Part shown: positions 1 through 64,000 of the stretch, piece after piece
Position numbering within the stretch: position 1 is the first letter of the stretch
Layout of the letters: every line of letters begins with the position of its first letter
Source of the DNA: Candidatus Tayloriibacteriota bacterium
GTDB lineage: Bacteria; Patescibacteriota; Minisyncoccia; Phycocordibacterales; UBA6065
DNA length: 64,000 nt
Assembly: GCA_016215405.1 (NCBI GenBank)
Contig: JACRJQ010000005.1
Coordinates: forward strand, 75,560 to 139,559
Direction: 5' to 3'
Translations under genes and position numbers: made by a program
Notes under the pieces: model-generated
Database searches by the model: none
Told to the model about the DNA's origin: nothing
The model's input: the letters and a program-made list of their open reading frames with translations, nothing else

Positions 1-238
1 CACTCCTGCGTGGATAGAGCGGAGCGTCGCCCCGAAATCCTCGTTCTTGTCTCCCTTAAGGAACTTCCTGAGCTTCCGGCGGAGGCAGAACACGTCTATG
101 GTAAGTACGAGTATCAGGACTGCCAAAGCGCCGATGAGGTGTTCCACTTCGAGAATCATGGCTTACATACTAGCTTAGAACGGCTTCGAAGGCAATCTAA
201 GCGTTGTAATTCGCCCTTATTTTACATAGTATGGACGC

Positions 239-1423
239 ATGAGGCTTCCTTTATTCAAAAAGAGGCGGATATACGCCGATTGGGCGGCCACGACGCCCCT
301 GCATCCGAAGGTGTCTAGGGAGATGAGGTGCGCGCAGAAGGCGTGGGCGAATCCGTCGGCGATACACGCGGAGGGCGTAGAGGCGAAGAAGGCGCTCGAG
401 GATACGCGCGCGAAATGCGCGCGCCTCCTCGGCGTCCGGCCCGAAGAAGTCTGTTTTACGAGCGGCGGCACGGAGGCGAACGCGACGATCATTCAGGGGG
501 TGTTGCGCACGAAGATCGAGAATGGCGGGAAAGACATCCACGTCGTGACGACCACGATCGAGCACTCGTCGATCCTCGAGACCTTGAGGCTCTTCGAGTC
601 TCGCGGCGTTAAAGTCTCTTACGTCGCGCCTGACAAGGATGGGATCGTCTCTGCTCAGGAGGTAGTCAAGGCGATACGGCCCGAGACGGCGCTCGTCACG
701 GCGATGTTCGCGAACAACGAGATCGGGACTATCCAGCCTATCTCGAAGATAGGCGCTGCCATCCGCAAGATGCGGGCCGAGACGATGTCGGATTATCCGG
801 TCTTCCATACCGACGCCTCTCAGGCGCCTCTGTGGCTCTCGGTCGAGATCGAAGGGCTGCGCGCCGACGCCATGACCCTCGACGCCCATAAGATGCAGGG
901 TCCGAAAGGGGTGGGCGCCCTTGTCGTACGCGCTCGCGTCGCATGGGAGCCTCTTATGGTCGGAGGAGGGCAAGAGAGGGGCAAGAGGCCCACGACGGAA
1001 TCGGTCGAGCTCGCCGCCGGATTCGCCGAGGCGCTCTCGGTCGCCCAGGAGGAGAGGGGGCCGCGCGCGAAGCGCGCGGCCGGTATCCGGGACTACTCGT
1101 TCGATAGGATCTTGAGGGGGATTCCTGATGCGGTCATAAACGGCTCTCTCGATAAGAGGCTTCCGAATAACATCAACGTCTCGATACCTGATCTGTCAGA
1201 TCCCGAGCTCGCCGTGCTTTTCCTCGACCGGGAAGGCGTCGCCTGCTCGACCAAGAGCTCGTGTCTTAAGGGCGAGGAGGATTCCTACGTCGTAAAGGCC
1301 CTCGGCGGCGAGGGTTGGAGGGCCAAGAATACGCTTCGGTTGACGCTGTCACCCGATGCATCTCGCCGTGACGTAGATGTTATTGTGGAAGCGCTTAAAA
1401 AACTTCCGAAACAGCCGAAATAG
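239..1423 (+). CDS. Cysteine desulfurase (class V aminotransferase, IscS/NifS family)
   Basis: 394 aa. N-terminal ADWAATTP, TSGGTEANA and the PLP-lysine context DAHKMQGPKG are typical of NifS/IscS. Confidence 0.85.
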   Translation: MRLPLFKKRRIYADWAATTPLHPKVSREMRCAQKAWANPSAIHAEGVEAKKALEDTRAKCARLLGVRPEEVCFTSGGTEANATIIQGVLRTKIENGGKDIHVVTTTIEHSSILETLRLFESRGVKVSYVAPDKDGIVSAQEVVKAIRPETALVTAMFANNEIGTIQPISKIGAAIRKMRAETMSDYPVFHTDASQAPLWLSVEIEGLRADAMTLDAHKMQGPKGVGALVVRARVAWEPLMVGGGQERGKRPTTESVELAAGFAEALSVAQEERGPRAKRAAGIRDYSFDRILRGIPDAVINGSLDKRLPNNINVSIPDLSDPELAVLFLDREGVACSTKSSCLKGEEDSYVVKALGGEGWRAKNTLRLTLSPDASRRDVDVIVEALKKLPKQPK

Positions 1424-1438
1424 GATACTATATAGGGC

Positions 1439-2176
1439 ATGGAGCATCTCACGAAACAACAGATCGTACTTCTATGCCTTCTCGTTTCGTTCGTCTCGTC
1501 CATCGCGACGGGCATAGTCACGGTATCGCTTCTCGACCAGGCGCCTCCGGCCGTCACCCAGACCATAAACCGCGTGGTCGAGCGCACTATCGAGCGCGCA
1601 GGCGCGTCGGCGACGACGACCAAAGAGACCATCGTCGTCAAGGACGACCAGGCGACGGTCGACGCTATCGCGAAGGCTTCCAAGGCGATCGCGAGGATCT
1701 ATAACGAGGGCCGATTCATAGGCATCGGAGTCATCGTCTCCGGGTCGGGCAGGATCATCGCCCATACCGGCGATCTTTTCGGCGGCGCCATGGAAGCCCG
1801 CCTTGAAGGCGGCAACGTCGTCTCTGCCGAGCAGGTGTCGAGGGATCCGGTCACGGGCATATCCGTGTTCCAGGCGGAGCAGAGCTCCGACCCGAGGAGC
1901 GCTCGGGTATATTCCGCGGCTTCTCTCGCCGAGGCCTCTTCGCTGAGGCTCGGACAGGCGGTCATCGCCATCGGCGGGATAGACACGCCATCGGTCGCGA
2001 CAGGCATCGTATCATCGCTTGAGGGGACAAGGATACGCACGAGCGTTCGCGACCCTAGCTTTGACTCTCAGGCGGTACTTGTTAATCTCTTAGGCGAGGT
2101 CGTCGGGATGAAAGACCAGATCGACACGTCGACCTTCTCGGCTTCGAATCAAATAAATAAATATGCCACCCCTTAA
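1439..2176 (+). CDS. Membrane-anchored HtrA-fold (S1C-like) domain protein, probably non-catalytic
   Basis: N-terminal TM helix. Segments VIAIGGIDTPSVATGIVSSLEG and NLLGEVVGM parallel HtrA VIAIGNP..TSGIVSAL and GELIGIN, but no GNSGG serine motif. Confidence 0.4.
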   Translation: MEHLTKQQIVLLCLLVSFVSSIATGIVTVSLLDQAPPAVTQTINRVVERTIERAGASATTTKETIVVKDDQATVDAIAKASKAIARIYNEGRFIGIGVIVSGSGRIIAHTGDLFGGAMEARLEGGNVVSAEQVSRDPVTGISVFQAEQSSDPRSARVYSAASLAEASSLRLGQAVIAIGGIDTPSVATGIVSSLEGTRIRTSVRDPSFDSQAVLVNLLGEVVGMKDQIDTSTFSASNQINKYATP

Positions 2177-4868
2177 CCATTTCACGACCAAAGCGAAAGA
2201 AGCGATCAGGCGCGCCCACGAGCTCGCTATCGAGCGCGGGCAAAACCACGTGAATCCGCTGCATCTCCTCTCTGCCCTTATCCTGCAGGAGGAGAGCATG
2301 GTCACGGCCATACTCGAAAAGCTCGACGTCGACCTCATACTCCTTTCGGACTCGCTCGCGGAGTCTCTCGAGGGAGGCGGTCCGGCAGCGACCCTGTCGC
2401 AGTCCTACCAGCTCTATCTCACGCCCGAGCTCGCCTCTGCTATGGAGAACTCATCCAAAGTCGCGGCGGCCCTTAAGGACGAGTTCATATCGACGGAGCA
2501 CCTCTTTGTCGCTCTCCTCGAGGTGCCCTCTCCCGTGATCGAGATCATGGGCAGGTTCCGCGTGAACAAGCAGAACGTATTGAGAGTGCTCGAAGAGCTG
2601 CGCTCGGCGAAATCCACGGAAGCGGTCGCTTCAAAGAAGCCTCGCGCTCTCCTTAAGTACACGAAGAGCCTCACGAAGATGGCGACAGAGAACAAGCTCG
2701 ACCCCGTGATCGGCCGCGACAGCGAGATAAACCGCATCATTCAGATCCTTTCTCGCAGGACGAAGAACAACCCGATCCTCATAGGAGAGGCCGGCGTAGG
2801 AAAGACCGCTATAGTAGAAGGCCTCGCAATCCGCATGGCCCAAGGCGACGTGCCCGAGTCCCTTAAAGACAAGGAGCTCGTATCGCTCGATCTCGGCCTC
2901 CTCGTCGCCGGCACCAAATACCGCGGAGAGTTCGAAGAGCGCCTCAAGAACATCATGAAGGAGATCGAGAGGAGCGAAGGGAAGGTCATCGTATTCATAG
3001 ACGAGATCCATACGATCGTCGGCGCCGGAGCCGCCGAAGGCTCTATCGACGCGTCGAATATGCTCAAGCCCGCTTTGGCGCGCGGCGAGATGCGCGCGAT
3101 CGGGGCGACGACCTTGAAGGAGTATCAGAAGCACGTGGAGAAAGACCCTGCGCTCACGAGGCGCTTCCAGCCCGTATATGTCGCCGAGCCGTCCGTCGAG
3201 GATGCCATCGCCATCCTTCGAGGGCTTAAGGAGAAGTACGAGCTCTATCACGGCGTGCGCATCACCGACGACGCCATCGTCGCGGCCGTCAACCTCTCCG
3301 CCCGCTATATCTCCGACAGGTTCTTGCCCGACAAGACGGTCGACCTCATCGACGAGGCTGCGTCTGCGCTCAAGATAGCGCTCGAGTCCAAACCGCCTCT
3401 CCTCGAGGAGACGCATCGAAAGATCATGCGCCTCGAGATAGAGAGGGAGGCCCTGAGAAAGGAGATCGAACTCGCCAAAGACGAGAAGGAGGAGGCGAAG
3501 GCGCCGAAGTCGCGCATAAAGGCGATAGAGAAAGAGATCGCCGACCTGCGCGAGGAGACTCAAGAGCTCGAGCTCAAATGGAAAGGGGAGAAGGAGCTCC
3601 TCACGTCGATAAAGTCGATAAAGAAGGATCTCGAGAAACTGCGCCTCGAAGCCGAGGCGGCAGAGCTCAAGGCGGACCTCGGAAAGGCCGCTGAAATCCG
3701 CTACGGCAAGATACCTGCCCTCGAACGAGACCTCGACGCGAAGATGAAGAAGTTCAAGAAGCTCCAGTCCTCGCGCCGCATCCTCAAGGAGGAGATCACC
3801 GAGCAGGACATCGCCGACGTCGTCTCTAAGTGGACCGGCATCCCGGTGTCGCGGATGATGGAGGAAGAGGCGCAGAAGCTCATGAGGATGGAAGAAGAGC
3901 TCGGCAAGCGCGTGGTGGGGCAGGAAGAGGCGGTCAGAAAGATCGCCGACACCATCCGTCGCGCCCGCGCCGGCATCGCCGACCCGCAAAGGCCTATCGG
4001 ATCGTTCCTTTTCCTCGGGCCTACGGGCGTAGGAAAGACCGAGCTCACCAAAGCTCTTGCGGAGTTCATGTTCAACGACGACAAGGCTCTCGTCCGCGTC
4101 GACATGTCCGAATTCATGGAGAAGCATTCGACTTCGAAGCTCATCGGCGCGCCTCCGGGCTACGTCGGATACGACGAGGGAGGCTCTCTCACGGAGATGG
4201 TGCGCCATCGCCCGTATTCGGTGATACTCTTCGACGAGATAGAGAAGGCGCATCCGGAGGTGTTCAACATCCTCTTGCAGGTCCTAGATAACGGTCGCCT
4301 CACGGATACCAAGGGCCGCGTCGTGAACTTCAAGAACACGGTGATCATCCTTACGTCGAATATCGGCGCGCAGCATATCGATAAGATGGAGAAGCTCGGA
4401 TTCGCCTCCGACAGGGCCGACAAGGCGAAATACGAAGACGTGAAGGGCAAGGTCATGGAGAGCCTCAAGGACTATTTCAGGCCGGAATTCCTCAATCGCC
4501 TCGATTCCATAATCCTCTTCGACGTCCTCTCGCAGGATTCCATAAAGAACATCGTGAAGATCCAGGTCGACCAGGTCATAAAGAGGCTCGCCGAGAAAGA
4601 GATCAGGCTCGACGTCGCGCCTGCGGTCTGCGAATACCTCGCTAAAGAAGGCTACAACCCTCAGTACGGAGCGAGGCCTCTCAAGCGCCTTATCCAGGAG
4701 AAGATACTCACTCCAGTCGCCGGATTCATGATCTCGCAGGGAGTGGGCAAGGGAGGGTCTATCATGGTGGGAGTGAAGGCTGGAGAATTCACATTCGACG
4801 TCAAGAAAGGCAAGAGGCCGATCCCTCTTAAGGGCCTTGGGGAAGAAGAGGTGGAGAAGGTGGGGTAG
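2163..4868 (+). CDS. clpB: ATP-dependent chaperone ClpB (two AAA+ modules plus coiled-coil middle domain)
   Basis: 901 aa with two Walker A sites ([20 protein letters not shown]), a long coiled-coil insert and a Clp N-domain. The motifs read directly. Confidence 0.95.
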
Positions 4869-4997
4869 AGGACTAAGGGGTAAGATTCTCCGCCTACGGC
4901 GGCAGTACAGGTTTCCTATTTTCTCAGACGAATACGTCTTCGAAAATATAGGAGAACCCTTTCGAATCCTGTCCGGACGCTCCGCTGGAGCGTTCTC

Positions 4998-5044
4998 TAC
5001 GCACAAATAGAAAACACCCATTGGGTGTTTTCTATTTGTGCGTA
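4998..5044. terminator. Perfect 22-bp stem with a 3-nt loop between convergent clpB and tRNA-Tyr; it overlaps the tRNA 3' end
   Basis: tacgcacaaatagaaaacaccc att gggtgttttctatttgtgcgta. It is a perfect palindrome and its last 6 nt belong to the tRNA acceptor 3' strand. Confidence 0.5.
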
Positions 5045-5122
5045 GGACAGGATTCGAACCTGTGAAGCCCAATGGGCGACAGATTTACAGTCTGTTGTAT
5101 TTGACCACTCTACCACCTACGC
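5039..5122 (-). tRNA. tRNA-Tyr (anticodon GTA), type II with long variable arm; no encoded CCA
   Basis: The reverse complement folds as acceptor GCGTAGG/CCTACGC, anticodon stem-loop ACAGA-CTGTAAA-TCTGT and T-arm CAGGTTCGAATCCTG. Confidence 0.9.
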
Positions 5123-5191
5123 GTTCGAGAACTCCACTACTCTAGCAGATTTTGGCCGTATCTCAAGCTCTGATATGCTACTATTCTCTTT

Positions 5192-6376
5192 ATGAAAAAT
5201 CAGCCTCTCCGCACGTGGGTCGAGATAGACTATGCCGCTATCGAGGGCAACGCGCGCGCCCTCCGGAAGATCCTGGGGGAAGAGGCTTCTATGATGGCCG
5301 TCGTAAAATCGAACGCGTACGGACACGGCATGGCGGATGCCGCGCGCGCGGCCATCAGAGGCGGCGCCGAGAGGCTCGCTGTGGACGAATTGTCCGAGGC
5401 GCTCGCGCTGCGCGCCACGGGCATAAAGGCGCCCATCCTCGTCCTCGGCTACACGCTCCCGGAGCTCTACAAGGCCGCGGCTCAGAAGAACATATCGATC
5501 ACCATCTCCTCCCTCGAATCGCTTCAGGGCCTCGCCAAGATGAAGCTTCCGAAGAGGCTCAACATCCATCTGAAGTTCGACACCGGCCTCTATCGGCAGG
5601 GGATACAGGAGACATATATAGAGCAATCTCTGCGCATACTGTCGGCGAAGGGGTTCCCTGCGGCGGTCGAGGGGGCGTACACGCACTTCGCGGTCATGGA
5701 AGACCCTTTGCGAGAGGAGTATTCGAAGATGCAGGCGAGGGCGTTCCGGAACGCGGTCGCGAAGCTCAAGGCGAAAGGCTTCTCGCCTCTGACCCACGCG
5801 TCGGCATCGTCAGGGATACTCTACTCGAAAGACTACCACTTCGATATGTCGCGCGCGGGGATCGCGCTCTATGGCCTCTGGCCTTCGCCAGAGATCAGGA
5901 AATGGACCGGCCACGCTGACCTCGTTCCGGCTCTTTCGTGGAAATCGATCGTCACCGAAGTGAAGCTCGCGCCCAAGGGCTCGAAGGTGGGCTACGACCT
6001 TACTCATGAGACCCTTCGGAATTCGCGCCTCGCCATAGTCCCTGTCGGGTACTGGCACGGCCTCCCGAGGAGCCTCTCGAACAAGGGTCAGGTCCTCGTC
6101 TGCGGCAAGCGCGCCAACATCGTCGGAAGGATATCGATGGATATGGCCATCATCGACGTCACCGATATACCGAGCGTTCGAGAGGGGGACGAGGTCGTCA
6201 TCATCGGCAGGCAAGGGAAGGAGACCATGCCGGCCGAAGAGGTCGCTGCGAGCGCGGGCACGATAAACTACGAGATCGTGACGCGCATAAATCCGCTTAT
6301 CCCTCGCATCCCCGTCGGGAGCAAGATCTATTCCCAGAAATCGAAGAGGCCTGCTGTGAGGCAGTATCATATATGA
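5192..6376 (+). CDS. alr: Alanine racemase
   Basis: PLP-lysine motif VVKSNAYGHG near the N-terminus. The 394 aa length fits alr. Confidence 0.9.
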   Translation: MKNQPLRTWVEIDYAAIEGNARALRKILGEEASMMAVVKSNAYGHGMADAARAAIRGGAERLAVDELSEALALRATGIKAPILVLGYTLPELYKAAAQKNISITISSLESLQGLAKMKLPKRLNIHLKFDTGLYRQGIQETYIEQSLRILSAKGFPAAVEGAYTHFAVMEDPLREEYSKMQARAFRNAVAKLKAKGFSPLTHASASSGILYSKDYHFDMSRAGIALYGLWPSPEIRKWTGHADLVPALSWKSIVTEVKLAPKGSKVGYDLTHETLRNSRLAIVPVGYWHGLPRSLSNKGQVLVCGKRANIVGRISMDMAIIDVTDIPSVREGDEVVIIGRQGKETMPAEEVAASAGTINYEIVTRINPLIPRIPVGSKIYSQKSKRPAVRQYHI

Positions 6377-6663
6377 TACCGATGAGGATAACCAAGAGAT
6401 ATGCGATGGGGCTTATGGCGGTAGCCGCTTTTTTCGATCTCCTATCCCTTATCCCCGGCTTTAACGTCGTGACGGCGATCGTGGGCCAGCTTCTCCTCGC
6501 TGGCCTTTTCAGGCTCAAGGGCGTGAATGTCTTCCGGTACAAGCAAGCCGTCACGTACGCCATAGCCACTCTGGTAGAGATCTATCCCGGGTCTAGCTTT
6601 TTGCCGTTCTTTCTCGTAGAGACGCTCGCTCTCATATCCCTCTCCTGGGCAAGGAGGGCCTAG
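6373..6663 (+). CDS. Small hypothetical membrane protein
   Basis: 96 aa with 2-3 predicted TM helices. It overlaps the alr stop by 4 nt. Confidence 0.4.
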   Translation: MIPMRITKRYAMGLMAVAAFFDLLSLIPGFNVVTAIVGQLLLAGLFRLKGVNVFRYKQAVTYAIATLVEIYPGSSFLPFFLVETLALISLSWARRA

Positions 6664-6721
6664 ATTTGCCCTTTTAGAGGGGCTGTGCTACTATCCCCCT
6701 ACATCATTTTGATTCATTCCC

Positions 6722-6877
6722 ATGTCGCAGGACCAACTTATAATCCTTAGGAACAAAGAGACCGGCGAGGTCTATCACACTCGCAAGAACAAGCGAAAGG
6801 TGGAGCGCAAGATCGAGCTTATGAAGTATTCGAAAGCGCTTCGAAAGCGCGTGAAGTTCAAGGAGTCGAAGAAATAA
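6722..6877 (+). CDS. rpmG: 50S ribosomal protein L33 (cysteine-free form); not in the supplied ORF track because it is under 60 aa
   Basis: Translated by hand as MSQDQLIILRNKETGEVYHTRKNKRKVERKIELMKYSKALRKRVKFKESKK (51 aa). The segment KIELMKYSKALRKRVKFKE matches the L33 C-terminal signature RLELKKYDP.LRKHVLHKE. A strong terminator follows. Confidence 0.8.
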   Translation: MSQDQLIILRNKETGEVYHTRKNKRKVERKIELMKYSKALRKRVKFKESKK

Positions 6878-6882
6878 AAATG

Positions 6883-6912
6883 AAAGCCGCCTATAGGGCG
6901 GCTTTCTTTTTT
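6883..6912. terminator. Rho-independent bidirectional terminator after rpmG
   Basis: aaagccgcc tatag ggcggcttt followed by cttttttt. Confidence 0.8.
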
Positions 6913-7124
6913 CGAGCGTTACTTTTTACGGGAGCGCTTCGCGGTCTTTTTCTTGGAGGCCTTCTTGGCCTTTTTGACCGTCTTGCCTCTTTTTACCTTT
7001 CGAACCATGTAGTTGGAGTTAGGCGGATAATGCGCACCTCGACTTACGTACGAGTGATCAAGGCACCTACTAATTGTAGTGCCTCTGCGCGCGAGCACAA
7101 TAGGGTTATGCACTTTTTCGCTCG

Positions 7125-7742
7125 TCAGTGATTGAATTGCTCTTGTTTGAATATGTGGGCGTCCTTTGGATCGCGGCCAGGAGAGAGGAGAACGATCTCG
7201 GAATTTCCGAAATGGAAGTTCTTGAGCGCGTCCTTCCAATCGATGCCATAGAACGCGGCGTAGATCATCTTGCCGATGTCGCCGTGACAGACGAGCAGGA
7301 CGTTGCCTCCTGCGCGCTCCTTCTGTACGTCCGAGATGAGCTTCTTCGCGCGCTCGATGAGATCGGGAAACGTCTCGGACCCCGGACATTCGGTCACGTA
7401 GGTGACCGTATTCGTCTTTATGATGTGAGGGGAATAGAGCTTTTCGATATCGGATATCTTCCTTCCAGTCATATCCCCGAAATTCCTCTCGATGAGACCG
7501 TCTCGCTTCTCAGGCTTATCGAGGCCTAGATGGTCGGCGATTATCTCTGCCGTCCTGTATGCCCTCGAGAGCGGGGAAGAATATATCTTGTCGAATCTGA
7601 TCCCGGTCTTCTCGAGGTGGAGGGCGAGGTTCTTCGCCTGTTCGATGCCGATCTTTGTCAAAGGGAGGTCGCGGTGCCCGTTGAGGATGCCGTTTACGTT
7701 GTCTTCGTTCTGGCCGTGGCGGACGAGGTAGATGGAAAGCAT
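7125..7742 (-). CDS. Histidine phosphatase family protein (phosphoglycerate-mutase-like)
   Basis: The N-terminus LVRHGQNEDN carries the RHG catalytic motif. Length is 205 aa. Confidence 0.8.
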   Translation of the reverse strand: MLSIYLVRHGQNEDNVNGILNGHRDLPLTKIGIEQAKNLALHLEKTGIRFDKIYSSPLSRAYRTAEIIADHLGLDKPEKRDGLIERNFGDMTGRKISDIEKLYSPHIIKTNTVTYVTECPGSETFPDLIERAKKLISDVQKERAGGNVLLVCHGDIGKMIYAAFYGIDWKDALKNFHFGNSEIVLLSPGRDPKDAHIFKQEQFNH

Positions 7743-7768
7743 GGGGAGTGATTAGGAGATGAGGGAAT

Positions 7769-7788
7769 CGGTCCTTACAGGACCAGTA
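7769..7788. repeat. 20-nt hairpin-forming motif cggtccttacaggaccagta (copy 1 of 2)
   Basis: Exact 20/20 match to 14340..14359. Internal hairpin ggtcc-ttaca-ggacc. It lies between a minus-strand tRNA and the start of the next minus-strand gene. Confidence 0.7.
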
Positions 7789-7835
7789 CCCATGTTTGGA
7801 TATATTTTCGCCTATGGCTCAAATCTGTCTCAAAC

Positions 7836-7855
7836 AGGCTTCGATTCCCTCATCG
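7836..7855 (+). repeat. Sense-orientation partial copy (19/20 nt) of the tRNA-Trp 3' half, inverted relative to the real tRNA
   Basis: gcttcgattccctcatcgcc versus the tRNA 3' half GGTTCGATTCCCTCATCGCC. Together with 7911..7930 it forms a long palindrome with nested hairpins in between. Confidence 0.75.
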
Positions 7856-7910
7856 CCAAAGCAATGATGTTTCGCTCGGACGGCTACCCAGCCGTCCTTG
7901 CGAATCATTG

Positions 7911-7981
7911 CGGGCGATGAGGGAATCGAACCCCCACCAAGGCGTTTGGAGTGCCTCGTTCTACCATTAAACTAATCGCCC
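7911..7981 (-). tRNA. tRNA-Trp (anticodon CCA); no encoded CCA
   Basis: Reverse complement GGGCGAT..D-arm..AGGCA-CTCCAAA-CGCCT..GGGGGTTCGATTCCCTCATCGCCCG. The anticodon loop CUCCAAA is classic Trp; there is one A-C mismatch in the anticodon stem. Confidence 0.85.
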
Positions 7982-8068
7982 GTATTCTGTTTTCAAGCCC
8001 TGATTTTATAGCACAAATCCGAGCTAATTGGAATTTCAATCCTTTCTGGGAGTACTATACTTACACCT

Positions 8069-9238
8069 ATGGAAACAGAGCCGCTCGCCCACAAGATAAG
8101 GCCAAAGACCCTCGACGAATTCGTGGGGCAGCGAGAATTGGTGGGGGAAGGGAAGCCCTTGCGCAAAGCGATCGAGGAGCGCCGCCTCTTTTCGTTCATC
8201 CTGTGGGGACCGCCCGGAGTGGGCAAGACGACCTTGGCGAAGGTCTACGCCGGCGCGCTCGACGCGCGCCTCTACGAGCTCTCTGCCGTGTCCGCAGGTA
8301 AGGACGACATAAAGAGGATCATGGACGAATCGTCGCTTCTCGACGCCCGGCCGAAGGTCCTTTTCCTCGACGAGATACATCGCTTCAACAAGGCGCAGCA
8401 GGACTTCCTCCTACCCTTCGTCGAGTCGGGGCGCCTCACTCTTATCGGCGCGACCACCGAGAATCCGTCGTTCGAGGTCAACTCGGCGCTCCTCTCCCGT
8501 TGTCGCGTATTCGTGCTCAAGAGCCTCTCCGAGGACGAGATACGCCTCATCCTTAAAAGGACGAAGATCAAGATCCCAAAAGACGCGCTCGACTGGCTCG
8601 CGTCCCTCTCGAACGGCGACGCTCGGATCGCCCTCTCCGCCCTTGAGAACGCTCGCGCGCTCTACGGCAAGGTCACTTTGGATAACCTCAAGCAGGCGTT
8701 CGAACAGGTATTCATACGCTTCGACAAGAAAGGTGACGAGCATTACGATACGATATCCGCGTTCATTAAATCGATGCGGTCTGGGGATGCCGATGCGGCG
8801 CTCTACTATCTCGCGCGCATGATCGAAGGCGGGGAAGACCCTAAGTTCGTCGCGAGGAGGATGGTCATCTTCGCTTCCGAGGATGTAGGTCTCGCACAGC
8901 CCACCGCGCTCGTCGTTGCGAACGAGGTCTTCTCGGCCGTCGAGAACATCGGCTTGCCCGAGGCTGCCATAAACCTCGCGCACGGCGCCGCGTACCTCGC
9001 GCTCGCCGCAAAGGATCGCTCTTCGTATGACGCCTACTTCGAGGCGCTCGCCGACGTGAAGCGATTCGGCAACCTGCCTATACCTATGAAGATAAGGAAT
9101 GCGCCGACGAAGCTTATGAAAGAGCTCGGCTACCATAAGGGGTACGAAAAGTACGACGCTGGCTCGTATCTGCCCGAAAAGCTGAAAGGAAAGGCCTATC
9201 TAAAGCGGAAAAATAGAGAGAAAGAGGATAGATCCTAG
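8069..9238 (+). CDS. rarA: Replication-associated recombination protein A (AAA+ ATPase RarA/MgsA)
   Basis: Walker A LWGPPGVGKTTLA, the RarA-type N-terminus IRPKTLDEFVGQ, and a C-terminal MgsA helical domain. Confidence 0.9.
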   Translation: METEPLAHKIRPKTLDEFVGQRELVGEGKPLRKAIEERRLFSFILWGPPGVGKTTLAKVYAGALDARLYELSAVSAGKDDIKRIMDESSLLDARPKVLFLDEIHRFNKAQQDFLLPFVESGRLTLIGATTENPSFEVNSALLSRCRVFVLKSLSEDEIRLILKRTKIKIPKDALDWLASLSNGDARIALSALENARALYGKVTLDNLKQAFEQVFIRFDKKGDEHYDTISAFIKSMRSGDADAALYYLARMIEGGEDPKFVARRMVIFASEDVGLAQPTALVVANEVFSAVENIGLPEAAINLAHGAAYLALAAKDRSSYDAYFEALADVKRFGNLPIPMKIRNAPTKLMKELGYHKGYEKYDAGSYLPEKLKGKAYLKRKNREKEDRS

Positions 9239-9363
9239 CCCGTTCGCCAGACAGGCGTCTGCGCGAGGGCGGCGCCTTTACGCTGTACACATATCGTCCG
9301 TATCATTTCCTATCTTATAGCGGTACAATAAATAGCAAGCCAGTTAAAAGCACAAAATTTAAG

Positions 9364-10659
9364 ATGAAAATACGCACGTTCGCGTTTCTTTTGGTCGTCA
9401 CGGCGCTTTTGTCGGTCGCATTCGTCGCGAATGCCCAGACCGAAGCCGTCGCTGCCGAAGGATTCTGCCCAAGCCACGATGAATCGTCGGTCTCGGTAAC
9501 GCTCCAGCCTTTTCCTTCGAAGGTCGCGACGGGAGCATTCCTCCCTGTCGTCGCGCGCGTCACGAACCTGGAACCCTACCCGCTCTCGGGAGGATCCCTT
9601 CTCATGAGGCTCGTGAGCCTCGAGCCTGCGGACAGCGACTTCTCAGGCCTTTCGGGCGCCGTGCTCGCCCGATCGGTCGCTCTCGACGATATCTTCGTAG
9701 CTGCCGGCGAATCGAAAGAACTCTCGTTCATCTTCTCTCTCCCTTCGACCTTGCCGAAAGGCAAGTATCTCGTAGAAGCTGTCTATAGCGTGTCTGGCCT
9801 GAGCCCGGATGGCGTAGACGCGCTTCCGAGCGTCAACAAGCCGAATTCAGGTTTCGCGGCAATATCAATCGAGGGTATGGCTTCGGGCGGATTCGCGTTC
9901 GTCGATCCTCGGACTATCTCTGTCGCGGAGAGCGACGAGGGCGAGGTATCGGTCTCCGTAGACGTGGTCAACATGGCGAAAGCCGAAGCGTCGGTGCCTC
10001 TCCTCTGGAAGGCGTATCGAGGAAACGCTACGATCGAGGATTCGGCCGTGACAGGATCAGTAGAGACGATACGAGTCCCTGCCTCCGGCAGGACGAAGGC
10101 TTCCTATAGGCTCGATGACGGTTCATATTCATCGTATTCGATACTCGCCGCCGCAGCCTTCGGCGGGGTGTCATCCTATGCCGCGGCGAGAGCCGAGGAT
10201 GTGCGGGGAGGCGCCTTGGTGCGGCAGCTCGGCATAGCCACCTCGACCGAAGGATGGAAGGCGTTCGGCTGCGTGACGAACGCATTCGTCGACGACGAGG
10301 TCCAGAGGCTCGTGTCCCTCTCTGTCACAGACGGTTCGGGTATGGGGCTCGGCAGGAAAGAGTTCTCCGTGGCGGGAGAGCTTAACGACCTCGAGTTCTC
10401 GCTGCCGTTTACGATCGCAGGCACCGGGGACGTCATCGTCGCCGCGGAGATCATATCTGGCGGAGGGAGCAAGGAGTCTTTTCAAAAGGTGTTCAGATGC
10501 TCCGACCTCGGCACCTGCGCCGCGGTAGGCACAGGCAGGGCATCTGCCGCAGGAGAGCTCCTCTTCGCCGCCACCATGCTCATAGCCGGCCTCGGGGGCA
10601 TCATCGCCGTCTTGCTCAGGCCGAAAAAGCTCAAGCAGGCTCAAATATACACCTCTTAA
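9364..10659 (+). CDS. Secreted or surface hypothetical protein with signal peptide and C-terminal TM anchor
   Basis: The N-terminus MKIRTFAFLLVVTALLSVAFVANAQ is a signal peptide. The C-terminus has a hydrophobic helix followed by the basic tail RPKKLKQAQ. Confidence 0.6.
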   Translation: MKIRTFAFLLVVTALLSVAFVANAQTEAVAAEGFCPSHDESSVSVTLQPFPSKVATGAFLPVVARVTNLEPYPLSGGSLLMRLVSLEPADSDFSGLSGAVLARSVALDDIFVAAGESKELSFIFSLPSTLPKGKYLVEAVYSVSGLSPDGVDALPSVNKPNSGFAAISIEGMASGGFAFVDPRTISVAESDEGEVSVSVDVVNMAKAEASVPLLWKAYRGNATIEDSAVTGSVETIRVPASGRTKASYRLDDGSYSSYSILAAAAFGGVSSYAAARAEDVRGGALVRQLGIATSTEGWKAFGCVTNAFVDDEVQRLVSLSVTDGSGMGLGRKEFSVAGELNDLEFSLPFTIAGTGDVIVAAEIISGGGSKESFQKVFRCSDLGTCAAVGTGRASAAGELLFAATMLIAGLGGIIAVLLRPKKLKQAQIYTS

Positions 10660-10668
10660 TAAACGACC

Positions 10669-13341
10669 ATGAACAAGAAACTAATCATCGGGACATTCGC
10701 CGCGGCGCTCCTTCTGGCCGGAGCGTTCTATCAACACGTATCCGCTCAGTATTACGACGAGTACGAAGATTACAACGTCCCTTATACGCCCGTCGATCCG
10801 TGTCCAGGCAAGATCTGCGGATGGGTCGATGTTTCTAATGTGAGGGCTTTCGGCGTCGTTCACCCTACGCGAAACGGCATAAATTTCTATGGCACTCAGA
10901 CGACGAAGGAGCATCTCTGCCAGCTCGCGGGCTATGACCGCAGCAAGGGGGGCCAGGAGCAGAATAGGAAATGGAGCAAGTGTAACGACGAATACTACGT
11001 CACGTGGACCGGCAGCAACTGGAATATCTATAAATGCGACGCCAGGACGTATACGGTGAGCATATATTGCGAGAAGGACAAGCCGAATAACGCGCCGACG
11101 ATTTCATGGTCTCAAGCCCCGACCGCGGCGGCGTGCGACGCCTCGTACAAGGTAGAGGCGGCAGGCGCCGACGTAGACGGAAATCTTACGGCGGTGAGCG
11201 TCGATAAGAATGATTCCGCGTTCGCCTATGCCGGCGGCGGAAATGGATGGGAGGGCACGTCGGGCAATCCGACATCGGATAGCGGACCTAAGACCGTGAC
11301 CTTTACCGCCTGGTCGCAAGACTCGACAGGCGCACAGTCTGCAAAGATATCGCACACAGTATCGATAGGATCGTGCGTCGCTCCTAACAGGGAACCGACA
11401 GGCAGCCTTTCGGCGAGCTGCGCCGCGCTCTCTGGGAGCGCCTCTGACCCGGACGCTCCGGGCCAGTCGATAGGGGTCCATTTCTATGTTGACGGACCTG
11501 CTGGCAGCGGATCGTTCGCGGGGGCGACGAATACGAATGGAGGCTCGTATAGCATGGCTTTGCCTGAATCGCTCAAGACGGGGACCAACAGGACGGTATA
11601 CGCATACGCCATCGACACCGCCGGCGGCAATAATCCTCAGATCGGCCAGGCGACGGTGAATTGCTCTCCTGCTTCTGCTCCTGCTCCTACGGGATTCATC
11701 GCGGTCAGCCCATCGACCCTTCCTTCATCAGGAGGCAGCGTCACCGTGAGCTGGTCGGTCTCTGGCGCTTCGTCGTGCACGGCTTCTGGCGACTGGTCTG
11801 GCACCAAAGGATCGAGCGGGTCTGAGACGAAGCAGGTGAGCCGGTCGTCGCAATTCGATATAAGCTGCACGGGAGCCGGAGGCACATGGAGCGATAGCGG
11901 CCGAGTGACGGTCGCGGGGAGCCTCAACATCACCGATTTCTTCATCTCCCCGAATTCGGTCAAAGAGGGCGATGGCTTCACCATATACGGCGTCGCGCAA
12001 TGGAACGGGGTCGACTATATAAAGAGGCACAGAGCGTATTTCCAGGGCTCTCAGGGCGGCCAATGGACGTATGCGGCGGGGCCATATGCCGTGACCGTCG
12101 TCGCGAACGGATACTATACGGCCGAGAGGAATCCTTATTCCATGTATATGGGACCGGGATCATATAGCGTCGTGTATGAAGTGGAGGATAATGCCGGCAA
12201 TACGGATTCCGAGACGCGGTCGTTCACGTATCAAGGGGGCCAGCAGTGCGATACCAAGAGCCATACCTGCAGCGCTTCTTATACGGGATACGAATATCCT
12301 CAGTCGCAATCGACTCAGACGCTGACCGTGTATCAGTCGTGCGATATTTCCGAGCAGCAGCACGGCGCGCTCAATATCCCTAACGGGACGGCAACCCTTC
12401 AGAATAGGGCCTACAGCGACCAGTGCCCTCAGTGCTGGTATGACACGCACGCGTATCAGGGCACCACATGGCATTGTTCGAGGACGCTCTCAGGCTATGA
12501 CCATCCTCACTACAGGTCTACGTTCCCTGTGACCTATTACACTTCATGCAGCATAAGCGATGCTGAAAAGGCGGCTCTCGAAGCGCAGGGATATGTGTAT
12601 GGATACCGGCAGCGCACTCAGGAGACCAGTCCGGGCCAGTGGACCGACGTGCACTACATGAGCAACTGCGATTCGAACACCGCGAGATGCACCGATTCTA
12701 ACGCGACAAACTACAACCAGACAGGGTCGTGCCGTTACAACAATCAGACGAGATGCACCGATTCTAACGCTACGAACTACAATCAGATAGGCTCGTGCGA
12801 CTATTCGAACAACAACAATACTGACACGAACACGAACGGCGGGACGGGGAACAATCCTGGAGGAAACGGCAATAATGGCAATAACGGGAATCGTCCGATT
12901 CCGGGCTTTACCATAACGGCAGATAGCTCGAGGACGCCTGTTCAATTCGTCGGGGGGATCGGCGGCGGATCTGAGGCGAGGAGGATAGAGGTTAACCCGG
13001 TGAATGGCTTCAATGAGGATGTCACGGTGACCGTGGCGAGCATCCGCTCGAGGAGCGGGGGCCAGGCTTTGCCGGAAGGGGTCGTAGCGCTCTACTCGCT
13101 CGATAACAAGCCGTTCGCAGGCTCTATGTCTACGACGCAGAGATACAATCCGTCGGTCGGCGGGGGGAAGTATATCGGATCTGAAGGCCTCATCGGGTCG
13201 AGCTTCAAGCTCACGCTCTCGAAAGCCGTCTCGGAGCCGTATGAAGTCGTATTCAATGCGGTTTCGACATCGGGCAAGGCGGCGACGTATGTCCTCCTTA
13301 TCGAGCCGGATGTAAAGAATCCTTCTTTCAAAGAGCTTTAA
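10669..13341 (+). CDS. Large secreted low-complexity protein (Thr/Ser/Gly/Asn-rich) with an internal tandem repeat
   Basis: 890 aa with a signal peptide, many Cys pairs, N/T/G-rich tracts and a 66-nt tandem repeat at 12685..12816. Confidence 0.65.
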   Translation: MNKKLIIGTFAAALLLAGAFYQHVSAQYYDEYEDYNVPYTPVDPCPGKICGWVDVSNVRAFGVVHPTRNGINFYGTQTTKEHLCQLAGYDRSKGGQEQNRKWSKCNDEYYVTWTGSNWNIYKCDARTYTVSIYCEKDKPNNAPTISWSQAPTAAACDASYKVEAAGADVDGNLTAVSVDKNDSAFAYAGGGNGWEGTSGNPTSDSGPKTVTFTAWSQDSTGAQSAKISHTVSIGSCVAPNREPTGSLSASCAALSGSASDPDAPGQSIGVHFYVDGPAGSGSFAGATNTNGGSYSMALPESLKTGTNRTVYAYAIDTAGGNNPQIGQATVNCSPASAPAPTGFIAVSPSTLPSSGGSVTVSWSVSGASSCTASGDWSGTKGSSGSETKQVSRSSQFDISCTGAGGTWSDSGRVTVAGSLNITDFFISPNSVKEGDGFTIYGVAQWNGVDYIKRHRAYFQGSQGGQWTYAAGPYAVTVVANGYYTAERNPYSMYMGPGSYSVVYEVEDNAGNTDSETRSFTYQGGQQCDTKSHTCSASYTGYEYPQSQSTQTLTVYQSCDISEQQHGALNIPNGTATLQNRAYSDQCPQCWYDTHAYQGTTWHCSRTLSGYDHPHYRSTFPVTYYTSCSISDAEKAALEAQGYVYGYRQRTQETSPGQWTDVHYMSNCDSNTARCTDSNATNYNQTGSCRYNNQTRCTDSNATNYNQIGSCDYSNNNNTDTNTNGGTGNNPGGNGNNGNNGNRPIPGFTITADSSRTPVQFVGGIGGGSEARRIEVNPVNGFNEDVTVTVASIRSRSGGQALPEGVVALYSLDNKPFAGSMSTTQRYNPSVGGGKYIGSEGLIGSSFKLTLSKAVSEPYEVVFNAVSTSGKAATYVLLIEPDVKNPSFKEL
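12685..12816 (+). repeat. 66-nt tandem duplication (x2) inside the 890-aa gene, encoding RCTDSNATNYNQ[T/I]GSC
   Basis: agatgcaccgattctaacgc... recurs with period 66 nt. Confidence 0.8.
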
Positions 13342-13363
13342 TCGGTTAGAGGTCGAGGTAAAG

Positions 13364-13393
13364 AAAAGCCGGCGCCAAAAGGCGCCGGCTTTT
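13364..13393. terminator. Bidirectional rho-independent terminator between the convergent 890-aa gene and miaA
   Basis: aaaagccggcgcc aaaa ggcgccggctttt. Confidence 0.8.
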
Positions 13394-13402
13394 CTTGTCT
13401 AA

Positions 13403-14293
13403 TTAAGAGAGGAATCTCTTCGCGAGAGAGAGGGCTTTTCCGCTCTGATCCGGACGAAGCCAGTGTATATCCTTGTTCCTCTGGAACCACGTCATTTGGC
13501 GCTTGGAAAAATCGACGATGCGGTTCTCAAGCTCGAGGAGCATGCTCTCCTTTGAGATCTTCCCCTGGAGATAGAGCGCGAGAAAGCGATATTCGAGCCC
13601 GAGTTCGTGGAATCGTTTCCAGGAGAGGCCCCTTTTCCGCAATGACTTCGCTTCTTCGACCATACCCTGCTTCATGCGCCTCTGGAGGCGGGCGCGTATC
13701 TTTTCTCTGAGGGCCTTTCGATCTGTCGTAAGCCCGATCCAGAGAGTCTCGTACGCCTTTGTGCGCTTCATCTTTGGAACTTTACCGAGCACACGTGCGA
13801 TCTCTATGGCACGGATGATGCGTACCTTGTTGAGGGGATCGAGCTCTTTCGCCCGGCGAGGGTCGAGCTTCTCGATCTCCTTCATGAGCGTTTTCGTGCT
13901 TTTTTTAGCGAGCCGTGCGCGCAGCTTCGCGTCTGGAGGCACGGCAGGGAAGGATTCATCGTAGGCGAGAGCGTCGATATAGAATCCAGTGCCGCCGCAT
14001 ATGATCGGTACATCGCCGCGCGAGAGTATGTCCTCGATAGCTTTGCGTCCGTCATTCTTGAATCTCTCGACGTTATAGGTCTTTTTCGGGTCGCAGACAT
14101 CGATAAGATGGTGGGGCACGCCATTCATCTCGCGACGGGTTATCTTGCCCGACCCGACGTCGAGACCTCTGTATACCTGCCTCGAATCCGCCGAAACGAC
14201 CTCGCCCTTGAACCGTCGAGCCAAAAGCACGGCGAGGTCGCTCTTTCCTGTGGCGGTTGGGCCGCATACGATGATAACTTTCGGATGCCTCAT
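13403..14293 (-). CDS. miaA: tRNA dimethylallyltransferase
   Basis: P-loop CGPTATGKS in MRHPKVIIVCGPTATGKSDLA. The start was trimmed to the internal Met at 14293 because the longer ORF (to 14503) overlaps tRNA-Leu. Confidence 0.9.
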   Translation of the reverse strand: MRHPKVIIVCGPTATGKSDLAVLLARRFKGEVVSADSRQVYRGLDVGSGKITRREMNGVPHHLIDVCDPKKTYNVERFKNDGRKAIEDILSRGDVPIICGGTGFYIDALAYDESFPAVPPDAKLRARLAKKSTKTLMKEIEKLDPRRAKELDPLNKVRIIRAIEIARVLGKVPKMKRTKAYETLWIGLTTDRKALREKIRARLQRRMKQGMVEEAKSLRKRGLSWKRFHELGLEYRFLALYLQGKISKESMLLELENRIVDFSKRQMTWFQRNKDIHWLRPDQSGKALSLAKRFLS

Positions 14294-14339
14294 AGTGTAG
14301 ACTCTACCAGAAATAATCGGAAAGGGAATTTGGGAGGCT

Positions 14340-14359
14340 CGGTCCTTACAGGACCAGTA
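14340..14359. repeat. 20-nt hairpin-forming motif cggtccttacaggaccagta (copy 2 of 2)
   Basis: Identical to 7769..7788 and in the same context, between minus-strand tRNA-Leu and the miaA start. Confidence 0.7.
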
Positions 14360-14425
14360 TCCTGATTGGATGTGTAAGAACGCATGTTCAATCAGGCCTC
14401 GAGTCCCACGCACAAAGCTCCGCTT

Positions 14426-14509
14426 TGGTGCCGGAGGTGGGACTCGAACCCACACACCTTTCGATACGCGATTTTGAGTCGCGCGCGTCTGCCATTCCGC
14501 CACTCCGGC
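14426..14509 (-). tRNA. tRNA-Leu (anticodon CAA), type II, CCA encoded
   Basis: Reverse complement GCCGGAG..GTGGCGGAATGGCAGACGC..CGCGA-CTCAAAA-TCGCG..variable arm..GTGGGTTCGAGTCCCACCTCCGGCACCA. Confidence 0.9.
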
Positions 14510-14599
14510 TTCACATCAACAAGTTACAACAAAAACCGCCCTTTCTCAACGTACGGCCCGCGGTCGGATGTGATAAAATACCTCAGTAAATATAAACCC

Positions 14600-15607
14600 A
14601 TGTCATCCCAATTCTTCGGAGATTCCATATTTTGGATAGAGACAGACAAGATAAGGCCGAATCCTTATCAGCCGAGGCGCGAATTCGACGAAGCGGCCCT
14701 TCGAGACCTCGCCGAATCGATCAGGATGTACGGCCTTCTGCAGCCTTTGGTGGTCACGAGGACCGAGATCCAGAAAGAGGACGGCGGCCTTGCCGTCGAG
14801 TACGAGCTCATCTCCGGAGAGAGACGATTGCGCGCATCGAAGCTCCTCGGCCTTTTGCAGGTCCCAGCGATCATCCGCGCCAATTCCGATGACGCGCGGG
14901 TAAAGCTCGAGCTCGCTATCATCGAGAACCTCCAGCGAGAGGATCTTAACCCTGTCGAACGCGCGCGATCCTTCAATCAGCTCGTGTCCGAATTCGGCCT
15001 CAAGCATATCCAGGTCGCTCAGAAGATAGGCAAGTCGCGCGAATACGTCTCGAACTCGATCCGCCTCCTCATGCTCCCGTCGGATATACTCGACGCCCTC
15101 TCCCAAGGCAAGATCTCCGAAGGGCATGCCCGACCTCTCATGATGCTCGCCGATAGGCCGGAAGAGCAGTCGACCCTGTTCAAAGAGATCACTTTCAAGA
15201 GGCTTACCGTGCGCGAGACCGAGATGATCGCGAGGAAGATCGCCGTCGAGAGGGCGCGCAAGAAGGAGCGCGCCTTCGACCCGGAGATGCTCGAGATAGA
15301 GCAGAGGCTCTCCGAGACTTTCGGAACCCGGGTCTCTATCGAGCAAAAGCAGAAAGGGGGCAAGATAACGATCGATTTCTTCTCTCCAGAGGACCTCAAG
15401 GCGATCATGGACGTCGTCGGAAAGAGGGAAAGGAAAGAGCCTGCCGCCCCTGTCGCTTTATCCGACCAGCCTGCGATACCCGCGCCTTCCCAAGAAGCCG
15501 AGACGGTTTCCGAGCCTCAAGCGCCCATAGACGATAGGTCGAAAGAGGAAAAGAAAGAGAGCGACAACAGCGAAGACCTCTATTCCATAAAGAATTTCTC
15601 CCTTTAG
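14600..15607 (+). CDS. parB: Chromosome partitioning protein ParB/Spo0J
   Basis: ParB box GLLQPLVV and the HTH region ELISGERRLRASKLLGL. The start was moved to the internal Met at 14600 because the track ORF begins at 14384, inside tRNA-Leu. Confidence 0.85.
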   Translation: MSSQFFGDSIFWIETDKIRPNPYQPRREFDEAALRDLAESIRMYGLLQPLVVTRTEIQKEDGGLAVEYELISGERRLRASKLLGLLQVPAIIRANSDDARVKLELAIIENLQREDLNPVERARSFNQLVSEFGLKHIQVAQKIGKSREYVSNSIRLLMLPSDILDALSQGKISEGHARPLMMLADRPEEQSTLFKEITFKRLTVRETEMIARKIAVERARKKERAFDPEMLEIEQRLSETFGTRVSIEQKQKGGKITIDFFSPEDLKAIMDVVGKRERKEPAAPVALSDQPAIPAPSQEAETVSEPQAPIDDRSKEEKKESDNSEDLYSIKNFSL

Positions 15608-15611
15608 AAGA

Positions 15612-15637
15612 AGATCCGCCTCCGGGCGGGTCTTTTT
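15612..15637 (+). terminator. Hairpin plus T-run after parB
   Basis: gatccgcc tcc gggcgggtc ttttt. Confidence 0.5.
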
Positions 15638-15743
15638 GACTTAGGGGGACGCTCGGTATATACCTAGTATCGGTAGGCGTATATGGCTTGGCATATCCCA
15701 AGAGCCGCTTCTGGCGGATAACCCGTTCGTTCAAACAAAGGTC

Positions 15744-15992
15744 ATGGCCTTTTCACGTTTCGTTTCTTGGCTGTTTCGCCGCGGGCTCACGCTCGCGTTG
15801 GCTATCGTGGTCGGGGCGTTAGGCGGATACGTCCTCGTGTCGCTCTTCGGCTTCGTCGAGCGTCCCGGCTCTGGGGCCTTCGTGCTATTCTGCGTCGCGA
15901 TGTCGGTCCTCCTGTGGCTCATCGCAGGAGACCGGAAATACGACCGCAAGAAGGACTTCGTCTGGCAGCCTGGCCCTGACGGAAGATACTGA
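15744..15992 (+). CDS. Small hypothetical membrane protein
   Basis: 82 aa with two hydrophobic helices. There is no other support. Confidence 0.3.
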   Translation: MAFSRFVSWLFRRGLTLALAIVVGALGGYVLVSLFGFVERPGSGAFVLFCVAMSVLLWLIAGDRKYDRKKDFVWQPGPDGRY

Positions 15993-16047
15993 CCGCGGCC
16001 TTCCGCAAATCCAAAGGCGCCTGAACCCCAGGCGCCTTTCGTATGGC

Positions 16048-18303
16048 CTATTCTTTTTTCTTTCGGGCGAAGCCTCTCTTTTTCTTCTCTTGCTTCAATA
16101 TCTCGAGGGCGCGCGGAAGCTCTATGTTATAGACGTCGTCTGGCGCTTTTACGGATCTGAAATCTCCGTCGTGGACTATGTAAGGGCCGAATCGTCCGAT
16201 GTTCGCGGTTATGACTTTGCCTGTGTCTGGATGCGAACCGAGCTGGCGGGGAAGGGATAGATAATGGACCGCCTGAGCCAAGGTGACCTCTTCAGGCTTC
16301 ACCTCCTTAGGCACGCTCGCGCGGCGAAGCTTCGGTTTCGCGGGCTTCTTCGCTTTCTTTTTCTTCGGCTTTCGCGCCTGATCCTCAGTAGGAGGCGTCT
16401 CGGCCTTCTCCTCGGGCATGACCATCTCCACGTAAGGTCCGTACTTTCCCGTCTTGAGAGTTATATCGCTTCCGGTATCTGGATGGACGCCGATGACCTT
16501 GTCCTTCGGCATCTCGGTCCCGTCGATGAGGAGGGCGCCGTCGCAGTCGGGATAGCGGGAGCATGAAAGGAATTTTCCGGAGCGGCCGAGCTTTATCACC
16601 ATGGACGATCCGCACTTCGGGCATACGTGTCTCGCGTCCGCCTCGCCTAAGGTCGTCGCTTTATCGAGCTTGTCCTTTGCCTTCACTTCTTTCGAGAACG
16701 GCTTGTAGAAGTCGGAGAGGGTCTTCTCGTATTCCACCTTTCCTTCGGCTATGAGGTCGAGCTTGTCTTCCATCTCGGCCGTAAAGGTGTCGCTTATGTA
16801 TTGGTTGAAATTCTCTTCGAGGAACGTCGAAACGACTTCGCCGGTGTCGGTGGGCTTAAGCGAACGGCCCTCTTTCGTCACGTATTCGCGGTCTTCGAGG
16901 GTCTTTATGATGGAAGCATAGGTCGACGGTCGGCCGATGCCGCGGGCCTCGAGCTCTTTGACGAGGCCGGCTTCGGAGTATCTCGACGGCGGTTCGGTGA
17001 ATTTTTGGAGAGACGCTATGTCGATGAGCTTGAGGGCTTCGCCTTCTTTCACCTTCGGTAGCTCCACGTCCTCTCCGCGCGCTTCCGGGTCGGCATCGAA
17101 CCAGCCTCTGTATATAGTGCGGGAGCCGTTCGCTTGGAAATCGGGGATGGTCCTCGACGTCACGTTCGCGAGGATCTTCGTCCTCATGACGCGGGCGTCC
17201 TTCATCTGGCTCGCTACAGCGCGGCCCCAGATGAGGGAATAGAGCCCTTCTTCTTCCGGGGTCGATCCAGCCTTCTCTTTTAGGGCGTCGGTCGGTCGAA
17301 CGGCTTCGTGCGCCTCTTGGGCGTTCTTGGATTTGGTCGCATATGTGCGGAGCTCGATCTCGTCCTTTCCGTATATCTTCTCTATGGCGAGGGCGATCTG
17401 GGCGACCGCCTGCTTCGAGAGCGCCGTCGAGTCGGTTCGCATATAGGTGATGTGTCCCGCCTCATAGAGCTTCTGCGCGATGCGCATGGTGCGAGAAGGG
17501 GAGAATCCGAGGCGCGTGGAGGCCGCCTGCTGGAGCGTCGAGGTCGTGAAAGGCGCTTTAGGAGACCTCTTTGCCTCTGACTCCTCGACGCTTACGACTT
17601 GCCAGTCTTCCTTTTTCGCGATCGAGAGTATCCTTTCCGATTCCTTCTCTTCTTTCGGTTCGATCGAGCAGGCGAGAGGAAGCCTCTCTTTCTTTACGGT
17701 CTCGGTCGTTGCCGTTATGGAGAAATATCCTTCTGGCTTGAACGCCTTTATCTCCCGCTCTCTTTCGACGAGGATCCTTAGGGCAGGGGATTGCACGCGC
17801 CCGGCAGAGAGGCCGTAGCGGACCTTTTTCCATATGACGCCGGAGAGGTCGTAGCCGACGAGCCTGTCGAGAACGCGCCGCGCCTCCTGGGCGCGGCGCA
17901 GGTTCTCGTCTATATCGCGAGGGCTCTTTAAAGCCTCGATGATGGCGTCTTTCGTTATCTCATTGAAGACGACGCGCCTCACCTTCTTCTTTCCGAAATC
18001 CACCGCCTCGGCGATATGCCACGCGATGGCTTCGCCCTCTCGGTCCGGGTCGGTCGCGAGAAGCACCTCGTCGGACGACTTCGCCAAGCGCTCTATCTCG
18101 GAGAGGACCTTCTCCTTTCCCGCAGAGACTTCGTAGTGGGGGACGAATCCGTCGAGGTCTATCGCTTTCTTGTTCGATTTAGGGAGGTCTCTAACGTGGC
18201 CGATCGAAGCGACCACCGTGTATCCGCTACCGAGATATTTTCCGATAGTCTTCGCCTTTGCGGGAGACTCTACGATGAGAAGCTTTGGCATATATTGAGG
18301 CAA
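16048..18303 (-). CDS. topA: DNA topoisomerase I
   Basis: Toprim N-terminus PKLLIVESPAKAKTIGKYLG, a type IA core, and C-terminal Cys4 zinc-ribbon repeats (CPKCGS...C..C). Confidence 0.95.
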   Translation of the reverse strand: MPQYMPKLLIVESPAKAKTIGKYLGSGYTVVASIGHVRDLPKSNKKAIDLDGFVPHYEVSAGKEKVLSEIERLAKSSDEVLLATDPDREGEAIAWHIAEAVDFGKKKVRRVVFNEITKDAIIEALKSPRDIDENLRRAQEARRVLDRLVGYDLSGVIWKKVRYGLSAGRVQSPALRILVEREREIKAFKPEGYFSITATTETVKKERLPLACSIEPKEEKESERILSIAKKEDWQVVSVEESEAKRSPKAPFTTSTLQQAASTRLGFSPSRTMRIAQKLYEAGHITYMRTDSTALSKQAVAQIALAIEKIYGKDEIELRTYATKSKNAQEAHEAVRPTDALKEKAGSTPEEEGLYSLIWGRAVASQMKDARVMRTKILANVTSRTIPDFQANGSRTIYRGWFDADPEARGEDVELPKVKEGEALKLIDIASLQKFTEPPSRYSEAGLVKELEARGIGRPSTYASIIKTLEDREYVTKEGRSLKPTDTGEVVSTFLEENFNQYISDTFTAEMEDKLDLIAEGKVEYEKTLSDFYKPFSKEVKAKDKLDKATTLGEADARHVCPKCGSSMVIKLGRSGKFLSCSRYPDCDGALLIDGTEMPKDKVIGVHPDTGSDITLKTGKYGPYVEMVMPEEKAETPPTEDQARKPKKKKAKKPAKPKLRRASVPKEVKPEEVTLAQAVHYLSLPRQLGSHPDTGKVITANIGRFGPYIVHDGDFRSVKAPDDVYNIELPRALEILKQEKKKRGFARKKKE

Positions 18304-18391
18304 GTATTACACGAAGGCAAAAACTTTGGCAAATCAGGGCAAAAAGAAACCCCGCTCGTTGAAGCGGGGTTCGAAGGGGGTAGGGTCGCGA

Positions 18392-18916
18392 TCAAGCCGT
18401 GGCTTTCTCGGCCGCGCCCTCGGAGACGGTCGAGGCCATCTTAAGGCCGATCTTCGAGAACTCGATGTCGCCGCGCTCGCAGACCGGGAAGATCCGGACA
18501 GACCTTTTGAAAGGGGCTTTAGGGTCTGGCTCGACGTCCATGGCCCAAAGCTTGCCTTGGTCTTCGCAGATGATCCGAGAGCTTGCGCCGATCTCGGCCA
18601 AATGCTCGGATTCGATGCGTTTGAAGTCGGCGAGGTTGATGACCTCGTATCCGTGCATGGCCACATACGACCGCATGAGGGCATAGTCCTGGCCTTGATC
18701 GAACGTGAGCCAGTAGATCTGGATTTGCTCTTTGTAGCGGACGCCGGATCTGAGCCGATAGGGCGTATTGGGGCCGAAGGGGTTAAGGGCCAGGTCCCAG
18801 AAGATATATCCGACTATTGCGAGCCCGACGAGGAGCGAGACAGGGTATACGATGTTGGAAATCATGAGTTGAGGGGGGTCCGGGGGTAATTCTACGGCGA
18901 TTCCTTTCCGAGTCAA
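18392..18916 (-). CDS. Hypothetical membrane-anchored protein
   Basis: 174 aa with one N-terminal TM helix. A terminator hairpin (aaaccccgct...gcggggttc) lies at about 18347..18375. Confidence 0.45.
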   Translation of the reverse strand: MTRKGIAVELPPDPPQLMISNIVYPVSLLVGLAIVGYIFWDLALNPFGPNTPYRLRSGVRYKEQIQIYWLTFDQGQDYALMRSYVAMHGYEVINLADFKRIESEHLAEIGASSRIICEDQGKLWAMDVEPDPKAPFKRSVRIFPVCERGDIEFSKIGLKMASTVSEGAAEKATA

Positions 18917-18935
18917 CCATGGGCAGGTCCTAGGC

Positions 18936-19793
18936 TCAGATCCTCCGGAATTCTCCTAGCCTCTCCTCTATGAGGCCTTTTATCTCGAGGAGAGATATGA
19001 GAGAGCTTATCTTCGACGTCTCCATGTCGAGCCTGTCGAGGAGGTCGTCGCGAGAGAGAGGCGACGACAGGACTTCGATCACCTTTATCTCGTCGGCCGA
19101 GAGGTCCGAATAGTCCGTCTCGCTCCTCTCCGCGCCCGGCTTGAACCCGAGGGCTTCGGCGAGGTCGGCCGCGCACGTAAGGGGGGTCGCCCCGAGGCGT
19201 ATGAGCATGTGAGGCCCCGCGCTCTGGGAGGAGAATATGGAGCCAGGGACGGTAAAGACGTTCCTGTTGAATTCGGTCGCGTATTTCGACGTGATAAGGG
19301 TCCCCGACTTTATATCCGCTTCGACCACGAGCGTCGCGTGGGATATCCCCGCCATGATCCGGTTGCGCGCGGGAAAGGTCCAGGGCGCCGCCTTGACGCC
19401 CTCCTCGAACGGGGAAACGAGGCATCCTCCCGCCCTCACGATCTCTTTCGCGAGCTCGCGGTTGGCGGCCGGATATATAGACTCCTCGGACAGGCCCGAT
19501 CCCGGCACCGCGACCGTCTTGAGGCCGTATCTGAGGGCGGTGCGGTGGGCGATGGAATCGATCCCGAAAGCGAGCCCCGATACGATGACGACGGGTAGGC
19601 CTGAAAGCCCAGAAAGGAGCGATTCTACGGCTTCTTTGCCGTAGTCGCTGTGCCGCCTCGATCCCACCACCGTAAGGAGCATGTTCTCGGCCGAGGGGAA
19701 GCTTCCTATCATATAGAGCTTTTTCGGCGGGCTCGGCATCTCTCGCAGAAGCGGCGGGAAATCCTCTGGGGCGAGCGTCCTTATGGAATTCAT
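18936..19793 (-). CDS. dprA: DNA processing protein DprA (Smf)
   Basis: The Rossmann-like DprA core reads GSRRHSDYG, GLAFGIDSIAHRTAL and TLVVEADIKSGTLITSKYATEFNRNVFTVPG. Confidence 0.9.
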   Translation of the reverse strand: MNSIRTLAPEDFPPLLREMPSPPKKLYMIGSFPSAENMLLTVVGSRRHSDYGKEAVESLLSGLSGLPVVIVSGLAFGIDSIAHRTALRYGLKTVAVPGSGLSEESIYPAANRELAKEIVRAGGCLVSPFEEGVKAAPWTFPARNRIMAGISHATLVVEADIKSGTLITSKYATEFNRNVFTVPGSIFSSQSAGPHMLIRLGATPLTCAADLAEALGFKPGAERSETDYSDLSADEIKVIEVLSSPLSRDDLLDRLDMETSKISSLISLLEIKGLIEERLGEFRRI

Positions 19794-19834
19794 AGGAAAT
19801 TAGTGTACTATTGAGAGGTTAAAGGAAATCTAAA

Positions 19835-21097
19835 ATGCTGGATATAAAGTTCATCAGGGAGAATAAGGATATCGTAAAAGCGGGCGCCAAGAAGAAGCAT
19901 GTCGATGTCGATATCGACGCTCTCGTCGCGCTCGATCTCGAGCGCCTCGCCCTTCAGGCCGAGGTCGAGAACGCTCGCGCGCGACAGAATGCCGTCTCCA
20001 AAGAGATGCCTTCTGCCGACGCCGACAAGAAGTCGAAGCTCCTCGAAGAGATGAAGACCCTCAAGGCCGTCCTCCAGGCGAACGAGGAGAAGCTCAAGGA
20101 GGCGATGAAGAAATGGCAGGATCTCATGCTTCGCGTCCCGAATATCCCTGACATATCGGTGCCCGATGGGGCGAGCGACTCGGAGAATAAGGAAGTGAAG
20201 GTCTGGGGCGAGAAGCCTGCGTTCGCGTTCGAGCCGAAAGACCACGTAGAGATCATGACCTCCTTGGGAATGGTCGATTTCGAGCGCGGGGCGAAGGTCC
20301 ACGGATTCCGCGGCTATTTCCTCACAGGAGCGGGAGCGAGGCTCTCCTTCGCTATCTGGAACTACGCGATGGAATTCTTCTCTAAGCGCGGATTTACGCC
20401 GGTGATCCCGCCTACGATCGTAAGGAAAGAGAATCTCTACGGCACGGCGCATCTTCCGGGAGACGTCGAAGACTATTATATGACTCAGGACGGCGACGCT
20501 CTGGCCGGCACGGCAGAGGTCCCCGTCATGTCGTTCCATTCCGGAGAGGTCCTCGACGAGAAATCGTTCCCGATAAAATATCTCGGCTTCTCGCCGTGCT
20601 ATAGGCGCGAGGCGGGCAGCCACTCGAAAGACGTCAAAGGCCTCATACGCGTACATGAGTTCTACAAGCTCGAGCAGGTCATACTCTGCGAGGCTTCTCA
20701 CGAGACGTCCGTCCGTCTCCACGACGAGCTCAATCGCAATACCGAGGAGTTCATCGAGTCTCTGGGCATCCCGTACCACACGGTCATAAACTGCGGCGCC
20801 GACCTCGGGTTGGGACAGGTAAAGAAGTACGACATCGAGCTTTGGGTCCCGAAGGAAGGCAAATACCGCGAGATATCCTCCGCTTCGTACTTCCACGACT
20901 TCCAGACGAGGCGCTTTAACATCCGCTATAAGGATGCCGAGGGGAAGCTCCGCTACGCGCACTCGCTCAACTGCACCGCGATCCCTACGCCTCGCATCCT
21001 CGTGTCTTTGGTGGAGAACATGCAACAGCCTGACGGCTCCGTGAGGATACCTGCCGCCCTTAGGCCTTATTTCGGCTCTGACGTAATAAAGAAATAG
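19835..21097 (+). CDS. serS: Seryl-tRNA synthetase
   Basis: N-terminal coiled-coil arm and class II motifs (FHSGE, GFSPCYRREAGS, GTAIPTPRIL). Confidence 0.95.
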   Translation: MLDIKFIRENKDIVKAGAKKKHVDVDIDALVALDLERLALQAEVENARARQNAVSKEMPSADADKKSKLLEEMKTLKAVLQANEEKLKEAMKKWQDLMLRVPNIPDISVPDGASDSENKEVKVWGEKPAFAFEPKDHVEIMTSLGMVDFERGAKVHGFRGYFLTGAGARLSFAIWNYAMEFFSKRGFTPVIPPTIVRKENLYGTAHLPGDVEDYYMTQDGDALAGTAEVPVMSFHSGEVLDEKSFPIKYLGFSPCYRREAGSHSKDVKGLIRVHEFYKLEQVILCEASHETSVRLHDELNRNTEEFIESLGIPYHTVINCGADLGLGQVKKYDIELWVPKEGKYREISSASYFHDFQTRRFNIRYKDAEGKLRYAHSLNCTAIPTPRILVSLVENMQQPDGSVRIPAALRPYFGSDVIKK

Positions 21098-21101
21098 ACC
21101 C

Positions 21102-21944
21102 ATGCGAGGGGAAGTACGGGTCTATCAAAGGAAGATCGTCGCTAAGAAGAGGCGACAGGCCTTCTACTATCCATTCTATTCCCTTTGCGCCGCGACGATC
21201 TTCGTCTGCGCCCTCTCTTTCGTAAGCCATATCGAATCCCTCTCGATACAGAGGGTCGAGATCGCGGGCAACGAGCGCATGCTCTCGTCCGACATCGAAT
21301 CGATAGTATGGAAGTCGCTTTCAGGGAACTATCAAGGCCTCTTCTCCAGGCGAAACGCTCTGCTCTATCCGCGCGACGAGATAGCCGTGTCTATCGCCCT
21401 CGCGCCTCTCGTGAAGTCGGTCGAGGTTTCTCGAGAGGGGCTCGGTACGGTATCCGTGCGGATCGTAGAGAGAGAAGAAGCCGCCCTTTGGTGCGAGGAT
21501 GATAGCGAAGAGGCTCTCTGCTATTCGGTCGACGAAGAAGGTTTCGTATTCGCGTCGGTTTTCGACCGCGCCTCTTCGACGGAGAGCTTCGTCTATCGCG
21601 GGCTCATCGAAGAAGAGCCTATCGGCAAGAAGCTCCTTTCAGGACCGGAGTTCAAGAAGATGCAGTTCTTCATCCGCGAGCTCTCCGGTCTCTCGGTCGA
21701 GCCGCGCGAGGCGCGCCTCGGCGGATCCGGATCGCTCTCTGTGCTCCTAGGGGCCGGCGGAAGGATAGTAGTAAACCAGAGGGACGACCTTTCCGCGGTC
21801 CTCGGCAACATCGCCGCGGTCATATCGGACAGGAAGGTCGCCCCTGACCTGCGCGCGTTCCTCGATACGCTCGACTATATAAAGTTCGACGCCGGCAACA
21901 AGGTCGTCTATAAGGTGAAGGGCTCGACCGCCCCCCTGGAGTAG
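21102..21944 (+). CDS. Cell division protein FtsQ/DivIB-like (TM plus POTRA)
   Basis: N-terminal TM helix then the POTRA-like segment IQRVEIAGNERMLSSDIESIV. Length is typical of a short FtsQ. Confidence 0.55.
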   Translation: MRGEVRVYQRKIVAKKRRQAFYYPFYSLCAATIFVCALSFVSHIESLSIQRVEIAGNERMLSSDIESIVWKSLSGNYQGLFSRRNALLYPRDEIAVSIALAPLVKSVEVSREGLGTVSVRIVEREEAALWCEDDSEEALCYSVDEEGFVFASVFDRASSTESFVYRGLIEEEPIGKKLLSGPEFKKMQFFIRELSGLSVEPREARLGGSGSLSVLLGAGGRIVVNQRDDLSAVLGNIAAVISDRKVAPDLRAFLDTLDYIKFDAGNKVVYKVKGSTAPLE

Positions 21945-21951
21945 GTTAGAG

Positions 21952-22941
21952 TTGTCCTCTATGGAATACGGATTCTGGAAAAAGCTCCGAAAGCCCTTCT
22001 TCGTCCTCGCGCCTATGGCGGACGTGACGGACTGCGCCTTTCGCCGGATCATCGAGGAGCATGGCCGCCCAGACGTCTTTTGGACCGAATTCGTCTCTGC
22101 CGACGGCCTCGCGTCCCCTGGAAAGAAGGTCCTCATGCGCGATCTCGAATTCACTAAGAAGGAGAAGCCGATCGTCGCCCAGCTTTTCTCTTCGCGGCCG
22201 GATAAGATGCGGGAAGCGGCGGCTCTCTGCCAGAGCCTGGGATTCGACGGCATAGACATAAATATGGGCTGTCCCGACCGCTCGATCGAAAAGCAGGGTT
22301 GCGGCGCCGCTATGATAAAGAACCCGAAGCTCGCGCGCGAGGTGATCCGTGCGGCAAAAGAAGGCGCGCCGAAGCTCCCAGTGTCGGTAAAGACCCGCAT
22401 CGGGTACAACAAGAACGAGATATCGACGTGGATACCTGAGATCCTCTCGGAGGGGGTCGCCGCCCTCACCGTCCACTGTCGCACCCGCAAGGAGCTCTCG
22501 CTCGTGCCTGCGCGCTGGGAGCATGTCCGCGAGGTCGTCTCGCTTCGCGATAGGCTCGCGCCCGATACCTTGATCCTCGGCAACGGCGACGTCAAAGACC
22601 TTGACGACGCGCGCGCGAAGGCGAGCGAGTTCGGCGTCGACGGCGTCATGCTCGGTCGCGCTATATTCGGGAATCCATGGCTCTTCTCGTCCCTTCACGG
22701 AACTCAATCCGTGCCCACCATATCCGAGAAGCTCGAGGTGATGGTCGAGCACACGAAGCTCTTCGAAAAGCTTCTCGGAGATATAAAGAGCTTCGCTATC
22801 ATGAAGAAGCACTATAAGGCGTATGTGAACGGCTTTGACGGGGCCAAGGAGTTTAGGACGGAGCTCATGGAAGCGAAGGACGCGAAGGAGGTGGAAGAGA
22901 GGGTGAAGGCGTTTCTTGCGGCCCGCGCAGACTTGAAATAA
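21952..22941 (+). CDS. tRNA-dihydrouridine synthase
   Basis: FVLAPMADVTDCAFRRII (Dus LAPMAGVTD motif), the FMN-binding TIM barrel and the catalytic Cys context GCP. Confidence 0.9.
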   Translation: MSSMEYGFWKKLRKPFFVLAPMADVTDCAFRRIIEEHGRPDVFWTEFVSADGLASPGKKVLMRDLEFTKKEKPIVAQLFSSRPDKMREAAALCQSLGFDGIDINMGCPDRSIEKQGCGAAMIKNPKLAREVIRAAKEGAPKLPVSVKTRIGYNKNEISTWIPEILSEGVAALTVHCRTRKELSLVPARWEHVREVVSLRDRLAPDTLILGNGDVKDLDDARAKASEFGVDGVMLGRAIFGNPWLFSSLHGTQSVPTISEKLEVMVEHTKLFEKLLGDIKSFAIMKKHYKAYVNGFDGAKEFRTELMEAKDAKEVEERVKAFLAARADLK

Positions 22942-23002
22942 GGGACTTTGAGGAGTAGGGTGGGTCCGACGAATCCTCGTTCCTTTCAAACCCACGACCA
23001 CC

Positions 23003-23443
23003 ATGACCGACAAACGAAAACAGCCGCGGACGAAGGTCCGCTGGTTCCTCTGCGCTCTTACGAACGCTGCGCACCACAACCTCGGGCAGTCTCTCGGCTC
23101 TTCAGGGGTCTCTGACGAGACCCGCCTCAACGAAAAGATGAAGACCGCTGACGGAGAATACGATCTCTGGGACTGCGAAGGCATGACGTCTTCGGACGTC
23201 AAACGCCTCGCGATCGATTTCCTCAAGTCTGACCAGCCTGTGCGCATCTACCGCAAGCACGGAGACAATTTGCCCAAGCGGTGGGCGGATAGCGACGTGA
23301 CGGAGGCCGAACGAGGCTCTCTCGATCGCCAAAAGGAGAAAGGGCGGCCGAAAGAGCCCTCTCCTGAAAGTCCCGCCGCCCTCGCGAAAGCGCGCCTCGA
23401 CGAGCTCCTCGCCAAGCGAGGAGGGTCGAAAAAGGCTTCGTGA
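23003..23443 (+). CDS. Hypothetical protein (K/D/E-rich, non-repetitive)
   Basis: The composition is unlike the Arg/Ala/Gly-rich spurious ORFs typical of this GC content. No SD sequence or homology was recognised. Confidence 0.3.
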   Translation: MTDKRKQPRTKVRWFLCALTNAAHHNLGQSLGSSGVSDETRLNEKMKTADGEYDLWDCEGMTSSDVKRLAIDFLKSDQPVRIYRKHGDNLPKRWADSDVTEAERGSLDRQKEKGRPKEPSPESPAALAKARLDELLAKRGGSKKAS

Positions 23444-23680
23444 TGGATCCGTCCCGACCATCGCGACCTCGAGCTCTGCCGCATCTGCAGCGGAGCTTTT
23501 TTATGGTACAAGGCGGCGCTTGCAAACTTCGGCCGGAAGAGTAGAGTTCATGGTACCGGCCCTGGTCCACAAGAACTAGAGGGCCACAGAGGGCGGTCCG
23601 AACTGTTCGGTTCTGACCGCCCTCTCCCGATCTTTTGAATTCGCCCGTAAGGCTTCACGGGCGCTTAGCCATACTGCGGG

Positions 23681-23715
23681 CGGGAGCTTCAAGTTCCTGC
23701 CCGCTTTTCATATCG
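23681..23715 (+). terminator. GC hairpin plus T-run (paralog 1 of 2)
   Basis: gcgggcggga gcttcaagt tcctgcccgc tttt. It has the same stem as 23884..23917. Confidence 0.5.
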
Positions 23716-23883
23716 AGACCTCTTCTTGCAACGCGGAGTTCGCGGGTGTAGATTTAGGGAGACCTCGGGGCGGCGGCAGTAGGACCTCTCGGGCAAGAAG
23801 CCTTTCGGCATCTAGGGCCTGCTTGGAACCGAGCCTGCCGCTCCAAGTTCTTCGTTTTTTTGGGCGGTATTCATGTATGTGGG

Positions 23884-23917
23884 CGCGGGCGGGACCTCCT
23901 TGGTCCTGCCCGCCTTT
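23884..23917 (+). promoter_or_regulatory. GC hairpin plus T-run (paralog 2 of 2), 16 nt upstream of the pilin A1 start codon
   Basis: gcgggcgggacc tccttg gtcctgcccgc c tttt. The stem is identical to 23681..23708 with a different loop. Confidence 0.45.
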
Positions 23918-23932
23918 TGTTATACTGGGCGC

Positions 23933-24826
23933 ATGAAGCCTTTCCGCGGACGCTTCGGCGCGCAAAGCGGGTTCACCCTCATAGAGCTCCTCGTCGTGAT
24001 ATCGATAATATCGCTCCTTTCGTCTGTCGTCCTCTCGCAGCTTAACGCGGCGAGGGAGAAGGGGAGGCTCGGCAGCGCGAAGCAGTTCGCGGCCCAAGTC
24101 GACCGCGTGGCGGGAGATAGGGCTGTCGGTATCTGGGAGCTCGACGAGTGCTCCGGCGCGGCCGCGGCGGATAGGTCTGGAAACGGGAACAACGCTTCGC
24201 TTTCAGGCAGCCCTTCATGGCTTTCAGATACTCCCGACTCGACAGGCTGCTCTCTGAGCCTTAACGGCTCGACCCAAGGCGCTCTCGTGCCTCATGCGCC
24301 ATCCCTAGATCTCACAGGCGACATGACCTTTTCCATATGGTTCTATGCCAACGCGTCGAGCTGGCCCGCGAGCTGGCAGTCCCTCATGTCGAAAGGAAAC
24401 GCGACTCCGCGCAACTATTTTATGAACGTGATGAGCGGGGAGAGCGTCGTCGCGAACGATTGCTCCGACCAGACCGGGGGCTTTCAGTTCGGCTACCACG
24501 ACGGGACGACTTTCCGGCTCGTCGATATAAACGCGAGCTCTGTGCCGACCCAGCGGTGGGTGAACGCTGTCGGGGTGATATCCGCGAATGGGGCTAATCG
24601 CGACGTGAAGCTCTATATAGACGGACAGTTGAGGGCTTCGGCTTTGTGCTCTAACGCCCCTACGTCGAATACGGTGCCTCTCTCGATCGGCTCTATCCAG
24701 AATTCGATCGAGTTCTTCAACGGGAGAATAGATAAGGTCCGCCTATTCGAAAAATCGCTTACAGCGTCCGAAGTAGGCAGGATGTATGCCGCAGAGGCTC
24801 CGAAATATGAATTCGCATATGAATAG
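23933..24826 (+). CDS. Type IV pilin-like protein A1 (prepilin leader/methylation motif plus LamG-type Laminin_G_3-like domain)
   Basis: The class III leader ends ...G|FTLIELLVVISIISLLSSVVLSQLNAAREKGR. The mature part carries the WELDECSG....DRSGNGNNASL signature. Start moved to the internal Met; the track ORF begins at 23873. Confidence 0.8.
   Translation: MKPFRGRFGAQSGFTLIELLVVISIISLLSSVVLSQLNAAREKGRLGSAKQFAAQVDRVAGDRAVGIWELDECSGAAAADRSGNGNNASLSGSPSWLSDTPDSTGCSLSLNGSTQGALVPHAPSLDLTGDMTFSIWFYANASSWPASWQSLMSKGNATPRNYFMNVMSGESVVANDCSDQTGGFQFGYHDGTTFRLVDINASSVPTQRWVNAVGVISANGANRDVKLYIDGQLRASALCSNAPTSNTVPLSIGSIQNSIEFFNGRIDKVRLFEKSLTASEVGRMYAAEAPKYEFAYE
23971..24062 (+). repeat. 92-nt perfect direct repeat shared by pilin A1 and A2; the second copy is at 24834..24925
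   Basis: ttcaccctcatagagctcctcgtcgtgatatcgataatatcgctcctttcgtctgtcgtcctctcgcagcttaacgcggcgagggagaaggg is identical in both genes. Confidence 0.9.
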
Positions 24827-25637
24827 AAGAGCCTTCACCCTCATAGAGCTCCTCGTCGTGATATCGATAATATCGCTCCTTTCGTCTGTCGTCCTCTCGC
24901 AGCTTAACGCGGCGAGGGAGAAGGGAAGATTGGGCGCCGCCCGCCATTTTGCGGCCCAGGTCGAGCATACCGCGGGAGACCTCGTCGTGGGCATGTGGAG
25001 CTTCGACGAGTGCGCGGGGCTTTCCACCGCCGATAGGTCCGGGTTCGGGAACAACGGAGTCCTTCAGAATATGGCGGGCACGTCCGAGTGGTCGTCCGAT
25101 ACGCCGTCAGGTACGGGATGCTCGCTCCTCCTTGACGGCACGAACGACTACGTCTCCGTCCCGGATTCTGCGAGCCTCGATCTCAGCGGCGTGGCGACCT
25201 TGTCTATCTGGGTAAAATCGAGCGGCACGAACGCATATTCCGGATTCATGAATAAGACGAGCGCCCTTACCGGATATCAATTCGGCATCGGCGCTTCGAA
25301 TAGCATCCGCGGGGATCTCTATAACGGCACGACCTATATAAGCCCGATGCACACGACGAACGTCCTCGATGGAAAATGGCATCATATCGCGGTGGCGTAT
25401 GACGGCGTCGCCGCAAAGGTCTATGTCGACGGGATCGCGGGCGGCGCGGTCGCGGGATCAGGCTTCGTCACGGCTAACAACGCCTCTTTCGTCATAGGCA
25501 ACGACGTGTGCTGCGGAGGGAGATTCTTTAACGGCAGGATAGACGAGGCGAGGGTATTCGCCAAGGCTCTGACGGCGAAAGAGGTAGAAAGGATCTACGC
25601 GTCTGAGAAAAAGGGGTCCCAGGTCGCCGGCATCTGA
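24807..25637 (+). CDS. Type IV pilin-like protein A2 (prepilin N-terminus plus LamG-type domain)
   Basis: AFTLIELLVVISIISLLSSVVLSQLNAAREKGR and WSFDECAGLSTADRSGFGNNGVL. It overlaps the A1 stop. Confidence 0.8.
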   Translation: MNSHMNRRAFTLIELLVVISIISLLSSVVLSQLNAAREKGRLGAARHFAAQVEHTAGDLVVGMWSFDECAGLSTADRSGFGNNGVLQNMAGTSEWSSDTPSGTGCSLLLDGTNDYVSVPDSASLDLSGVATLSIWVKSSGTNAYSGFMNKTSALTGYQFGIGASNSIRGDLYNGTTYISPMHTTNVLDGKWHHIAVAYDGVAAKVYVDGIAGGAVAGSGFVTANNASFVIGNDVCCGGRFFNGRIDEARVFAKALTAKEVERIYASEKKGSQVAGI

Positions 25638-25649
25638 TATACTTTCCAT

Positions 25650-26684
25650 ATGTCACACGAAGTCCTCTATAGGAAATACAGGCCCCAGAACTTCAAGGAG
25701 GTGATCGGCCAGGATTCGGTCGTAAAGGCCCTCAAGGGCGCGATAGAGTCGGGAGCGGTCGCTCACGCCTATCTTTTCGCGGGCTCTCGCGGCATCGGCA
25801 AGACTTCGATCGCGCGAATATTCGCGAACGAGATAGGGACGAGCCCGAACGACGTCTATGAGATAGACGCGGCGTCGAACCGCGGCATCGACGATATCCG
25901 AGCGCTCCGCGACGCGGTCGCAACGCTTCCGTTCGAGTCCAAATTTAAAGTCTATATCATCGACGAAGTCCACATGCTCACGAAGGAGGCCTTTAACGCG
26001 CTCCTCAAGACCCTCGAAGAGCCGCCGAAGCATGTCGTATTCATCCTCGCTACGACCGAGGTCCATAAGCTCCCTGAGACCATCGTCTCGCGCTGCCAGG
26101 TGTTCGAGTTCAAGCGCCCGACCCTCGAGATACTCAAGGACGTCGTCACGACCATCGCCAAAAAGGAAGGCTTCTCGATCGAGCCTTCGGCGGCAGAGCT
26201 CGTAGCCCTCGTGGGCGATGGGTCGTTCCGCGATACTCACGGGACCCTCGAGCGCGTCATCGCCGGCATAAGCGGCAAGAAGATATCGAAAGAGGATGTC
26301 GAGGAAGCGACAGGCGCTCCGAAATCAGAGCTCGTCCGCGGATTCGTCCTCGCCCTCGCGAACAAGGATTCGAAGGCCGCGTTCGATTCTTTGGCCAAGC
26401 TGCGCGCGAAGTCGTTCGACCCGAAGCTCTTCCTCGAGCTATCCGTATCCCTCGTCCGTCTCGCCCTCTTCGTGAAGATGGGCGTATCGAGCGACCTTGT
26501 CGATCAGGCATCGGACGAAGACAAGGCGTTTTTCAAAGACGTCTCGGCGAAAGTCGATTCGAAGCTCCTGCGCTCTCTCCTCGGCGCATTCGACTATATC
26601 GGCGTCTCTCCGATCCGCGAACTGCCTCTCGAGCTCGCCGTGCTCGACATAGCAGGGGAGAAGGAGCAGAGGCTTTTCGCCTAG
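25650..26684 (+). CDS. dnaX: DNA polymerase III subunit gamma/tau (short form, no tau extension)
   Basis: YRPQNFKEVIGQ, Walker A GSRGIGKTSIA, DEVHMLTKEAFNALLKTLEEPP and the sensor TIVSRCQVFEF. Confidence 0.9.
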   Translation: MSHEVLYRKYRPQNFKEVIGQDSVVKALKGAIESGAVAHAYLFAGSRGIGKTSIARIFANEIGTSPNDVYEIDAASNRGIDDIRALRDAVATLPFESKFKVYIIDEVHMLTKEAFNALLKTLEEPPKHVVFILATTEVHKLPETIVSRCQVFEFKRPTLEILKDVVTTIAKKEGFSIEPSAAELVALVGDGSFRDTHGTLERVIAGISGKKISKEDVEEATGAPKSELVRGFVLALANKDSKAAFDSLAKLRAKSFDPKLFLELSVSLVRLALFVKMGVSSDLVDQASDEDKAFFKDVSAKVDSKLLRSLLGAFDYIGVSPIRELPLELAVLDIAGEKEQRLFA

Positions 26685-26702
26685 ATCGAATCGAGAAATA
26701 AA

Positions 26703-26726
26703 CGCCTCAACCGGTTGAGGTGTTTG
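26703..26726. terminator. Palindromic terminator between dnaX and the convergent phosphatase gene
   Basis: acgcctcaaccggttgaggtgttt. Confidence 0.6.
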
Positions 26727-26738
26727 GAATGGCCAGGG

Positions 26739-27338
26739 TTAGCTATTTTTGGGCGTGAATTCAAAGACGAGCCCTTCGGATCTTAGATAAGAGAAATTGC
26801 TATCACAGACTTCGAATCCGACGAACGAGCAGTCGCCGATCTCTTTGAGCTCGCCCCATTTGAGATAGTCGCGAAAGAGGACCCTAAGAGGCCCTCCATG
26901 GGTCACGACCGCTACGCTCTCGTATCCCGATCCTAGGATGCGGCCGAACCCCGCGATGACGCGATCGCTGAAATCCTCGTAGGATTCAGCTCCTTCGATC
27001 GTGTTGAGCCTGTCTTTGAGCGCCTCGACGAGCGTCTGGTGCGATCTTTTCGCATCCTCCTTTTTCATCCCTGTAAGGATGCCGTATTGGTTGCGCTCGC
27101 GGATGTCGCTTCGCGGTTCGGTTGGCGCGCCCGTCTGCGCCGCTATCGCCGCGCCGGTCTCTCTCGCTCTCGAAAGGGAGCTCGTGAATATCTTCTCTAT
27201 GCCCTCGCTCTTGAGCTTGAGCGCGACCTGCTCAGACTGCTCGCGTCCCTTCTCGGAAAGGCTGTCGTCATAATCGCCTCCGTAGCGGTTCTCGATATCT
27301 CCTGTCGTCTCTCCGTGTCTTAGAAAAATATCTTCATA
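26739..27338 (-). pseudogene. Histidine phosphatase family gene with an apparent -1 frameshift in an A5/T5 homopolymer (pseudogene or sequencing error)
   Basis: The minus strand reads ATG AAG ATA TTT TTC TAA (MKIFF*). The +2 frame continues as FLRHGETTGD...SSLSRARETG and runs into the track ORF 26739..27068 (MKKEDAKRS...VVTHGGPLRV). One extra T would give an intact MKIFFLRHGET N-terminus. Confidence 0.55.
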
Positions 27339-27437
27339 GCCGATGATTTATAGTGGTGAGATGGGGTGTAGCGCGCAGAAGGCGCATCATCAGTATACGG
27401 ATTATAGGAATGTGTTGCGAGCAGCACGACCTTGAGT

Positions 27438-27746
27438 CTATTTCTTGGTTCTTTTGTCGAGTATCGCTCGTACAGAGGGGCTTAGCGGCTTGTCGGTGCG
27501 GTGTGTGCAGCCGATCCAGCAGCAGGGCCTCCGCTTGCCTTCCTTGAGCTTTTTTACGAGTCTTTCTATATGTTCCTTTCTCGTCTCCTCCTTTTTTACG
27601 GAGACGGTCCAGCATATCCACTCGTTGCGGGAGAGCGGCGTGAGGAGCTCCCATGCCCTGAGTGCCGTCTTATTCGAAACAAGCGCCTTTCGCATGTCCG
27701 TTGGCACGGTATGCGCTGTGCCGCCTGAGATATTCTTATCGGCCAT
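27438..27746 (-). CDS. YdeI/OmdA-family-like small protein
   Basis: VPTDMRKALVSNKTALRAWELLTPLSRNEWICW...KEETRKEHIERLVKKLKEGKRRP follows the YdeI pattern VPeeL.eAL..np.a...f..Lsps.rreyl.Wi..AK..eTR. Start set to the internal Met. Confidence 0.5.
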   Translation of the reverse strand: MADKNISGGTAHTVPTDMRKALVSNKTALRAWELLTPLSRNEWICWTVSVKKEETRKEHIERLVKKLKEGKRRPCCWIGCTHRTDKPLSPSVRAILDKRTKK

Positions 27747-27903
27747 ATATCTTATTGTACGCTTTTTGAGCAGGTTGGGGTGCGGGTAAGTCTGGACTTG
27801 GACCGCGAATACGCTTATCGCCCTCGACTCGAATCTCGCCGTCGCTCGATTCGGTCTGGGCACCGCCTCGCTCCCGCCGGAAGCCGTCGGGTCCTGCTCC
27901 GGC

Positions 27904-27949
27904 GTTCGATTCCAAACGCGATGCATTTCCATGCATCGCTGTCCGGCAA
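27904..27949 (+). repeat. Sense-orientation partial copy of the tRNA-Gln 3' half, split by a 25-nt hairpin
   Basis: gttcgattccaa (12 nt), then the hairpin gcgatgcat-ttcc-atgcatcgc, then gtccggcaa. It matches the tRNA 3' half GGTTCGATTCCAAGTCCGGCAA. The arm gtccggcaact/agttgccggac pairs with the real tRNA acceptor end. Confidence 0.65.
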
Positions 27950-27970
27950 CTACTCGCCGCAGCTTCTAGT

Positions 27971-28039
27971 TGCCGGACTTGGAATCGAACCAAGATTCTA
28001 GGCTCCAAAGGCCCATGTCCTACCATTAGACGATCCGGC
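27971..28039 (-). tRNA. tRNA-Gln (anticodon TTG); no encoded CCA
   Basis: Reverse complement GCCGGAT..TCTAATGGTAGGA..TGGGC-CTTTGGA-GCCTA..CTTGGTTCGATTCCAAGTCCGGCA. The 7-nt loop geometry puts TTG at positions 34-36. Pro (TGG) would need a shifted loop and is less likely. Confidence 0.75.
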
Positions 28040-28076
28040 AATATGTGGCCTTAAAAGTACACCAAAAGAGCTTTAA

Positions 28077-29006
28077 TTGAAAGTTTTGGATGCTATAGTA
28101 AATGGTATGAATAAGATAATCGCATACATAGTCGTCCTTCTCGTCCTTATCGGAGGTTTCTATGCCCTTAATAATTACATATATGAGAAAAAGCAGGCCG
28201 TAGCCGCGCCTTATCCGCGCGACGCGGAATACGTGATTGACGGCAAGCGCGTAAAGCTCTCCGACGGCACGTTCGAGGAGGAGGGTGTCGTCACGACCTA
28301 CTTTGGAAACGAGCTGGCAGAGGATCTCAACGGAGACGGCGCGATCGATACGGCGCTTCTCCTCACGCAAACCAAAGAGGGGAGTCCAGAGATCTTGTTC
28401 TATGCGGTCGCGGCTATCTATACCGAGAGAGGCTATGTCGGATCCGATGGTTTCCTCCTCGGCGACAGAATCGCGCCGCAGACGATCGTGGTCAGCCAGA
28501 ATCCGAGGCACAAGAATGTGATCGCGGTCAATTATGCCGAAAGGAAGCCTGGGGAGTCGTTCGACGTGCGCGCGAGCATGGGAAAGAGCGCGTATCTCAA
28601 GCTCGACCCTGATTCTATGCGATGGGCGATCGTCGAGCCGGATTTCGAAGGCGAGGCCGATCCATCTCGCATGACCCTCGGCATGAAGGACTGGGTGTGG
28701 ATGAAGGCTCTCTATAACGACGGTCGCGAGATCGCACCAAAGGTTCCCGGCAAGTTCGGCATATCGTTTGCAAAGGACGGCCGATACTCTCTAGCGACGG
28801 ATTGCAATTCGATGGGCGGGTCTTATGTCGCAGAGGGTAGAAAGATAGCTTTTAGCCAGGGCATGTCGACCCTTATGTACTGCGAAGGGTCTCAGGAATC
28901 CGAATTCTCTGCGCTCATCCGCGATGTGGAGGGGTACAGCTTCACGTCCAAAGGCGAGCTCGTCCTCGACCTAAAGTTCGACAGCGGGTCGGTGATATTC
29001 AGATAG
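28077..29006 (+). CDS. Membrane-anchored protein with C-terminal META/HslJ-like domain
   Basis: N-terminal TM helix, then C-terminal DCNSMGGSYVAEGRKIAFSQGMSTLMYCEG...GELVLDLKF resembling the META (DUF306/HslJ) domain. Confidence 0.55.
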   Translation: MKVLDAIVNGMNKIIAYIVVLLVLIGGFYALNNYIYEKKQAVAAPYPRDAEYVIDGKRVKLSDGTFEEEGVVTTYFGNELAEDLNGDGAIDTALLLTQTKEGSPEILFYAVAAIYTERGYVGSDGFLLGDRIAPQTIVVSQNPRHKNVIAVNYAERKPGESFDVRASMGKSAYLKLDPDSMRWAIVEPDFEGEADPSRMTLGMKDWVWMKALYNDGREIAPKVPGKFGISFAKDGRYSLATDCNSMGGSYVAEGRKIAFSQGMSTLMYCEGSQESEFSALIRDVEGYSFTSKGELVLDLKFDSGSVIFR

Positions 29007-29009
29007 GTT

Positions 29010-29558
29010 ATGGCTAAAGATATTCTTTTTAAAGCGCTCTTGGATTCGTTTGTAGACCACTGGCAGGCGTGGCTTGTCATCTTTTTATTTGTCATTATTC
29101 TTGTCCTCGCCACTTTTTTTCTTCCAAAGGGAAAGGTCTCTATTGGATATTCGTATCGCAGGCGAGACTGTATCATGACCCCATCTGAGCATGTTTTCTT
29201 CAAGGTTATGCTCGATTTGTTCGCCGACCGATACCATGTATTTCCACAAGTCCATCTTGATGCGATTCTTGACGGCAGGGTTTCTGGCCAGAATCCATTC
29301 GGAGCTTTTCGTCACATCAACGAAAAATCCGTCGATTTTCTCATATGTGACAAGTTGAGCGATAGGCCCATGCTCGCGATAGAGCTCGATGATCATTCTC
29401 ACGACAGAGCGGATAGGATCGAAAGAGATCGAGAAGTTGAAAGGATATTCGCCACCGCATCTCTTCCGATTCTTCGTATTAAGATAGAGCAATCGAAAGA
29501 TGTTGAGTCGGTAAGAAATTTAGTAAGGGAAAAAATAGACGGAGTAGCTAACAAATAG
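29010..29558 (+). CDS. DUF2726-like (PD-(D/E)XK nuclease-like) protein; low-GC gene
   Basis: VDFLICDKLSDRPMLAIELDDHSHD fits the DUF2726/NERD-like core. The gene is about 43% GC against a background near 60%. Confidence 0.55.
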   Translation: MAKDILFKALLDSFVDHWQAWLVIFLFVIILVLATFFLPKGKVSIGYSYRRRDCIMTPSEHVFFKVMLDLFADRYHVFPQVHLDAILDGRVSGQNPFGAFRHINEKSVDFLICDKLSDRPMLAIELDDHSHDRADRIERDREVERIFATASLPILRIKIEQSKDVESVRNLVREKIDGVANK

Positions 29559-29559
29559 A

Positions 29560-29997
29560 ATGGCGAACAAGAAGATAACCATAGAGGCGACGATACACGC
29601 TCCGATAGGGAGGGTGTGGGAGCTTTGGACGAAGCCGGAACATATCATGAAGTGGAACAATGCGTCGGAGGATTGGCATACGCCTGCTGCGACGAACGAC
29701 GTCCGCGAAGGCGGGAAGTTCGATTTCAGGATGGAGGCGAAGGACGGTACGGCAGGATTCGATTTCGAAGGCGTCTATGACGAGGTCGCGACGGAGGATT
29801 GGCTCGCGTATACCATAAGCGACGGCAGAAAGGTCGAAGTGTCGTTCGAGGACGAGGGCGACGGGGATACCCACATCACCGAGACGTTCGAGATCGAGAA
29901 CGAGAATTCCGAGGAGATGCAGAGGCAGGGATGGCAGGCGATCCTCGATAGTTTCAAGGGATATGCCGAGGGCGCTTTTAACGGAAGTAAGTCTTAA
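29560..29997 (+). CDS. SRPBCC (AHSA1/polyketide-cyclase-like) family protein
   Basis: ITIEATIHAPIGRVWELWTKPEHIMKW is the typical Activator-of-Hsp90-ATPase-homologue/SRPBCC N-terminus. Confidence 0.7.
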   Translation: MANKKITIEATIHAPIGRVWELWTKPEHIMKWNNASEDWHTPAATNDVREGGKFDFRMEAKDGTAGFDFEGVYDEVATEDWLAYTISDGRKVEVSFEDEGDGDTHITETFEIENENSEEMQRQGWQAILDSFKGYAEGAFNGSKS

Positions 29998-30008
29998 ATC
30001 ATAGTTTT

Positions 30009-30479
30009 ATGAACAGAACAATAGTAGCGATCGGAGGTTTGATAGTAGTCGTCGTCGTCATTTTTGTCGCTATGGGCAAAAACGATGCCTCGAACGAAGT
30101 CTCGACCACTGCTGGGTTTCGCGTCGGAGCCAATGCTATAAACGTCAACACTCAAGCCGCAGGCGGCAAGATAAACGTCTCCTTCGCCGTCCTTGAAAAA
30201 GGCGGATTTGTGGCGATCCATGAAGCGGTCGCGGGCGAGCCTGGGAGAATCGTCGCGGCGAGCGCTCTCTTGAAGGCGGGCGAATCGAGCGATATCTCGA
30301 TCCAACTCGCCGAGCGATCCGAGGTCGGAGAAAGGTATATCGCGATGCTTCATACCGATGACGGGAACGGCACGTTCGATGAGACTGCGGATACGCCTGT
30401 AATCGAGAACGGCGGTCCGATCATGATCGAGTTCGCGATAGGAGAGACGAGCGAAGATGGGGATCCGGTGACCATTTAA
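30009..30479 (+). CDS. Hypothetical secreted or membrane-anchored protein
   Basis: Signal anchor followed by a small beta-rich domain. No homology was recognised. Confidence 0.45.
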   Translation: MNRTIVAIGGLIVVVVVIFVAMGKNDASNEVSTTAGFRVGANAINVNTQAAGGKINVSFAVLEKGGFVAIHEAVAGEPGRIVAASALLKAGESSDISIQLAERSEVGERYIAMLHTDDGNGTFDETADTPVIENGGPIMIEFAIGETSEDGDPVTI

Positions 30480-30497
30480 CTAGAACTACCGCCAGAC

Positions 30498-31424
30498 ATG
30501 CAAAAGATCATTCCTCACCTTTGGTTCGATAAGAATGCCGAAGAAGCGGTCAGATTCTACGCATCGGTGTTCGGAGACGTCGAGGTCGGTGCGACGACCC
30601 GCTACACAGAGGCAGGGTTCGAAACCCACAATATGCCGGCAGGCACGGTGCTCACGATCGAATTCTCGATAGGAGGCTACGATTTCATCGCCCTTAACGG
30701 AGGTCCGGTTTTCAAGCTCAACCCTTCGATATCGTTCTTCCTCAACTTCGACCCGTCGAAAGACAAAGACGCTGCGAAGAAGCTCGATGCGCTCTGGCAG
30801 AAGCTTTCCGAGGGAGGCAAGGCCCTCATGCCTCTCGACAAGTACTTCTTCAGCGAGCGATACGGCTGGATACAGGATAGGTTCGGCGTCTCGTGGCAGC
30901 TTACGCTCACGAACCCTGCAGGCGACGAGAGGCCCTTCATCGTCCCGTCGCTCCTTTTCACCGGTGAAGCCTCTGGCAAGGCCGAAGAGGCGATGAAGCA
31001 TTACGTCTCCGTGTTCGAGGGTTCGAAGGTAGGACAGGTCGCCCTCTATCCAGAAGACACGGGCGTGCAGAAGAAGGGAGACCTCATGTTCGGAGATTTC
31101 ATGATCGAAGGTCAATGGTTCGCCGCGATGGACGGCGGCGACGTCCATGGTTTCGGATTCAACGAGGCGGTATCCCTGCTCGTCGCGTGCGAGGATCAAA
31201 ATGAGATCGATCGCTTTTGGGAGAAGCTCAACGGGGATCCTTCGGAGGGGCAGTGCGGATGGCTCCACGACAGATTCGGCGTCTCGTGGCAGATCGCGGC
31301 CCAGGGCATGGCGCAGATGCTCAACAGCGCGGACCGAGCAGCGGCCGACCGCGTGATGAATGCGATGCTTCAGATGAAGAAGATCGATATGGCGGCGCTA
31401 AAGAGCGCATACCAAGGGAGATAG
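30498..31424 (+). CDS. VOC-superfamily protein, tandem PhnB/3-demethylubiquinone-9-methyltransferase-like domains
   Basis: IPHLWFDKNAEEAVRFYASVFG is the PF06983-type N-terminus, and a second half repeats the fold (PSLLFTGEA...HYVSVFEG). Confidence 0.7.
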   Translation: MQKIIPHLWFDKNAEEAVRFYASVFGDVEVGATTRYTEAGFETHNMPAGTVLTIEFSIGGYDFIALNGGPVFKLNPSISFFLNFDPSKDKDAAKKLDALWQKLSEGGKALMPLDKYFFSERYGWIQDRFGVSWQLTLTNPAGDERPFIVPSLLFTGEASGKAEEAMKHYVSVFEGSKVGQVALYPEDTGVQKKGDLMFGDFMIEGQWFAAMDGGDVHGFGFNEAVSLLVACEDQNEIDRFWEKLNGDPSEGQCGWLHDRFGVSWQIAAQGMAQMLNSADRAAADRVMNAMLQMKKIDMAALKSAYQGR

Positions 31425-31482
31425 GGCAGGAGCGGCTTTATTTGCCTTTTCTTCCAAAAGGTGACATAGTTACCCCCTCATT

Positions 31483-32025
31483 ATGAACAACTTCAAAAAG
31501 CAGGGCGGTTTCGGAGGCGGCAGACGGGACTTCGGACGGCCATCGTTCGGAGGAGACAGGGGAGGATTTAAGGGCGGAGGCAAGAGCTTTGGACGCCCTC
31601 TCGAGATGTTCCAGGCGACCTGCGCGTCGTGCGGAAAGTCTTGCGAGGTCCCTTTCAAGCCTAACGGCAAGAAGCCTGTCTACTGCAAGGAATGCTTCGC
31701 CGCGAACGGAGGCCCAGCGGTAGCGCCTCGAGAGTCGAACGATCGTTTCTCTGACAGGAGGCCTTTCGCTTCGAACGTCCCAGCGGCTCCGGCATTCAAG
31801 GCCGAGCCGTCTAAGGAGATCGGAGAGATGAAAAGGCAGATCGAGACCCTCGGATACAAGCTCGACAAGGTTCTCGCTCTCCTCGGCGAGAAGGCGCAGG
31901 GAGATAAGCCTACAAAGGTAGAAAGGGTAGAGAAGACCGCGGTCCCGGTAGCATCGAACATGCCGCCGGAGCCTGCTGACAAGAAGCCTGTCGCGAGGAA
32001 GGCTCCAGCAAAGAAGAAGAAATAA
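31483..32025 (+). CDS. Gly/Arg-rich protein with CxxC...CxxC zinc ribbon and Lys-rich tail
   Basis: The N-terminus is RGG/FGG-rich; then CASCGKSCEV...YCKECF; then a C-terminal K/A-rich tail. Confidence 0.5.
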   Translation: MNNFKKQGGFGGGRRDFGRPSFGGDRGGFKGGGKSFGRPLEMFQATCASCGKSCEVPFKPNGKKPVYCKECFAANGGPAVAPRESNDRFSDRRPFASNVPAAPAFKAEPSKEIGEMKRQIETLGYKLDKVLALLGEKAQGDKPTKVERVEKTAVPVASNMPPEPADKKPVARKAPAKKKK

Positions 32026-32026
32026 G

Positions 32027-32062
32027 CGAATACGAAAGCCCCGCGAGAGCGGGGCTTTCGTA
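32027..32062. terminator. Rho-independent terminator
   Basis: acgaaagccccgc gaga gcggggctttcgt followed by attattc. Confidence 0.7.
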
Positions 32063-32297
32063 TTATTCGGCGAGGTAGCTCCGAGCCTTTCTCTCGTTCA
32101 TAAGGTATGATGGATGTATGGCAAAAAGAGCGAATACTAAAAAGAGGCAGACGCGATCGCGCAAGACCGCGAAGCGGCTCGCGATAAAGCACGCGAGGCC
32201 TCTCAAGAAGCGCCGATAGAAGACGCTTCGCCCTTCTGTGGGATTTAAGCCTCGTTTCGCTACGAACTAGGTTTTTTGCGTTGAGCTGCAGCCTTAG

Positions 32298-33062
32298 CTA
32301 GGGGACGTACTGCTCTTGGAGCGACACTATCGTCGATCCATTGAGGAGGTATCTGAAGGTGTATGCTTTCATGAATGAATCAGGGTCCGCGAATCCGTCC
32401 GCGAACGCCTCAGAGGTCGCCGGAACGAGTACGGGCGATCCCGGGTTCTCGAATATCGCTATGTCGGCGTCAGGAAGGAGGTTGTATGTCTCGGTGGATG
32501 TCGATATGTTCCGTATATAGAAATCGTTATTGAGGCTCGGCACGCATTCCGCCGCGTCTTTCTCGCCGCAATCGGTATCCTCTGCGGCCTTTCGGTACGC
32601 TTCGTCTCCCGACAGGAATTCGACAGGGTCGATGGTCACAAGGAAGTTTACCCCATTCTTTTCTACGGAGCGGATGAAGCCGAATCTCCTGTCGGCCTCG
32701 ATATCGAGTGCGAGATTCCTTACGAGGATATCCGATTCTCGACGTATGCCCTCTACGAAGACCCTCTTTCCGCCATAGGCGCCCATGATCGTCTGGTTTA
32801 TCGCGACGCACGGCTCTTCCTGCCCTCCGGCGCGGCATATGCTCGATCCATCGAAGGAGATCTTCGCGTCGAGCGCCGGCTCTCCTGGCGCTTCGTAGAC
32901 GAGGTAGAGGGCTCCGTTCACGATCGACGGGTCTCTGTCCGTGATATAGCCGATCTCGATAAAGTCGATGTCTGCGTCCTGCTTTTCGACGGGATCTAAA
33001 GCGATAGCGACGACGAAGGCGATGACGGCCAGTCCCGCGATAAAGACGATTATCTTTTTCAT
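32298..33062 (-). CDS. Hypothetical secreted protein
   Basis: Signal-anchor start MKKIIVFIAGLAVIAFVVAIAL; start set to the internal Met. No homology recognised. Confidence 0.5.
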   Translation of the reverse strand: MKKIIVFIAGLAVIAFVVAIALDPVEKQDADIDFIEIGYITDRDPSIVNGALYLVYEAPGEPALDAKISFDGSSICRAGGQEEPCVAINQTIMGAYGGKRVFVEGIRRESDILVRNLALDIEADRRFGFIRSVEKNGVNFLVTIDPVEFLSGDEAYRKAAEDTDCGEKDAAECVPSLNNDFYIRNISTSTETYNLLPDADIAIFENPGSPVLVPATSEAFADGFADPDSFMKAYTFRYLLNGSTIVSLQEQYVP

Positions 33063-33206
33063 ATAGATAAATATAGTCCTAGACGCGCCGTCTGCATAGG
33101 GCGCTCCTTTTATATGAAACAAAGGTTCGAACCCTTCGTACTAGGAGCGCGGGCAGATTTCGGAAAGATGCGTTCGATGCGGATCGACTGATACTAATTT
33201 AGACCA

Positions 33207-34016
33207 ATGCATATGCCAAAGAGAATATTGATCGCGCTCCTTATGTTCGTCCTCGGGCCCGGCGCCGCATCGGCGCTCACTCTTTATTCCTATGTCCCCG
33301 GAGTAGGGTACGAGAGCCAGGGCGAATACCAAGCGACGAAGATAGAGAAAGTCGCCGAGAGGGCCTTTAGATCCGTTGTCATAATAGAGGGGTACAGAGA
33401 GTCGCCGGTATACTCCATGGAGCTCGGCGAGGATCCGGAGACAGGGGCCTTTTCGGTGTCCGTGAAAGAGATAGGCGTAGAAGAGAGGAAGGTCACTTCT
33501 GGAAGCGGGTTCTTCGCGACCGGAGACGGGTATATCGTCACTAACAGGCACGTCGTGGACGGCTTTGGCGCCTCGTTTTGGGTGGATACCGGCGCCTCGC
33601 GCGTCCCGGCTTTTGTCGCGTTCCTCGATCCCGTATACGATCTCGCTCTCATAAAGATAGAGGGCGAGGGCTATCCCGCGATACCTTTCGGCGATTCGTC
33701 GAAGATAGAGATGGGCGATGAGATCGTGAGCGTCGGGAACGCTCTTGGGAGGTTCGTGGACTCGGTCTCTTCTGGTCGCGTGATATCGCTCGACCAGACG
33801 GTCGTCGCGCGGGAAAAGGGTACTGTCGAGGTGCTAAGCGGCCTCATCGCTACGGACGCCAGGCTCTATCCCGGAGATTCCGGCGGGCCGCTCCTTAATG
33901 CGCGGGGCGAGGCGATCGGGGTCAATGTCGCGATAGAGGCAGGTACGAACGTGAGCTTTTCCATACCCTCGAACGTCGCGAGGGTCGTCATGGAGAGGGC
34001 CGGCATCGAAGTCTAG
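33207..34016 (+). CDS. Trypsin-like serine protease (S1C, HtrA/DegP-like, no PDZ)
   Basis: Signal peptide and the catalytic triad contexts TNRHVV (His), DLALIKI (Asp) and GDSGGPLL (Ser). Confidence 0.85.
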   Translation: MHMPKRILIALLMFVLGPGAASALTLYSYVPGVGYESQGEYQATKIEKVAERAFRSVVIIEGYRESPVYSMELGEDPETGAFSVSVKEIGVEERKVTSGSGFFATGDGYIVTNRHVVDGFGASFWVDTGASRVPAFVAFLDPVYDLALIKIEGEGYPAIPFGDSSKIEMGDEIVSVGNALGRFVDSVSSGRVISLDQTVVAREKGTVEVLSGLIATDARLYPGDSGGPLLNARGEAIGVNVAIEAGTNVSFSIPSNVARVVMERAGIEV

Positions 34017-34060
34017 TCTTTCGGTTTGAGGGATTTCTCTTCGAATGCTACTCTCAATGT

Positions 34061-35563
34061 ATGACTAATATGGAAAAGCTCAGAAGTCGGCTCCAGGAGA
34101 TCGCGCGGATCGGCTCTCTCCTCAATATCGCGCTCTGGGACCAGGAGGTGAATATGCCGCCTAAGGCCGCTGATTCGAGGGCTCTGGCCCTTGCGGAAGC
34201 GTCGGGCCTCCTTCACCAGAAGTTCGTATCGATCGATTCGGACGGACTCCTTTCCGGCCTCAAGGCGGAGCTCGATGCGGGAGCTCTCTCGGGAGGCGAT
34301 GCCGTCGTCGTGAGAGAGACGTGGAGGTCTTTCGAGCGCGAGAAAAAGCTCCCGGAGAGGCTCGTCAAAGAGATAGCCCTCACCGCCTCTCAGGCGTACG
34401 AGGTATGGGCAGAGGCTCGCAAAAAAGACGACTTCGATATGTTCTTGCCCTGGCTTCGCAAGATGGTGAAGCTCAAGAGAGAGGAGGCCGAATATGTGGG
34501 CTATGCGGATTCGCCTTACGACGCTCTTCTCGACGCCTATGAGCCCGGCATGACGTCGAAGGAGGTCACGAAGGTGCTTTCAGACCTCAAGGGATTTCTC
34601 GTCCCTTTCATACGGAAGATAAAAGCGTCGAAGTCGAAAGTCGACGACAGGCGCCTTAAAGGGAAATTTCCGATCGAGGCGCAGGAGTCCTTTAACAGGC
34701 TCGTGGCGAAGGAGATAGGCTTCGATTTCGCCGCTGGAAGGCTCGACAAGGCGACCCATCCGTTCGCGACGGGCATCAACCCTTCCGATGTGAGGCTCAC
34801 GACGCGTTATCTGGTCGAAGACGTATTCTATTCCATAGGGTCGACGGTCCACGAGGCGGGACACGGCCTCTACGAGCAGGGCCTTCCTGGAGAGCACTTC
34901 GGGACGCCCTTAGCGGAATCCGTCTCGCTCGGAATCCATGAGTCACAGTCGCGCATGTGGGAGAACATGATAGGCAAGAGCGAGCCGTTCTGGAGGCACT
35001 TCTATCCGAAGCTCCGCAAAGCCTTTCCGAAGCCGTTTAGGGAGATCCCGCTTAAGGATTTCTGCAGGATGATAAGCAAGGCGAGGCCGTCTCTCATCCG
35101 CACCGAGTCCGACGAGGTCACGTATAATCTGCACATCATTCTAAGGTATGAGATAGAGAAGGGGATGATCGAAGGGACGATCGATCCAGCCGATACGCCG
35201 AGGATATGGAAGGAAAAGATGAAGGAGTATCTCGGCGTAGACGTGCCGAACGACAGGGAGGGCGTGCTGCAGGACGTGCATTGGGCGCATGGAGGCATCG
35301 GATACTTCCCGACATATAGCCTCGGGAACCTCTACGCGGCGCAGTTCTATCGGGCCATGAAGAAGGATGTTAAAGGTATCGAGAGGAAGATGTCTCAGGG
35401 CGATTTCATGCCTGTCCTTACATGGCTGCGAAAGAATATCCATTCTCTCGGGAAAACGTATCGCGCGGGCGAGCTCGTAGAGAGGGTGACGGGGAAGCCT
35501 CTCGACAGCAGATATTTTATCGAATATCTTGAAGAGAAATACGGGAGGATATACGGCCTATAA
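34061..35563 (+). CDS. Carboxypeptidase Taq (M32 metallocarboxypeptidase)
   Basis: HEXXH as HEAGHGLYE, plus the M32 signatures HESQSRMWEN, DEVTYNLHIILRYEIE and the GYFPTYSLGN context. Confidence 0.9.
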   Translation: MTNMEKLRSRLQEIARIGSLLNIALWDQEVNMPPKAADSRALALAEASGLLHQKFVSIDSDGLLSGLKAELDAGALSGGDAVVVRETWRSFEREKKLPERLVKEIALTASQAYEVWAEARKKDDFDMFLPWLRKMVKLKREEAEYVGYADSPYDALLDAYEPGMTSKEVTKVLSDLKGFLVPFIRKIKASKSKVDDRRLKGKFPIEAQESFNRLVAKEIGFDFAAGRLDKATHPFATGINPSDVRLTTRYLVEDVFYSIGSTVHEAGHGLYEQGLPGEHFGTPLAESVSLGIHESQSRMWENMIGKSEPFWRHFYPKLRKAFPKPFREIPLKDFCRMISKARPSLIRTESDEVTYNLHIILRYEIEKGMIEGTIDPADTPRIWKEKMKEYLGVDVPNDREGVLQDVHWAHGGIGYFPTYSLGNLYAAQFYRAMKKDVKGIERKMSQGDFMPVLTWLRKNIHSLGKTYRAGELVERVTGKPLDSRYFIEYLEEKYGRIYGL

Positions 35564-35604
35564 GCGTCGTCATAGCCTGATTAAAAAATAGTTCATATAT
35601 TCAA

Positions 35605-35979
35605 ATGAAAAGATCGATTTCATACATAGTTATCGCCATCATCCTAGTTTTGGGCGCGTTCGCGCTCATCCGCAAGGAGCCCGAAGGGGAGAGCGCTAGC
35701 GGAACAGGGATCTCGGGCGTCGTCGCAGCGATAGACCTCGAGCAGGCCATGGTGGACGGTCCTTATGTCGTCACCGTTCAAGACGACAACGGCTCGGAGC
35801 GCGACGTGAAGGTCCCTTCGATGGGGATAATGCTCTGCGCCGCGCGGGAGAGCATCATGAGCCCGTCAGAGCTTAAGGTAGGCGACAGGGTCGAAGCGAG
35901 AGGCGCGCTTACCGCAGAGGGTGACCTCGTCCCGTGCGAGTCCCCGGACCATTATCTGCGCCTCGCGTCTGAGAGATAG
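35605..35979 (+). CDS. Hypothetical secreted protein
   Basis: Signal anchor. No homology recognised. Confidence 0.4.
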   Translation: MKRSISYIVIAIILVLGAFALIRKEPEGESASGTGISGVVAAIDLEQAMVDGPYVVTVQDDNGSERDVKVPSMGIMLCAARESIMSPSELKVGDRVEARGALTAEGDLVPCESPDHYLRLASER

Positions 35980-36010
35980 GGTTTACTACGTATAACTTTC
36001 TATCAGAGAT

Positions 36011-36808
36011 ATGAATACAAGGCTCGCCATAATGGTCATTGCGGCCATTGCCGTAATCGCAGGCGCTGTCTGGCTCGGCTCTGGAAAAGAAGCGCCGACG
36101 CTCACGAACGGAGAGGCTCTAGCGCCTGTTTCAGGCGTCGAGGTAGAGGCTGGGGACGTATCCTATTTTCCCGGGGCGACGGGATATTTCGCCAGACCTA
36201 AGGGCGAAGGCGATTATCCTGGAGTGGTCATGATCCACGAGAATCGGGGGATAAACGACGGCGTCCGCGCCTATGCCCGCGAGCTCGCCAAAGAGGGATA
36301 CAGGGTCCTCGCTGTGGACCTTTTCGGACGATCGGTCGAGACTCAGGAAGAGGCCCGCGCCCTTACAGCCGCATTCGACCAGAATAAGGGCGTAGAGAAC
36401 ATGCGGGCCGCTGCGGCGTATCTCCGATCGCAAGGGGCTCAAAAGATCGCCTCGCTCGGCTGGTGCTTCGGCGGCAGGCAGTCGGTAGAGCTTGCCGTAT
36501 CGGGAGAGCCTCTCGACGCCACGGTCGTCTATTACGGAGGAGGCATGGCCACGACGACGCAAAGGCTCGCTCCTATCAAGTGGCCGGTCCTCGGCATCTT
36601 CGGAGATAAGGACCAGGTCATCCCGATCGAGACGGTCCGCGCCTTCGAGGCGTCGCTCGACTCCCTCGGCATAGAGAACGATATCTATATCTATCCCGGA
36701 GTCGGACACGCCTTCGCGAATCCTTCTGGGATGAATTACGCGCCGCAAGAGACGGCAGACGCTTGGCAAAAGACGATAGTCTTCCTCAAGGAGAATCTCC
36801 GGCCCTGA
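36011..36808 (+). CDS. Dienelactone hydrolase family protein
   Basis: Nucleophile elbow GWCFGG, the DLH-type His context GVGHAF, and a signal anchor. Confidence 0.8.
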   Translation: MNTRLAIMVIAAIAVIAGAVWLGSGKEAPTLTNGEALAPVSGVEVEAGDVSYFPGATGYFARPKGEGDYPGVVMIHENRGINDGVRAYARELAKEGYRVLAVDLFGRSVETQEEARALTAAFDQNKGVENMRAAAAYLRSQGAQKIASLGWCFGGRQSVELAVSGEPLDATVVYYGGGMATTTQRLAPIKWPVLGIFGDKDQVIPIETVRAFEASLDSLGIENDIYIYPGVGHAFANPSGMNYAPQETADAWQKTIVFLKENLRP

Positions 36809-37020
36809 ACCTTTCTCCCGCGAGCCTCGTAGTATGTCTGCGGATCCTCATTCGCTATCACATAAAAATATGAGACGCATGACACAAAAGACATACAAGC
36901 GCGCGGTAAAGAGCCCCTACTACGGGGCTTTTTCCGTATCGCATCCGCTGGCAACTTTCCCGGCGGCCGTTTCGTCCTAGATATGAAGGTCATAGAGATA
37001 GCTATAAAGAATCCGTAACC

Positions 37021-37731
37021 ATGTTTCTTGCGAAAGAAAGCTCGCGTCCTTATCTTTTAGCAGCCGCGGCTGCCGCCGTCTTGGCCGCGCTCGGTTTTTT
37101 TGCCTATTTCGTCTACGCGGAGAGAGCGGCTCTAGTTCAGGCTCCCGTCTCGACCGATAGGGCAGCGACTTCGACTATGGTTATCCCTTTTGCCGCGATC
37201 CCGACGACAAGGGCAGCAGATCGAGCGAATGAAGAGGTCGTTTCGCCGAAATCCATCGCCGCTTCCGCGCCCGACCTTTCACCTCAAGCCGGCACGCAAG
37301 GGGCAGGGGCTCATGATCCCCTCGGCCGCTTTTGTACGGCGAACGACCTCACAGGGAGGGCGTCGTGGGAGAAAGAAGGGCCTTATCTCTCCGGGTCGGT
37401 CAGGATAAGGAATTCCTCTGGCAGCGATTGCGTCGTGTCGGAGTCGTCGTCTATCGCCATAACGTCCGGCTCACGGGTCGTCGCTTATCTCCAGGCCTCG
37501 CGTCCCGAGACAGGGTTCGTCTTGCCGCAGGGCGAGGAGAGAAGGGTCGGTATTGACTGGTCTAATTGGTGCGGGGGGGCCCTGAGCGAGCCCGCGTTCG
37601 TATTCTTTGCGCTTCCTGGGGAGGCCGGATACCTGAGGGTCCCTCTCATAAGCTCCCTCGGCTCTCCTCAATACGACGCTCCTCCGTGCGGCTCACCGGC
37701 TTCGCCGTCGATCCTTGATCTGCGGTGGTAG
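37021..37731 (+). CDS. Hypothetical secreted protein
   Basis: Signal anchor. No homology recognised. Confidence 0.4.
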   Translation: MFLAKESSRPYLLAAAAAAVLAALGFFAYFVYAERAALVQAPVSTDRAATSTMVIPFAAIPTTRAADRANEEVVSPKSIAASAPDLSPQAGTQGAGAHDPLGRFCTANDLTGRASWEKEGPYLSGSVRIRNSSGSDCVVSESSSIAITSGSRVVAYLQASRPETGFVLPQGEERRVGIDWSNWCGGALSEPAFVFFALPGEAGYLRVPLISSLGSPQYDAPPCGSPASPSILDLRW

Positions 37732-37778
37732 GGCATCTCCCAGCAGCTAAACGGCCTGTAAAGATTCAGCTTTCCGCA

Positions 37779-39680
37779 TCAGAGGCTCTCGGCGAACTCG
37801 AGGGCGGAGTCTCTCTCCGCGAGCGCCCGCTCTGCGGCTTTGGAGAGCGGCTCGGTGAGCTCGCGCGCATAGGATCCATCGGTAAACGCTTGTGACGAGG
37901 CCGCCGCGGCGCGCGCTTTTCGCACATGGAGGCGAATCTTCCGGCATATCTCGTCTATGGATTCTTCCCAAAATACCTTTTCCAGGAGCTTTGAGGCGCT
38001 ATCGGCCGCTATCGGATTTTCTCTCCCTTTTAAGACCGATCTGAGGGCGTCCGCGCTCGCCGAATTGATCCTTCCCGAGGCGAGGTCGCTCTGCCAGTCG
38101 TGTGCGTCGTCGTTAAGCTGGCGCGCGGCGATGTAGCTTTTGAAAAAAGCTTCGACCTCCCTGAACTTCCTGCTTCTCGGGGCATGGCCGAGCGTCATCA
38201 TGACGACGAGAGGGCCGAGCGCGTGGCCGAACGATTTGTCCGAGAGGATGCTTTCGTCGTAGGGTGGTATGCGGATAGGCGCTATATGCCCTTTCGCCGA
38301 TCGAGGAAGGAATGAGGACGCCGCTTCTCTCGCGTTTGCTTCGTCTATGGCCCTAAACGTCCTCCGCACATACGCCTTTCCCTCCTCGTTCGGAGAGAGC
38401 GACTCGATGATCGACAAAGACTCGCGTATGAGCACGTTAGAGAGGGGTAGGAGGCGCTCTCCTTTGGATTCGTCGATGATGTCGTCTTGGATCGAGTATC
38501 CGATCCAACCGAGCATGTTCGCGTGCCCGAGCTTCGCGAGCGTCCTGTCCTCGATCCTCTCTCCGTCCTTAAGGGCGCGAGAGAAGCGGAAAGGCAAGAG
38601 AGAGATGAGCTTCTCCATATCGCCTTTCGCGACCCTCGCTCGGCATTCTCTCGCTTGGCTTTCGAAGGGCTCTCCGAGGCCCTTGAAGAACCGGTCGCCT
38701 TCCGCTCTCGCCATGTCGAGCGCGGCTTTTTCCCGGCTGTCGTCCTCTCGCGTCGCCGTCTCTTTCTCTTCGGATAGGAGAGACAGGGCCTCGATGCAAA
38801 AAGCGGTCGTGATAGCTTCCGATCCCGCGTAGCTTCGTCGTCCGCCCTTTACCTCTTCGATATAGAGAGGGAAGGCTTTCCAAGGCGAAGAGAGGATATC
38901 TTTGGCCGCCTCATCTACTGCGCCATTTCGCCGGCCGAGTCTCGTAAGCGAGCTTATGCATATGGCTTCCTCCAGGGGGTTCACGGCTTTTCGGAGCGCC
39001 TCCGAGGCGGTATCCGCAAGCTTCTCTCTCTGCGCGCTCTCGCCTCGAAGCTCATAGAAGCGCGATATGAAATATATAAACGGATAGACGGTCTCATAGT
39101 AGAGAGAGTCGAATTTCGACCTCGCGACCGCAGAGTCGATATAAGAGGAGAGGGAGTCGAGGAACACGCCGTTAAGGCCCAGGGCGAAAGCGATGTTCGC
39201 GTTTACCGCTGTGTCGACGTCGTCCCAGCCCTTTTTCGCTTTGGCTAGCCACGTCCTGTAGGGCCCTCCTTCGTTCGATTCCGCCGAGATCAGGGCACGG
39301 ACGAAGCCTGCGAGAGGCCCGCCGCCGAGCTTTTCGCCGTAAAGCGCGAGCGACGCGATAGCGCAAGACGTGTCGTCGAGGTCGTCAGGGTAAGGGCGCG
39401 AGGCGGCTAACCTCGAGCCTCGTATCGTGTAATTCCACGTCCATTGGGGGCTTCTCTGCGACAGGATAAAGGAAGCAGCTTTCGCCTTTATCGCCGCGAC
39501 GCCTCTTATGCCTTTGGGGACGCGAGAGAGGCAAGAGAGTATGAGCGCGGCGGGGAAGACGGCCTGTCTCGACTCCGGTTGAGAGAATAAGGCGTCTTTC
39601 GAGCAGAGGCTCTCCCAGCTCCCGTTTCGCGCCTGGAGGGCGCGGAGGCGGGGTATTCCGTTTCGAATAGCCTCGTCCAT
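37779..39680 (-). CDS. Two-domain terpenoid-enzyme-like protein: N-terminal class II terpene-cyclase-like alpha/alpha-toroid domain (DxDD) fused to a C-terminal trans-isoprenyl diphosphate synthase-like domain (two Asp-rich motifs)
   Basis: A QW repeat QARNGSW at aa 17-23; DLDDT at aa 101-105 (compare SHC DVDDTA, CPS DIDDTA); a FARM-like SIQDDIIDE at aa 398-406 and a SARM-like RQLNDDAHD at aa 521-529, about 125 aa apart as in FPPS/GGPPS. Its ATG shares one nucleotide with the HK stop (TGATG). Confidence 0.55.
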   Translation of the reverse strand: MDEAIRNGIPRLRALQARNGSWESLCSKDALFSQPESRQAVFPAALILSCLSRVPKGIRGVAAIKAKAASFILSQRSPQWTWNYTIRGSRLAASRPYPDDLDDTSCAIASLALYGEKLGGGPLAGFVRALISAESNEGGPYRTWLAKAKKGWDDVDTAVNANIAFALGLNGVFLDSLSSYIDSAVARSKFDSLYYETVYPFIYFISRFYELRGESAQREKLADTASEALRKAVNPLEEAICISSLTRLGRRNGAVDEAAKDILSSPWKAFPLYIEEVKGGRRSYAGSEAITTAFCIEALSLLSEEKETATREDDSREKAALDMARAEGDRFFKGLGEPFESQARECRARVAKGDMEKLISLLPFRFSRALKDGERIEDRTLAKLGHANMLGWIGYSIQDDIIDESKGERLLPLSNVLIRESLSIIESLSPNEEGKAYVRRTFRAIDEANAREAASSFLPRSAKGHIAPIRIPPYDESILSDKSFGHALGPLVVMMTLGHAPRSRKFREVEAFFKSYIAARQLNDDAHDWQSDLASGRINSASADALRSVLKGRENPIAADSASKLLEKVFWEESIDEICRKIRLHVRKARAAAASSQAFTDGSYARELTEPLSKAAERALAERDSALEFAESL

Positions 39681-41209
39681 CAAACTTTTACGCTTAGAGG
39701 CCTCGCTCTTCTGCGCCTGTCAGCAGCTTTCTTGTCGAGAGGAATGGTGACGATGAATCTAGACCCTTCCTGAGGCGCGCTTATCACTTCTATCTTTCCG
39801 CCGAAATCCTTTTCGACGATATCCTTGGTCGTTGAGAGGCCGAGGCCGATCCCCGAATGCTCCGTTTTCGTGGTGAAGAAGGGGTCGAATATCCTGCAGC
39901 TCACCTCAGACTCGATGCCGCAGCCCTTGTCGGAGACCTCGAAGCGTATGCCGTCCGCAGACTCGAGGATGGATACGTCAACCGTTCTTTCGCCTTCCTT
40001 CGGCGAGCATATATATGAATCGATCGCATTCGATATGAGATTGACCGCGACTTGGAAGAACCGCACCGAGCTGCCATGGACGAGGATCGCCTCCTTTGAA
40101 TCTATGCGCACCGTTACGCCGGATTTCCTCGATTTGTGCAAAAGAAGGTCGGCCGCGTCCCGCGCCTCGTTCTCGAGAGAGAATATACCTACCTTGCTCT
40201 CGGAATTGAGCTGCTTGCGCACCGTCTGGACGAACGATTCGATCCTCTTCGAGGCCCTCACCGCCCTGTCTAAGGTCTCCTTGTATTCCGCGCCTTTATC
40301 GCCTGACTCGGCCGAGAGCTTTTCGACGGTGAGAGAGACGGTCGTGAGCGGATTGAGGAGGTCGTGGAAGATCCCTGACGAGAGCTTGCCGAATTCGACG
40401 AACCTATAGAGCTGGGAGACTTTCTCGAGCTGAGCCGCTTTGAGCTCGCGGGTCCTCTCTTCGACCTTCTCTTCGAGGGTGTCTCGCTCGGCCTTGAGGG
40501 CTCTTTCGGATTCGCGCGCTCGGCGCAGAGACCTTTCGAGATCCTTGTTGGAAAGCCAGGATACGGCCACTATCGCGAAGAATATGATGGAGTCTTCGAT
40601 AGCGTCTTTGGCCACCATAGGCTCCGACCTCCAAGATACGTCCGCTTGGATGATCCCCGCGGCTTGCAGATGCCCGAGGGTGATGAGGGTCGCCGCGATG
40701 AGGCCTGTTATGGCGAAACTCTGCTTCGTCCCCAAGAGTATGCTCGACATCACGATTATGGCAGCGTAGGAGAGGAGAGGAAGGGGGACTTCGATGCCCC
40801 ACGCGTATATGCCGTAGGTCGTGCCCATGAAATAGAGGCCTATGAAGAGGTAAGACGCGAGCCTCGTATGGCCGCGGCGAGAGAGGGCGAGGAGCGCCGC
40901 GAAGAGGATGATGAAAAAAGAGAATATCGTAGGGCGGAAGCCGTAGGTATCGAGGTCTGCGATCTGGGAGTATATGATCGAGGCCTCGAGCAGGATGACG
41001 GCTCCGAGCACGGTCGTGGCTATGACGTTGAATATGTGCTCGCGCCGATAGCTGTCTTCGTCGGATGACCGTGGGCGGATGCAGAGCGCGTAGATATAGC
41101 GAACACCCTGTCCGGCCGCCTGTCTCGCGCGTCTGTACGCTTTTAGGCTGGTCTCCAGGGTGTTCATGGCGCCTTTAATTATATAGCTAATTCCAAGGCG
41201 CGAATTCAC
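39680..41209 (-). CDS. Sensor histidine kinase (polytopic membrane N-terminus, HisKA plus HATPase_c)
   Basis: H-box GIFHDLLNPLT, N-box NLISNAID, and G-boxes DKGCGI and GIGLGLS. About 6 TM helices. Confidence 0.9.
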   Translation of the reverse strand: MNSRLGISYIIKGAMNTLETSLKAYRRARQAAGQGVRYIYALCIRPRSSDEDSYRREHIFNVIATTVLGAVILLEASIIYSQIADLDTYGFRPTIFSFFIILFAALLALSRRGHTRLASYLFIGLYFMGTTYGIYAWGIEVPLPLLSYAAIIVMSSILLGTKQSFAITGLIAATLITLGHLQAAGIIQADVSWRSEPMVAKDAIEDSIIFFAIVAVSWLSNKDLERSLRRARESERALKAERDTLEEKVEERTRELKAAQLEKVSQLYRFVEFGKLSSGIFHDLLNPLTTVSLTVEKLSAESGDKGAEYKETLDRAVRASKRIESFVQTVRKQLNSESKVGIFSLENEARDAADLLLHKSRKSGVTVRIDSKEAILVHGSSVRFFQVAVNLISNAIDSYICSPKEGERTVDVSILESADGIRFEVSDKGCGIESEVSCRIFDPFFTTKTEHSGIGLGLSTTKDIVEKDFGGKIEVISAPQEGSRFIVTIPLDKKAADRRRRARPLSVKV

Positions 41210-41382
41210 CGCTAACGTCCACGAGCTCGTTTCTCGCGTTCTTTCGAGCCCTTTTGTCCGAGAGGATCCTTTTTATGATAGCGCTCATGCGTTTCGATTG
41301 GCTTGTAAACCGAGAGAGGTGTCCATCGACCGGGAGCCCTTCATATGGTCTCATGTCGAGATAAAGAAAAAATAAAGAAAAG

Positions 41383-42075
41383 TTAAAGATTGTAGGTCGG
41401 ATGGCCGTTCGGGTCTATCTTGTATCCTCGTCCAGGCACCGTGTGGATGAGCTTGTTCCTCGCCTTCTTGTCGATCTTCTTTCGCAGGTTGAGTATGTGG
41501 GCTTCGACCGTGTTCGAGAAGGGATCGATCTCCTCGTCCCAGACATGCTCGAGCAGGGCGCCGCGCGAGATGACCGTGCCTGAATTGCGCAGGAGGTATT
41601 CGAGGAGCGCGAATTCCTTTCGCGTCAGATATATCTCTTTGCCCGCCCGGCGGACCCTTTGTTTGGAGGCGTCAAGGACAAGGTCGGCCACCGAGAGCGT
41701 CGGCAGGACAAGGGAGGGCGGACGCCTCATGATCGCCCTTATGCGCGAGCGCAGCTCCTCGTAGGAGAAGGGTTTTACGAGGTAGTCGTCCGCTCCGGCG
41801 TTGAGCAGGTCGACCTTATCGTCAGTTTCGCATTGGACGGACAGGATGATTATGGGGGTCGATTTCCCGGCGGCGCGGATATCGCGGCAGACCGTGTAGC
41901 CTGTCTTTTTTGGGAGTATGTAATCGAGGAGGATGAGGTCGTAATCGCACGTCCTTCCCATATAAGAGCCTTCCTCTCCGTCGCCCGCGGTATCGACCCC
42001 AAAGCAATCGGCCTCGAGGTTCGCCTTTAGGAAACTTCGTATCTCTCTGTCGTCGTCTATGACCAGGATGCGCAT
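41383..42075 (-). CDS. OmpR-family response regulator
   Basis: MRILVIDDD, the phospho-acceptor Asp context LILLDYILP, and a winged-helix C-terminus RNSGTVISRGALLEHVW. Confidence 0.9.
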   Translation of the reverse strand: MRILVIDDDREIRSFLKANLEADCFGVDTAGDGEEGSYMGRTCDYDLILLDYILPKKTGYTVCRDIRAAGKSTPIIILSVQCETDDKVDLLNAGADDYLVKPFSYEELRSRIRAIMRRPPSLVLPTLSVADLVLDASKQRVRRAGKEIYLTRKEFALLEYLLRNSGTVISRGALLEHVWDEEIDPFSNTVEAHILNLRKKIDKKARNKLIHTVPGRGYKIDPNGHPTYNL

Positions 42076-42240
42076 GTTCGTGGAGGTGCTCTTTCTAGTC
42101 TCCTTATGGTACTACATTACGCAATAGAATTTTTGAATGTGAGTTATGCACATTTTTATTATTTCTTTATCTTTTATTTATCACCTTTGTGCGCAATGGA
42201 TGCGTAAAGGTTATAATGTTCCGATATAAACCATACATAT

Positions 42241-42669
42241 ATGTTTTTCGAGAATATAAGCTACATAACGGTCGCGATAGCCGCGATCGTGTCGGTCGGC
42301 TTCGGCTTTATCTGGTACTCTCCCTGGCTTTTCGGCAAGCGCTACATGAAAGAGATGGGGATCTCCGCTTCCGAGGTAGCGGAAGCGAAGGCTAAGGGAG
42401 GCAAGGAGATGTCGAGGATGTACGCGATGTCGTTCGCCCTCTCTCTCGCGACCGCGTTCGTCGTATCGTCCCTCCTCGGGTCCCTTATCGTGGTGAGCCT
42501 CTGGGGCCTCGTCCTTGTCGGCTTTATGATGTGGCTCGGCTTCTCTTTGCCGGTCGCCGCGAACGGAGCCATATATGGCAAGGACTCTCTGGTCCTTTTT
42601 GCCATAAACAGCGGGTACCAGCTCCTCTCGCTCGTGCTCGTCTCGGTCGTCGTGGGCATATTCGGCTAG
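42241..42669 (+). CDS. Hypothetical membrane protein (DUF1761-like)
   Basis: Four TM helices. The N-terminus ITVAIAAIVSVGFGFIWYSPWLFGKRY resembles DUF1761 proteins. Confidence 0.45.
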   Translation: MFFENISYITVAIAAIVSVGFGFIWYSPWLFGKRYMKEMGISASEVAEAKAKGGKEMSRMYAMSFALSLATAFVVSSLLGSLIVVSLWGLVLVGFMMWLGFSLPVAANGAIYGKDSLVLFAINSGYQLLSLVLVSVVVGIFG

Positions 42670-42670
42670 C

Positions 42671-43075
42671 ATGCATACTCTCAAACTGTTCGCGTCGGCG
42701 ATGGCGATCGGGATGGCGCTCGATTACGTCTGGTTCTCTCTTTTAGCGTCAGGCCTCTACAAAAGGGAGATATCGCAGCTTTTGCGCATGAGCGACGGCG
42801 CGATCGCGCCGAACCTCTGGGCGGCCCTTCTCGTCTACGTCCTCATAGCGGCTCTCGTCGTGCTCTTCGTCGTGCCAAAGGCGTCGTCTTTGGGCGCGGC
42901 GGCCCTTTGGGGCGCTCTCGCGGGCCTCATCCTCTACGGCGTCTACGACCTCACGAATATGTCGTTCCTCAAAGATTGGACATGGGCGGCGGCGCTTCCG
43001 GACATCGCGTGGGGCACTTTCATGGTCGGCGTCCTTTCCGCCGCCCTTTGGCAGCTCGACAAAGCCCTCTCGTAG
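42671..43075 (+). CDS. Hypothetical membrane protein (DUF2177-like)
   Basis: Four TM helices. It overlaps the stop of the previous gene. Confidence 0.45.
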   Translation: MHTLKLFASAMAIGMALDYVWFSLLASGLYKREISQLLRMSDGAIAPNLWAALLVYVLIAALVVLFVVPKASSLGAAALWGALAGLILYGVYDLTNMSFLKDWTWAAALPDIAWGTFMVGVLSAALWQLDKALS

Positions 43076-43115
43076 GGTTTTCTTTGAGACCGCTTTCATA
43101 TAGAATGGCCTCGCC

Positions 43116-44045
43116 ATGAAGCACGAGATACTTCTGTACTATAAATACGCATCGGTGAGGAATCCCGAGAAGCTCGCCTCCGAGCATCGGGAGTTTTGCG
43201 CGCGACACGGCCTTAAGGGGCGCATAATAATCGCCAAAGAGGGGATAAACGGCACCCTTGAGGGGCTTTCGAAGGATACGAAGGCTTACCGCGATTTCCT
43301 CAGTTCGAAGCCCGGCTTTAAGTCGATCCACTGGAAGATAAGCGAAGGTAACGGATTCGCGTTCCCGAGGCTCTCGGTAAAGGTCCGCGAGGAGATCGTG
43401 TCTTTGTCGCTTAAGAGGTCGAAAGAGACCGACGTTGATCCGAGGAAAGTGACCGGCAAGCATCTCGCTCCTGAAGAGCTCAGGTCGTGGTTCGAGAAGG
43501 GCGAGAAGTTCACCATAATAGACATGCGCAATGACTACGAGCACAAGGTGGGCGCGTTCGAGGGCTCCGTGCTGCCGCCGCTTAGGAATTTCCGCGATTT
43601 GCCGAAGGCGCTTCCGAAGCTCAAAAAGCATGCCAAGGATAAGGTGCTCACTGTGTGCACGGGAGGCGTGCGCTGCGAGAAGGCGTCGGGGTATCTTATA
43701 AAGAAGGGCTTCAAAGACGTATACCAGCTCGACGGCGGGATCGTCTCGTATATGGAGAGATATCCCGGCGAGCATTTCAAAGGCTCGCTCTATGTGTTCG
43801 ACGGGCGCGTGACGATGGCTTTCGACGAGAAGGGCGGGATCAAAAGGGAAGTGATAGGCAGATGTGAGAAGTGCGGCGCGAAGACGGAGGAGTATGCCGA
43901 CTGCACGAATCAAGACTGCAGGAACCAGATGCTCTGCTGCAGGGCGTGCGTGAATGCCGACAGGGCATATTGCTCCGAGAAGTGCAGGAAGATACTGCAG
44001 AGGAATCCGAACGCCAGGTCGAGATCCGTGGCGAAGGGGATATAG
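43116..44045 (+). CDS. trhO: Rhodanese-domain protein TrhO/YceA (tRNA uridine-34 hydroxylase family, UPF0176)
   Basis: N-terminus ILLYYKY...GRIIIAKEGINGTLEG, the rhodanese active-site Cys in CTGGVRCEKASGYL, and a C-terminal Cys-rich tail. Confidence 0.8.
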   Translation: MKHEILLYYKYASVRNPEKLASEHREFCARHGLKGRIIIAKEGINGTLEGLSKDTKAYRDFLSSKPGFKSIHWKISEGNGFAFPRLSVKVREEIVSLSLKRSKETDVDPRKVTGKHLAPEELRSWFEKGEKFTIIDMRNDYEHKVGAFEGSVLPPLRNFRDLPKALPKLKKHAKDKVLTVCTGGVRCEKASGYLIKKGFKDVYQLDGGIVSYMERYPGEHFKGSLYVFDGRVTMAFDEKGGIKREVIGRCEKCGAKTEEYADCTNQDCRNQMLCCRACVNADRAYCSEKCRKILQRNPNARSRSVAKGI

Positions 44046-44146
44046 CAGCCTTCCGCGTTCGACGGAGGAGAGGGCTAAAATACTGGGCGGTATAGAAACG
44101 ATGCTATTTTTCGGAGGCGTGCGACGTAGTATCTGTTATATACTTA

Positions 44147-45196
44147 TTGCATATGGATAATAAAAAGCTTCAACTTTATTTCTTTATCGGACTCCTTTTC
44201 GCGGTATTCGTTCTCGCTCTCGCGCTCTTTAAACCCTTTATCGCGCCCATCGCCCTCGCCTTCATGGCTGCGATAGTGGTAAAGCCCCTCGACCAGAAGA
44301 TGCTCCTCGCGGTCCGCGGCAGAAGGACTCTCGCGGCGATACTTACCGTCGTCATCGTCCTCGTCATTATCCTCGTGCCGCTCTCGATCCTCGTCCGCGA
44401 GATAACGGTCGAATCTTTGAATTTCTACGCCGATGTCAGAGATTCGGGCATAGGAAGCTTCAGCGCGGTGTCCGGGTATTTCGTGGAGCCTTTGCAGCGC
44501 GTCTTTCCTGAATTCAATCCGGACGTAGAAGGGTATGTACGCAAGATCGCGGTCGGCCTCGTCGACAACGCCCAGGGGATATTCTCGTCGACCGCGTCGC
44601 TCGCGCTCGGCGTCTTCGTCGCTACGGTCGCCCTGTATTACCTGCTTAGAGACGGCCACTCGTTCAGAAAGAGCATCATACGGCTCTCGCCCCTCGCCGA
44701 CGCCTACGACACGCAGATAATGGATAAGGTCGAGAGGGCAGTGAACTCCGTCGTCAGAGGATCCCTCTTTACCTCCCTCATCAAAGGCGTGCTCGCAGCC
44801 TTGGGCTTTGCGATATTCGGCGTCCCTCACGCGATACTTTGGGGAGCCCTTACGGCGATCGTATCGCTTCTGCCGGGCATCGGCGCGGGCCTCACGATAA
44901 TACCGGCGGCTCTCTATCTCGTGGCCACCGACGCCGTGGGCCAGTCCATAGGCCTACTCGTGTGGGGCTTCGTCGTCGTGGGCCTCGTCGATAACGTCAT
45001 CATGCCTATCGTGGTGGGCAAGGGAGCCACCATGCACCCGCTCTTCGTGCTCCTCTCGGTCATCGGAGGGCTTTCGTTCTTCGGCCCTATCGGTCTTTTC
45101 CTCGGGCCCTTGGTCATAGCCCTGCTCTCGGCCCTCCTTGAGATCTACAAGCTCATCATTCTCGACGATAAGGACAAGAAGACGATAAGCATTTAG
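44147..45196 (+). CDS. AI-2E family transporter (UPF0118/PerM-like)
   Basis: About 8 TM helices and the family-typical length and N-terminal topology. Confidence 0.8.
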   Translation: MHMDNKKLQLYFFIGLLFAVFVLALALFKPFIAPIALAFMAAIVVKPLDQKMLLAVRGRRTLAAILTVVIVLVIILVPLSILVREITVESLNFYADVRDSGIGSFSAVSGYFVEPLQRVFPEFNPDVEGYVRKIAVGLVDNAQGIFSSTASLALGVFVATVALYYLLRDGHSFRKSIIRLSPLADAYDTQIMDKVERAVNSVVRGSLFTSLIKGVLAALGFAIFGVPHAILWGALTAIVSLLPGIGAGLTIIPAALYLVATDAVGQSIGLLVWGFVVVGLVDNVIMPIVVGKGATMHPLFVLLSVIGGLSFFGPIGLFLGPLVIALLSALLEIYKLIILDDKDKKTISI

Positions 45197-45240
45197 GGCT
45201 GTGGTACAATTATCCGTAATTAAGAGTTAACGGTCTTAAC

Positions 45241-45621
45241 ATGAAATCTAACACCGATATAGCGCTTCTCCTGGTCCGGGTCGGCCTCGCCCTCGTGTTC
45301 ATAGCTCACGGCTGGGACAAGCTCTCCAACATGGAGGGCACCGTCGGATTCTTCTCGTCGATAGGCCTCTCGGCGGTCTGGGCCTACGTCATCGCCTATG
45401 TAGAGCTCATCGGAGGCATCTCGATGCTCGCGGGAGTCTTTACAGGCTGGGCAGGAGTCGTCCTCGCGGCCACTATGGTGGGCGCCATCGGCATCGTGAA
45501 GATATCGAAGGGATTCATCGGCGGATATGAATTCGACCTCATGCTCTTCCTCTCGGCGATAGCGATATCTCTCGCTGGTCCGGGCATCTACACCGCGAAG
45601 AGGCTTTGGAAGAAGGCATAA
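45241..45621 (+). CDS. DoxX family membrane protein
   Basis: LLLVRVGLALVFIAHGWDKL is the DoxX N-terminal signature. Four TM helices. Confidence 0.75.
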   Translation: MKSNTDIALLLVRVGLALVFIAHGWDKLSNMEGTVGFFSSIGLSAVWAYVIAYVELIGGISMLAGVFTGWAGVVLAATMVGAIGIVKISKGFIGGYEFDLMLFLSAIAISLAGPGIYTAKRLWKKA

Positions 45622-45778
45622 GCGGCTAATCGATGAGCAATGACACACGCGCACGCTCATAGGAGAAGGCATTGGTACGAGGACAGGCCGGTGAAGATCG
45701 CCCTCGTCTCCGGTTTCTTTAGCACTCTCATGACCATGATCAACATCATGTTCGGAGGGAAGTAAGTCGATGTATAGC

Positions 45779-45811
45779 AAAAGCCGCAGGCCCAAGGGCC
45801 TGCGGCTTTTG
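45779..45811 (+). terminator. Strong hairpin plus T-run ending 14 nt before the helicase ATG
   Basis: aaagccgcaggccc aag ggcctgcggctttt. Confidence 0.6.
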
Positions 45812-45824
45812 CTATACTTCTCGC

Positions 45825-48743
45825 ATGTCCCAATCCTTCGAAGAGCGCTATGCGAAGCTTAACAAAGCCCAACGAGAGGCCGTCGACTCTATCGAGGGCC
45901 CGGTCATGGTCATCGCCGGTCCCGGCACCGGAAAGACCACTATCCTAACGCTCCGCATCGCCAACATCCTCAAGCGCACCGATACGCCGCCTTCGGGGAT
46001 CCTCGCGATCACTTTTACCGAAGCGGGAGTGAAGGCGATGAGGATGAAGCTCCGCGAAGTCATAGGGCCGAAGGCGGACGAGGTGAGGATACATACCTTC
46101 CATGGATTCGCCGCCTCTCTCATCCACGAGTTCTCAGATCATTTTCCGCATGTCTCGGGCGCTCGACAGCTCTCCGATATCGAGGCTGAGGCCCTGGTGA
46201 GGGATATCCTGGCCGAAAAGAAGTACGCCAAGCTCCGTCCGTTCGGGAATCCCGACCTCTACGTGGGAGCGATACTGCGCGCGATCGGAGATTCGAAGAA
46301 GGAGGCGTGGACGCCCGCGATGATCCGCTCGTTCTCCAAAGAGGAGGCCGAAAAGGTAAGGTCCGACGAGTCGTCGCTCTCGACGCGCGGGGCGAGCAAG
46401 GGCAAGCTCAAGGCGGAGGCGGAGAAGCGGATAGAGAAGTGCGAGAGGACAGCGCTTTTCGCGGATGTATATGAGGCCTATGAAGAGGGGAAGAAGGCCG
46501 TGAAGGCGATCGATTTCGACGACCTCATCATCGAGGCGATCCTCGCGTTCGGCCGCGACGAGCTCTTGCTCCGGCTCGTCCAGGAGAGATTCCTCTACAT
46601 CCTCGTCGACGAGCATCAGGATACGAACGATTCTCAGAACCTCCTCGTCCGCCTTATCGCGAGCTTCTTCGAGAGCCCTAACCTTTTCGTGGTGGGTGAT
46701 GAGAAACAGGCCATCTATCGTTTTCAGGGAGCTTCCGTAGAGAACTTTCTCGCGCTTAAGGGGATTTGGAGAGATGTCCGCCTCATATCGCTTAAGGACA
46801 ATTACCGGTCCCATCAAGGCATCCTCGACGCGAGCTTCTCCCTCATCGAGAGGAACTATGGCGAGGGCGAGCATGCGGACCTACGGATAGAGCTCTCTTC
46901 GGGATCTAAGGAGGGGAGAAAGCCGGTCGAGGTCGTCATGGCGGGGAACACCGAGGCGCTCGAAGACAGGCTCGCCGAGGAGCTCTCTCGCATCTCCCAG
47001 AGAGACCCTCTCGCGTCCTCTGCCGTCATAGTAAGGACGAACAGAGACGTGGAGAGAGCGCTCTCTGCGCTCGATGCTCGCGGCATAAAGGCCTCCGCCG
47101 AACGCGGAGCGGACATATTCTCCCATCCTTTAGGGTCGATCTATTTCGACCTGGTCGAATATCTTGCGGACCCGTCGAAGCACGAGCTTCTCTCGAGGAC
47201 TCTCTCTGTCGGCCTTTGGAGGCTCGGCTTCGCGAAGTCCGCCGAGCTCATACGAGGGCTCAGGTCAGGCGATGTCGCTTCCGTGGAGAGGTCAATCCCT
47301 GGCCTCGCGCGGCTCCAAAAGGCGATATCCAAGGCGGGACCGATAGAGTACCTCGTCGATGCCGCCCGCGAGTCGGGATTCGCAGAGCTCTCGGCGCGCG
47401 ACCCGCTCTCTGCCGAGATATGGAGAGGGATCGTCGCCCTTGCTCAGGATATCGCGAGGAAAGGGTCGATCTCCGACCCGCGGGCGGTAATCGAAGCGCT
47501 CCTCTCATATCGCGCGACCGCGGAGAGCAAGAGCGTGAAAGTCTCTGCCGGCAGGTCCGATTCGAAGGTCTCCATCATGACCGCTCACGGATCGAAAGGG
47601 CTCGAATACGATAACGTCTTCATGCCATATGCGACGGAAGAGTCATGGATGCCTCGGGGAAGGTCGTCCTATTTCATATTGCCGCGTGAGAAAGGGGAGG
47701 GCGACGAGATTCGCGACGCGCGAAGGCTCTTTTATGTCGCCATGACGAGGGCGCGCTCCCGCCTCCTCATACTGGCGGATCTCTCCGATGGAGTCGGCAG
47801 GGACCTCACCCCGTCACGATTCATCGGGGAGATCGACCCTTCTGCGGTCTCCGTCTCCGAGGTCCCGCCCAAAAAGGGGGCGCCGAAAGCGGCGAAGAGG
47901 GACGCGGGCGCCGAGGCGTCCGAGCTCGTCGAATACGCGAAGCGGTCGATACTCGAAAAGGGCATCTCCGTGACCGCTTTGAACCATTTCGCTGCGTGCC
48001 CCAACAGATTTTTCTATCGGAGCGTGCTGAGGGTGCCGGAAGCGCCGTCTCCGAGCTCCGAAAAGGGAAACGCGATGCACGAGGCGATGTCGAGGGTCTG
48101 GGCGCTCGCAGAGAAGGGCGAGAAGGCCATAGCCTCTGCCATCGAGGATTCGGTGCGCGAGTATTTTTCGAGGTCTCTCTTGCCTTCGTACGAGAAGGAC
48201 GCATTGGTCGACGAGCTCGTAGCCTCTGCTCCGAAGGTCGCGAAGGCGCTTTTTTCCCACGTATCGCAGCCAGGTACGCATCTGGCAGAGACCTGGATGG
48301 AGATCGCGTTTAGGGCCGAGGTCGAAGGTGACGCGGTCGAATGTCGTCTGCACGGCAAGCTCGACCTCGTCCTCGAGACCGACGATAAGGTATTCGTATT
48401 CGACTACAAGACGCGCGAGGCGATGTCGGAGGCGGCGATACGAGGAGAGACGAAATCGGACGACGGAGGATATTTCCGACAGCTCGCCTATTACAAGATG
48501 CTCGTAGAGGGGAATCCGAAGTACCGGGGCAAGGCGGTAGAGCCATCGCTCGTATTCATAAAGCCGGACGCGAAGGGAAGGTGTCCGATCGCGACCGTGC
48601 CGGTCTCGGCCGAAGACGTCGAGGGGGTGCGGGGCGAGGTTCTGGAGCTCCTTAAGGCCGTCTGGTCGGGCAAGGTCCCGGGAGGCAGGTGCGACGACCC
48701 AGACTGCGACGGTTGCCGCCTCTTTGAGGCTTCGAGGGCCTGA
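45825..48743 (+). CDS. UvrD/PcrA-family helicase fused to a C-terminal Cas4/AddB-like PD-(D/E)XK nuclease with a 4-Cys (Fe-S) motif
   Basis: Walker A VIAGPGTGKTT, helicase motifs (DEHQDTN, VVGDEKQAIYRFQGAS, TAHGSKGLEYDNVF). The C-terminal nuclease core reads KLDLVLETDDKVFVFDYKT, with cysteines at CPNRF...GRCDDPDCDGC. Confidence 0.85.
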   Translation: MSQSFEERYAKLNKAQREAVDSIEGPVMVIAGPGTGKTTILTLRIANILKRTDTPPSGILAITFTEAGVKAMRMKLREVIGPKADEVRIHTFHGFAASLIHEFSDHFPHVSGARQLSDIEAEALVRDILAEKKYAKLRPFGNPDLYVGAILRAIGDSKKEAWTPAMIRSFSKEEAEKVRSDESSLSTRGASKGKLKAEAEKRIEKCERTALFADVYEAYEEGKKAVKAIDFDDLIIEAILAFGRDELLLRLVQERFLYILVDEHQDTNDSQNLLVRLIASFFESPNLFVVGDEKQAIYRFQGASVENFLALKGIWRDVRLISLKDNYRSHQGILDASFSLIERNYGEGEHADLRIELSSGSKEGRKPVEVVMAGNTEALEDRLAEELSRISQRDPLASSAVIVRTNRDVERALSALDARGIKASAERGADIFSHPLGSIYFDLVEYLADPSKHELLSRTLSVGLWRLGFAKSAELIRGLRSGDVASVERSIPGLARLQKAISKAGPIEYLVDAARESGFAELSARDPLSAEIWRGIVALAQDIARKGSISDPRAVIEALLSYRATAESKSVKVSAGRSDSKVSIMTAHGSKGLEYDNVFMPYATEESWMPRGRSSYFILPREKGEGDEIRDARRLFYVAMTRARSRLLILADLSDGVGRDLTPSRFIGEIDPSAVSVSEVPPKKGAPKAAKRDAGAEASELVEYAKRSILEKGISVTALNHFAACPNRFFYRSVLRVPEAPSPSSEKGNAMHEAMSRVWALAEKGEKAIASAIEDSVREYFSRSLLPSYEKDALVDELVASAPKVAKALFSHVSQPGTHLAETWMEIAFRAEVEGDAVECRLHGKLDLVLETDDKVFVFDYKTREAMSEAAIRGETKSDDGGYFRQLAYYKMLVEGNPKYRGKAVEPSLVFIKPDAKGRCPIATVPVSAEDVEGVRGEVLELLKAVWSGKVPGGRCDDPDCDGCRLFEASRA

Positions 48744-48764
48744 GTAGCTCTCTTTGCGTCGTAA

Positions 48765-48796
48765 AAGAAAAAGCCCGCGCGAAGCGCGGGCTTTTT
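48765..48796. terminator. Bidirectional terminator between the helicase and the convergent DsbA-like gene
   Basis: aaaaagcccgcgc gaa gcgcgggcttttt. Confidence 0.85.
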
Positions 48797-48797
48797 C

Positions 48798-49490
48798 TTA
48801 GAGGTTCTTGAGTATCGTATCGATGATATTCTTCATGTCCTCGTAAGGGAGGGCGCCTTGGGTGATCGGTATCCTCTGGCTGTTCACGAAGAGTACGCTG
48901 TAGGGAGTGCCCTGGGCCCCTGCCGCCGTGACGTCGTCTTTATCCTTGAGTATCCTTGCCTTGTGCTTGCCGCTCGCGAGGCATTCGTTGAACCGAGCTT
49001 CGTCGATCCCAACTTCTTTTGCGAGCACCGGCAGCGTGGAGAGGTCGAGCCCGTCGTTCGAAGGCGTGGCGGCGAATATCTTGTCGAGGTACCTCCAGAA
49101 GGCGTCGTTCCCTCCGAGCTCGGCGGCGCACTCGGTCGCCTCGCCCTCCTTTACGGAGTTATTGTGGACCGGATAGTGCCTGAACGCCCATGCGAGCTGC
49201 GCCTTGCTTCCGTATTCCTTCATGAGGGCGCTTAGGGTCGAATGGAACTGCTTGCAGTAAGGGCATTCGATGTCGGAATACTCGACGAGGACTATGGCGG
49301 CGTTGGGGTTCCCGAGGACGTGGTCGTCTGGCCCTATCGGGTCGATCGAGGAGAGCGACGGCGCTTGGGCGGCAGGAGAGGGCTTTTGGATGGCTGTCCC
49401 TCGCCCTGACCAATAGAGCCCGAACGCTATGAGTACGCCCGCGATTATTATCGCGACGGGTATGGAGAGCGATTGTCGTTGTGGATTCAT
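48798..49490 (-). CDS. DsbA-family thiol:disulfide oxidoreductase (membrane-anchored)
   Basis: Thioredoxin CxxC motif CPYCKQFH and an N-terminal TM anchor. Confidence 0.8.
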   Translation of the reverse strand: MNPQRQSLSIPVAIIIAGVLIAFGLYWSGRGTAIQKPSPAAQAPSLSSIDPIGPDDHVLGNPNAAIVLVEYSDIECPYCKQFHSTLSALMKEYGSKAQLAWAFRHYPVHNNSVKEGEATECAAELGGNDAFWRYLDKIFAATPSNDGLDLSTLPVLAKEVGIDEARFNECLASGKHKARILKDKDDVTAAGAQGTPYSVLFVNSQRIPITQGALPYEDMKNIIDTILKNL

Positions 49491-49521
49491 TTTCTTTTGG
49501 CTATATGCGAATTATACACCC

Positions 49522-50097
49522 TTAGAAACCGAGGGTGAACGTCATGGCGTTCGCCTCTTTCTTTTCCCATTCCCTCGTGTCGAGCTTTATATCTTTGCTC
49601 GCTTGGCCGTCCTTGAACTTGAGCGTGCCCGTCTTCATGGCGTAGTCGTATATCTCTTTGGTGACCTTCACGTCGTCTTTGCAGTACTGGATTATCTTGT
49701 CCACCTCGCCGTTCTTCCACCAGGTGATGGCCTCGAGCCCATGGCCGGATTTGCCGTAGCCTAAGGTCGCTTGCGCTATGGAGTCGAGCTTTACCCGGAA
49801 TCCGAGCGATTTCTTCACCTCTTTGAGGAGGTCTAAGGATTTTATCTTCGTCAGGTCGCCCGGATAGTATTTGTCGAGGAGAGGTATGTCGAAATGGTCG
49901 CCGTTGAAGGTTATGAGCATGTCCGCGTTCTCGAGCATGGGCCAGAGCTTGCCGAGGTCCTCCTGCAGGAAGCTCTTGTATTCTCCTGTCGCGTATTCGT
50001 ATGTGCAGACGACGGCTATGTCGAGGTCTCGCGGATCGTTCGATCCCACGTCTTGGAAGAGGTTCCTTGTTTCGATGTCGAAGACGATTTTTTTCAT
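49522..50097 (-). CDS. DEDDy 3'-5' exonuclease, RNase H-like fold (COG3359-like, PolB-exo-related)
   Basis: Exo I FDIET, Exo II FNGDHFDIPLL and Exo III YCKDDV. Confidence 0.75.
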   Translation of the reverse strand: MKKIVFDIETRNLFQDVGSNDPRDLDIAVVCTYEYATGEYKSFLQEDLGKLWPMLENADMLITFNGDHFDIPLLDKYYPGDLTKIKSLDLLKEVKKSLGFRVKLDSIAQATLGYGKSGHGLEAITWWKNGEVDKIIQYCKDDVKVTKEIYDYAMKTGTLKFKDGQASKDIKLDTREWEKKEANAMTFTLGF

Positions 50098-50131
50098 GCG
50101 GCTTGGGAAATAAGCCTAGGCATTGTAGCAT

Positions 50132-50923
50132 ATGGGCATGTCTACAAGCCTTGACGGGATAAGGAGCGAAGTGATCAATCTATATAAAAGGCGGAGCGAG
50201 ACCCCTTTGCAGACCATAGAGAGGCACGTAAAATCGCATCCCGAGTATAAAGGGGTAAAGATGACGTATGCCGGAAGGCTCGACCCGATGGCCGAGGGCG
50301 TCCTTGTCGTGCTCTCGGGGGAGAAGAACAAGGAGAGGGAGGCTTATACCGGCCTTGATAAGGACTACGAGTTCGAATTCGCTTTCGGGGTGGAGACGGA
50401 CACGTTCGACGTCCTCGGCAAGATCGTCGCTACGAGCGACGCGGAGAGGATCGCCAAGGAGCGCGTAGACGCAGGCTTAAGGGCCTACCTGGGCGAATTC
50501 GAGCAGAAGTATCCTCCGTATTCTTCGAAAGTGGTAAACGGGACGCCGCTCTACGAGCTCTCGCGCAAAGGGCTTTTGCACGAGGAGGACATACCTTCTC
50601 ATAAGGTCTCCGTAAGGAAGATAGAGCTCCTCTCTTCGCGGACGATATCCAAAGACGACCTCGTCGAATTCATATATCGTACGGTAAGCGCGGTCTCGGG
50701 AGATTTCAGGCAGTCAGAGATCTTGAAGGCATGGAACATGTATTTCTCCGAAAGGGCGCCGGAGGAGACCGTCATATATAAGGCGCGGGTATCTTGCGGC
50801 AGCGGATTCTATGTCAGGCAGCTCGTAAGCGATCTAGGAAAGGCTCTGGGACCGGGAGCGGTTACCATCTCTATAGTGAGGACTCGGGTGGGGGAATACC
50901 GCATCGAGGATTCGATACGATAG
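50132..50923 (+). CDS. truB: tRNA pseudouridine synthase, TruB family (short)
   Basis: The catalytic motif region YAGRLDPMAEGVLVV (TruB GTLDPxAxGxL) and a downstream YEF...VETDTFDVLG segment. Confidence 0.7.
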   Translation: MGMSTSLDGIRSEVINLYKRRSETPLQTIERHVKSHPEYKGVKMTYAGRLDPMAEGVLVVLSGEKNKEREAYTGLDKDYEFEFAFGVETDTFDVLGKIVATSDAERIAKERVDAGLRAYLGEFEQKYPPYSSKVVNGTPLYELSRKGLLHEEDIPSHKVSVRKIELLSSRTISKDDLVEFIYRTVSAVSGDFRQSEILKAWNMYFSERAPEETVIYKARVSCGSGFYVRQLVSDLGKALGPGAVTISIVRTRVGEYRIEDSIR

Positions 50924-50930
50924 GACGTCG

Positions 50931-50969
50931 ATAAAGCCCCGTGCCGCGATGCGGCACGGGGCTTTATCC
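50931..50969. terminator. Long palindromic hairpin between truB and the convergent membrane-protein gene
   Basis: aaagccccgtgccgc gat gcggcacggggcttt. Confidence 0.7.
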
Positions 50970-50980
50970 GTCCGGGTGGC

Positions 50981-51439
50981 TTATATCCTACCTGTGAGGT
51001 TCGAGTCTTCGATGAAGCCCCTCATCACGTCTTGTCGGGCGGCGACCCGTGCCGATTCGTCGGACAGGATGATAAGGAAGAGGCTCCCTGCGATGATGAC
51101 GGCCGTCATGAGCCACTTGATATAGATCGCCCACTGCGGCGTGTGCCAGATCCTGTGGAGGACGAATATCGAATAGAAGGATATGAAGAACGGCAGGACG
51201 AGGGAGATGACGAAGGCCATGCCGGTGAAGAGATAGGAGATCCCCGTGAGGGCGGTGCCACCGAGGAGCGTATGGAACAAGAACTTTATGGCGAGGAGGA
51301 GATTGTCTACGTAGTAGAGCGTGAAATATCCGAATATGACAAGGTAAAAGATGGTGCCTACCGAGCGGAGCTCGGGCGCGAAATAGAAATGAAGGACATG
51401 CCTCATATAAGACTCCTTTTCCTTGGGTTTTTCCGGCAT
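50981..51439 (-). CDS. Hypothetical polytopic membrane protein
   Basis: Four TM helices. No homology recognised. Confidence 0.4.
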   Translation of the reverse strand: MPEKPKEKESYMRHVLHFYFAPELRSVGTIFYLVIFGYFTLYYVDNLLLAIKFLFHTLLGGTALTGISYLFTGMAFVISLVLPFFISFYSIFVLHRIWHTPQWAIYIKWLMTAVIIAGSLFLIILSDESARVAARQDVMRGFIEDSNLTGRI

Positions 51440-51602
51440 GGGTTACATATTCCCACTTTTTAGACATTTGTCAACATATCGATTGACTCGCATGGAAGTC
51501 TGTGTATAATTAACTCCGTCGTTAGTTTCTCGGTGGTGGAAGCGTAAAGTCTAAGCCATAGGGAAGGTCGGACGATAGTTAAAAGAAATAGCAAGTCGCA
51601 CA

Positions 51603-51902
51603 ATGGCAAAGAAACTTTACGTGGGAAACCTCCCTTACAGCACGACTTCTGAGAGCCTCCGAGCAGGCTTTGAGAAGGCTGGCGCTGTCCTCAAGGCAGA
51701 CGTTCTCATGGACAAGATGACCGGCCGCTCGCGAGGCTTCGGCTTCGTAGAGATGGAAGACGCGGACGCTGACAAGGCGATCGCGATGTTCGACGGCAAG
51801 GAATTCGAAGGACGCTCCGTTAAGGTTAACGAAGCTCGCCCACTCGAAGACAGGCCTCGCCGCTCGTTCGGTGATCGAAACGACAACCGCCGAAGCTTCT
51901 AA
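51603..51902 (+). CDS. RRM-type RNA-binding protein
   Basis: RNP-2 KLYVGNL and RNP-1 RGFGFVEM. 99 aa. Confidence 0.85.
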   Translation: MAKKLYVGNLPYSTTSESLRAGFEKAGAVLKADVLMDKMTGRSRGFGFVEMEDADADKAIAMFDGKEFEGRSVKVNEARPLEDRPRRSFGDRNDNRRSF

Positions 51903-51921
51903 AGCTTCTCGATAGTCGGAC

Positions 51922-51947
51922 AAAAGCCGCCCTTACGGGCGGCTTTT
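51922..51947 (+). terminator. Rho-independent terminator after the RRM gene
   Basis: aaaagccgccc ttac gggcggctttt. Confidence 0.8.
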
Positions 51948-51978
51948 GCTTCGAATGCCTGCTGCTATAATGAGGAGC

Positions 51979-52803
51979 ATGCGTATAAGGAAGTCTCTCG
52001 ACAAAGACGGATTTACCCTCATAGAGCTCCTGGTCGTCATATCGATAATCGCGCTCCTCTCAAGCGTCGTGCTTTCTAGCCTCAATTCCTCCCGCGCGAA
52101 AGCCCGTCTTGCCGCCGGAAAGCAGTTCGCTTCCCAGGCTGACAGGGTAGCAGGGGAGCTCGCCATAGTACTCTTCGATTTCGACTCTAGTCCGGCCGAT
52201 AAATCGAGCGTGAGCGGGACTTTAACATACAGCGGCAACACCGCCTATTCCGCGGACACTCCTTGGGCTTCCGGCAGCTCGCTTTTCTTCGACGGGTCGG
52301 GCGATTACGCCTTAAGCGCGAGCAACCTGCCCTTATCCGGAGACGCCGAATTCTCTATGTGCGCGTGGATCAAATGGAACGGGGCATGGTCTTCCGACTA
52401 TCCGTCCTTTATGGGAAATAACAGCACAGGCGCGGCGAATCAAGGGCTCTCGTTCACCGTCCGTGACGGGCGGCCTGCGGTCGACTTTTGGGTGAACAGG
52501 TTCAGGGCGACGTCTGCTATAACCGCCGACGAGTGGCACCATGTCTGCGGCACCAAATCGCCCGGCCTCATCGGCTCCGCTACGAAGCTATACGTGGACG
52601 GCGTCCAAGTCGCAGGCGCGGTCGAAGGGTCGAACGTCTCGCCTTCGATCGTTCTCGCTCCCGCTGTGATCGGACGCCTCGACGGCAGCCGCTACTTCAA
52701 CGGATGGGTAGACAGCGCCCATTTCTTCGCAAAGACGCTCGTGGCGTCAGAGGTCCGCGACCTTTATGCCGCAGAGGCCTCCGCGTTCATAGCAGGGATA
52801 TAG
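51979..52803 (+). CDS. Type IV pilin-like protein B1 (prepilin N-terminus plus LamG-like domain)
   Basis: Leader MRIRKSLDKDG|FTLIELLVVISIIALLSSVVLSSL. Start set to the Met giving a short class III leader. Confidence 0.75.
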   Translation: MRIRKSLDKDGFTLIELLVVISIIALLSSVVLSSLNSSRAKARLAAGKQFASQADRVAGELAIVLFDFDSSPADKSSVSGTLTYSGNTAYSADTPWASGSSLFFDGSGDYALSASNLPLSGDAEFSMCAWIKWNGAWSSDYPSFMGNNSTGAANQGLSFTVRDGRPAVDFWVNRFRATSAITADEWHHVCGTKSPGLIGSATKLYVDGVQVAGAVEGSNVSPSIVLAPAVIGRLDGSRYFNGWVDSAHFFAKTLVASEVRDLYAAEASAFIAGI

Positions 52804-52807
52804 ATAT

Positions 52808-53647
52808 ATGGATAACGCACGGAGCATACGGCACAAAGGATTCACGCTCATCGAGCTCCTCGTCGTGATATCGATCATATCGCTCCTCTCGAGCGTCGTA
52901 TTATCGAGCCTTAATGCGGCGAGAGAGAAGGGCAGGAGAGGCGCGATACGGCAGTTCTCGTCCACTCTCGATCACGCGCTCGGCGCGTCATATGCGGGCG
53001 TCTGGGATTTCGACGAGTGCTCGGGCCCTACGACCTCGGACAGGTCGGGTTCTGGCACTAGCGGGACCCTTATAGGAGGCCTCGCCTGGTCGGTAGACAC
53101 CGTCTCTGGAACGGGCTGCTCGCTCCTTTTCGACGGCGTAGACGACTGGCTCAACAACGTGGCTCAGCCGGTGTTTCCGACGACTCCTAACGTATTCACC
53201 GTCGCGTTCGCGATAAAGCCGGACAATCAATACGGGCATGTCATAACGCCTCAGTCTAACGGCGTAGATCAGTGGATAGAATACGATCAGAGCAGCCAAA
53301 GGATCGGCATGAGGGTGGCGCAGAGCGCGGATACGAACGAGAGGCTCAGGCCCTCTTCGACGGGATCCGTTCCGTACGGGAGATGGTCTCATGTCGCGAT
53401 CTCCGTTAACGATAAAGCCATAAAGATATATATAAACGGCAAGCTCGATGCCGAATACACGGAGACTATCGATATCGGAGCCTGGGCGGGCCTGTGGGCG
53501 GTAGGCCAAAGAGGCATCAGTACCAACTGGTTCAAGGGCAATCTCGACCAGCTTCGGATATACGCGACAGTCCTCGGCGCGTCAGAGATAGGTAAGCTCT
53601 ATGCGGCAGCAGTCGGTCGGTCAGAGAGGCTATCCGCCATAGAATGA
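52808..53647 (+). CDS. Type IV pilin-like protein B2 (prepilin N-terminus plus LamG-type domain)
   Basis: KGFTLIELLVVISIISLLSSVVLSSLNAAREKGR and WDFDECSGPTTSDRSGSGTSGTL. Confidence 0.8.
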   Translation: MDNARSIRHKGFTLIELLVVISIISLLSSVVLSSLNAAREKGRRGAIRQFSSTLDHALGASYAGVWDFDECSGPTTSDRSGSGTSGTLIGGLAWSVDTVSGTGCSLLFDGVDDWLNNVAQPVFPTTPNVFTVAFAIKPDNQYGHVITPQSNGVDQWIEYDQSSQRIGMRVAQSADTNERLRPSSTGSVPYGRWSHVAISVNDKAIKIYINGKLDAEYTETIDIGAWAGLWAVGQRGISTNWFKGNLDQLRIYATVLGASEIGKLYAAAVGRSERLSAIE

Positions 53648-54375
53648 GACATATGAGGCACAAAGGATTCACGCTCATCGAGCTTCTCGTCGTGATATCG
53701 ATCATATCGCTCCTCTCGAGCGTCGTGCTATCGAGCCTTAATGCGGCGAGAGAAAACGCGCGTCTGACGGCCGCTCGACAGTTCGCCGGGATGGTCGAAC
53801 GCTCCGTGGGCGATCAAGCCGCCGCGATATTCGGTTTCGGAGAGGGGTCGGGAGCGACAACGAGAGACAAATCGGGCTCGAATATCATGACCTTGAGCTC
53901 CTCGGGATTATGGGGCGCTTCTGGATTGAGCGGTCAGGCGTACGCGCTATCGTTCAACGGCACGAGCGATTACGCGAGCTCTCAAGCGACGACTATGAAC
54001 GGCGCGAGCGAGACCGTGGGTATCTGGATAAGGACGACCGGCACGACGGGCGCGATGGCGGCGGGACAGGACTGGTGGAGGAGGCTTTTTACCGACAGAT
54101 GGAACATCATCGATTCTGCGAATAATTACGCTCAGATCTACTTTCCGGCGCCGATAAACGACGGTAAATGGCATTACACCGCGTACAGTCTCTCGGGAAA
54201 CTCCGTGAGGGTATATCTCGACGGCAAACAGGTCGGGTCGGCGACCTTGCCGGCGGCGATGGCTCCATATACGGGCAACTGGCAGATCGGCGGCCAGATG
54301 TGCGCGGGCACGTGTTCGAATTTCCTCCAGGCCTCTTATGGAGGGCTCCATGTCTATAACGCGAGCCTCTTTTAG
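53644..54375 (+). CDS. Type IV pilin-like protein B3 (prepilin N-terminus plus LamG-like domain)
   Basis: MRHMRHKGFTLIELLVVISIISLLSSVVLSSLNAAREN. The start overlaps the B2 stop (ATGA). Confidence 0.8.
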   Translation: MRHMRHKGFTLIELLVVISIISLLSSVVLSSLNAARENARLTAARQFAGMVERSVGDQAAAIFGFGEGSGATTRDKSGSNIMTLSSSGLWGASGLSGQAYALSFNGTSDYASSQATTMNGASETVGIWIRTTGTTGAMAAGQDWWRRLFTDRWNIIDSANNYAQIYFPAPINDGKWHYTAYSLSGNSVRVYLDGKQVGSATLPAAMAPYTGNWQIGGQMCAGTCSNFLQASYGGLHVYNASLF

Positions 54376-54386
54376 GCGGATGCATC

Positions 54387-54411
54387 GAAAAGCCGCCCTC
54401 GGGCGGCTTTT
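54387..54411. terminator. Bidirectional terminator between pilin B3 and convergent typA
   Basis: aaaagccgccc tcg ggcggctttt. Confidence 0.85.
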
Positions 54412-54415
54412 CGCA

Positions 54416-56224
54416 TTATGATTTCTTTTTCGCTTTTTCTCGCTCGGTCTTCTTGAGGAATTGCTTTCGGAGGCGCACCGATTGTGGCGTTATCTCGAGG
54501 AAGTCTGATTCGTGCATGATCTCGAGGCCTCGCTCGATGGTGAGCGTGAAAGGAGGGATGAGATCGATCGCCTCGTCCTTTCCGGCAGAACGATAGTTCG
54601 ACATGACCTTGCCTTTGCATGGGTTAACGTCGAGGTCGTCGCCTTTCGACGTGTTGCCGATGAGCATGCCTTCGTAGACGGGCACGCCTGCGCCGATATA
54701 GAGGGTTCCGCGCTCCTGGAGGTTCCAGAGGGCGAATCCGACGGCGTCACCGGTCTCCATGGAGATCATCGATCCGAATTCGTGCTTCTCGATGGCGCCC
54801 ACATGAGGCCTAAATCCGACGAAGCGCGACGACAGGATGCCTTCGCCTCTGGTATCGACGACGAACTCGCCTCGGTAGCCGAGGAGCCCCCTGGTAGGTA
54901 TCTCGAAAGTGAGGCGGGTGATGCCCTCGCGCTCGACCATGTTTGTCATGATGCCCTTCCTCTGGGAGAGCTTGCGGATGACTTCGCCTGAGACTTCGTT
55001 CCTGACGTCCGCCGTGACCTCTTCGAACGGCTCGGACTTTACTCCGTCGATCTCCTTGATGATGACCTGAGGCTGGGAGACCTGGAGCTCGAAGCCCTCT
55101 CGGCGCATAGTCTCGAGGAGTATGGAGACGTGGAGCTCGCCGCGGCCGTAGACCTTGAAGGTATCGACGCCTGGGATGCTCTCGCCTGCGGCAGGAGAGA
55201 AGTCTATCCTGAGGCCCACGTTCACCTCGAGCTCCTTTTCGAGGCGCTCGCGGATCTGGCGGGTCGTGACGAACTTGCCCTCGCGACCTGCGAACGGCGA
55301 GTTATTGACGAGGAAGTTGAGCGCGATGGTGGGCTCGTCGACATTTATGGCGTGGAGAGGGACCTGATCAGGGGTCTCACAGATGGTCTCGCCGATAAAG
55401 ATATCGGAGAGGCCGGCTAGCATGACGATATCGCCTGCGCCCGCTTCAGTCGATTCGATTCGGTCGAGGCCTTCGAAGGTATAGAGCTTCGTCACCTTGC
55501 CTTGGCGCGTCTCGCCGGTCGGTTTCTTGATAAAGACGTTTTGTCCCACCTTGACCTTGCCCTCGTATATGCGGCCTACCGCGAGGCGGCCGGTATACGA
55601 GTCGTACGCGAGATTGAACGGCTGCATGCGCAGAGGGATCGCGGTGTTCGATGGAGCCGCAGGCACGAGCTCGAGCACGGCGTCGAGGAGGGGAGACAAG
55701 TCTGAGGACTCGTCGGTAAGGTTCCTTTTCGCGATGCCCTGGCGGCCGATCGCGTAGATGGTATGGAAATCGAGCTGCTCGTCCGTCGCTCCGAGCTCGA
55801 TGAAGAGCTCGAGGATCTCGTCGAGAGCCTCTTTCGGCCTGGCTGCCGGCTTGTCGATCTTGTTTATGACGACGATGGGCTTCATCCCGAGTTCAAGGGA
55901 CTTCTTCAAGACGAAACGGGTCTGTGGCATAGGACCCTCCTGCGCGTCGACGAGGAGGAGGACTGTGTCGATAGAGCGCAAGACGCGCTCGACCTCAGAG
56001 CCGAAATCGGCGTGCCCGGGAGTATCCACGATGTTTATCTTCGTCCCTTTGTAGTGGATAGAGGCGTTTTTCGCATAGATGGTGATGCCGCGCTCCTGTT
56101 CGAGGGCGTTCGTATCCATGGAAAAGCCCTCTTTGGCGACTCCTGCCTGCTTCATGATGCCGTCCATGAGGGTGGTCTTGCCGTGGTCGACGTGTGCGAT
56201 AATCGCTATATTGCGGATCTCCAT
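54416..56224 (-). CDS. typA: Translational GTPase TypA/BipA
   Basis: G1 AIIAHVDHGKTTL, DTPGHADF and NKIDK, with EF-G-like domains. Start trimmed to MEIRNIAIIAH; the track ORF has a spurious 56-aa N-terminal extension. Confidence 0.9.
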   Translation of the reverse strand: MEIRNIAIIAHVDHGKTTLMDGIMKQAGVAKEGFSMDTNALEQERGITIYAKNASIHYKGTKINIVDTPGHADFGSEVERVLRSIDTVLLLVDAQEGPMPQTRFVLKKSLELGMKPIVVINKIDKPAARPKEALDEILELFIELGATDEQLDFHTIYAIGRQGIAKRNLTDESSDLSPLLDAVLELVPAAPSNTAIPLRMQPFNLAYDSYTGRLAVGRIYEGKVKVGQNVFIKKPTGETRQGKVTKLYTFEGLDRIESTEAGAGDIVMLAGLSDIFIGETICETPDQVPLHAINVDEPTIALNFLVNNSPFAGREGKFVTTRQIRERLEKELEVNVGLRIDFSPAAGESIPGVDTFKVYGRGELHVSILLETMRREGFELQVSQPQVIIKEIDGVKSEPFEEVTADVRNEVSGEVIRKLSQRKGIMTNMVEREGITRLTFEIPTRGLLGYRGEFVVDTRGEGILSSRFVGFRPHVGAIEKHEFGSMISMETGDAVGFALWNLQERGTLYIGAGVPVYEGMLIGNTSKGDDLDVNPCKGKVMSNYRSAGKDEAIDLIPPFTLTIERGLEIMHESDFLEITPQSVRLRKQFLKKTEREKAKKKS

Positions 56225-56280
56225 AAGGCTGCTTAAAAAATAAAACAGAGCCGACGGCTCAGATAGGGGTATATTTAAGC

Positions 56281-56310
56281 AAAAAAAAGCGCGCCTGGCA
56301 AGGGCGCGCT
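56281..56310 (-). terminator. Terminator for the adk-like gene (minus-strand sense: hairpin then U8)
   Basis: Plus strand aaaaaaaa gcgcgcc tggcaa gggcgcgc. Confidence 0.7.
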
Positions 56311-56333
56311 TCGCAAGCGGGTTTTCGCTCCGT

Positions 56334-57086
56334 TTAGGCCACCGCGGCCTGTTCAGGCGCGTAGCGCTCGGTATCGAAGGACGCGTCGACATCGGGCTCC
56401 AGGCAGGCCTGGATCTTGGGGAAGATGCCTTCGGCGATGCTCTCGTCGCCGTCGACCTCGATCACGTCGCACGCCGTCTCCTTGAACATCTCCCGCAGCT
56501 GGGGAGCCGTGTTCTGGTGGAGGCGGAAGCGCTTGTGGAAGGTCGGCAGCTCTGCGTCGATGCGATTCTTGCCGTTAGGCTTGTTCTCGCAGCGATGCAT
56601 GAACCGGGCGAGGCAGGTGCTCTCGGAGGCCTCGATCATAAAGACCTTGTCCCCCTCGGCGAGATACCCTTCTCGGGCGGCGAACGCGATCTGGTTCGGC
56701 GAGCGGCAAAAGCCGTCGACGAGGACCATGTTAGGCATGCCGTTCTTGGCCATCTCGTCGATCTTCCGTTCGAAGAGGATGATCGCTTCGGGGTCGGGGA
56801 TCAGATCCCCGGCCCTGACCATCGGCCCGTAGGCGCGATTGAACTCAGGGTCGCTCTCGAGGAGGTCTTTGACGATGTCGCCAAAGGACACGATCCCGAC
56901 GCGGACGAGCCCGCGATTGATCATGACGCGCAGCCACGAGAGGAGGAGCTTCATGAGATAGCCTTTGCCCACGCACGTGGGCCCGATGAAATACACGAAA
57001 CGGGTCTCGCGGTATTTCTCGCGCGAGAACAGTTTGGACGCTAGGGGAGCCAGAGCGGCACAGAGGACGGAAACCAACTTGGTCAT
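56334..57086 (-). CDS. Adenylate-kinase-family (NMP kinase-like) P-loop protein with N-terminal extension
   Basis: P-loop IGPTCVGKG, and segments VLVDGFCRSPNQ (Adk LLDGFPRT) and RIDAELPTFHKRFRLHQNTAPQLREMF that parallel the Adk core and LID regions. Confidence 0.55.
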   Translation of the reverse strand: MTKLVSVLCAALAPLASKLFSREKYRETRFVYFIGPTCVGKGYLMKLLLSWLRVMINRGLVRVGIVSFGDIVKDLLESDPEFNRAYGPMVRAGDLIPDPEAIILFERKIDEMAKNGMPNMVLVDGFCRSPNQIAFAAREGYLAEGDKVFMIEASESTCLARFMHRCENKPNGKNRIDAELPTFHKRFRLHQNTAPQLREMFKETACDVIEVDGDESIAEGIFPKIQACLEPDVDASFDTERYAPEQAAVA

Positions 57087-57196
57087 TCGGCAATGAGGGT
57101 CGAGGGTTGATGTATAGGTTTACATCCTATTCATTCTCAGAATAAGAAGGAGCAGGACTGGTGAGGAATTCTACATGAAAACCCGAGCGGGTCAAT

Positions 57197-57946
57197 TTAC
57201 CCGTGCTTTGAGAGGAGAAGGAGGAACTCTTTATTGCCCTTCTCGCCCTCGATAGGGGAGACCGCCTCGGCCTCTATCGAGAAGCCCGAGCTCTTTGCGA
57301 CGTCGCGCACTCTTTGCAGCGCGTCGTGGCGGACCTTCTCGTCCGAGATGATCCCCTTGAACCTGTCTGCGATCTCTTTGCCGACTTCGAACTGCGGCTT
57401 GACGAGGGCGACGACCCTGCCGCCGTTCTTAACGAGCTCGTATGCCTTGGGAAGGATGTGTGAGAGAGATATGAATGAGACGTCTATGACCGCTGCGTCG
57501 ACGGGTGAGGGGAGGCAAAATTTCCGTATGTCGGTGCTCTCGTGGAGTTCGATCCGTGGGTCGTCGCGAAGGGAGCTATCGAGCTGATCCGTGCCCACGT
57601 CGACGGCGATCACCTTCGCCGCTCCTTTCTTGAGGAGACAGTCGACGAACCCTCCCGTGGATGATCCTATGTCAATGACGGTCGCTCCAGCGAAGTCGAG
57701 CTTGAAGGCCTCGATGGCGAAAGAGAGCTTCTCTCCGGCTCTTGATACGAAGGTGTCGCCGCCCTCGATCGATATGTCGTCCTCAAGTCTCACTTCGAGG
57801 CTTGCTTTGAGAGCGACTTTTCCATTCACTCTCATTTTTCCTCGCTTGATGAGGTCCGCCGAAAGCGATCTGGAACGGGTAAGCCCCCTCCGATAGGCCT
57901 CGACATCGAGTCTGTTTCCGTGTTCTAGAGATGAAGGATTTTCCAT
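57197..57946 (-). CDS. tlyA: TlyA-family rRNA 2'-O-methyltransferase (S4 plus FtsJ-like)
   Basis: An S4-like N-terminus and the SAM motif VIDIGSSTGGFVDCLL. Confidence 0.85.
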   Translation of the reverse strand: MENPSSLEHGNRLDVEAYRRGLTRSRSLSADLIKRGKMRVNGKVALKASLEVRLEDDISIEGGDTFVSRAGEKLSFAIEAFKLDFAGATVIDIGSSTGGFVDCLLKKGAAKVIAVDVGTDQLDSSLRDDPRIELHESTDIRKFCLPSPVDAAVIDVSFISLSHILPKAYELVKNGGRVVALVKPQFEVGKEIADRFKGIISDEKVRHDALQRVRDVAKSSGFSIEAEAVSPIEGEKGNKEFLLLLSKHG

Positions 57947-58302
57947 GGGTAAACCATACCCGAAGAGTCGGTATAAAGATAGTTTTAACGTATCGAGTCA
58001 CCGGTGGCAGTGGGGGATTTGAAGAACTATCCATGGAGCTCGCGCCCCATCAAAATATGGTATTCATTTTTAAACATTTATAAACATTGATAGATAATTT
58101 ACGTAAGTTAGCCACCTAGAAAAATGGGTGTTTTCTAGGTCCAGGACCACATACCAGTAACCGCTGAAGACACAATCCTCTCTGGCCCCAGAGGTCGGGT
58201 CAACAGAGAGGGGGTATCTGGTTCAAACTTCAAATAACGAAAACTCGCGATCGCTCTTTTCCACAGGGCCTATTCCTGGGCTAGAAACTATAATTAGACG
58301 TA

Positions 58303-61300
58303 ATGAGCAGCGATCTCTATTTAGAAGGAAAAAAGTATATCTCGTCTAGACGAGCTGCGGCTGAGTATGGCTATACTCAGGACTATGTCGGCCAACTCAT
58401 ACGCGGCAAAAAAGTAGATGCAAAGATGATAGGCAGGTCGTGGTATGTCTGCGAGGAGTCTCTTGCCTCATATCAGACATCCGCGAACCTCTTTTTGAAG
58501 GAAAAAGCCGAGGCTCTCAAGGCTCAGGCCGCTACGCAAAGGGTCATCTCGGCTCAAGAGAAGCCCTCGCTCGCGTACGCTCCAGACGAGAGCCCCCTCA
58601 TGCCGCCTCTCAAGAAGGTTGGCATCGAGAAGCTTATAGACGAGCCAGTCATGTCGAGGGTCGCTTTCGGATCATGGAAGGCGGCTGATCTCTCGAAGAA
58701 GGCTGTCGCTGCGACGCTTTCGCTCTCGCTTGTCCTCGGCGCTGGCTGGTTCACCTATCCCGGTAACGCGAAGGCGGCCCTTGGAGCGATCGCGAGCGGC
58801 CTTCAGAGAGTCGATGATGCGGCAGCGATCGCTATGATCGATTTCGTCGGGCATGTCCGAAACGCTCTCGGAATCAACCTTGCGGCGGTCGAGAGTTCGA
58901 TCGAGGGTGTCGAGCGGTCTATCGATCTCGCGACAGAGGCTTCGGAGTCGATCGTCTCTTTCCATGAGTCGAGCGTCTCGAAGGTCGGCGACGCGATCGC
59001 AAGCGCCTTCGGGTCAGTAACGAAGATCTCGGATGGATTCGCTTCTCTCGCGGCTGTCGGAGCGTCACAAGATTCTTTCCTCGAAAGGATAGCTCGCGGC
59101 GTCTACGAGAGTATTCACGCGCTCTTTGGCGGAAAAAAGCAGATCGCCCGAGAATCGGCACCTGCGCCTCTCGCAGAGACAAAGACGATCGTCGCGCAGA
59201 GCGATCGCTTCGAACCCGTATTCCCTGAGGGCGTCGTACCGGCGACTTCCACCGAGCCTGACGTTTACGCACCGCAGGCAGTGACGGTCCCTGCGACAGC
59301 TGCGGCGTCGCCTGTCGTGAATAACTATTACTCGACCGAAGGCATGAGTGCGGCGGAGGTAAAGGCTCTCATCTCGGCTTCGGAGAGCGAGTTGCGCTCC
59401 GAGATAGCGGCAGCCGCGAGTTCGGCGGCGCGGGCTACCGGAAATGCGCGCAACGCGCGAGAGGATAACAGCGTGGGCGACCAGTACAGGCCGGTCATCC
59501 GCGAGGCGACCATAAAGGACGCGAAAAGCCTCTCCGTCGCAGGCGATACGACGCTCTCTGGCGGCCTTTCGGGCACATCGGCATATTTTAGCGACGGGAT
59601 AGGCATAGGCGGCAGCTTGAACGCATCCGGCGGCCTCGTCGTGTCAGGAGCGGCGACATCCTATGCGACGAATACCGCGCCATCCTTTGCGGCGACCTCC
59701 ACCGCGGCGACGTCGACCTTCGCCGGAGGCATAGCTATCGGAGACACCGGTTTCGTGTTCCAGCAGGCGACGAAGAATATCGGGATCGGTACGACCTCGC
59801 CCGATGCCACCATATCCCTCCTGCAGAGCTCGAACGGCACGACCATGATATCGGCGTACCGCGCGACCGACATCGCTCCGTCGGGGGATTTCATAAACTA
59901 TAAGTCGAACGCAGGCACGACCCTCTTCCGCGTCGACAATTCCGGCAACCTCCTCGCTGGCGGCATCATCAACACAGGGAGCCAGACCGTGACCTCCGTG
60001 TCCGGCCCTCAATTCCGCATCCAATACGACGCTTCGAACGAATTCACGACCACGGTGAGCTCGTCCGGTACGACCACTTTGGCGCTCAACGGCACGACGC
60101 CTTCCTTGGCGTTCACTCCGCAATCGAACCAGCGGAACACCTTCGATTTCACGAATGCAGCCGGAACCTCTATCCTCTCTATAGATACCCAGAACAGGCG
60201 CGTCGGCATCGGCACCACGTCTCCGTCTCGGGCGCTCGACGTCGTAGGGGTCGGAGGATTCCACGATCCGTCCGGGTCCGGCAGCTATTTCAGGATCGGC
60301 GCTGATTCGACCGGTTCATATTTCGAGGGTGATCCTACCGGCAGGCCGGTATCGTTCTGGGTAGGCGGAGCGGAGAAGGTCCGGTTCTCTACGACGAGCG
60401 TAGGCATCGGCACTACGTCTCCGTCGGCAAAGCTCTCTATAGAGCAGAATGCCGGGGAGACCGGATTCGTCGTCGGATCATCGACGCAGACGTCGTTTAT
60501 CGTAGACGCGAAGGGAAACGTCGGTGTAAACATGACCAATCCAAATCCTGGCGATTTCGGAGGAGGCGCTCTCGGAGTGAGAGGCAGGAATAATTCGACG
60601 ACAGGAAGCCTCGTCCTCGTCGGTAACAACGTCACTGGCACGAATCCGGTAGGCAGGGTTGCGTTCACCCAAGAGGTCGCAGGCGTGAATACGAACATCG
60701 CGTTCATTCAGGCGCTCCGTGCGGGGGCCGACGATGCAGGAGACCTTAATTTCATGACAAAGGCGGCAGGAGGCTCTCTCTTGGAGAGGATGCGCATAAC
60801 GTCCGTCGGAAACATTGGCATCGGTACGACCACTCCGGGAGCGAAGCTGTCGGTAAACGCCGCTCTGGGCGACACTAACACCACGCTCTTCTCGATCTCG
60901 TCATCGACATCCTCCGGAGCATCGACCACTTTCGCCGTGCTCAATAGTAATCGAGTCGGTATCGGTACGCTGACCCCGTCCCGCCCGCTGCAGATATGGA
61001 CGACCGAATCCGATTCTATACAAGTGAATCGCCAAGGTTCATTTAACATAGGCGACACCGTGGGCCTCATAGCGTTCCAGACCGGCAGCGGCAGCGGTAC
61101 AGACGCCAATGCCCAGGTACGTTCGTTCGTAAAGCAGGCTGGGTCTGAATACGTCTCCGATCTTCGTCTGAGGGCGAGGTCACTTGGGGGCGGGATGAGA
61201 GATATCCTCACTGCGGATTATACGGGCAATGTCGGAGTCGGCACGACGTCTCCTTTTGCCCAGCTCTCGGTCAATCCGGACGGGATTTCAGGACCTTCTT

Positions 61301-64000
61301 TCGCGATAGGATCTTCGACCAGGACGAACCTCATCGTGACGAATGGGGGCAACGTGGGCATCGGGACTTCGAGCCCGCTTACGCGACTCGATGTCGTAGA
61401 TAACGGTCAAGTCGTGGCTGCGTTTCGCGGTTCGAATGATCACAACACCGTTGCGATCGATAACCTCGGCGGGACGAGTTTCAAGAATCAGCTTTCGTTT
61501 AGGACTCAGAACACAGAGAAGTGGGCGATAGGAAACGATATCAATGCGAATGGCAGCGATAACTTCTATATATGGAATGCCACCGGCGGAAGGACTCCTT
61601 TCTCGATCGATGGAACAGCAAACACGATTGTGCTATCGCAGAGCGGTAGTTACAAAGTTGGCGTGTCCTCGACCACGCCATGGGCCCAGCTCTCTTTAAA
61701 TCCGAATGGAATTACTGGGCCGTCATTCGTGGTTGGAAGCTCGACCAAGACCGATTTCATCGTGACGAACGCCGGAAGGGTCGGTATCGGCACGACGACT
61801 CCGCAGAGGTCGCTTCATGTAGTGGGTAACGGCGCGATCATAGAGAGATTTGGTGCAACGCCTCTCCTTGTCCTCCGTGGCGGACCTACCAGCGCGACCG
61901 GTAAGGATTGGAAGGTTAATGTCGACCAGGCGACGAGCAATTTGAATTTTGTCTACGACAACGTAGGTGAGTCAAACAATCAGTTCGCAATGGGTATCGA
62001 TACTAACGGCAACCTTGGTATCGGTACGACTACGCCCGGAGCAAGGCTTGCCGTAACGGGAAATGCTTTAGTGAATGGAAACCTCACGGTCCAGCCTGCG
62101 GGTAACGGACCCCAGCTCAACGTCCTCGCGAACGGGTCGGGGAACGATACCGAGATAGTCATAGGAGACGGCCTCGGATCGTTCTGGAACCTCTCGCGCG
62201 AGAATAGCGTAGGGAACGTGAACCGCGGCGACCTCACGTTCGAGTCGTCTGCGGCGGGCACCGTGCTCTCCCTCGAGAATTCTGGGACGGTGGGGATCGG
62301 AACGACGACATCTGCGTCAGGGCTCACCATCGCTTCGACGACAGCGGCGAGCACGTATTTCCAAGGGCTTACGATCACGACCAATAACGCTACGAGCTGG
62401 GGAAACTACATGATCTTTGCCCGAGGCGGCACATCGAACCGCGGCCTTGTCCTCGGAGAGCAGTACGGGGGAAACCTTGACGCGCCGACCATACGGTCGG
62501 CCGGAAGCGTATCGCAGGACCTCGAGATCAGATCCGGCCGCAACCTATCCGGAAACAGCGGCGTGATCTACTTTAATACCGGCGGCGATTCGACCGCGCA
62601 GATATATCAGGGTACGACCACGATCACGACCGACCTCTCTGTTTCCGGCGAAATCGGAGTCGGCACGACTTCTCCATGGGCAAAGCTTTCGGTAAACCAA
62701 GGAGCTGGTGATGTTGCATTCGCCATCGGCTCTTCGACTCGAACGAGCTTCATCGTCGCTGCGAACGGGCATGTAGGCATCGGCACCACCACTCCGCCGA
62801 GGCCGTTCTATCTCCAGGGTACGAGCGACGGCACCATCGGAGTCCAGACCACAGCGACGAACAATTACACCGGTATCAATTTGTTCGACGTCGATAGCAA
62901 TCTAGTGGGCTCGCTCGGATACGGCAATTCCGCAGCCGGAGTCTTTGCGGACACCGTCTTTGTCGGGTCGCGTAACGCGACTGCTCCTCTCGCGTTCGTC
63001 ACAGGCGGCTCGTCCGAGAGGATGAGGATCACGCCGACAGGAAATGTGGGTATCGGTACGACATCTCCGTCGGCTCTCTTTGCTGTCGAGCAGGATACTG
63101 AGGCGAATTCATTCATGATTGGGAATACGGGTAGTACGACATGGAATGGACTAGCGTCCCCATCGCTCGTCGTTAAAGGAGTGAATGGAAACGGTAGGGT
63201 CGGAGTAGGTGTCGCGGACCCTGCGGCGAGAATGGAGATCCTCAACACCTCTCCAACGAGTGGTATAAACGAAGTGCTTCGGCTGTCGAATGGATTCACC
63301 ACAGGTGCTCTCAATGAGCCGGCGATAAGATTTGACAATAGTCTCGGTACGAATTGGTGGAGCATAAGCGCTGTGGTCGCCGGAGGCGCTCAGCATTTTC
63401 GTATAGGAAAGAGTTTGGCGGGCGATCCAAATACGTTGGAAGAATATATAAGAATAGTCGGTAGTGACGGAAATTTAGGCGTTGGGACGACGTCTCCTTG
63501 GGCGAAGCTCTCTGCCTCGAGCACCTCTTCGTATCCTGCGCTCGCGATCGAGCAGAGAGGTGCTGGCGCCGCTGCGGTATTTTTGGGAGGTAATGTCGGC
63601 ATCGGCACCACATCGCCAACGGCAAAGCTCCACGTCTACGGGTCTGGCGGAATCGAACCTATAATCCAGAGCTCGAACAGCTATTCGGGGATCACCCTCG
63701 TCGGCGGCCAGGCACAGGACGGAGCGAATGGATACGGCATCTATTCCGGCTACCCGACGGCTGGTAATTTCTCTATCGGCGAAAACGGCGTAGGCACCCG
63801 ACTCACCATCCAAAAGACGACCGGCAACGTCGGCATCGGTACGACGACACCCTCGGCGATGCTGCATGTTGCAGGTAGTGGGTCGACCTCGCTCGGGAAT
63901 GGAGATTTGAGCCTCAAGCTTACAGGTACTGCGGATAACACATATTCCGGTTTCAATATCTATAGTCCGAGCAATTCGAATCAGTTCTTTGCCTGGGCGA
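58303..64000 (+). CDS. Giant repeat protein, partial (runs off the window end; at least 1899 aa): short N-terminal HTH-like segment, one TM helix, then more than 18 degenerate repeats carrying G-N-[VI]-G-[IV]-G-T-T-[ST]-P-x-A-[KR]-L-x-V
   Basis: Hand translation from ATG 58303 shows an uninterrupted frame to 64000; it is absent from the track because there is no stop in the window. The repeat anchor VGIGTTSP.AKLSV recurs every 90-130 aa. Confidence 0.85.
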   Translation, partial: MSSDLYLEGKKYISSRRAAAEYGYTQDYVGQLIRGKKVDAKMIGRSWYVCEESLASYQTSANLFLKEKAEALKAQAATQRVISAQEKPSLAYAPDESPLMPPLKKVGIEKLIDEPVMSRVAFGSWKAADLSKKAVAATLSLSLVLGAGWFTYPGNAKAALGAIASGLQRVDDAAAIAMIDFVGHVRNALGINLAAVESSIEGVERSIDLATEASESIVSFHESSVSKVGDAIASAFGSVTKISDGFASLAAVGASQDSFLERIARGVYESIHALFGGKKQIARESAPAPLAETKTIVAQSDRFEPVFPEGVVPATSTEPDVYAPQAVTVPATAAASPVVNNYYSTEGMSAAEVKALISASESELRSEIAAAASSAARATGNARNAREDNSVGDQYRPVIREATIKDAKSLSVAGDTTLSGGLSGTSAYFSDGIGIGGSLNASGGLVVSGAATSYATNTAPSFAATSTAATSTFAGGIAIGDTGFVFQQATKNIGIGTTSPDATISLLQSSNGTTMISAYRATDIAPSGDFINYKSNAGTTLFRVDNSGNLLAGGIINTGSQTVTSVSGPQFRIQYDASNEFTTTVSSSGTTTLALNGTTPSLAFTPQSNQRNTFDFTNAAGTSILSIDTQNRRVGIGTTSPSRALDVVGVGGFHDPSGSGSYFRIGADSTGSYFEGDPTGRPVSFWVGGAEKVRFSTTSVGIGTTSPSAKLSIEQNAGETGFVVGSSTQTSFIVDAKGNVGVNMTNPNPGDFGGGALGVRGRNNSTTGSLVLVGNNVTGTNPVGRVAFTQEVAGVNTNIAFIQALRAGADDAGDLNFMTKAAGGSLLERMRITSVGNIGIGTTTPGAKLSVNAALGDTNTTLFSISSSTSSGASTTFAVLNSNRVGIGTLTPSRPLQIWTTESDSIQVNRQGSFNIGDTVGLIAFQTGSGSGTDANAQVRSFVKQAGSEYVSDLRLRARSLGGGMRDILTADYTGNVGVGTTSPFAQLSVNPDGISGPSFAIGSSTRTNLIVTNGGNVGIGTSSPLTRLDVVDNGQVVAAFRGSNDHNTVAIDNLGGTSFKNQLSFRTQNTEKWAIGNDINANGSDNFYIWNATGGRTPFSIDGTANTIVLSQSGSYKVGVSSTTPWAQLSLNPNGITGPSFVVGSSTKTDFIVTNAGRVGIGTTTPQRSLHVVGNGAIIERFGATPLLVLRGGPTSATGKDWKVNVDQATSNLNFVYDNVGESNNQFAMGIDTNGNLGIGTTTPGARLAVTGNALVNGNLTVQPAGNGPQLNVLANGSGNDTEIVIGDGLGSFWNLSRENSVGNVNRGDLTFESSAAGTVLSLENSGTVGIGTTTSASGLTIASTTAASTYFQGLTITTNNATSWGNYMIFARGGTSNRGLVLGEQYGGNLDAPTIRSAGSVSQDLEIRSGRNLSGNSGVIYFNTGGDSTAQIYQGTTTITTDLSVSGEIGVGTTSPWAKLSVNQGAGDVAFAIGSSTRTSFIVAANGHVGIGTTTPPRPFYLQGTSDGTIGVQTTATNNYTGINLFDVDSNLVGSLGYGNSAAGVFADTVFVGSRNATAPLAFVTGGSSERMRITPTGNVGIGTTSPSALFAVEQDTEANSFMIGNTGSTTWNGLASPSLVVKGVNGNGRVGVGVADPAARMEILNTSPTSGINEVLRLSNGFTTGALNEPAIRFDNSLGTNWWSISAVVAGGAQHFRIGKSLAGDPNTLEEYIRIVGSDGNLGVGTTSPWAKLSASSTSSYPALAIEQRGAGAAAVFLGGNVGIGTTSPTAKLHVYGSGGIEPIIQSSNSYSGITLVGGQAQDGANGYGIYSGYPTAGNFSIGENGVGTRLTIQKTTGNVGIGTTTPSAMLHVAGSGSTSLGNGDLSLKLTGTADNTYSGFNIYSPSNSNQFFAWA

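Follow-up and report, generated by a model that had tools for sequence, protein, structure and literature searches.

A composite and apparently undescribed cassette behind certain tRNA genes of a Paceibacteria clade

Why should a tRNA gene be followed by a reversed copy of its own 3' end? The question is raised by the tRNA-Tyr(GTA) gene in a 64-kb stretch of chromosomal DNA (here called the window) from a Candidatus Taylorbacteria MAG (Patescibacteria/Paceibacteria). The gene lies at 5038-5122 on the minus strand (ARAGORN; Rfam RF00005, 64 bits, 5039-5122) and has no encoded CCA. The original prediction had placed behind it, at 4961-4974, a copy of the T-arm and acceptor strand matching at 14 of 14 nt in reversed orientation. 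This copy was found again, as a 14-nt inverted repeat (4961-4974 with 5045-5058, 100% complementary, TTCGAATCCTGTCC) that corresponds, on the minus strand, to the complement of the T-loop, the T-stem 3' strand and 2 nt of the acceptor. It is one arm of a larger cassette, named X, a term that covers everything downstream of the terminator: an inverted arm, a cargo, and a direct copy of the tRNA 3' end (copy #2).

Between the tRNA-Tyr gene and the reversed copy, an inverted-repeat search identified a perfect palindrome at 4997-5045, with 24-nt arms (4997-5020 and 5022-5045, 100% complementary) around a 1-nt centre. The perfect stem of the original prediction is real, with arms of 24 nt in place of 22 bp, and it takes in the last 7-8 nt of the tRNA, not 6. 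These outer 7-8 nt correspond to the 3' strand of the acceptor and, in the other palindrome arm, to its complement, the acceptor part of the inverted arm being located at 4997-5004. The core of the palindrome (CACCC/GGGTG), accompanied by an A-tract and a T-tract, has the appearance of a bidirectional terminator; an intrinsic-terminator consensus scan left it uncalled because the T-run sits within the extended stem. At the acceptor/T-stem junction the inverted arm is split by hp2, a 7-bp hairpin of 17 nt recognized by folding (4977-4993, minus strand), whose position is the same in Gln and in most relatives. When both parts are joined, the arm is an exact, gapless complement of tRNA nt ~54-74.

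The original prediction had missed what lies further downstream, namely a direct copy of the tRNA 3' end and, between the inverted and direct copies, covarying hairpins. At tRNA-Tyr these are the cargo hairpins P_a (GGUUCUCC...GGAAACC; 4910-4959, minus strand), homologous to the X of the tRNA-Tyr of comparison locus L016 with compensatory changes, and P_b (GUACUG-CCGCC-GUA-GGCGG-AGA; 4887-4909, minus strand), a variant of the type-B UGUAA hairpin described below. They are followed by a decayed copy #2 (GAATCTTACCCCTTAGTCC; 4870-4888, minus strand), the counterparts of which are intact at the tRNA-Tyr loci of L001, L016 and L205.

The window contains four tRNA genes, all intact and on the minus strand (ARAGORN and Rfam), and they are its sole Rfam matches at the gathering threshold. 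As predicted, inverted copies occur at the other three, also on the minus strand. Behind tRNA-Trp(CCA) (7910-7981), X spans 7755-7910 (covariance model R2, 78 bits) and comprises a hairpin (7862-7910), an inverted arm of 18 contiguous nt (7840-7857), P_a (7789-7839), P_b (7768-7788) and copy #2 (7755-7770, 13 nt exact). Behind tRNA-Leu(CAA) (14426-14509), X lacks the terminator hairpin and spans 14332-14423 (R2, 61 bits); its inverted arm has 11 nt and a degenerate acceptor part (14418-14423 and 14398-14409), followed by P_a (14361-14397), P_b (14339-14359) and a decayed copy #2 (14332-14341), and miaA comes next after it. A 21-nt motif in P_b, also missed earlier, is identical in the Leu and Trp trailers and is found nowhere else in the window. 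Behind tRNA-Gln(TTG) (27969-28040), X extends over 27792-27950, the acceptor (27941-27950, 10 nt) and T (27904-27915, 12 nt) parts of its arm being separated by hp2 (27917-27940); its GC-rich cargo (27803-27903), classed as type E, is shared with the tRNA-Trp of L282, and its copy #2 (27792-27802) has 9 nt. Beyond the tRNA loci, no further copies of X were found in the 64 kb.

Could such matches arise by chance from the generic T-loop consensus? TTCGAATCC is a near-universal T-loop sequence, and two T-loop-like 11-mers do fall inside coding regions of the window. Against this, inverted matches of the last 30 nt of a tRNA in its trailer were at most 7 nt long in 64 of 96 tRNAs from the window, related and control loci, and 9-22 nt long in 31 (24 after removal of duplicate contigs), and the equivalent test of upstream flanks gave at most 9 nt. 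A trailer match at the tRNA-Arg of L045 proved to be a neighbouring tRNA and not X. In 22 of the 24 trailers, the arm fitted its own tRNA better than the tRNAs with the same anticodon from other genomes. The matches reach into stem and acceptor sequence peculiar to each tRNA and follow the tRNA from genome to genome, and the earlier judgement that they exceed chance was borne out. Because of the background of at most 7 nt and the best match to the own tRNA, the generic T-loop reading is refuted, and practically no weight remains on it.

The comparison drew on 160 MiaA-anchored loci from GTDB genomes and JGI metagenomes (numbered with the prefix L) and on three closer syntenic contigs. All are MAGs or metagenome contigs, and the sampling, being centred on miaA, is biased to tRNAs near this gene. 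Within this set, about 27 non-redundant X were recognized: the 24 above, those of L282 Trp and L005 Trp, and that of L016 Pro-CGG, the last found by covariance model. The hosts are Leu-CAA, Trp, Tyr, Gln-UUG and Pro-CGG tRNAs of related Paceibacteria MAGs; no X follows the Val, Ala, Cys, Leu-UAA or Lys tRNAs of the genomes that bear it. Covariance model R1 (type A) found 18 copies in loci of the clade and none in 1.03 Mb of other loci, and the type-B model likewise matches in this clade alone. No Rfam family corresponds to X, either at the gathering threshold in the window or at E<=10 for the Tyr and Trp trailers, where only tRNAs and noise appeared, and the literature searched contains no description of such elements, the closest published phenomena being the group I introns of Patescibacteria tRNAs and the integration-derived tRNA fragments considered below. 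X is apparently an undescribed composite cassette, located behind certain tRNA genes of one clade of Paceibacteria (ultra-small CPR).

Its architecture is modular. On the tRNA-sense strand, the tRNA is usually followed by a terminator-like palindrome, and then by the inverted arm, a 'GAA', the cargo and copy #2, in non-coding units of 91-189 nt whose orientation is always that of the tRNA. The inverted arm, a complement of tRNA nt ~54-74, is bounded in all cases by the complement of discriminator +1 and by nt 53/54, and is often broken at the acceptor/T-stem junction by hp2, which, where present, lies within 1 nt of the 65/66 boundary. The cargo, 60-110 nt long, consists of one or two covarying hairpins (P_a, P_b) and belongs to several families. 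Type A has the form ...CGAG-NN-GGGGUCG...GUGAC; type B has P_a, then RUAYUG and a 4-5-bp stem with a UGUAA loop; additional families are labelled C, D and E. Copy #2 repeats directly the last 10-19 nt of the tRNA. It has 15-19 nt in L001 Tyr, L004 Leu, L016 Leu, Trp, Tyr and Pro, and L204 and L206 Trp; in the window, the Trp copy has 13 nt and the Gln copy 9 nt, and those of Tyr and Leu are decayed.

The original prediction also held that the trailer can pair with the tRNA 3' half, and folding agrees. In the minimum free energy folds of all four tRNA-plus-trailer transcripts of the window, the 3' half of the tRNA is paired with the trailer (z-scores from -3.7 to -11.7), and the extended pairing is favoured by 6-25 kcal/mol over a cloverleaf with a separately folded trailer. 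X by itself is predicted in most cases (e.g., L001 Tyr, L016 Trp, L004 Leu) to pair its inverted arm with copy #2, in a helix that would resemble the acceptor and T stems, lengthened by 3-5 bp of T-loop sequence, with hp2 branching at the junction and with P_a and P_b closing a tight multiloop. RNAalifold showed compensatory changes in 10 of 12 pairs of type B and in 10 of 18 pairs of type A, one G.U pair of type A being invariant in 8 of 8 sequences. In 20 of 23 X, better folding is obtained for the tRNA-sense than for the antisense strand, and motifs are confined to the former (sense to antisense counts of 11:0 for GAGCGA, 15:0 for AGCGA[AG] and 9:0 for GTGAC). From this folding bias and these sense-only motifs it follows that the constrained form is a single strand of tRNA polarity, which could be RNA, made by read-through, or single-stranded DNA. 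Covariation, the invariant G.U pair and the strand-specific motifs indicate, as far as the folding models go, that the tRNA-sense structure of X is under constraint. GC skew, weakly positive along the whole plus strand of the window, leaves undecided which strand is single-stranded in replication.

These properties make a host-functional, tRNA-directed RNA the main rival of the reading that we favour, which is an insertion cassette. X would then consist of a constant scaffold (hp2, P_a and P_b) with 'programmable' arms against the 3' half of one tRNA; its target may be read-through pre-tRNA, in cis, or unfolded tRNA or 3' fragments, in trans, or it may mimic the acceptor/T-arm for tRNA-binding enzymes or toxins, and copy #2 would serve to cover the antisense arm or to make the mimic complete. 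Apart from the covariation, the invariant G.U pair and the motifs restricted to the sense strand, this proposal accounts for arm bounds that coincide with structural boundaries of the tRNA (nt 54 to discriminator +1), for hp2 at the acceptor/T junction, for scaffolds that can be identical while the arms differ, as in guide-RNA families, for an orientation that is always that of the tRNA, and for the strongly favoured predicted duplex. However, X is usually separated from the tRNA by what looks like a strong terminator, a scan for an independent promoter gave nothing convincing, the mimic helix is broken in the many cases in which copy #2 has decayed (e.g., window Tyr and Leu), and neither a partner protein nor an Rfam family was found. 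Distribution also weighs against it, being patchy, with frequent loss even in close syntenic relatives and with remnant arrays and orphan copies of the cargo. We regard a functional tRNA-directed RNA as rather unlikely. The same reservation applies to its strongest form, doubtful as it stands, in which X is a new CPR class of tRNA-specific RNA, built of a scaffold with exchangeable antisense arms (nt 54-74) and a 3' segment that masks them, and would serve some activity in tRNA processing, repair, defence or recombination as a guide or decoy, with arms re-templated from the neighbouring tRNA gene.

The terminator bears equally on one of the roles proposed originally, intrinsic termination. The central hairpin is terminator-like, as that role supposes, but a stop at this point would leave the inverted copy out of the tRNA transcript, and since the apparent terminator precedes the inverted arm, co-transcription of X with its tRNA is disfavoured. 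Control of 3' processing, a further role suggested there, found no support.

Comparison with tRNA-like structures (the tmRNA domain, YrlA, viral TLS, mascRNA) gives a mixed picture. As in these, the ends of X are predicted to pair in an acceptor/T-stem-like helix that reaches to the discriminator, and an arm is predicted to branch where the tRNA body would stand. In contrast to them, X has a cargo instead of the T-loop consensus, lacks an encoded CCA and any Rfam match, and has a helix that continues past the discriminator and reproduces the neighbouring tRNA instead of having a fixed identity. The 18-22-nt complement to the 3' end of one tRNA recalls the primer-binding sites of retroviral/LTR elements and the targets of 3' tRNA fragments, whereas the complement in X omits the CCA, covers the T-loop entirely and is interrupted by a hairpin, and no reverse transcriptase is present in the context.

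Several other RNA-based readings were rejected. A T-box riboswitch lacks an Rfam match and does not agree with the pairing, which involves the T-arm and the acceptor 3' strand and not the anticodon or NCCA; moreover, the downstream genes vary or are convergent. Group I introns occur in the anticodon loops of Patescibacteria tRNAs, at 35/36 (PMC13011429); in the present case, the tRNAs are intact, there is no Intron_gpI match and the cargo has just 60-110 nt. An H/ACA- or C/D-like guide, an RNase P substrate and a hammerhead-type ribozyme were dropped on the sequence, with no model matches and too small a cargo; the helix passes the discriminator, and no unpaired target nucleotides remain. The idea that the hosts are tRNAs one mutation away from stop codons (Tyr, Trp, Leu-CAA, Gln) does not agree with the presence of X at Pro-CGG, nor with its lack at Cys, Leu-UAA and Lys.

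The comparative evidence shows how labile X is. Three contigs with the gene order of the window and MiaA proteins 66-68% identical (L281, L282 and L283) have no X at Leu and Tyr; at Trp it is missing in two of the three, and the X of the third, L282, has a cargo resembling that of the window Gln. Apart from this case, the Leu, Trp and Tyr genes of the closest syntenic relatives are followed by plain palindromic terminators or by nothing. The arrangement had been called systematic, which suits the window, where all four tRNAs have it, but not the lineage, where other tRNAs lack it and the closest syntenic relatives are without it at most orthologous tRNAs. An identical tRNA-Trp is followed by a type-B X and a type-D remnant in L004, by type D in L204 and by none in L008. 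In arrays (L004 Trp, L205 Leu, L005 Trp, L002 and L205 Tyr, and L016 Pro), the proximal unit is complete, and after it come 3' remnants from a different cargo family; the L005 array is kept though its tRNA-Trp is itself degenerate. The pattern is real and tRNA-specific, and it is part of a modular, sense-strand-constrained and evolutionarily labile cassette.

A second, different terminator follows copy #2 in L016 Leu, L016 Tyr and L204 Trp, and such an arrangement would be expected of an original tRNA end that had been displaced. Next, copy #2 of L001 and L002 matches the tRNA-Leu allele of the L005/L006 type at 14/14 and 13/14 positions, and the tRNA-Leu now adjacent at 8-10 of 14 only; the distribution of tRNA-Leu alleles is at odds with miaA similarity. 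Taken together, this mismatch and this conflict suggest, at the level of sequence comparison, that the cassette came with its own tRNA. Finally, the X of L005 Leu and that of L205 Trp are alike at 20 of 21 nt in hp2 and at 55 of 55 nt in P_a plus junction, with miaA genes 75% identical, while their tRNA-specific arms and P_b stems are unrelated.

The reading we favour, with no better than even confidence, is that X is an insertion cassette that is exchanged horizontally and uses tRNA 3' ends as anchors, and in which the tRNA-sense single strand is structurally constrained. That X inserts we infer from comparative patterns alone; neither an excised form nor a true empty/filled pair with identical flanks was found in the loci compared. 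Incoming DNA would bring a tRNA, or at least its 3' half, with terminator, inverted arm and cargo, and would recombine with the resident locus, the right-hand junction falling in the region from the T-loop to the 3' end of the resident tRNA. The displaced resident end would persist as copy #2, in some cases together with the terminator that it had before. Repeated events would shift older units downstream, where they would decay; arrays and remnants are observed, and their order of events is our reconstruction. The arm may stay complementary to the adjacent tRNA by travelling with it, or may be re-templated by intrastrand template switching at the palindrome. The single strand would fold the inverted arm onto copy #2, with hp2 branching where the tRNA body would stand.

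As to the route, about 50 ORFs of the window were compared with Pfam. They are of housekeeping character (ClpB, Alr, MgsA, MiaA, ParB, TopA, the SerRS region, TruB and BipA), with DprA and several type IV pilin-like proteins among them; no integrase (Phage_integrase), resolvase or transposase was present in this set. Because no recombinase was seen and competence genes are present, homology-facilitated recombination after natural transformation is adopted as a working guess, and DprA and the type IV pilin-like genes, along with the lack of an integrase or transposase among the window ORFs, count in favour of the cassette reading. Against it counts that no mobilizing enzyme was found. Identical scaffolds with wholly different arms are hard to obtain by ordinary recombination, and the re-templating called upon is conjectured. 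The constant placement of hp2 and the conserved UGUAA and GAGCGA loops look more like functional design than selfish DNA.

Transfer RNA genes are classic landing sites of mobile DNA, and the elements known there are kb-sized and driven by integrases. X resembles such elements in its location at the tRNA 3' end, in the gene being kept intact by a replacement 3' segment, in the displaced 3' end forming a direct repeat from the T-loop, and in serial integrations giving arrays. It differs in having neither an integrase nearby, among the window ORFs compared, nor kb-scale coding cargo, in being too small to encode an integrase, and in its inverted copy of the whole 3' half, its covarying hairpins and its scaffolds common to different tRNAs. 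A recombination scar, another role named in the original prediction, came nearest of the three proposed, given the tRNA 3'-end direct repeats, arrays and remnants. X is nevertheless not a passive scar, because its internal hairpins covary and bear strand-specific motifs.

The classical version of that idea, in which X represents attL/attR scars of tyrosine-integrase phages or islands at the T-loop to 3' end, with the elements mostly deleted since, would explain the direct repeats that start in the T-loop and the serial arrays at one tRNA, and partial tRNA duplication is widespread, integrating elements being known to leave tRNA fragments (PMC9897764). It does not readily explain the lack of an integrase in about 50 window ORFs, the small and non-coding units, or the structural covariation of the internal hairpins, which is unexpected for double-stranded protein-binding sites; known att sites have no inverted copy of the whole 3' half. 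Pattern scans of IMG/VR, type-A matches being left aside, did not find X: one pattern had no match, type-B1 matches were coding sequence, hairpin-motif matches were stem-filtered and the single example examined was coding, and type-E matches were within the chance range for a 15-mer. Integrase scars are quite improbable as an account of X.

A purely neutral origin of the inverted arm was also considered. Intrastrand template switching may lengthen a terminator palindrome until it takes in part of the tRNA (quasipalindrome extension), the remainder being unrelated intergenic repeats. This would agree with palindromes that are perfect and run seamlessly from terminator arms into the tRNA, and with relatives that lack X and still have perfect bidirectional terminators adjoining the tRNA (L281 Trp). 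It leaves unexplained why the arm always ends at nt 53/54, why hp2 is located at the acceptor/T junction, how arms occur without a terminator hairpin (window Leu, L016 Pro), and why there is a constant link to cargo families and copy #2 and a restriction to a single clade; we hold it to be improbable. Integrase scars, neutral extension and chance are all less likely than the insertion cassette. An origin of the arm from direct tandem duplication of the tRNA was disfavoured as well: at G.U positions it is complementary to the 3' strand (in the window Trp, an A stands opposite U64), and it takes in the complements of the discriminator and of +1.

As an insertion cassette, X can be compared with other small elements. 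Like MITEs, REPINs and Correia-type elements, it is small, non-coding, hairpin-forming and patchy, with compensatory stems and occasional orphans (two orphan cargo copies, both in L002). Unlike MITEs and REPINs, its terminal inverted repeats are derived from tRNA and differ between loci that have the same scaffold, and it is almost exclusively tRNA-linked (81 of 86 BLAST matches are no more than 450 nt from a tRNA) and shares the orientation of the tRNA in every case; to our knowledge, no RAYT or other transposase acts on it. A further analogy, in logic only, may be with CTX phage attP(+) and integron attC: in X, too, a single-strand hairpin (inverted arm plus copy #2) would reproduce the chromosomal target duplex, structure is kept over sequence and features are strand-specific. 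In contrast to these sites, no Xer or IntI-type enzyme is implicated, and the target is a tRNA 3' end.

X is a constrained cassette of about 150 nt that encodes no protein, has arms copied from its tRNA, and has scaffolds that recur across tRNAs and genomes. If it is mobile DNA, it would represent an unrecognized route of spreading in naturally competent, genome-reduced CPR bacteria, one in which arms are re-templated and either homology anchored on the tRNA or recombination of a folded strand is used; should it be a functional RNA instead, it would represent a new kind of tRNA-directed guide or mimic. X can be easily tracked as a recombination marker in Paceibacteria, and the tRNA 3' fragments and long perfect palindromes that it yields can confound tRNA annotation and metagenome assembly.

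In L016, a locus from a related Paceibacteria genome, the hairpin cassette X was found in tandem behind a tRNA-Pro(CGG) gene on the minus strand (7340-7745). This tRNA is followed by a full X carrying cargo hairpins of the type A family, in which copy #2, the direct copy of the tRNA end at the far end of the cassette, is perfect over 19 nt, with a run of N masking the 3' end of the tRNA. Downstream lies a second, truncated X, which directly abuts the 5' end of tRNA-Val.

An X array was also identified on the minus strand of the related locus L005 (11890-12130), composed of a type A unit and a type B remnant (the decayed 3' part of another X), with arms that match a tRNA-Trp. The array is preceded, at the place expected for tRNA-Trp, by a 39-nt stump (GGGTAAGG...GATGCCCGC), at which no tRNA was called by ARAGORN. 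The L005 cassette may have survived beyond its own tRNA-Trp, or may have destroyed it. Orphan cargo copies, devoid of tRNA-derived arms and mixing type A and type B modules, occur on the minus strand of a third locus, L002, at 10962-11140 and 13270-13330; one lies right behind miaA and the other right behind clpB, and both are oriented opposite to the nearby tRNAs.

Within the X elements of the window and the compared loci (3.5 kb in total), the GAGCGA hexamer is present 11 times on the sense strand, that is, with the polarity of the adjoining tRNA, and never on the antisense strand. It is often placed inside GAGCGAAGCGA-like loops and in spacers standing in for the terminator. GCGAAGC is a very stable DNA mini-hairpin. 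At tRNA-Tyr of the window, the terminator loop region (5008-5034, CCCAATGGG) and the tRNA variable arm (approximately 5068-5078, CCCATTGGG) belong to the same 9-mer palindrome family, a likeness that is probably coincidental.

In the window, the interval separating MgsA from miaA holds two large ORFs of 431 and 890 aa (9364-13341), neither with a Pfam match. In L281, a syntenic relative, these two genes stand side by side, so that the segment looks like a lineage-specific insertion. In another relative, L282 (9918-10003), the miaA start codon is located 2 nt past the end of tRNA-Leu(CAA), with neither a terminator nor an X between them.

Plus-strand GC skew is positive in all 8-kb bins of the window (1-64000), ranging from 0.01 to 0.08. 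The minus strand carries all four tRNA genes, which would be head-on to replication if GC skew marks the leading strand. The window also encodes five paralogous pilin-like proteins with an N-terminal methylation motif and a Laminin_G_3 domain, in two clusters (23873-25637 and 51946-54375), as well as DprA (18936-19793, minus strand); such a set of competence and type IV pilus functions is typical of CPR bacteria.

Follow-up and report, generated by a model that had tools for sequence, protein, structure and literature searches.

Integron attC sites and the attP(+) site of CTX phage are strand-specific, folded single-stranded sites whose structure covaries and mimics a double-stranded target. 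MITEs and palindrome-associated elements are non-autonomous derivatives of insertion sequences (IS) that are small, non-coding and hairpin-rich, and mascRNA and the t-elements of plant mitochondria are known as tRNA-like processing signals. An attB sublocation in the T-loop of tRNA genes was reportedly described by Williams in 2002. Islands in tRNA and tmRNA genes are recognized by a regenerated target gene together with a displaced fragment (Islander definition, PMC4383910). CPR bacteria and phages also carry TIGR-Tas systems, in which 36-nt units form arrays next to tas genes (PMC12045711). The Patescibacteria represent a large share of bacterial diversity, and their non-coding RNAs and mobile DNA are scarcely known. 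The DNA analysed here, a stretch of 64,000 nucleotides from a Candidatus Tayloriibacteriota bacterium (the window), contains tRNA-linked elements that resemble several of these systems in part. On balance, we favour the view that they belong to a family of non-coding 'micro-islands' that are inserted in the T-loop of Patescibacteria tRNA and tmRNA genes and regenerate the tRNA 3' end.

Structured cores behind the tRNA genes of the window

The 20-mer CGGTCCTTACAGGACCAGTA is found exactly twice in the window, on the + strand at 7769–7788 and 14340–14359, and these are the two identical copies reported by the first-pass annotation. No further copies were found in the window even with three mismatches allowed, and 100 shuffles of the window gave 0 matches (0 expected by chance). 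All four tRNA genes of the window (Tyr, Trp, Leu and Gln; ARAGORN, Rfam) lie on the minus strand, and at both sites the order on this strand is tRNA, motif, gene. The annotation had placed the 20-mers downstream of minus-strand tRNAs, which are tRNA-Trp(CCA) (7910–7981), the 3' end of which is copied at site 1, and tRNA-Leu(CAA) (14426–14509). The distances of 27 and 47 nt that it gave to the downstream starts agree with the ATGs at 7742 and 14293 of the His-phosphatase gene (7125–7742, minus strand; Pfam His_Phos_1) and miaA (13403–14293, minus strand; IPPT). When the two sites are aligned, the likeness extends well past the 20-mer. The 20-mer proposed as the repeat unit is therefore real but incomplete: the unit is a core of ~ 90 nt with tRNA-derived arms. 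Within it, the 20-mer is the P2 hairpin plus the adjoining junction of a conserved, structured non-coding core (about 75–90 nt), located on the strand of the tRNA and just behind its 3' end. The resemblance of the two flanks noted earlier (gagggaatc / gggaggctc) is also genuine, and arises because each flank is the reverse complement of the T-loop and T-stem 3' strand of its own tRNA.

Behind tRNA-Trp, a palindromic spacer (7858–7909, minus strand; hairpin GGACGGCU..AGCCGUCC, found by long-hairpin alignment) leads to an inverted repeat (IR) of tRNA-Trp positions 54–71 (7840–7857, minus strand), which on the + strand reads ttcgattccctcatcgcc and by direct reading is identical to the tRNA. The type-A core (7761–7851, minus strand) comprises inner P1, GAAG, P3 (about 7790–7838), GUACU and P2. 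It folds as a three-way junction with a z-score of -6.3 to -6.6 and is scored at 81.3 bits by our covariance model R1 (see below), the training set of which includes this sequence itself. Copy 1 of the 20-mer (7769–7788, minus strand; exact match) consists of the P2 hairpin (7770–7784) and the junction UACU (7785–7788). On the tRNA strand, P2 reads GGUCC UGUAA GGACC and is predicted in every fold. It is directly followed on that strand by DR2, a displaced fragment that corresponds to tRNA-Trp positions 57–74 (7752–7769, minus strand; 14/18 identical). The appearance of an acceptor plus CCA at site 1 reflects only this copying of tRNA-Trp. At site 2, the IR of tRNA-Leu (14398–14423, minus strand; direct reading) covers the T-loop and T-stem (ctcgagtcccac) and part of the acceptor strand (ctccgc). 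The type-A core (14332–14409, minus strand; R1 53.2 bits, E = 8.5e-11) has a short P3 (about 14361–14396) and contains copy 2 of the 20-mer (14340–14359, minus strand; exact match), with P2 at 14341–14355 and the junction at 14356–14359. A strongly decayed DR2 of tRNA-Leu can be read directly at 14324–14340 (minus strand; GAGCCUCCCAAAUUCCC vs GAGUCCCACCUCCGGCAC).

The first-pass annotation described two equivalent junctions. A third, diverged copy follows tRNA-Tyr(GTA) (5038–5122, minus strand; ARAGORN and Rfam), where no gene starts. Its type-A core (4880–4972, minus strand; R1 58.2 bits, E = 4.9e-12) has a variant P2, CCGCC GUA GGCGG (4890–4902), which is followed by CAGTA in the + reading. 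The region between tRNA and core (4961–5037, minus strand; direct reading) holds a perfect palindromic terminator (5005–5037) and an IR in two pieces, ctacgcac (4997–5004) and ttcgaatcctgtcc (4961–4974), with a P4 hairpin (4975–4996) between them. This core borders on the 3' end of ClpB, which is convergent; since the third copy thus faces a gene end, the motif is linked to the tRNA and not to a gene start. R1 detects only these three tRNA trailers in the window, and its next best match scores 10.9 bits.

The remaining tRNA, tRNA-Gln(TTG) (27969–28040, minus strand; ARAGORN and Rfam), is followed by another core, type C (27790–27915, minus strand; GGTCTGGGCACCGCCTCG...GCTCCGGCG in the + reading), which has the same flank logic, with an IR, gttcgattccaa, at 27904–27915 and DR2 at 27790–27819. 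A related core is present in locus L014. DR2 of tRNA-Gln contains a 14-nt mini-hairpin insertion, ccgcgaatacgctt. The mini-hairpin (ccgcgaGTACgctt; AAGCG UACU CGCGG on the tRNA strand) occupies 27803–27816, where it separates positions 59 and 60 of the displaced T-loop copy, and its UACU is the same motif as the junction beside P2. It is also found in the 5' flanks of L007, L021, L035, L055, L062, L076 and L098.

No recombinase or transposase was found in or beside the window elements, whose neighbours are ClpB, alanine racemase, His phosphatase, MgsA, MiaA and TopA. No Pfam match at E ≤ 1e-5 was obtained for three sizeable ORFs at 9364–10659 (+), 10669–13341 (+) and 14603–15346 (minus), of 431, 890 and 247 aa. 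In the window and in relatives, most tRNA genes end with the discriminator and one C (e.g. GCAA, ACAA) and lack the full CCA; the tRNA-Leu gene does encode CCA (the tRNA 3' ends are at 7910, 5038 and 14426). A typical terminator of these genomes is a long, perfect palindrome that includes both an A-tract and a T-tract, as at the empty sites of L033, L036, L061 and L062 and at 5005–5037 of the window, and therefore looks bidirectional; the window terminator at 6882–6906 is called on both strands. The Logan run SRR12113407 is the only other source of this genome. Its sequence is identical, with no strain polymorphism between the two sources. One contig of this independent assembly (L118) ends right within the tRNA-Trp T-arm, where three copies of the tRNA 3' segment would be expected to mislead an assembler.

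Fold and distribution of the core

An alignment of 58 cores gave a consensus three-way junction, from which R1 was built. Compensatory (double) changes are seen at 18 of the 26 pairs in this alignment, and the junction strands are GAAR, GUACU and zero nt. Across all loci, the P2 stem comes in 16 different complementary versions, whereas the TACT on one side of it and the TGTAA loop on the other never vary. The hairpin is thus selected for structure, with specific sequences in its loop and 5' flank. P3 and P2 are the parts of the core under selection, and the 20-mer of the window is the commonest allele of the P2 hairpin across loci. Upper P3 often contains a symmetric internal loop of tandem G-A/A-G pairs (UGAG / CGAA or CGAG / CGAG) with A-U-rich helices on either side, for example on the tRNA strand at 7806–7826 of the window. 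Possibly, this loop is a protein-binding or tertiary motif.

The tRNA-sense strand is the more stable one in 65 of 68 copies (mean 4.6 kcal/mol), because its G-U pairs turn into A-C mismatches on the other strand. This bias could partly come from C-to-T mutation bias of the non-template strand. Strand bias and covariation together suit folded sites of the attC/attP(+) kind and do not in themselves distinguish ssDNA from RNA.

Several other identities were considered for the motif and rejected. A hammerhead is excluded by its junction strands (GAAR, GUACU, zero nt), from which the CUGANGA/GAAA core strands are absent, and by the lack of an Rfam match; the junction strands are likewise unsuited to other junction ribozymes. 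The halves of a sarcin-ricin motif (AGUA/GAA) fall on opposite strands, and a pseudoknot between the P2 loop and UACU is sterically implausible. Neither ARAGORN nor Rfam calls a tRNA on the + strand, whether permuted or intron-containing. The 20-mer is not an intrinsic terminator, as P2 is followed on the tRNA strand by GAUUCC with no U-tract and none is called there. In Rfam 15, searched at gathering and E-value thresholds with the window and 14 loci, only tRNAs and tmRNAs were found; the weak matches are long-hairpin artefacts.

In a species-representative genome collection, the 19-mer used to pick loci is present in at least 117 loci. All named sources but one are Patescibacteria lineages, including Parcubacteria/Paceibacteria, Kaiser-, Nomura- and Taylorbacteria and MAGs labelled Saccharibacteria. 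The exception (L108) is a Niabella contig without any other feature of the element and is a chance match. Among the copies listed, 88 of 120 have a tRNA or tmRNA on the same strand within 320 nt upstream and 17 are cut by locus ends. The remaining 15 include two next to a tmRNA (Rfam; directly in L068, via an array in L003), one next to an N-masked tRNA and several in arrays, so that at least 91 of the 103 evaluable copies lie 80–320 nt after a tRNA or tmRNA. At least 33 different anticodons are represented next to the 19-mer. The recurrent context described in the first-pass annotation thus extends to the 3' ends of tRNAs and tmRNAs at over 100 loci of Patescibacteria. For the same reason, neither of the two outcomes that it had named as speaking against its proposal, a motif at random positions or a purely local duplication, applies. 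A phage origin was also rejected, as the 19-mer has 0 matches among the 2.9 million viral contigs of IMG/VR.

Because these loci were chosen by the exact 19-mer, conservation statistics drawn from them are biased; the unbiased samples are the window itself and loci collected through MiaA. In 80 such loci, obtained via MiaA relatives, R1 found more cores after tRNA-Trp, tRNA-Tyr and tRNA-Leu, none of which contains the exact 19-mer. The element is undescribed in the full-text literature that we searched, and the sequence of the 19-mer is in none of these papers.

tRNA-derived flanks and their interpretation

On the tRNA strand, the order of parts is tRNA, spacer or palindromic terminator, inverted copy (positions 74 to 54), GAA-R, variable P3, G-UACU, P2, an 18-nt direct copy (57–74) and the old flank, which often has a terminator of its own. 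From the trailer, the inverted copy extends as far back as T54, often with a conserved P4 hairpin inserted between 65 and 66. The direct copy starts with G57 right after P2 and typically ends with C74, one base past the discriminator, giving 18 nt; in 26 clean cases the end was at +1 in 11, +2 in five and +3 in three. In the unbiased MiaA loci, the 18-nt repeat is common to other core types too. On average, the direct copy has an identity of 0.85 and the inverted copy one of 0.94 with the neighbouring tRNA; with an unrelated tRNA the values are 0.67 and 0.83. Changes relative to the tRNA were found 34 times in the direct copy only, 35 times in the inverted copy only and four times in both. The two copies thus decay independently, as expected of an insertion scar and not of a selected helix; a selected P1/acceptor helix is ruled out by this divergence, and the apparent covariation of the outer helix arises because both strands are copies of one tRNA.

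The layout is the mark that an insertion in the T-loop, between C56 and G57, leaves behind. As a tRNA 3' end would come with the insert, the gene is kept whole and the original 3' fragment is pushed downstream. Islands in tRNA and tmRNA genes are distinguished by a regenerated tRNA gene and a displaced 3' fragment (PMC4383910), and we therefore read the elements as T-loop insertions. Displaced fragments in the window are partly or strongly decayed, from which all three copies are probably old. P3 differs among the copies of one genome, so there is no sign of recent bursts.

Insertion is also suggested by optional presence. In motif-bearing loci, 46 of 146 operon-terminal tRNAs have a plain palindromic terminator only. 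The tRNA-Leu upstream of miaA carries type A in the window, type B in L120, L123, L124 and L138, and no element in L129, where only 5 nt separate the tRNA from the miaA start. In L121, tRNA-Trp is empty; this tRNA has type A in the window (variants in L124 and L131) and other cores in L120 and L125; tRNA-Tyr is empty in L131 and has type A in the window (variants in L120 and L124), with no other cores seen in the relatives compared. An element that is optional, and whose orthologous tRNAs are empty or carry other cores, argues against the obligatory processing site that had been suggested at first. The suggestion of a small genome-wide repeat came closest, although the element would be a structured insertion targeted to tRNA genes and not a generic REP-like sequence.

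Tandem arrays are present in L003, L019, L027, L029, L034, L093 and L105; the cores in them are alike or unlike, and every core has tRNA copies of its own. The type B family (AATC GGTCACG... in the + reading; L013, L034, L048, L090, L120, L123, L124 and L138) has the same insertion architecture and 18-nt repeat; it also shares the terminal helix GGUC...GACC and a hairpin like P3 that contains tandem G-A pairs. A gene-carrying segment of 3.3 kb in L022 (925–4345), with 65-nt inverted ends (GCTCTNCTCGCCCGCACNCAGGAGTGG...), lies between two P2-plus-repeat copies of tRNA-Glu. It codes for an HTH protein of the XRE type, for small secreted proteins and for a KilA-N-like protein, and is followed by a Fic-domain gene; no integrase-sized ORF was found in it. 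TnpB, IS605 and integrase genes were absent from the longer inserts of L022, L029, L062 and L073.

We propose that strand exchange would be site-specific and take place in the T-loop, with the core acting as a single-stranded nucleic acid, ssDNA or RNA, of tRNA sense. To judge by the geometry, P2 would stack on the helix of the inverted and direct tRNA copies and form a continuous duplex that imitates the gene's double helix across the crossover. As the 3' strand of P2 runs into G57 without a linker, P2 plus the arm helix would imitate the gene duplex and not the cloverleaf; positions 57–60, which are loop bases in the tRNA, are paired in the predicted arm helix. The invariant UACU and UGUAA loop may be sequence-specific handles for a putative enzyme. 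One explicit scheme, staggered breaks at 56|57 and 74|75 with snap-back synthesis, reproduced the layout, but the likeness of spacer and post-repeat flank that it predicts was found in few loci only and the scheme was set aside. More tentatively, and with some doubt, we suggest that the elements are a new mobile or once-mobile protein-free class that travels as a folded strand and exchanges at C56|G57, or alternatively a new class of structured RNA at CPR tRNA 3' ends. If mobile, the fold would mimic the double-stranded T-arm and acceptor segment of the target gene and so direct exchange by a host or other enzyme, and the target-specific arms would be generated or reprogrammed in a copying step.

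Several findings count against micro-islands. There is no recombinase or transposase in or beside the elements, the arms fit each local tRNA although one core family extends across at least 33 tRNAs, and the inverted tRNA copy is foreign to classical integrase islands. P2 conservation and P3 covariation would equally suit an RNA with a cellular function. Such an RNA, a cis-acting structure in the tRNA/tmRNA 3' trailer that is co-transcribed with the tRNA, is in our judgement unlikely, and the other alternatives considered below are less likely still. The inverted copy would pair with the tRNA 3' strand or with the downstream mimic and form a switch or a tRNA-like minihelix, with a role in 3'-end processing, termination, read-through control or quality control. 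In every case the element indeed follows the tRNA directly and on the same strand, its tRNA-sense strand folds better (65/68 copies), P3 and P2 covary, and the inverted copy pairs with the 3' strand of the tRNA in predicted folds. In some loci (e.g. L025) the sole terminator follows the direct repeat, so that the core would be co-transcribed. Many copies, however, lie behind a strong palindromic terminator (tRNA-Tyr here, L011, L033). A trailer function also fits poorly with an element that is missing from the 46 terminal tRNAs and from orthologous tRNAs mentioned above, with quite different cores between the same flanks, with an outer P1 and acceptor-like helix that lacks compensatory evolution, and with paired segments (57–60) that imitate the gene duplex rather than the cloverleaf.

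By analogy with RNAs transcribed from IS200/IS605 right ends into flanking DNA, UACU-P2 could be the handle and the 18-nt segment (tRNA 57–74) the 'guide' of an RNA that homes a nuclease or recombinase to tRNA genes. The handle is the most conserved part, and P2 abuts, without a linker, a flank-derived segment of fixed length. The reading is nevertheless improbable, as the loci inspected contain no TnpB, IscB or IS110-type gene, and the supposed guide decays freely and would be sequestered by the inverted copy. We give still less weight to an independent small RNA of the + strand, convergent with the tRNA and sharing a bidirectional terminator with it, the 5' arm of which would be antisense to the tRNA 3' end. 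The palindromic terminators that make up many spacers do have A- and T-tracts and are usable both ways, and the + strand also folds into a three-way junction; it is, however, the less stable strand in 65 of 68 copies, where wobbles become A-C mismatches, and at sites 1 and 2 the promoter would need to sit inside the start of the opposite gene, where none was found. Least credible of all, with next to no weight in our view, is a promoter, operator or 5'-UTR regulator of the His phosphatase and miaA, although the 20-mer is palindromic and lies 27 and 47 nt upstream of two start codons, and a promoter-associated element was among the first suggestions. No promoter signal rises above chance: a sigma-70 promoter inside P3 was sought and rejected, with one 9/12 match at site 1 and none at site 2. 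The copy at tRNA-Tyr has no downstream gene, only the convergent ClpB end, downstream content varies among at least 100 loci, and in relatives (L129) miaA directly follows tRNA-Leu without the element. The tRNA-Tyr copy and the comparative data have already largely refuted this reading.

If the micro-island reading is correct, about half of the operon-terminal tRNAs in the motif-chosen loci bear small structured inserts that are invisible to standard annotation. The inserts would also break assemblies, as in the Logan contig that ends inside a tRNA T-arm, and would record a site-specific process in the T-loop with nucleotide-precise boundaries at 56|57 and 74|75. A single core matched to dozens of tRNAs implies some programming of target specificity, which would be of mechanistic and possibly technological interest. 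Should the core instead be a functional RNA, it would represent a widespread new class of tRNA-linked RNA in a phylum with reduced RNA-processing machinery.

Comparison with known systems

Three traits set the elements apart: small size without a gene, an extra inverted copy of the tRNA 3' end, and one core shared across dozens of tRNAs. Like tyrosine-integrase islands, they have tRNA and tmRNA targets with a breakpoint in the T-loop, a replacement 3' end that regenerates the gene (intact tRNAs; tmRNA in L068 and L003), a displaced 3' fragment as a direct repeat at the far end, and tandem accretion at one tRNA gene. Unlike such islands, the inserts are only ~ 130–250 bp long without an ORF or integrase, contain the inverted 3' copy and a conserved structured core, and use one core family for at least 33 different tRNAs. 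With MITEs they share being small, non-coding, hairpin-rich, multi-copy and intergenic; in contrast, their ends are copies of the local tRNA rather than constant terminal inverted repeats, their 18-nt repeat is set by tRNA positions, target specificity is strict and copies within a genome are dissimilar. IS200/IS605 derivatives and TnpB right-end RNAs differ in that a direct repeat is present here and the longer inserts examined contain no tnpA or tnpB ORFs. TIGR-Tas guide arrays were rejected because their architecture differs from that of the element. Similar to mascRNA and t-elements, the element is tRNA-derived and lies beside other transcription units, but it has no cloverleaf, the Rfam tRNA and mascRNA models do not score, and its arms imitate the gene duplex. 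With regard to integron attC and CTX attP(+), the core alignment shows no R-box (GTTRRRY) or dif-like core and no recombinase was found. Tandem arrays at the target recall these sites; a strand-specific fold, covariation and, judging from geometry and for a presumed ssDNA form, mimicry of the target duplex may be further points of likeness, although strand bias and covariation would suit RNA as well.

Follow-up and report, generated by a model that had tools for sequence, protein, structure and literature searches.

The question raised by this locus is why a tRNA-Trp gene should have an inverted copy of its own 3' half lying just beyond its 3' end. An earlier note on the 64,000-nucleotide stretch of DNA analysed here (the window) had placed a 19/20 inverted copy at 7836..7855; the copy exists, but those coordinates are 1-2 nt off, and the match is better stated as 20/21. 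In a repeat search of the window, the arms of the inverted repeat were located at 7837-7857 and 7913-7933; they are 21 nt long, 20/21 (95%) complementary and 55 nt apart, and the tRNA-Trp 3' half is indeed one arm of a ~100-nt imperfect palindrome. The 55-nt spacer is palindromic as had been described, with an outer pair GCAATGAT/ATCATTGC and a second palindrome (7867-7885/7890-7908) containing GGACGGCT-ACCC-AGCCGTCC. In terms of the tRNA, 18 of the 20 nucleotides at positions 54-73 of tRNA-Trp are reproduced, inverted, at 7840-7859. The inverted copy covers the T-loop (TTCGATT), the 3' strand of the T-stem (CCCTC) and the acceptor-strand bases ATCGCC; as T-stem and acceptor-strand bases are included, it is more than a generic T-loop. 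The possibility that the similarity is confined to the generic T-loop sequence GTTCGATTCC fails on realignment, and the claim that tRNA-specific acceptor bases take part in the match holds both here and in a test of cognate pairings over 78 loci (see below).

The earlier reading is therefore supported yet incomplete, as the palindrome is only the tRNA-proximal half of a 158-nt module (7753-7910). A third, direct copy of the tRNA 3' half, which the note did not report, lies at the distal end of this module and pairs with the inverted copy. Modules also follow tRNA-Tyr, tRNA-Leu and tRNA-Gln, such that 4/4 tRNAs of the window have one (Table 1), and the family is spread through Patescibacteria. 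As a whole, the module is small and non-coding and lies directly 3' of tRNA and tmRNA genes, with the inverted copy as one of its arms. Folding of the Trp region gives z-scores of -9 to -10.8, whether as RNA or as DNA and on either strand; together with the same arrangement at the three other tRNAs of the window and cognate specificity across 78 loci, this excludes a chance origin.

Table 1. Modules behind the four tRNA genes of the window, and their parts
Feature	Position	Strand	Basis or remark
tRNA-Trp(CCA)	7911..7981 (lower bound 7910/7911)	minus	ARAGORN; Rfam RF00005, 64.6 bits
Trp spacer with nested hairpins, between tRNA 3' end and copy 2	7858..7910	minus	repeats and folds
Trp spacer, outer stem	7861-7868/7904-7911
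Trp spacer, inner stem (GGACGGCT/AGCCGTCC)	7878-7885/7890-7897
Trp copy 2, inverted tRNA-Trp positions 54-71	7837..7857	plus	20/21; 18/20 over 54-73
Trp P3, long imperfect hairpin	7790..7838	minus	folds, RNAalifold, strand test
Trp P2 hairpin and conserved flank	7770..7789	minus	exact 19-mer 7770-7788; stem covariation in variants
Trp copy 3, direct degenerate copy of tRNA positions 56-73	7753..7770	minus	15/16 at 7755-7770
Type A module behind tRNA-Leu(CAA) (14429-14509)	14330..14428	minus
Leu weak copy 3	14330-14341
Leu P2 and AGTA	14341-14359		exact 19-mer
Leu P3	14360-14397
Leu copy 2, T part	14398-14409		11/12
Leu mini-hairpin AAAGC-TCC-GCTTT	14414-14426
Variant module behind tRNA-Tyr(GTA) (5039-5122)	4877..5038	minus
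Tyr degenerate copy 3	~4877-4889
Tyr P2 variant CCGCC-TAC-GGCGG and CAGTAC	4890-4908
Tyr P3	4909-4959
Tyr copy 2, T part	4961-4972		12/12
Tyr P4 hairpin	4975-4995
Tyr copy 2, acceptor part	4996-5003		7/8
Tyr terminator-like palindrome	5005-5037
Type-B-like module behind tRNA-Gln(TTG) (27970-28040)	27792..27969	minus
Gln partial copy 3	27792-27802		10/11, by eye
Gln G+C-rich body	27821-27903		contains GTCTGGGCACCGCCTCGC
Gln copy 2, T part	27905-27916		11/12
Gln P4 hairpin	27918-27939
Gln copy 2, acceptor part	27942-27949		8/8

In the Trp module, positions 54-73 of the tRNA gene itself (window 7911-7930; CCA is not encoded) constitute copy 1 of the repeated 3' half. Copy 2 is the same as the tRNA over 7840-7857 and a partial match over 7837-7839; it stops at tRNA position 71 and is followed by AAAG. 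P2 and its flank read GGTCC-TTACA-GGACC-AGTAC on the plus strand (GUACU-GGUCC-UGUAA-GGACC in tRNA sense), and the exact P2 19-mer occurs twice in the window, where the number expected by chance is 0. P2 adjoins copy 3 at the point equivalent to tRNA 55/56. Copy 3, which agrees with tRNA-Trp at 10/10 positions over 56-65 and at 15/18 over 56-73, pairs with copy 2 to form a stem, P1, that closes a three-way junction with P2 and P3; it ends 12 nt ahead of the ATG of the next gene (7742). The slot occupied by the spacer holds at other loci a bidirectional terminator-like palindrome or a GCGNAGC mini-hairpin (at tRNA-Leu, where miaA starts at 14293, it reads GCGGAGC in tRNA sense). No terminator-like site was called in 7650-8100, so the Trp spacer is without a called canonical terminator, and it contains no T-run. 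Bodies resembling that of the Gln module were found at loci L014, L003 and L029.

Using the P2 19-mer GGTCCTTACAGGACCAGTA as a query, we found at least 117 loci in public genomes, at least 116 of them in Patescibacteria metagenome-assembled genomes and the one exception a Niabella match that has no other module parts; as loci were gathered by the exact 19-mer, the conservation of P2 among them is partly circular, which the variant modules relieve only in part. The hosts are Patescibacteria of the Paceibacteria/Parcubacteria type, and module size is ~100-230 bp. Of 120 instances of the 19-mer, 86 have a convergent tRNA 3' end no more than 300 nt away, and ~16 others are at locus edges. Among the 78 instances analysed in detail there are 31 different anticodons, and tmRNA genes with a module were found at L062, L068 and L003. 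The general order, in tRNA sense, is intact tRNA (with positions 54-73 as copy 1), spacer hairpin, copy 2, P3, GUACUG, P2 with its UGUAA loop, and copy 3, a direct repeat of positions 56-74. Copy 2 is the reverse complement of positions 73-54 and is mostly split between 65 and 66 by a 22-25-nt hairpin, P4. In Rfam only the four tRNAs of the window pass the gathering threshold, and, scanned at permissive thresholds, the Trp, Tyr and Gln modules gave weak miRNA-like or plastid-like chance matches alone. We found no description of the module architecture in the literature searched, where the nearest cases are group I introns at position 35/36 of tRNAs in Patescibacteria (PMC13011429) and the Dada transposons treated below (PMC8869645).

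The arms of a module are specific to the tRNA that it adjoins. The 9-nt T-loop/T-stem piece of the inverted copy is perfect in 43 of 78 cognate pairings, versus 13 of 5496 non-cognate ones, and the 8-nt piece comprising acceptor and discriminator bases is perfect in 17/78 versus 8/5496. For the direct copy, 21 of 78 cognate instances are perfect over 13 nt, and no non-cognate pairing (0/5496) reaches 12/13. An inverted copy of positions 54-65 matching at 10/12 or better is found downstream of 100 of 170 tRNAs; the same test applied upstream gives 10/12 in 8/170 and never 11/12.

The stems of P2 and P3 covary. For P2 the pairs GGUCC/GGACC, GAAGC/GCUUC, GACCG/CGGUC, GAUCC/GGAUC and CCGCC/GGCGG are found around a fixed loop and 5' flank; P3 differs in sequence among loci, and its G·U pairs are commoner on the tRNA-sense strand (58 versus 35 on the other). 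P3 also folds better in tRNA sense at 61 of 70 loci, versus 7 for the opposite strand, and the motif GCGNAGC occurs 22 times on the tRNA-sense strand and twice on the other (P = 3.6e-5, binomial test), compared with ~3 in shuffled sequences and a 7-fold lower density in flanking DNA. Mini-hairpins of the GCGNAGC type are much more stable as DNA than as RNA and mark single-stranded DNA priming sites (PMC13037366). As DNA, the tRNA-sense strand of the Trp locus folds at -58.7 kcal/mol (z = -10.8). The strand bias could, however, arise from C-to-T mutation bias or from RNA structure instead of folding of single-stranded DNA.

Signs of both mobility and decay were found. The earlier note had proposed checking whether the trailer is conserved as a unit with its tRNA; instead, the scaffold is conserved across different tRNAs, and one relative, L119, has both the same tRNA-Trp 3' half and the tRNA-Leu/miaA synteny without a module at either (for tRNA-Trp this is a comparison without synteny, as a tRNA-Trp lies nearby in only L118 and L119 of 80 RarA loci). 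In L119 the tRNA-Leu(CAA) gene is separated from miaA by 25 nt, and in the window, where the gene order is the same, the gap is 133 nt and contains the module; the orthologous site is empty in L119. Among the 80 tRNAs in the collected loci that lack the exact 19-mer, 27 have a variant module and ~50 have none, and the inverted copy was found at 0/10 tRNAs of the RarA-relative loci. Serial modules follow a single tRNA at L043, L029, L064 and L003, and truncated and solo copies occur at L001, L036 and L110. At L022, a 3.6-kb island that carries HTH and KilA-N genes has a complete module on one side and, on the other, a distal P3-P2 that comes with a perfect copy of tRNA-Glu positions 56-74. The tRNA beside a module is always intact, and stem mismatches are not in excess in these tRNAs; the two extra copies, on the other hand, decay independently, with 89 sites at which copy 3 is altered and copy 2 still equals the tRNA, 95 sites showing the reverse, and 8 at which the two copies share an identical change. 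P3 bodies at different tRNAs are closer within one genome than between genomes (P = 0.0135, Mann-Whitney test), and three of 14 same-genome pairs reach an identity of at least 0.85, where the 95th percentile of the background is 0.74. This suggests that modules at different tRNAs share scaffold descent; however, the likeness could be due to gene conversion instead of movement. Modules of 100-230 bp have no room for an ORF, and we found no recombinase or transposase in or beside modules or in the L022 island, whose ORFs have no integrase or recombinase match in Pfam or PHROGs. No HUH gene was detected among the 20 window ORFs scanned, and neither an excised form nor polymorphism inside one population was observed.

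The reading that we favour, and to which we give about an even chance, is that of a non-autonomous insertion module whose target is the T-loop and 3' end of tRNA genes and which probably works via folded single-stranded DNA. The module would be, or would have been until recently, a non-autonomous mobile element that enters at the T-loop, at position 55/56 or, equivalently, just past the tRNA 3' end; the tRNA would be left intact because its 3' half is duplicated on both flanks of the insert. The inverted copy would allow the tRNA-sense strand to fold back onto a tRNA-derived segment and so restore, beside P2 and P3, a duplex similar to the target gene's double-stranded 3' half. The outcome may be a folded single-strand site for recombination or priming, by analogy with the attP of CTX phage or the attC of integrons, and a module resident in the chromosome would mostly be a decaying passenger, supplying a terminator at most.

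The analogy with CTX-phage attP (XerCD, IMEX) and integron attC is one of anatomy only. In these sites, inverted target-like copies anneal within one strand, stem structure is kept over sequence, extra hairpins protrude and the strands are asymmetric. The module resembles them in its stem conservation, protruding hairpins and strand bias, and it likewise has, on one strand, inverted arms that rebuild a target-like duplex, with copy 2 pairing either with copy 1 (20/21) or with copy 3; its target, however, is a tRNA gene and not dif or attI, and no Xer or IntI partner was identified. Tyrosine-integrase islands and prophages in tRNA and tmRNA genes share with the module a target that runs from the T-loop to the 3' end, a gene that stays intact, direct repeats on both sides of the insert (15/16 at tRNA-Trp), tandem arrays and, in one case, a 3.6-kb island bounded by module repeats; the module differs in that it has no integrase gene, is 100-230 bp long, adds a copy of the target in inverted orientation, contains hairpins that covary and, with a single scaffold, serves at least 31 tRNA identities. 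Like REP/REPIN-RAYT sequences and the PATEs of IS200/IS605, modules are short, non-coding and hairpin-forming and lack classical terminal inverted repeats; strand-specific hairpins, within-genome likeness and a presumed trans-acting enzyme are further common points. In REP/REPIN and PATE elements, however, the sequence is fixed and the target measures 4-5 nt, whereas the module has ~40 nt of tRNA-derived sequence and a fixed position relative to the tRNA. In place of the terminal inverted repeats of their own and the 2-10 bp target duplications that define MITEs, modules have inverted arms that are target-derived and different at every tRNA, and a direct repeat of ~19 nt (positions 56-74). Dada DNA transposons of fish also insert site-specifically into tRNA and snRNA genes, but they are eukaryotic and protein-coding, make 6-7-bp target duplications, disrupt a single copy where a gene has many and use the anticodon stem or positions 8-13, rather than the T-loop, as their insertion site (PMC8869645).

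The interleaving of conserved segments (P4, P3, P2) with tRNA-specific ones is not explained by simple cut-and-paste with a short target duplication, and at least 31 specificities are difficult to explain if the arms are borne by the element. A bolder version of the favoured reading, unlikely in our estimation, is that of a new kind of mobile element in which the conserved scaffold P4-P3-P2, moving as folded single-stranded DNA, recognises GTTC and the T-loop, and the target-matching arms are written from the target or are programmable. The universal GTTC/T-loop of any tRNA or tmRNA gene would be recognised, and the inverted and the direct copy would arise on insertion, when synthesis folds back at the terminator hairpin and switches template at microhomologies in the T-loop. 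If this is true, one scaffold could colonise every tRNA gene with target-written arms, inactivating none and needing no protein of its own.

Template switching may be how the arms are written, but as a complete account, namely a passive by-product of replication at a terminator hairpin (quasi-palindrome extension, fold-back synthesis) with neither an element nor a function, we regard it as very improbable. The tRNA 3' end and copy 2 do form one long palindrome centred on the spacer hairpin, the terminator palindrome at empty sites sometimes reaches the last tRNA bases (L048), and the direct repeat continues into the terminator at L027, L072 and L098; this origin nevertheless leaves unexplained the covarying P2, P3 and P4, the fixed junction at tRNA 54 and 56, the occurrence at more than 100 loci in many genera and the restriction to one phylum. 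The spacer is often a palindrome of A-run, hairpin and T-run starting at C74, as at module-free tRNAs (terminator-like palindromes at other loci were recognised by eye), but rho-independent terminators do not account for copy 2, P3, P2 or copy 3, and the Trp spacer does not qualify as an intrinsic terminator. Modules might instead be the worn ends of integrase-borne islands or prophages that target the T-loop region of tRNA and tmRNA genes, with P2, P3 and P4 as arm-type protein-binding sites beside att, the interior deleted and the inverted copy a peculiarity of attP. In favour of this, every module has direct repeats of the tRNA 3' end on both sides, tmRNA genes also serve as targets, repeats of this kind bound the L022 island, which has P3-P2 at its distal end, and integration hot spots at tRNA and tmRNA genes typically show arrays like those of the modules. 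In none of the cases inspected did we find an integrase, however, and the small uniform size and complete architecture do not look like random deletion end points; in addition, stem covariation speaks for hairpins and not for duplex protein-binding sites, and one scaffold for at least 31 tRNA specificities is unlike the co-specificity of integrase and att. We hold this origin to be quite unlikely.

We give the same low weight to a cis-acting RNA in the tRNA trailer, co-transcribed with the tRNA, in which copy 2 would pair with either the tRNA 3' half or copy 3 in two exclusive folds, the latter helix mimicking the cognate acceptor/T-arm minihelix; it could act as a processing signal of the RNase P or RNase Z type, as a switch for folding or quality control, or as a terminator or insulator ahead of the gene that follows. 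In its favour, the structural signals prefer the tRNA-sense strand, folds with RNA parameters are very stable (z = -9), P4 occupies the very point at which the D and anticodon arms of a tRNA branch from the acceptor/T helix, and the Trp and Leu modules of the window lie between the tRNA and a co-directional gene. Across loci, however, only 62 of 100 modules are followed by a co-directional gene, a count that also led us to reject a leader or promoter for the downstream gene. Furthermore, most modules are separated from the tRNA by a terminator-like palindrome directly next to it, of a kind also present at empty tRNAs, modules occur at only some of the tRNAs and are absent from relatives, changes in copy 3 are not compensated in copy 2, tandem arrays and solo and truncated copies are known, and the enriched GCGNAGC is a DNA-specific stabiliser. 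Far less credible is an independent sRNA gene opposite and convergent with the tRNA, sharing its bidirectional terminator and serving as a guide or decoy for the cognate tRNA, with a 5' arm antisense to the tRNA 3' half and a 3' arm that mimics it. The layout (a structured body, then hairpin and T-run) resembles that of an sRNA gene, the plus strand folds well and the 5' arm is complementary to tRNA positions 56-74, but the other strand is the better candidate by both G·U versus A·C counts and minimum free energies, we found no promoter-like site upstream in the window, the 5' arm runs up to or into the neighbouring coding sequence, the arm decays, and the match tracks the gene trailer and not the mature CCA end.

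Several further readings were rejected. Small ribozymes (hammerhead, twister, pistol and hatchet) were compared by eye, and the three-way junction and GAG...CGAA apex misfit the hammerhead core; a known RNA family was set aside with the Rfam scans, in which tRNAs alone were recovered at gathering and permissive thresholds. Retroelement primer-binding sites resemble the arms in having ~18-20 nt complementary to a specific tRNA 3' end, but the module has no complement of CCA and no reverse transcriptase, and its copies track the gene trailer: CCA is encoded in 7/32 of copies 3, much as in empty genes (11/57) and with 14/110 in filled genes, and reverse transcription of mature tRNA was rejected. 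The single promoter-like match in the Trp module lies inside P3 and is no more than is found in shuffled sequences. The ORF at 7759-7920 was rejected as coding, since P3 differs between loci and the ORF is not conserved. A T-loop intron with copy 3 as its 3' exon is unnecessary, given that the tRNA is always intact and copy 3 usually degenerate, and chimeric tRNAs with element-borne 3' halves are not indicated by the stems of filled tRNAs. A phage origin was rejected because the 19-mer has no match in a viral contig collection.

The 3' ends of tRNA and tmRNA genes are classic landing sites for mobile DNA, and to our knowledge their known users are large integrase-encoding islands and phages. 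On the favoured reading, the same site would be used by a protein-less ~150-bp element that leaves the 3' half of its target triplicated, with one copy inverted, and a single scaffold serves at least 31 tRNA identities and is abundant in the reduced genomes of Patescibacteria, in which each tRNA gene is typically single-copy. If the folded single-stranded DNA reading is true, hairpin-mimic recombination sites reach beyond CTX phage and integrons to tRNA genes, and modules offer a handle on DNA exchange in an uncultivated and probably naturally competent phylum. Modules also yield spurious ORFs (such as that at 7759-7920) and pseudo-tRNA fragments, which can mislead annotation, island finders and tRNA-based binning checks. 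As a separate observation, and only as a lead towards a mobilising enzyme, 3 of 117 loci have small GIY-YIG ORFs next to tRNAs or modules.

The earlier note had claimed that the 3' half of the tRNA-Trp gene is repeated in inverted orientation beyond the gene's 3' end, with nested hairpins between the two. A repeat search confirmed this: arms of 21 nt (7837-7857 and 7913-7933), complementary at 20 of 21 positions, enclose 55 nt; the site stands, and its exact positions had been off by 1-2 nt. The inverted arm (copy 2) covers TTCGATT of the T-loop, CCCTC of the T-stem 3' strand and, from the acceptor 3' strand, ATCGCC. Because 18 of the 20 bases at tRNA positions 54-73 (copy 1) are present in it, the similarity goes well beyond a generic T-loop, as had also been proposed. 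Inverted repeats found inside the spacer bear out its nested hairpins, and both strands of the region, whether folded as RNA or as DNA, are far more structured than their shuffled controls (z from -8 to -10.8). The repeat search also found what the earlier note lacked, a third copy (copy 3; GGAGATGAGGGAATCG, 7755-7770, 15/16 identity to 7913-7928), which is a direct repeat of tRNA positions 56-71. Copies 2 and 3 pair to form a 16-bp stem, P1; in predicted folds it is the closing stem of a three-way junction whose other two arms are the short hairpin P2 and the long hairpin P3. Read in tRNA sense, that is, on the strand of the adjoining tRNA gene, the order is tRNA, spacer hairpin, copy 2, P3, P2, copy 3, 12 nt, and the ATG of a histidine phosphatase, the first gene beyond this module.

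The tRNA-Tyr, tRNA-Leu and tRNA-Gln genes of the window, all on the minus strand, are followed by the same arrangement, their weak copy 3 coordinates having been placed by eye. The Trp and Leu modules have an exact 21-mer (TCGGTCCTTACAGGACCAGTA) in common, against a chance expectation of none; the Gln module has a body resembling type B, described below.

Coordinates of the tRNA-Trp locus, and match of copy 2 to the tRNA in the other modules of the window
Feature	Coordinates	Strand	Copy 2, T part	Copy 2, acceptor part	P4 hairpin between 65 and 66
tRNA-Trp(CCA)	7910/7911-7981	minus
P2, short hairpin of Trp module	7770-7784
P3, long hairpin of Trp module	7790-7838
tRNA-Tyr module			12/12	7/8	21 nt
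tRNA-Gln module			11/12	8/8	22 nt
tRNA-Leu module			11/12	absent	none

Histidine-phosphatase (His_Phos_1) genes lie downstream of both tRNA-Trp (7125-7742, minus) and tRNA-Gln (~26739-27340, minus). Their products are paralogues with 31% identity, and the pairing may be a coincidence or an old segmental relationship. A 53-aa ORF (7759-7920, plus) lies entirely within the Trp module, and its FAYGSNL stretch resembles gamma-glutamylcyclotransferase. Other modules lack a conserved counterpart, and the ORF is almost certainly spurious, of a kind that gene callers may report behind tRNAs.

We scanned the exact 19-mer of P2 (GGTCCTTACAGGACCAGTA) against one genome per species (596 Gb) and found matches in at least 117 stretches. 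Among the matches listed, all but one are in Patescibacteria MAGs (Paceibacteria/Parcubacteria, Kaiserbacteria, Nomurabacteria, Taylorbacteria and similar groups). The exception, on a contig of Niabella sp. (Bacteroidota; locus L108, 2848-2866), has no arms, P3 or any other part, and we take it as chance, consistent with the approximately four chance matches expected for a 19-mer in 596 Gb. Comparison loci were gathered by the exact 19-mer or via one protein, so that frequencies among them are biased; with this proviso, a tRNA 3' end is convergent to the motif within 300 nt in 86 of 120 instances among the matches listed, and some 16 more are truncated where the locus ends. Detailed analysis covered 78 instances, with 31 anticodons among them, and three tmRNA genes carry a module. 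No Rfam family matches any of the modules examined.

The module arms are cognate to the adjoining tRNA. A 13-nt piece of copy 3 (T-stem 3' strand, acceptor 3' strand and discriminator) is perfect in 21 of 78 loci, and none of 5496 non-cognate pairings reaches 12/13; for 9 nt of copy 2, perfect matches number 43 of 78 cognate versus 13 of 5496 non-cognate pairings. Copy 2 begins at T54 and is preceded by C or T, never by the conserved G53, while copy 3 begins at C56 immediately after P2, and the direct repeat extends to C74 before fading. P4, a hairpin of 22-25 nt, interrupts copy 2 between positions 65 and 66 in 28 of 32 well-preserved cases; the Trp module, like the minority, lacks it. Some modules have a different P2 stem, and in those with GAAGC/GCUUC stems copy 3 begins at T54. 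There are at least two further body types, B (GGGGUCG...CGUGACC) and C (CGAC-GGUA-GUCG).

Several results favour an insertion over a functional role of the module in tRNA expression. Not every tRNA is occupied: of 170 with sufficient flanking sequence, 100 are followed by an inverted copy of positions 54-65 (at least 10/12), and on the upstream side eight reach 10/12 and none 11/12. A variant module follows 27 of the 80 tRNAs without the exact 19-mer, and about 50 have no module; in 80 loci of RarA relatives of the window's organism, the inverted copy is absent from all 10 tRNAs. Locus L119 provides an orthologous empty site, in which tRNA-Leu(CAA) and miaA are separated by 25 nt versus 133 nt, module included, in the window. 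The tRNA-Trp of L119 has the same 3' half as that of the window, with 5 nt between its 3' end and a convergent stop codon. Truncated and solo copies occur, as do serial modules behind one tRNA (L043, L029, L064 and L003), each ending in a copy of 56-74, the inner copies being perfect; an island in L022, described below, is bracketed likewise. Changes relative to the tRNA affect copy 3 alone at 89 sites, copy 2 alone at 95 and both alike at eight; the two copies thus drift independently, and P1 is therefore not maintained by in-place compensation. Only 62 of 100 modules are followed by a co-directional gene, and most modules stand behind a terminator-like palindrome starting at C74, as is also found at empty tRNA genes. 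The tRNAs adjoining modules are fully intact.

Some loci are more complex. Behind tRNA-Pro in L064 (~2490-3000) lies a tandem array of near-identical units, each comprising tRNA-Pro 54-73, a terminator, the acceptor complement, P4, the T complement, P3 and a type-C P2; it includes a partial tRNA copy beginning in the variable region. In L022, copies of tRNA-Glu(CTC) positions 56-74 bracket a 3.6-kb island (736-4416) with an HTH repressor-like gene, a KilA-N regulator, four ORFs without matches and no integrase; its distal end bears P2-P3 and then an inverted P2-like sequence, and a Fic/DOC gene comes next. A type-A module (the type behind tRNA-Leu of the window) in L028 (~5880-6070), 110 nt downstream of miaA, has arms matching tRNA-Trp (GCGGGCGATGAGGATCG) and no detectable adjoining tRNA; the sequence beside it contains an odd T-arm-like GGTTCCAGCC. 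The tRNA-Ile of L188 (1092-1165) has a perfect 18/18 direct copy of 56-73 ~302 nt downstream (~1470) and no inverted copy, which may represent a second gene or some other type of insertion.

The hairpins P2 and P3 are genuine. Stems of P2 covary around an invariant loop (UGUAA) and flank (GUACUG, tRNA sense), and RNAalifold recovered P1, P3 and P2 from 37 modules, with double-sided changes at 21 of 25 pairs; covariation of P1 is implied by its tRNA-derived arms. P3 has the lower free energy in tRNA sense at 61 of 70 loci and on the other strand at seven, with 58 versus 35 G·U pairs, and a G·U pair of the type-B helix GGUCG/CGUGACC in tRNA sense becomes an A·C mismatch on the other strand. GCGNAGC, found directly after the tRNA or at the P3 apex, has 22 occurrences on the tRNA-sense strand of the 78 modules and two on the opposite strand (P = 3.6e-5); shuffles yield about three, and in 109 kb of flanking DNA its density is sevenfold lower. 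A 2026 review describes GCGNAGC and GCGNNAGC as forming DNA mini-hairpins of extraordinary stability, far above that of their RNA counterparts, and GCGNAGC as a mark of priming sites on the single-stranded DNA of phages and plasmids (PMC13037366). From the strand bias and DNA-specific stability of GCGNAGC we infer that the folded species is probably single-stranded DNA of the tRNA-sense strand. Strand bias would equally be expected of a cis-acting trailer RNA, serving as a minihelix mimic or folding switch, and we give that explanation some weight. The modules might also be eroded ends of integrase-borne islands, a passive by-product of replication or a convergent sRNA gene, but each of these clashes with the features tested.

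The most economical reading is that the module is a non-autonomous element entering at the T-loop (55/56). The tRNA gene would survive insertion, its 3' half being present on both sides. In the free single strand, element-borne positions 56-74 would anneal with copy 2, P4 and the spacer hairpin protruding, and this fold would rebuild a duplex image of the target beside P2 and P3. After insertion the old 3' half would remain behind P2 as copy 3 and decay, which fits its lower identity to the tRNA (8.3/10 and 5.2/8, versus 9.2/10 and 6.1/8 for copy 2). No mobilising enzyme was found among the ORFs of the L022 island or the 20 window ORFs scanned, and the interleaving of tRNA-specific and conserved segments across at least 31 specificities goes beyond this mechanism.

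Within one genome, the bodies of modules at different tRNAs are unusually similar (3 of 14 pairs at 0.85 identity or more; background 95th percentile 0.74; P = 0.0135), and their arms, P4 and spacers differ; either modules move between tRNAs and have their arms re-written, or gene conversion takes place among those already resident. Cognate cassettes might spread by transformation and homologous recombination, the homology being provided by copy 3 and by tRNA positions 1-55. Alternatively, synthesis might fold back at the terminator hairpin and switch templates at T-loop microhomology, or a putative single-strand recombinase or nuclease might act. The window encodes DprA (18936-19793, minus) and two pilin-like proteins with an N-terminal methylation motif and Laminin_G_3 (23873-25637, plus), which are parts of a DNA-uptake and ssDNA-processing apparatus. 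Small free-standing GIY-YIG nuclease ORFs (PF01541) lie by tRNAs or modules in only three of 117 loci among the matches listed (L090, 3477-3746; L078, 5077-5313; L046, 303-491), that of L090 being flanked by the 3' end of tRNA-Gly on one side and by the inverted acceptor copy on the other; a homing-endonuclease link is possible.

The module works like tRNA-targeting integrative elements, and its anatomy shares the duplex-image principle of the folded-strand att sites, CTX-phage attP and integron attC. It differs from integrase islands in having no integrase and from MITEs in having no terminal inverted repeats of its own and a 19-nt repeat, and it qualifies neither as a primer-binding site nor as a terminator. 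A full-text literature search found no published description of this architecture; among the nearest papers were those on Patescibacteria tRNAs that carry group I introns at position 35/36 (PMC13011429) and on eukaryotic Dada transposons (PMC8869645). Should the arms prove to be written from the target, the module would be categorically new.

By eye, within 8040-8071 and 14293-14330, the RarA and miaA start codons have -10-like TATACT and TAGAGT 7-8 nt upstream and no Shine-Dalgarno sequence before them, which suggests that both mRNAs may be leaderless.
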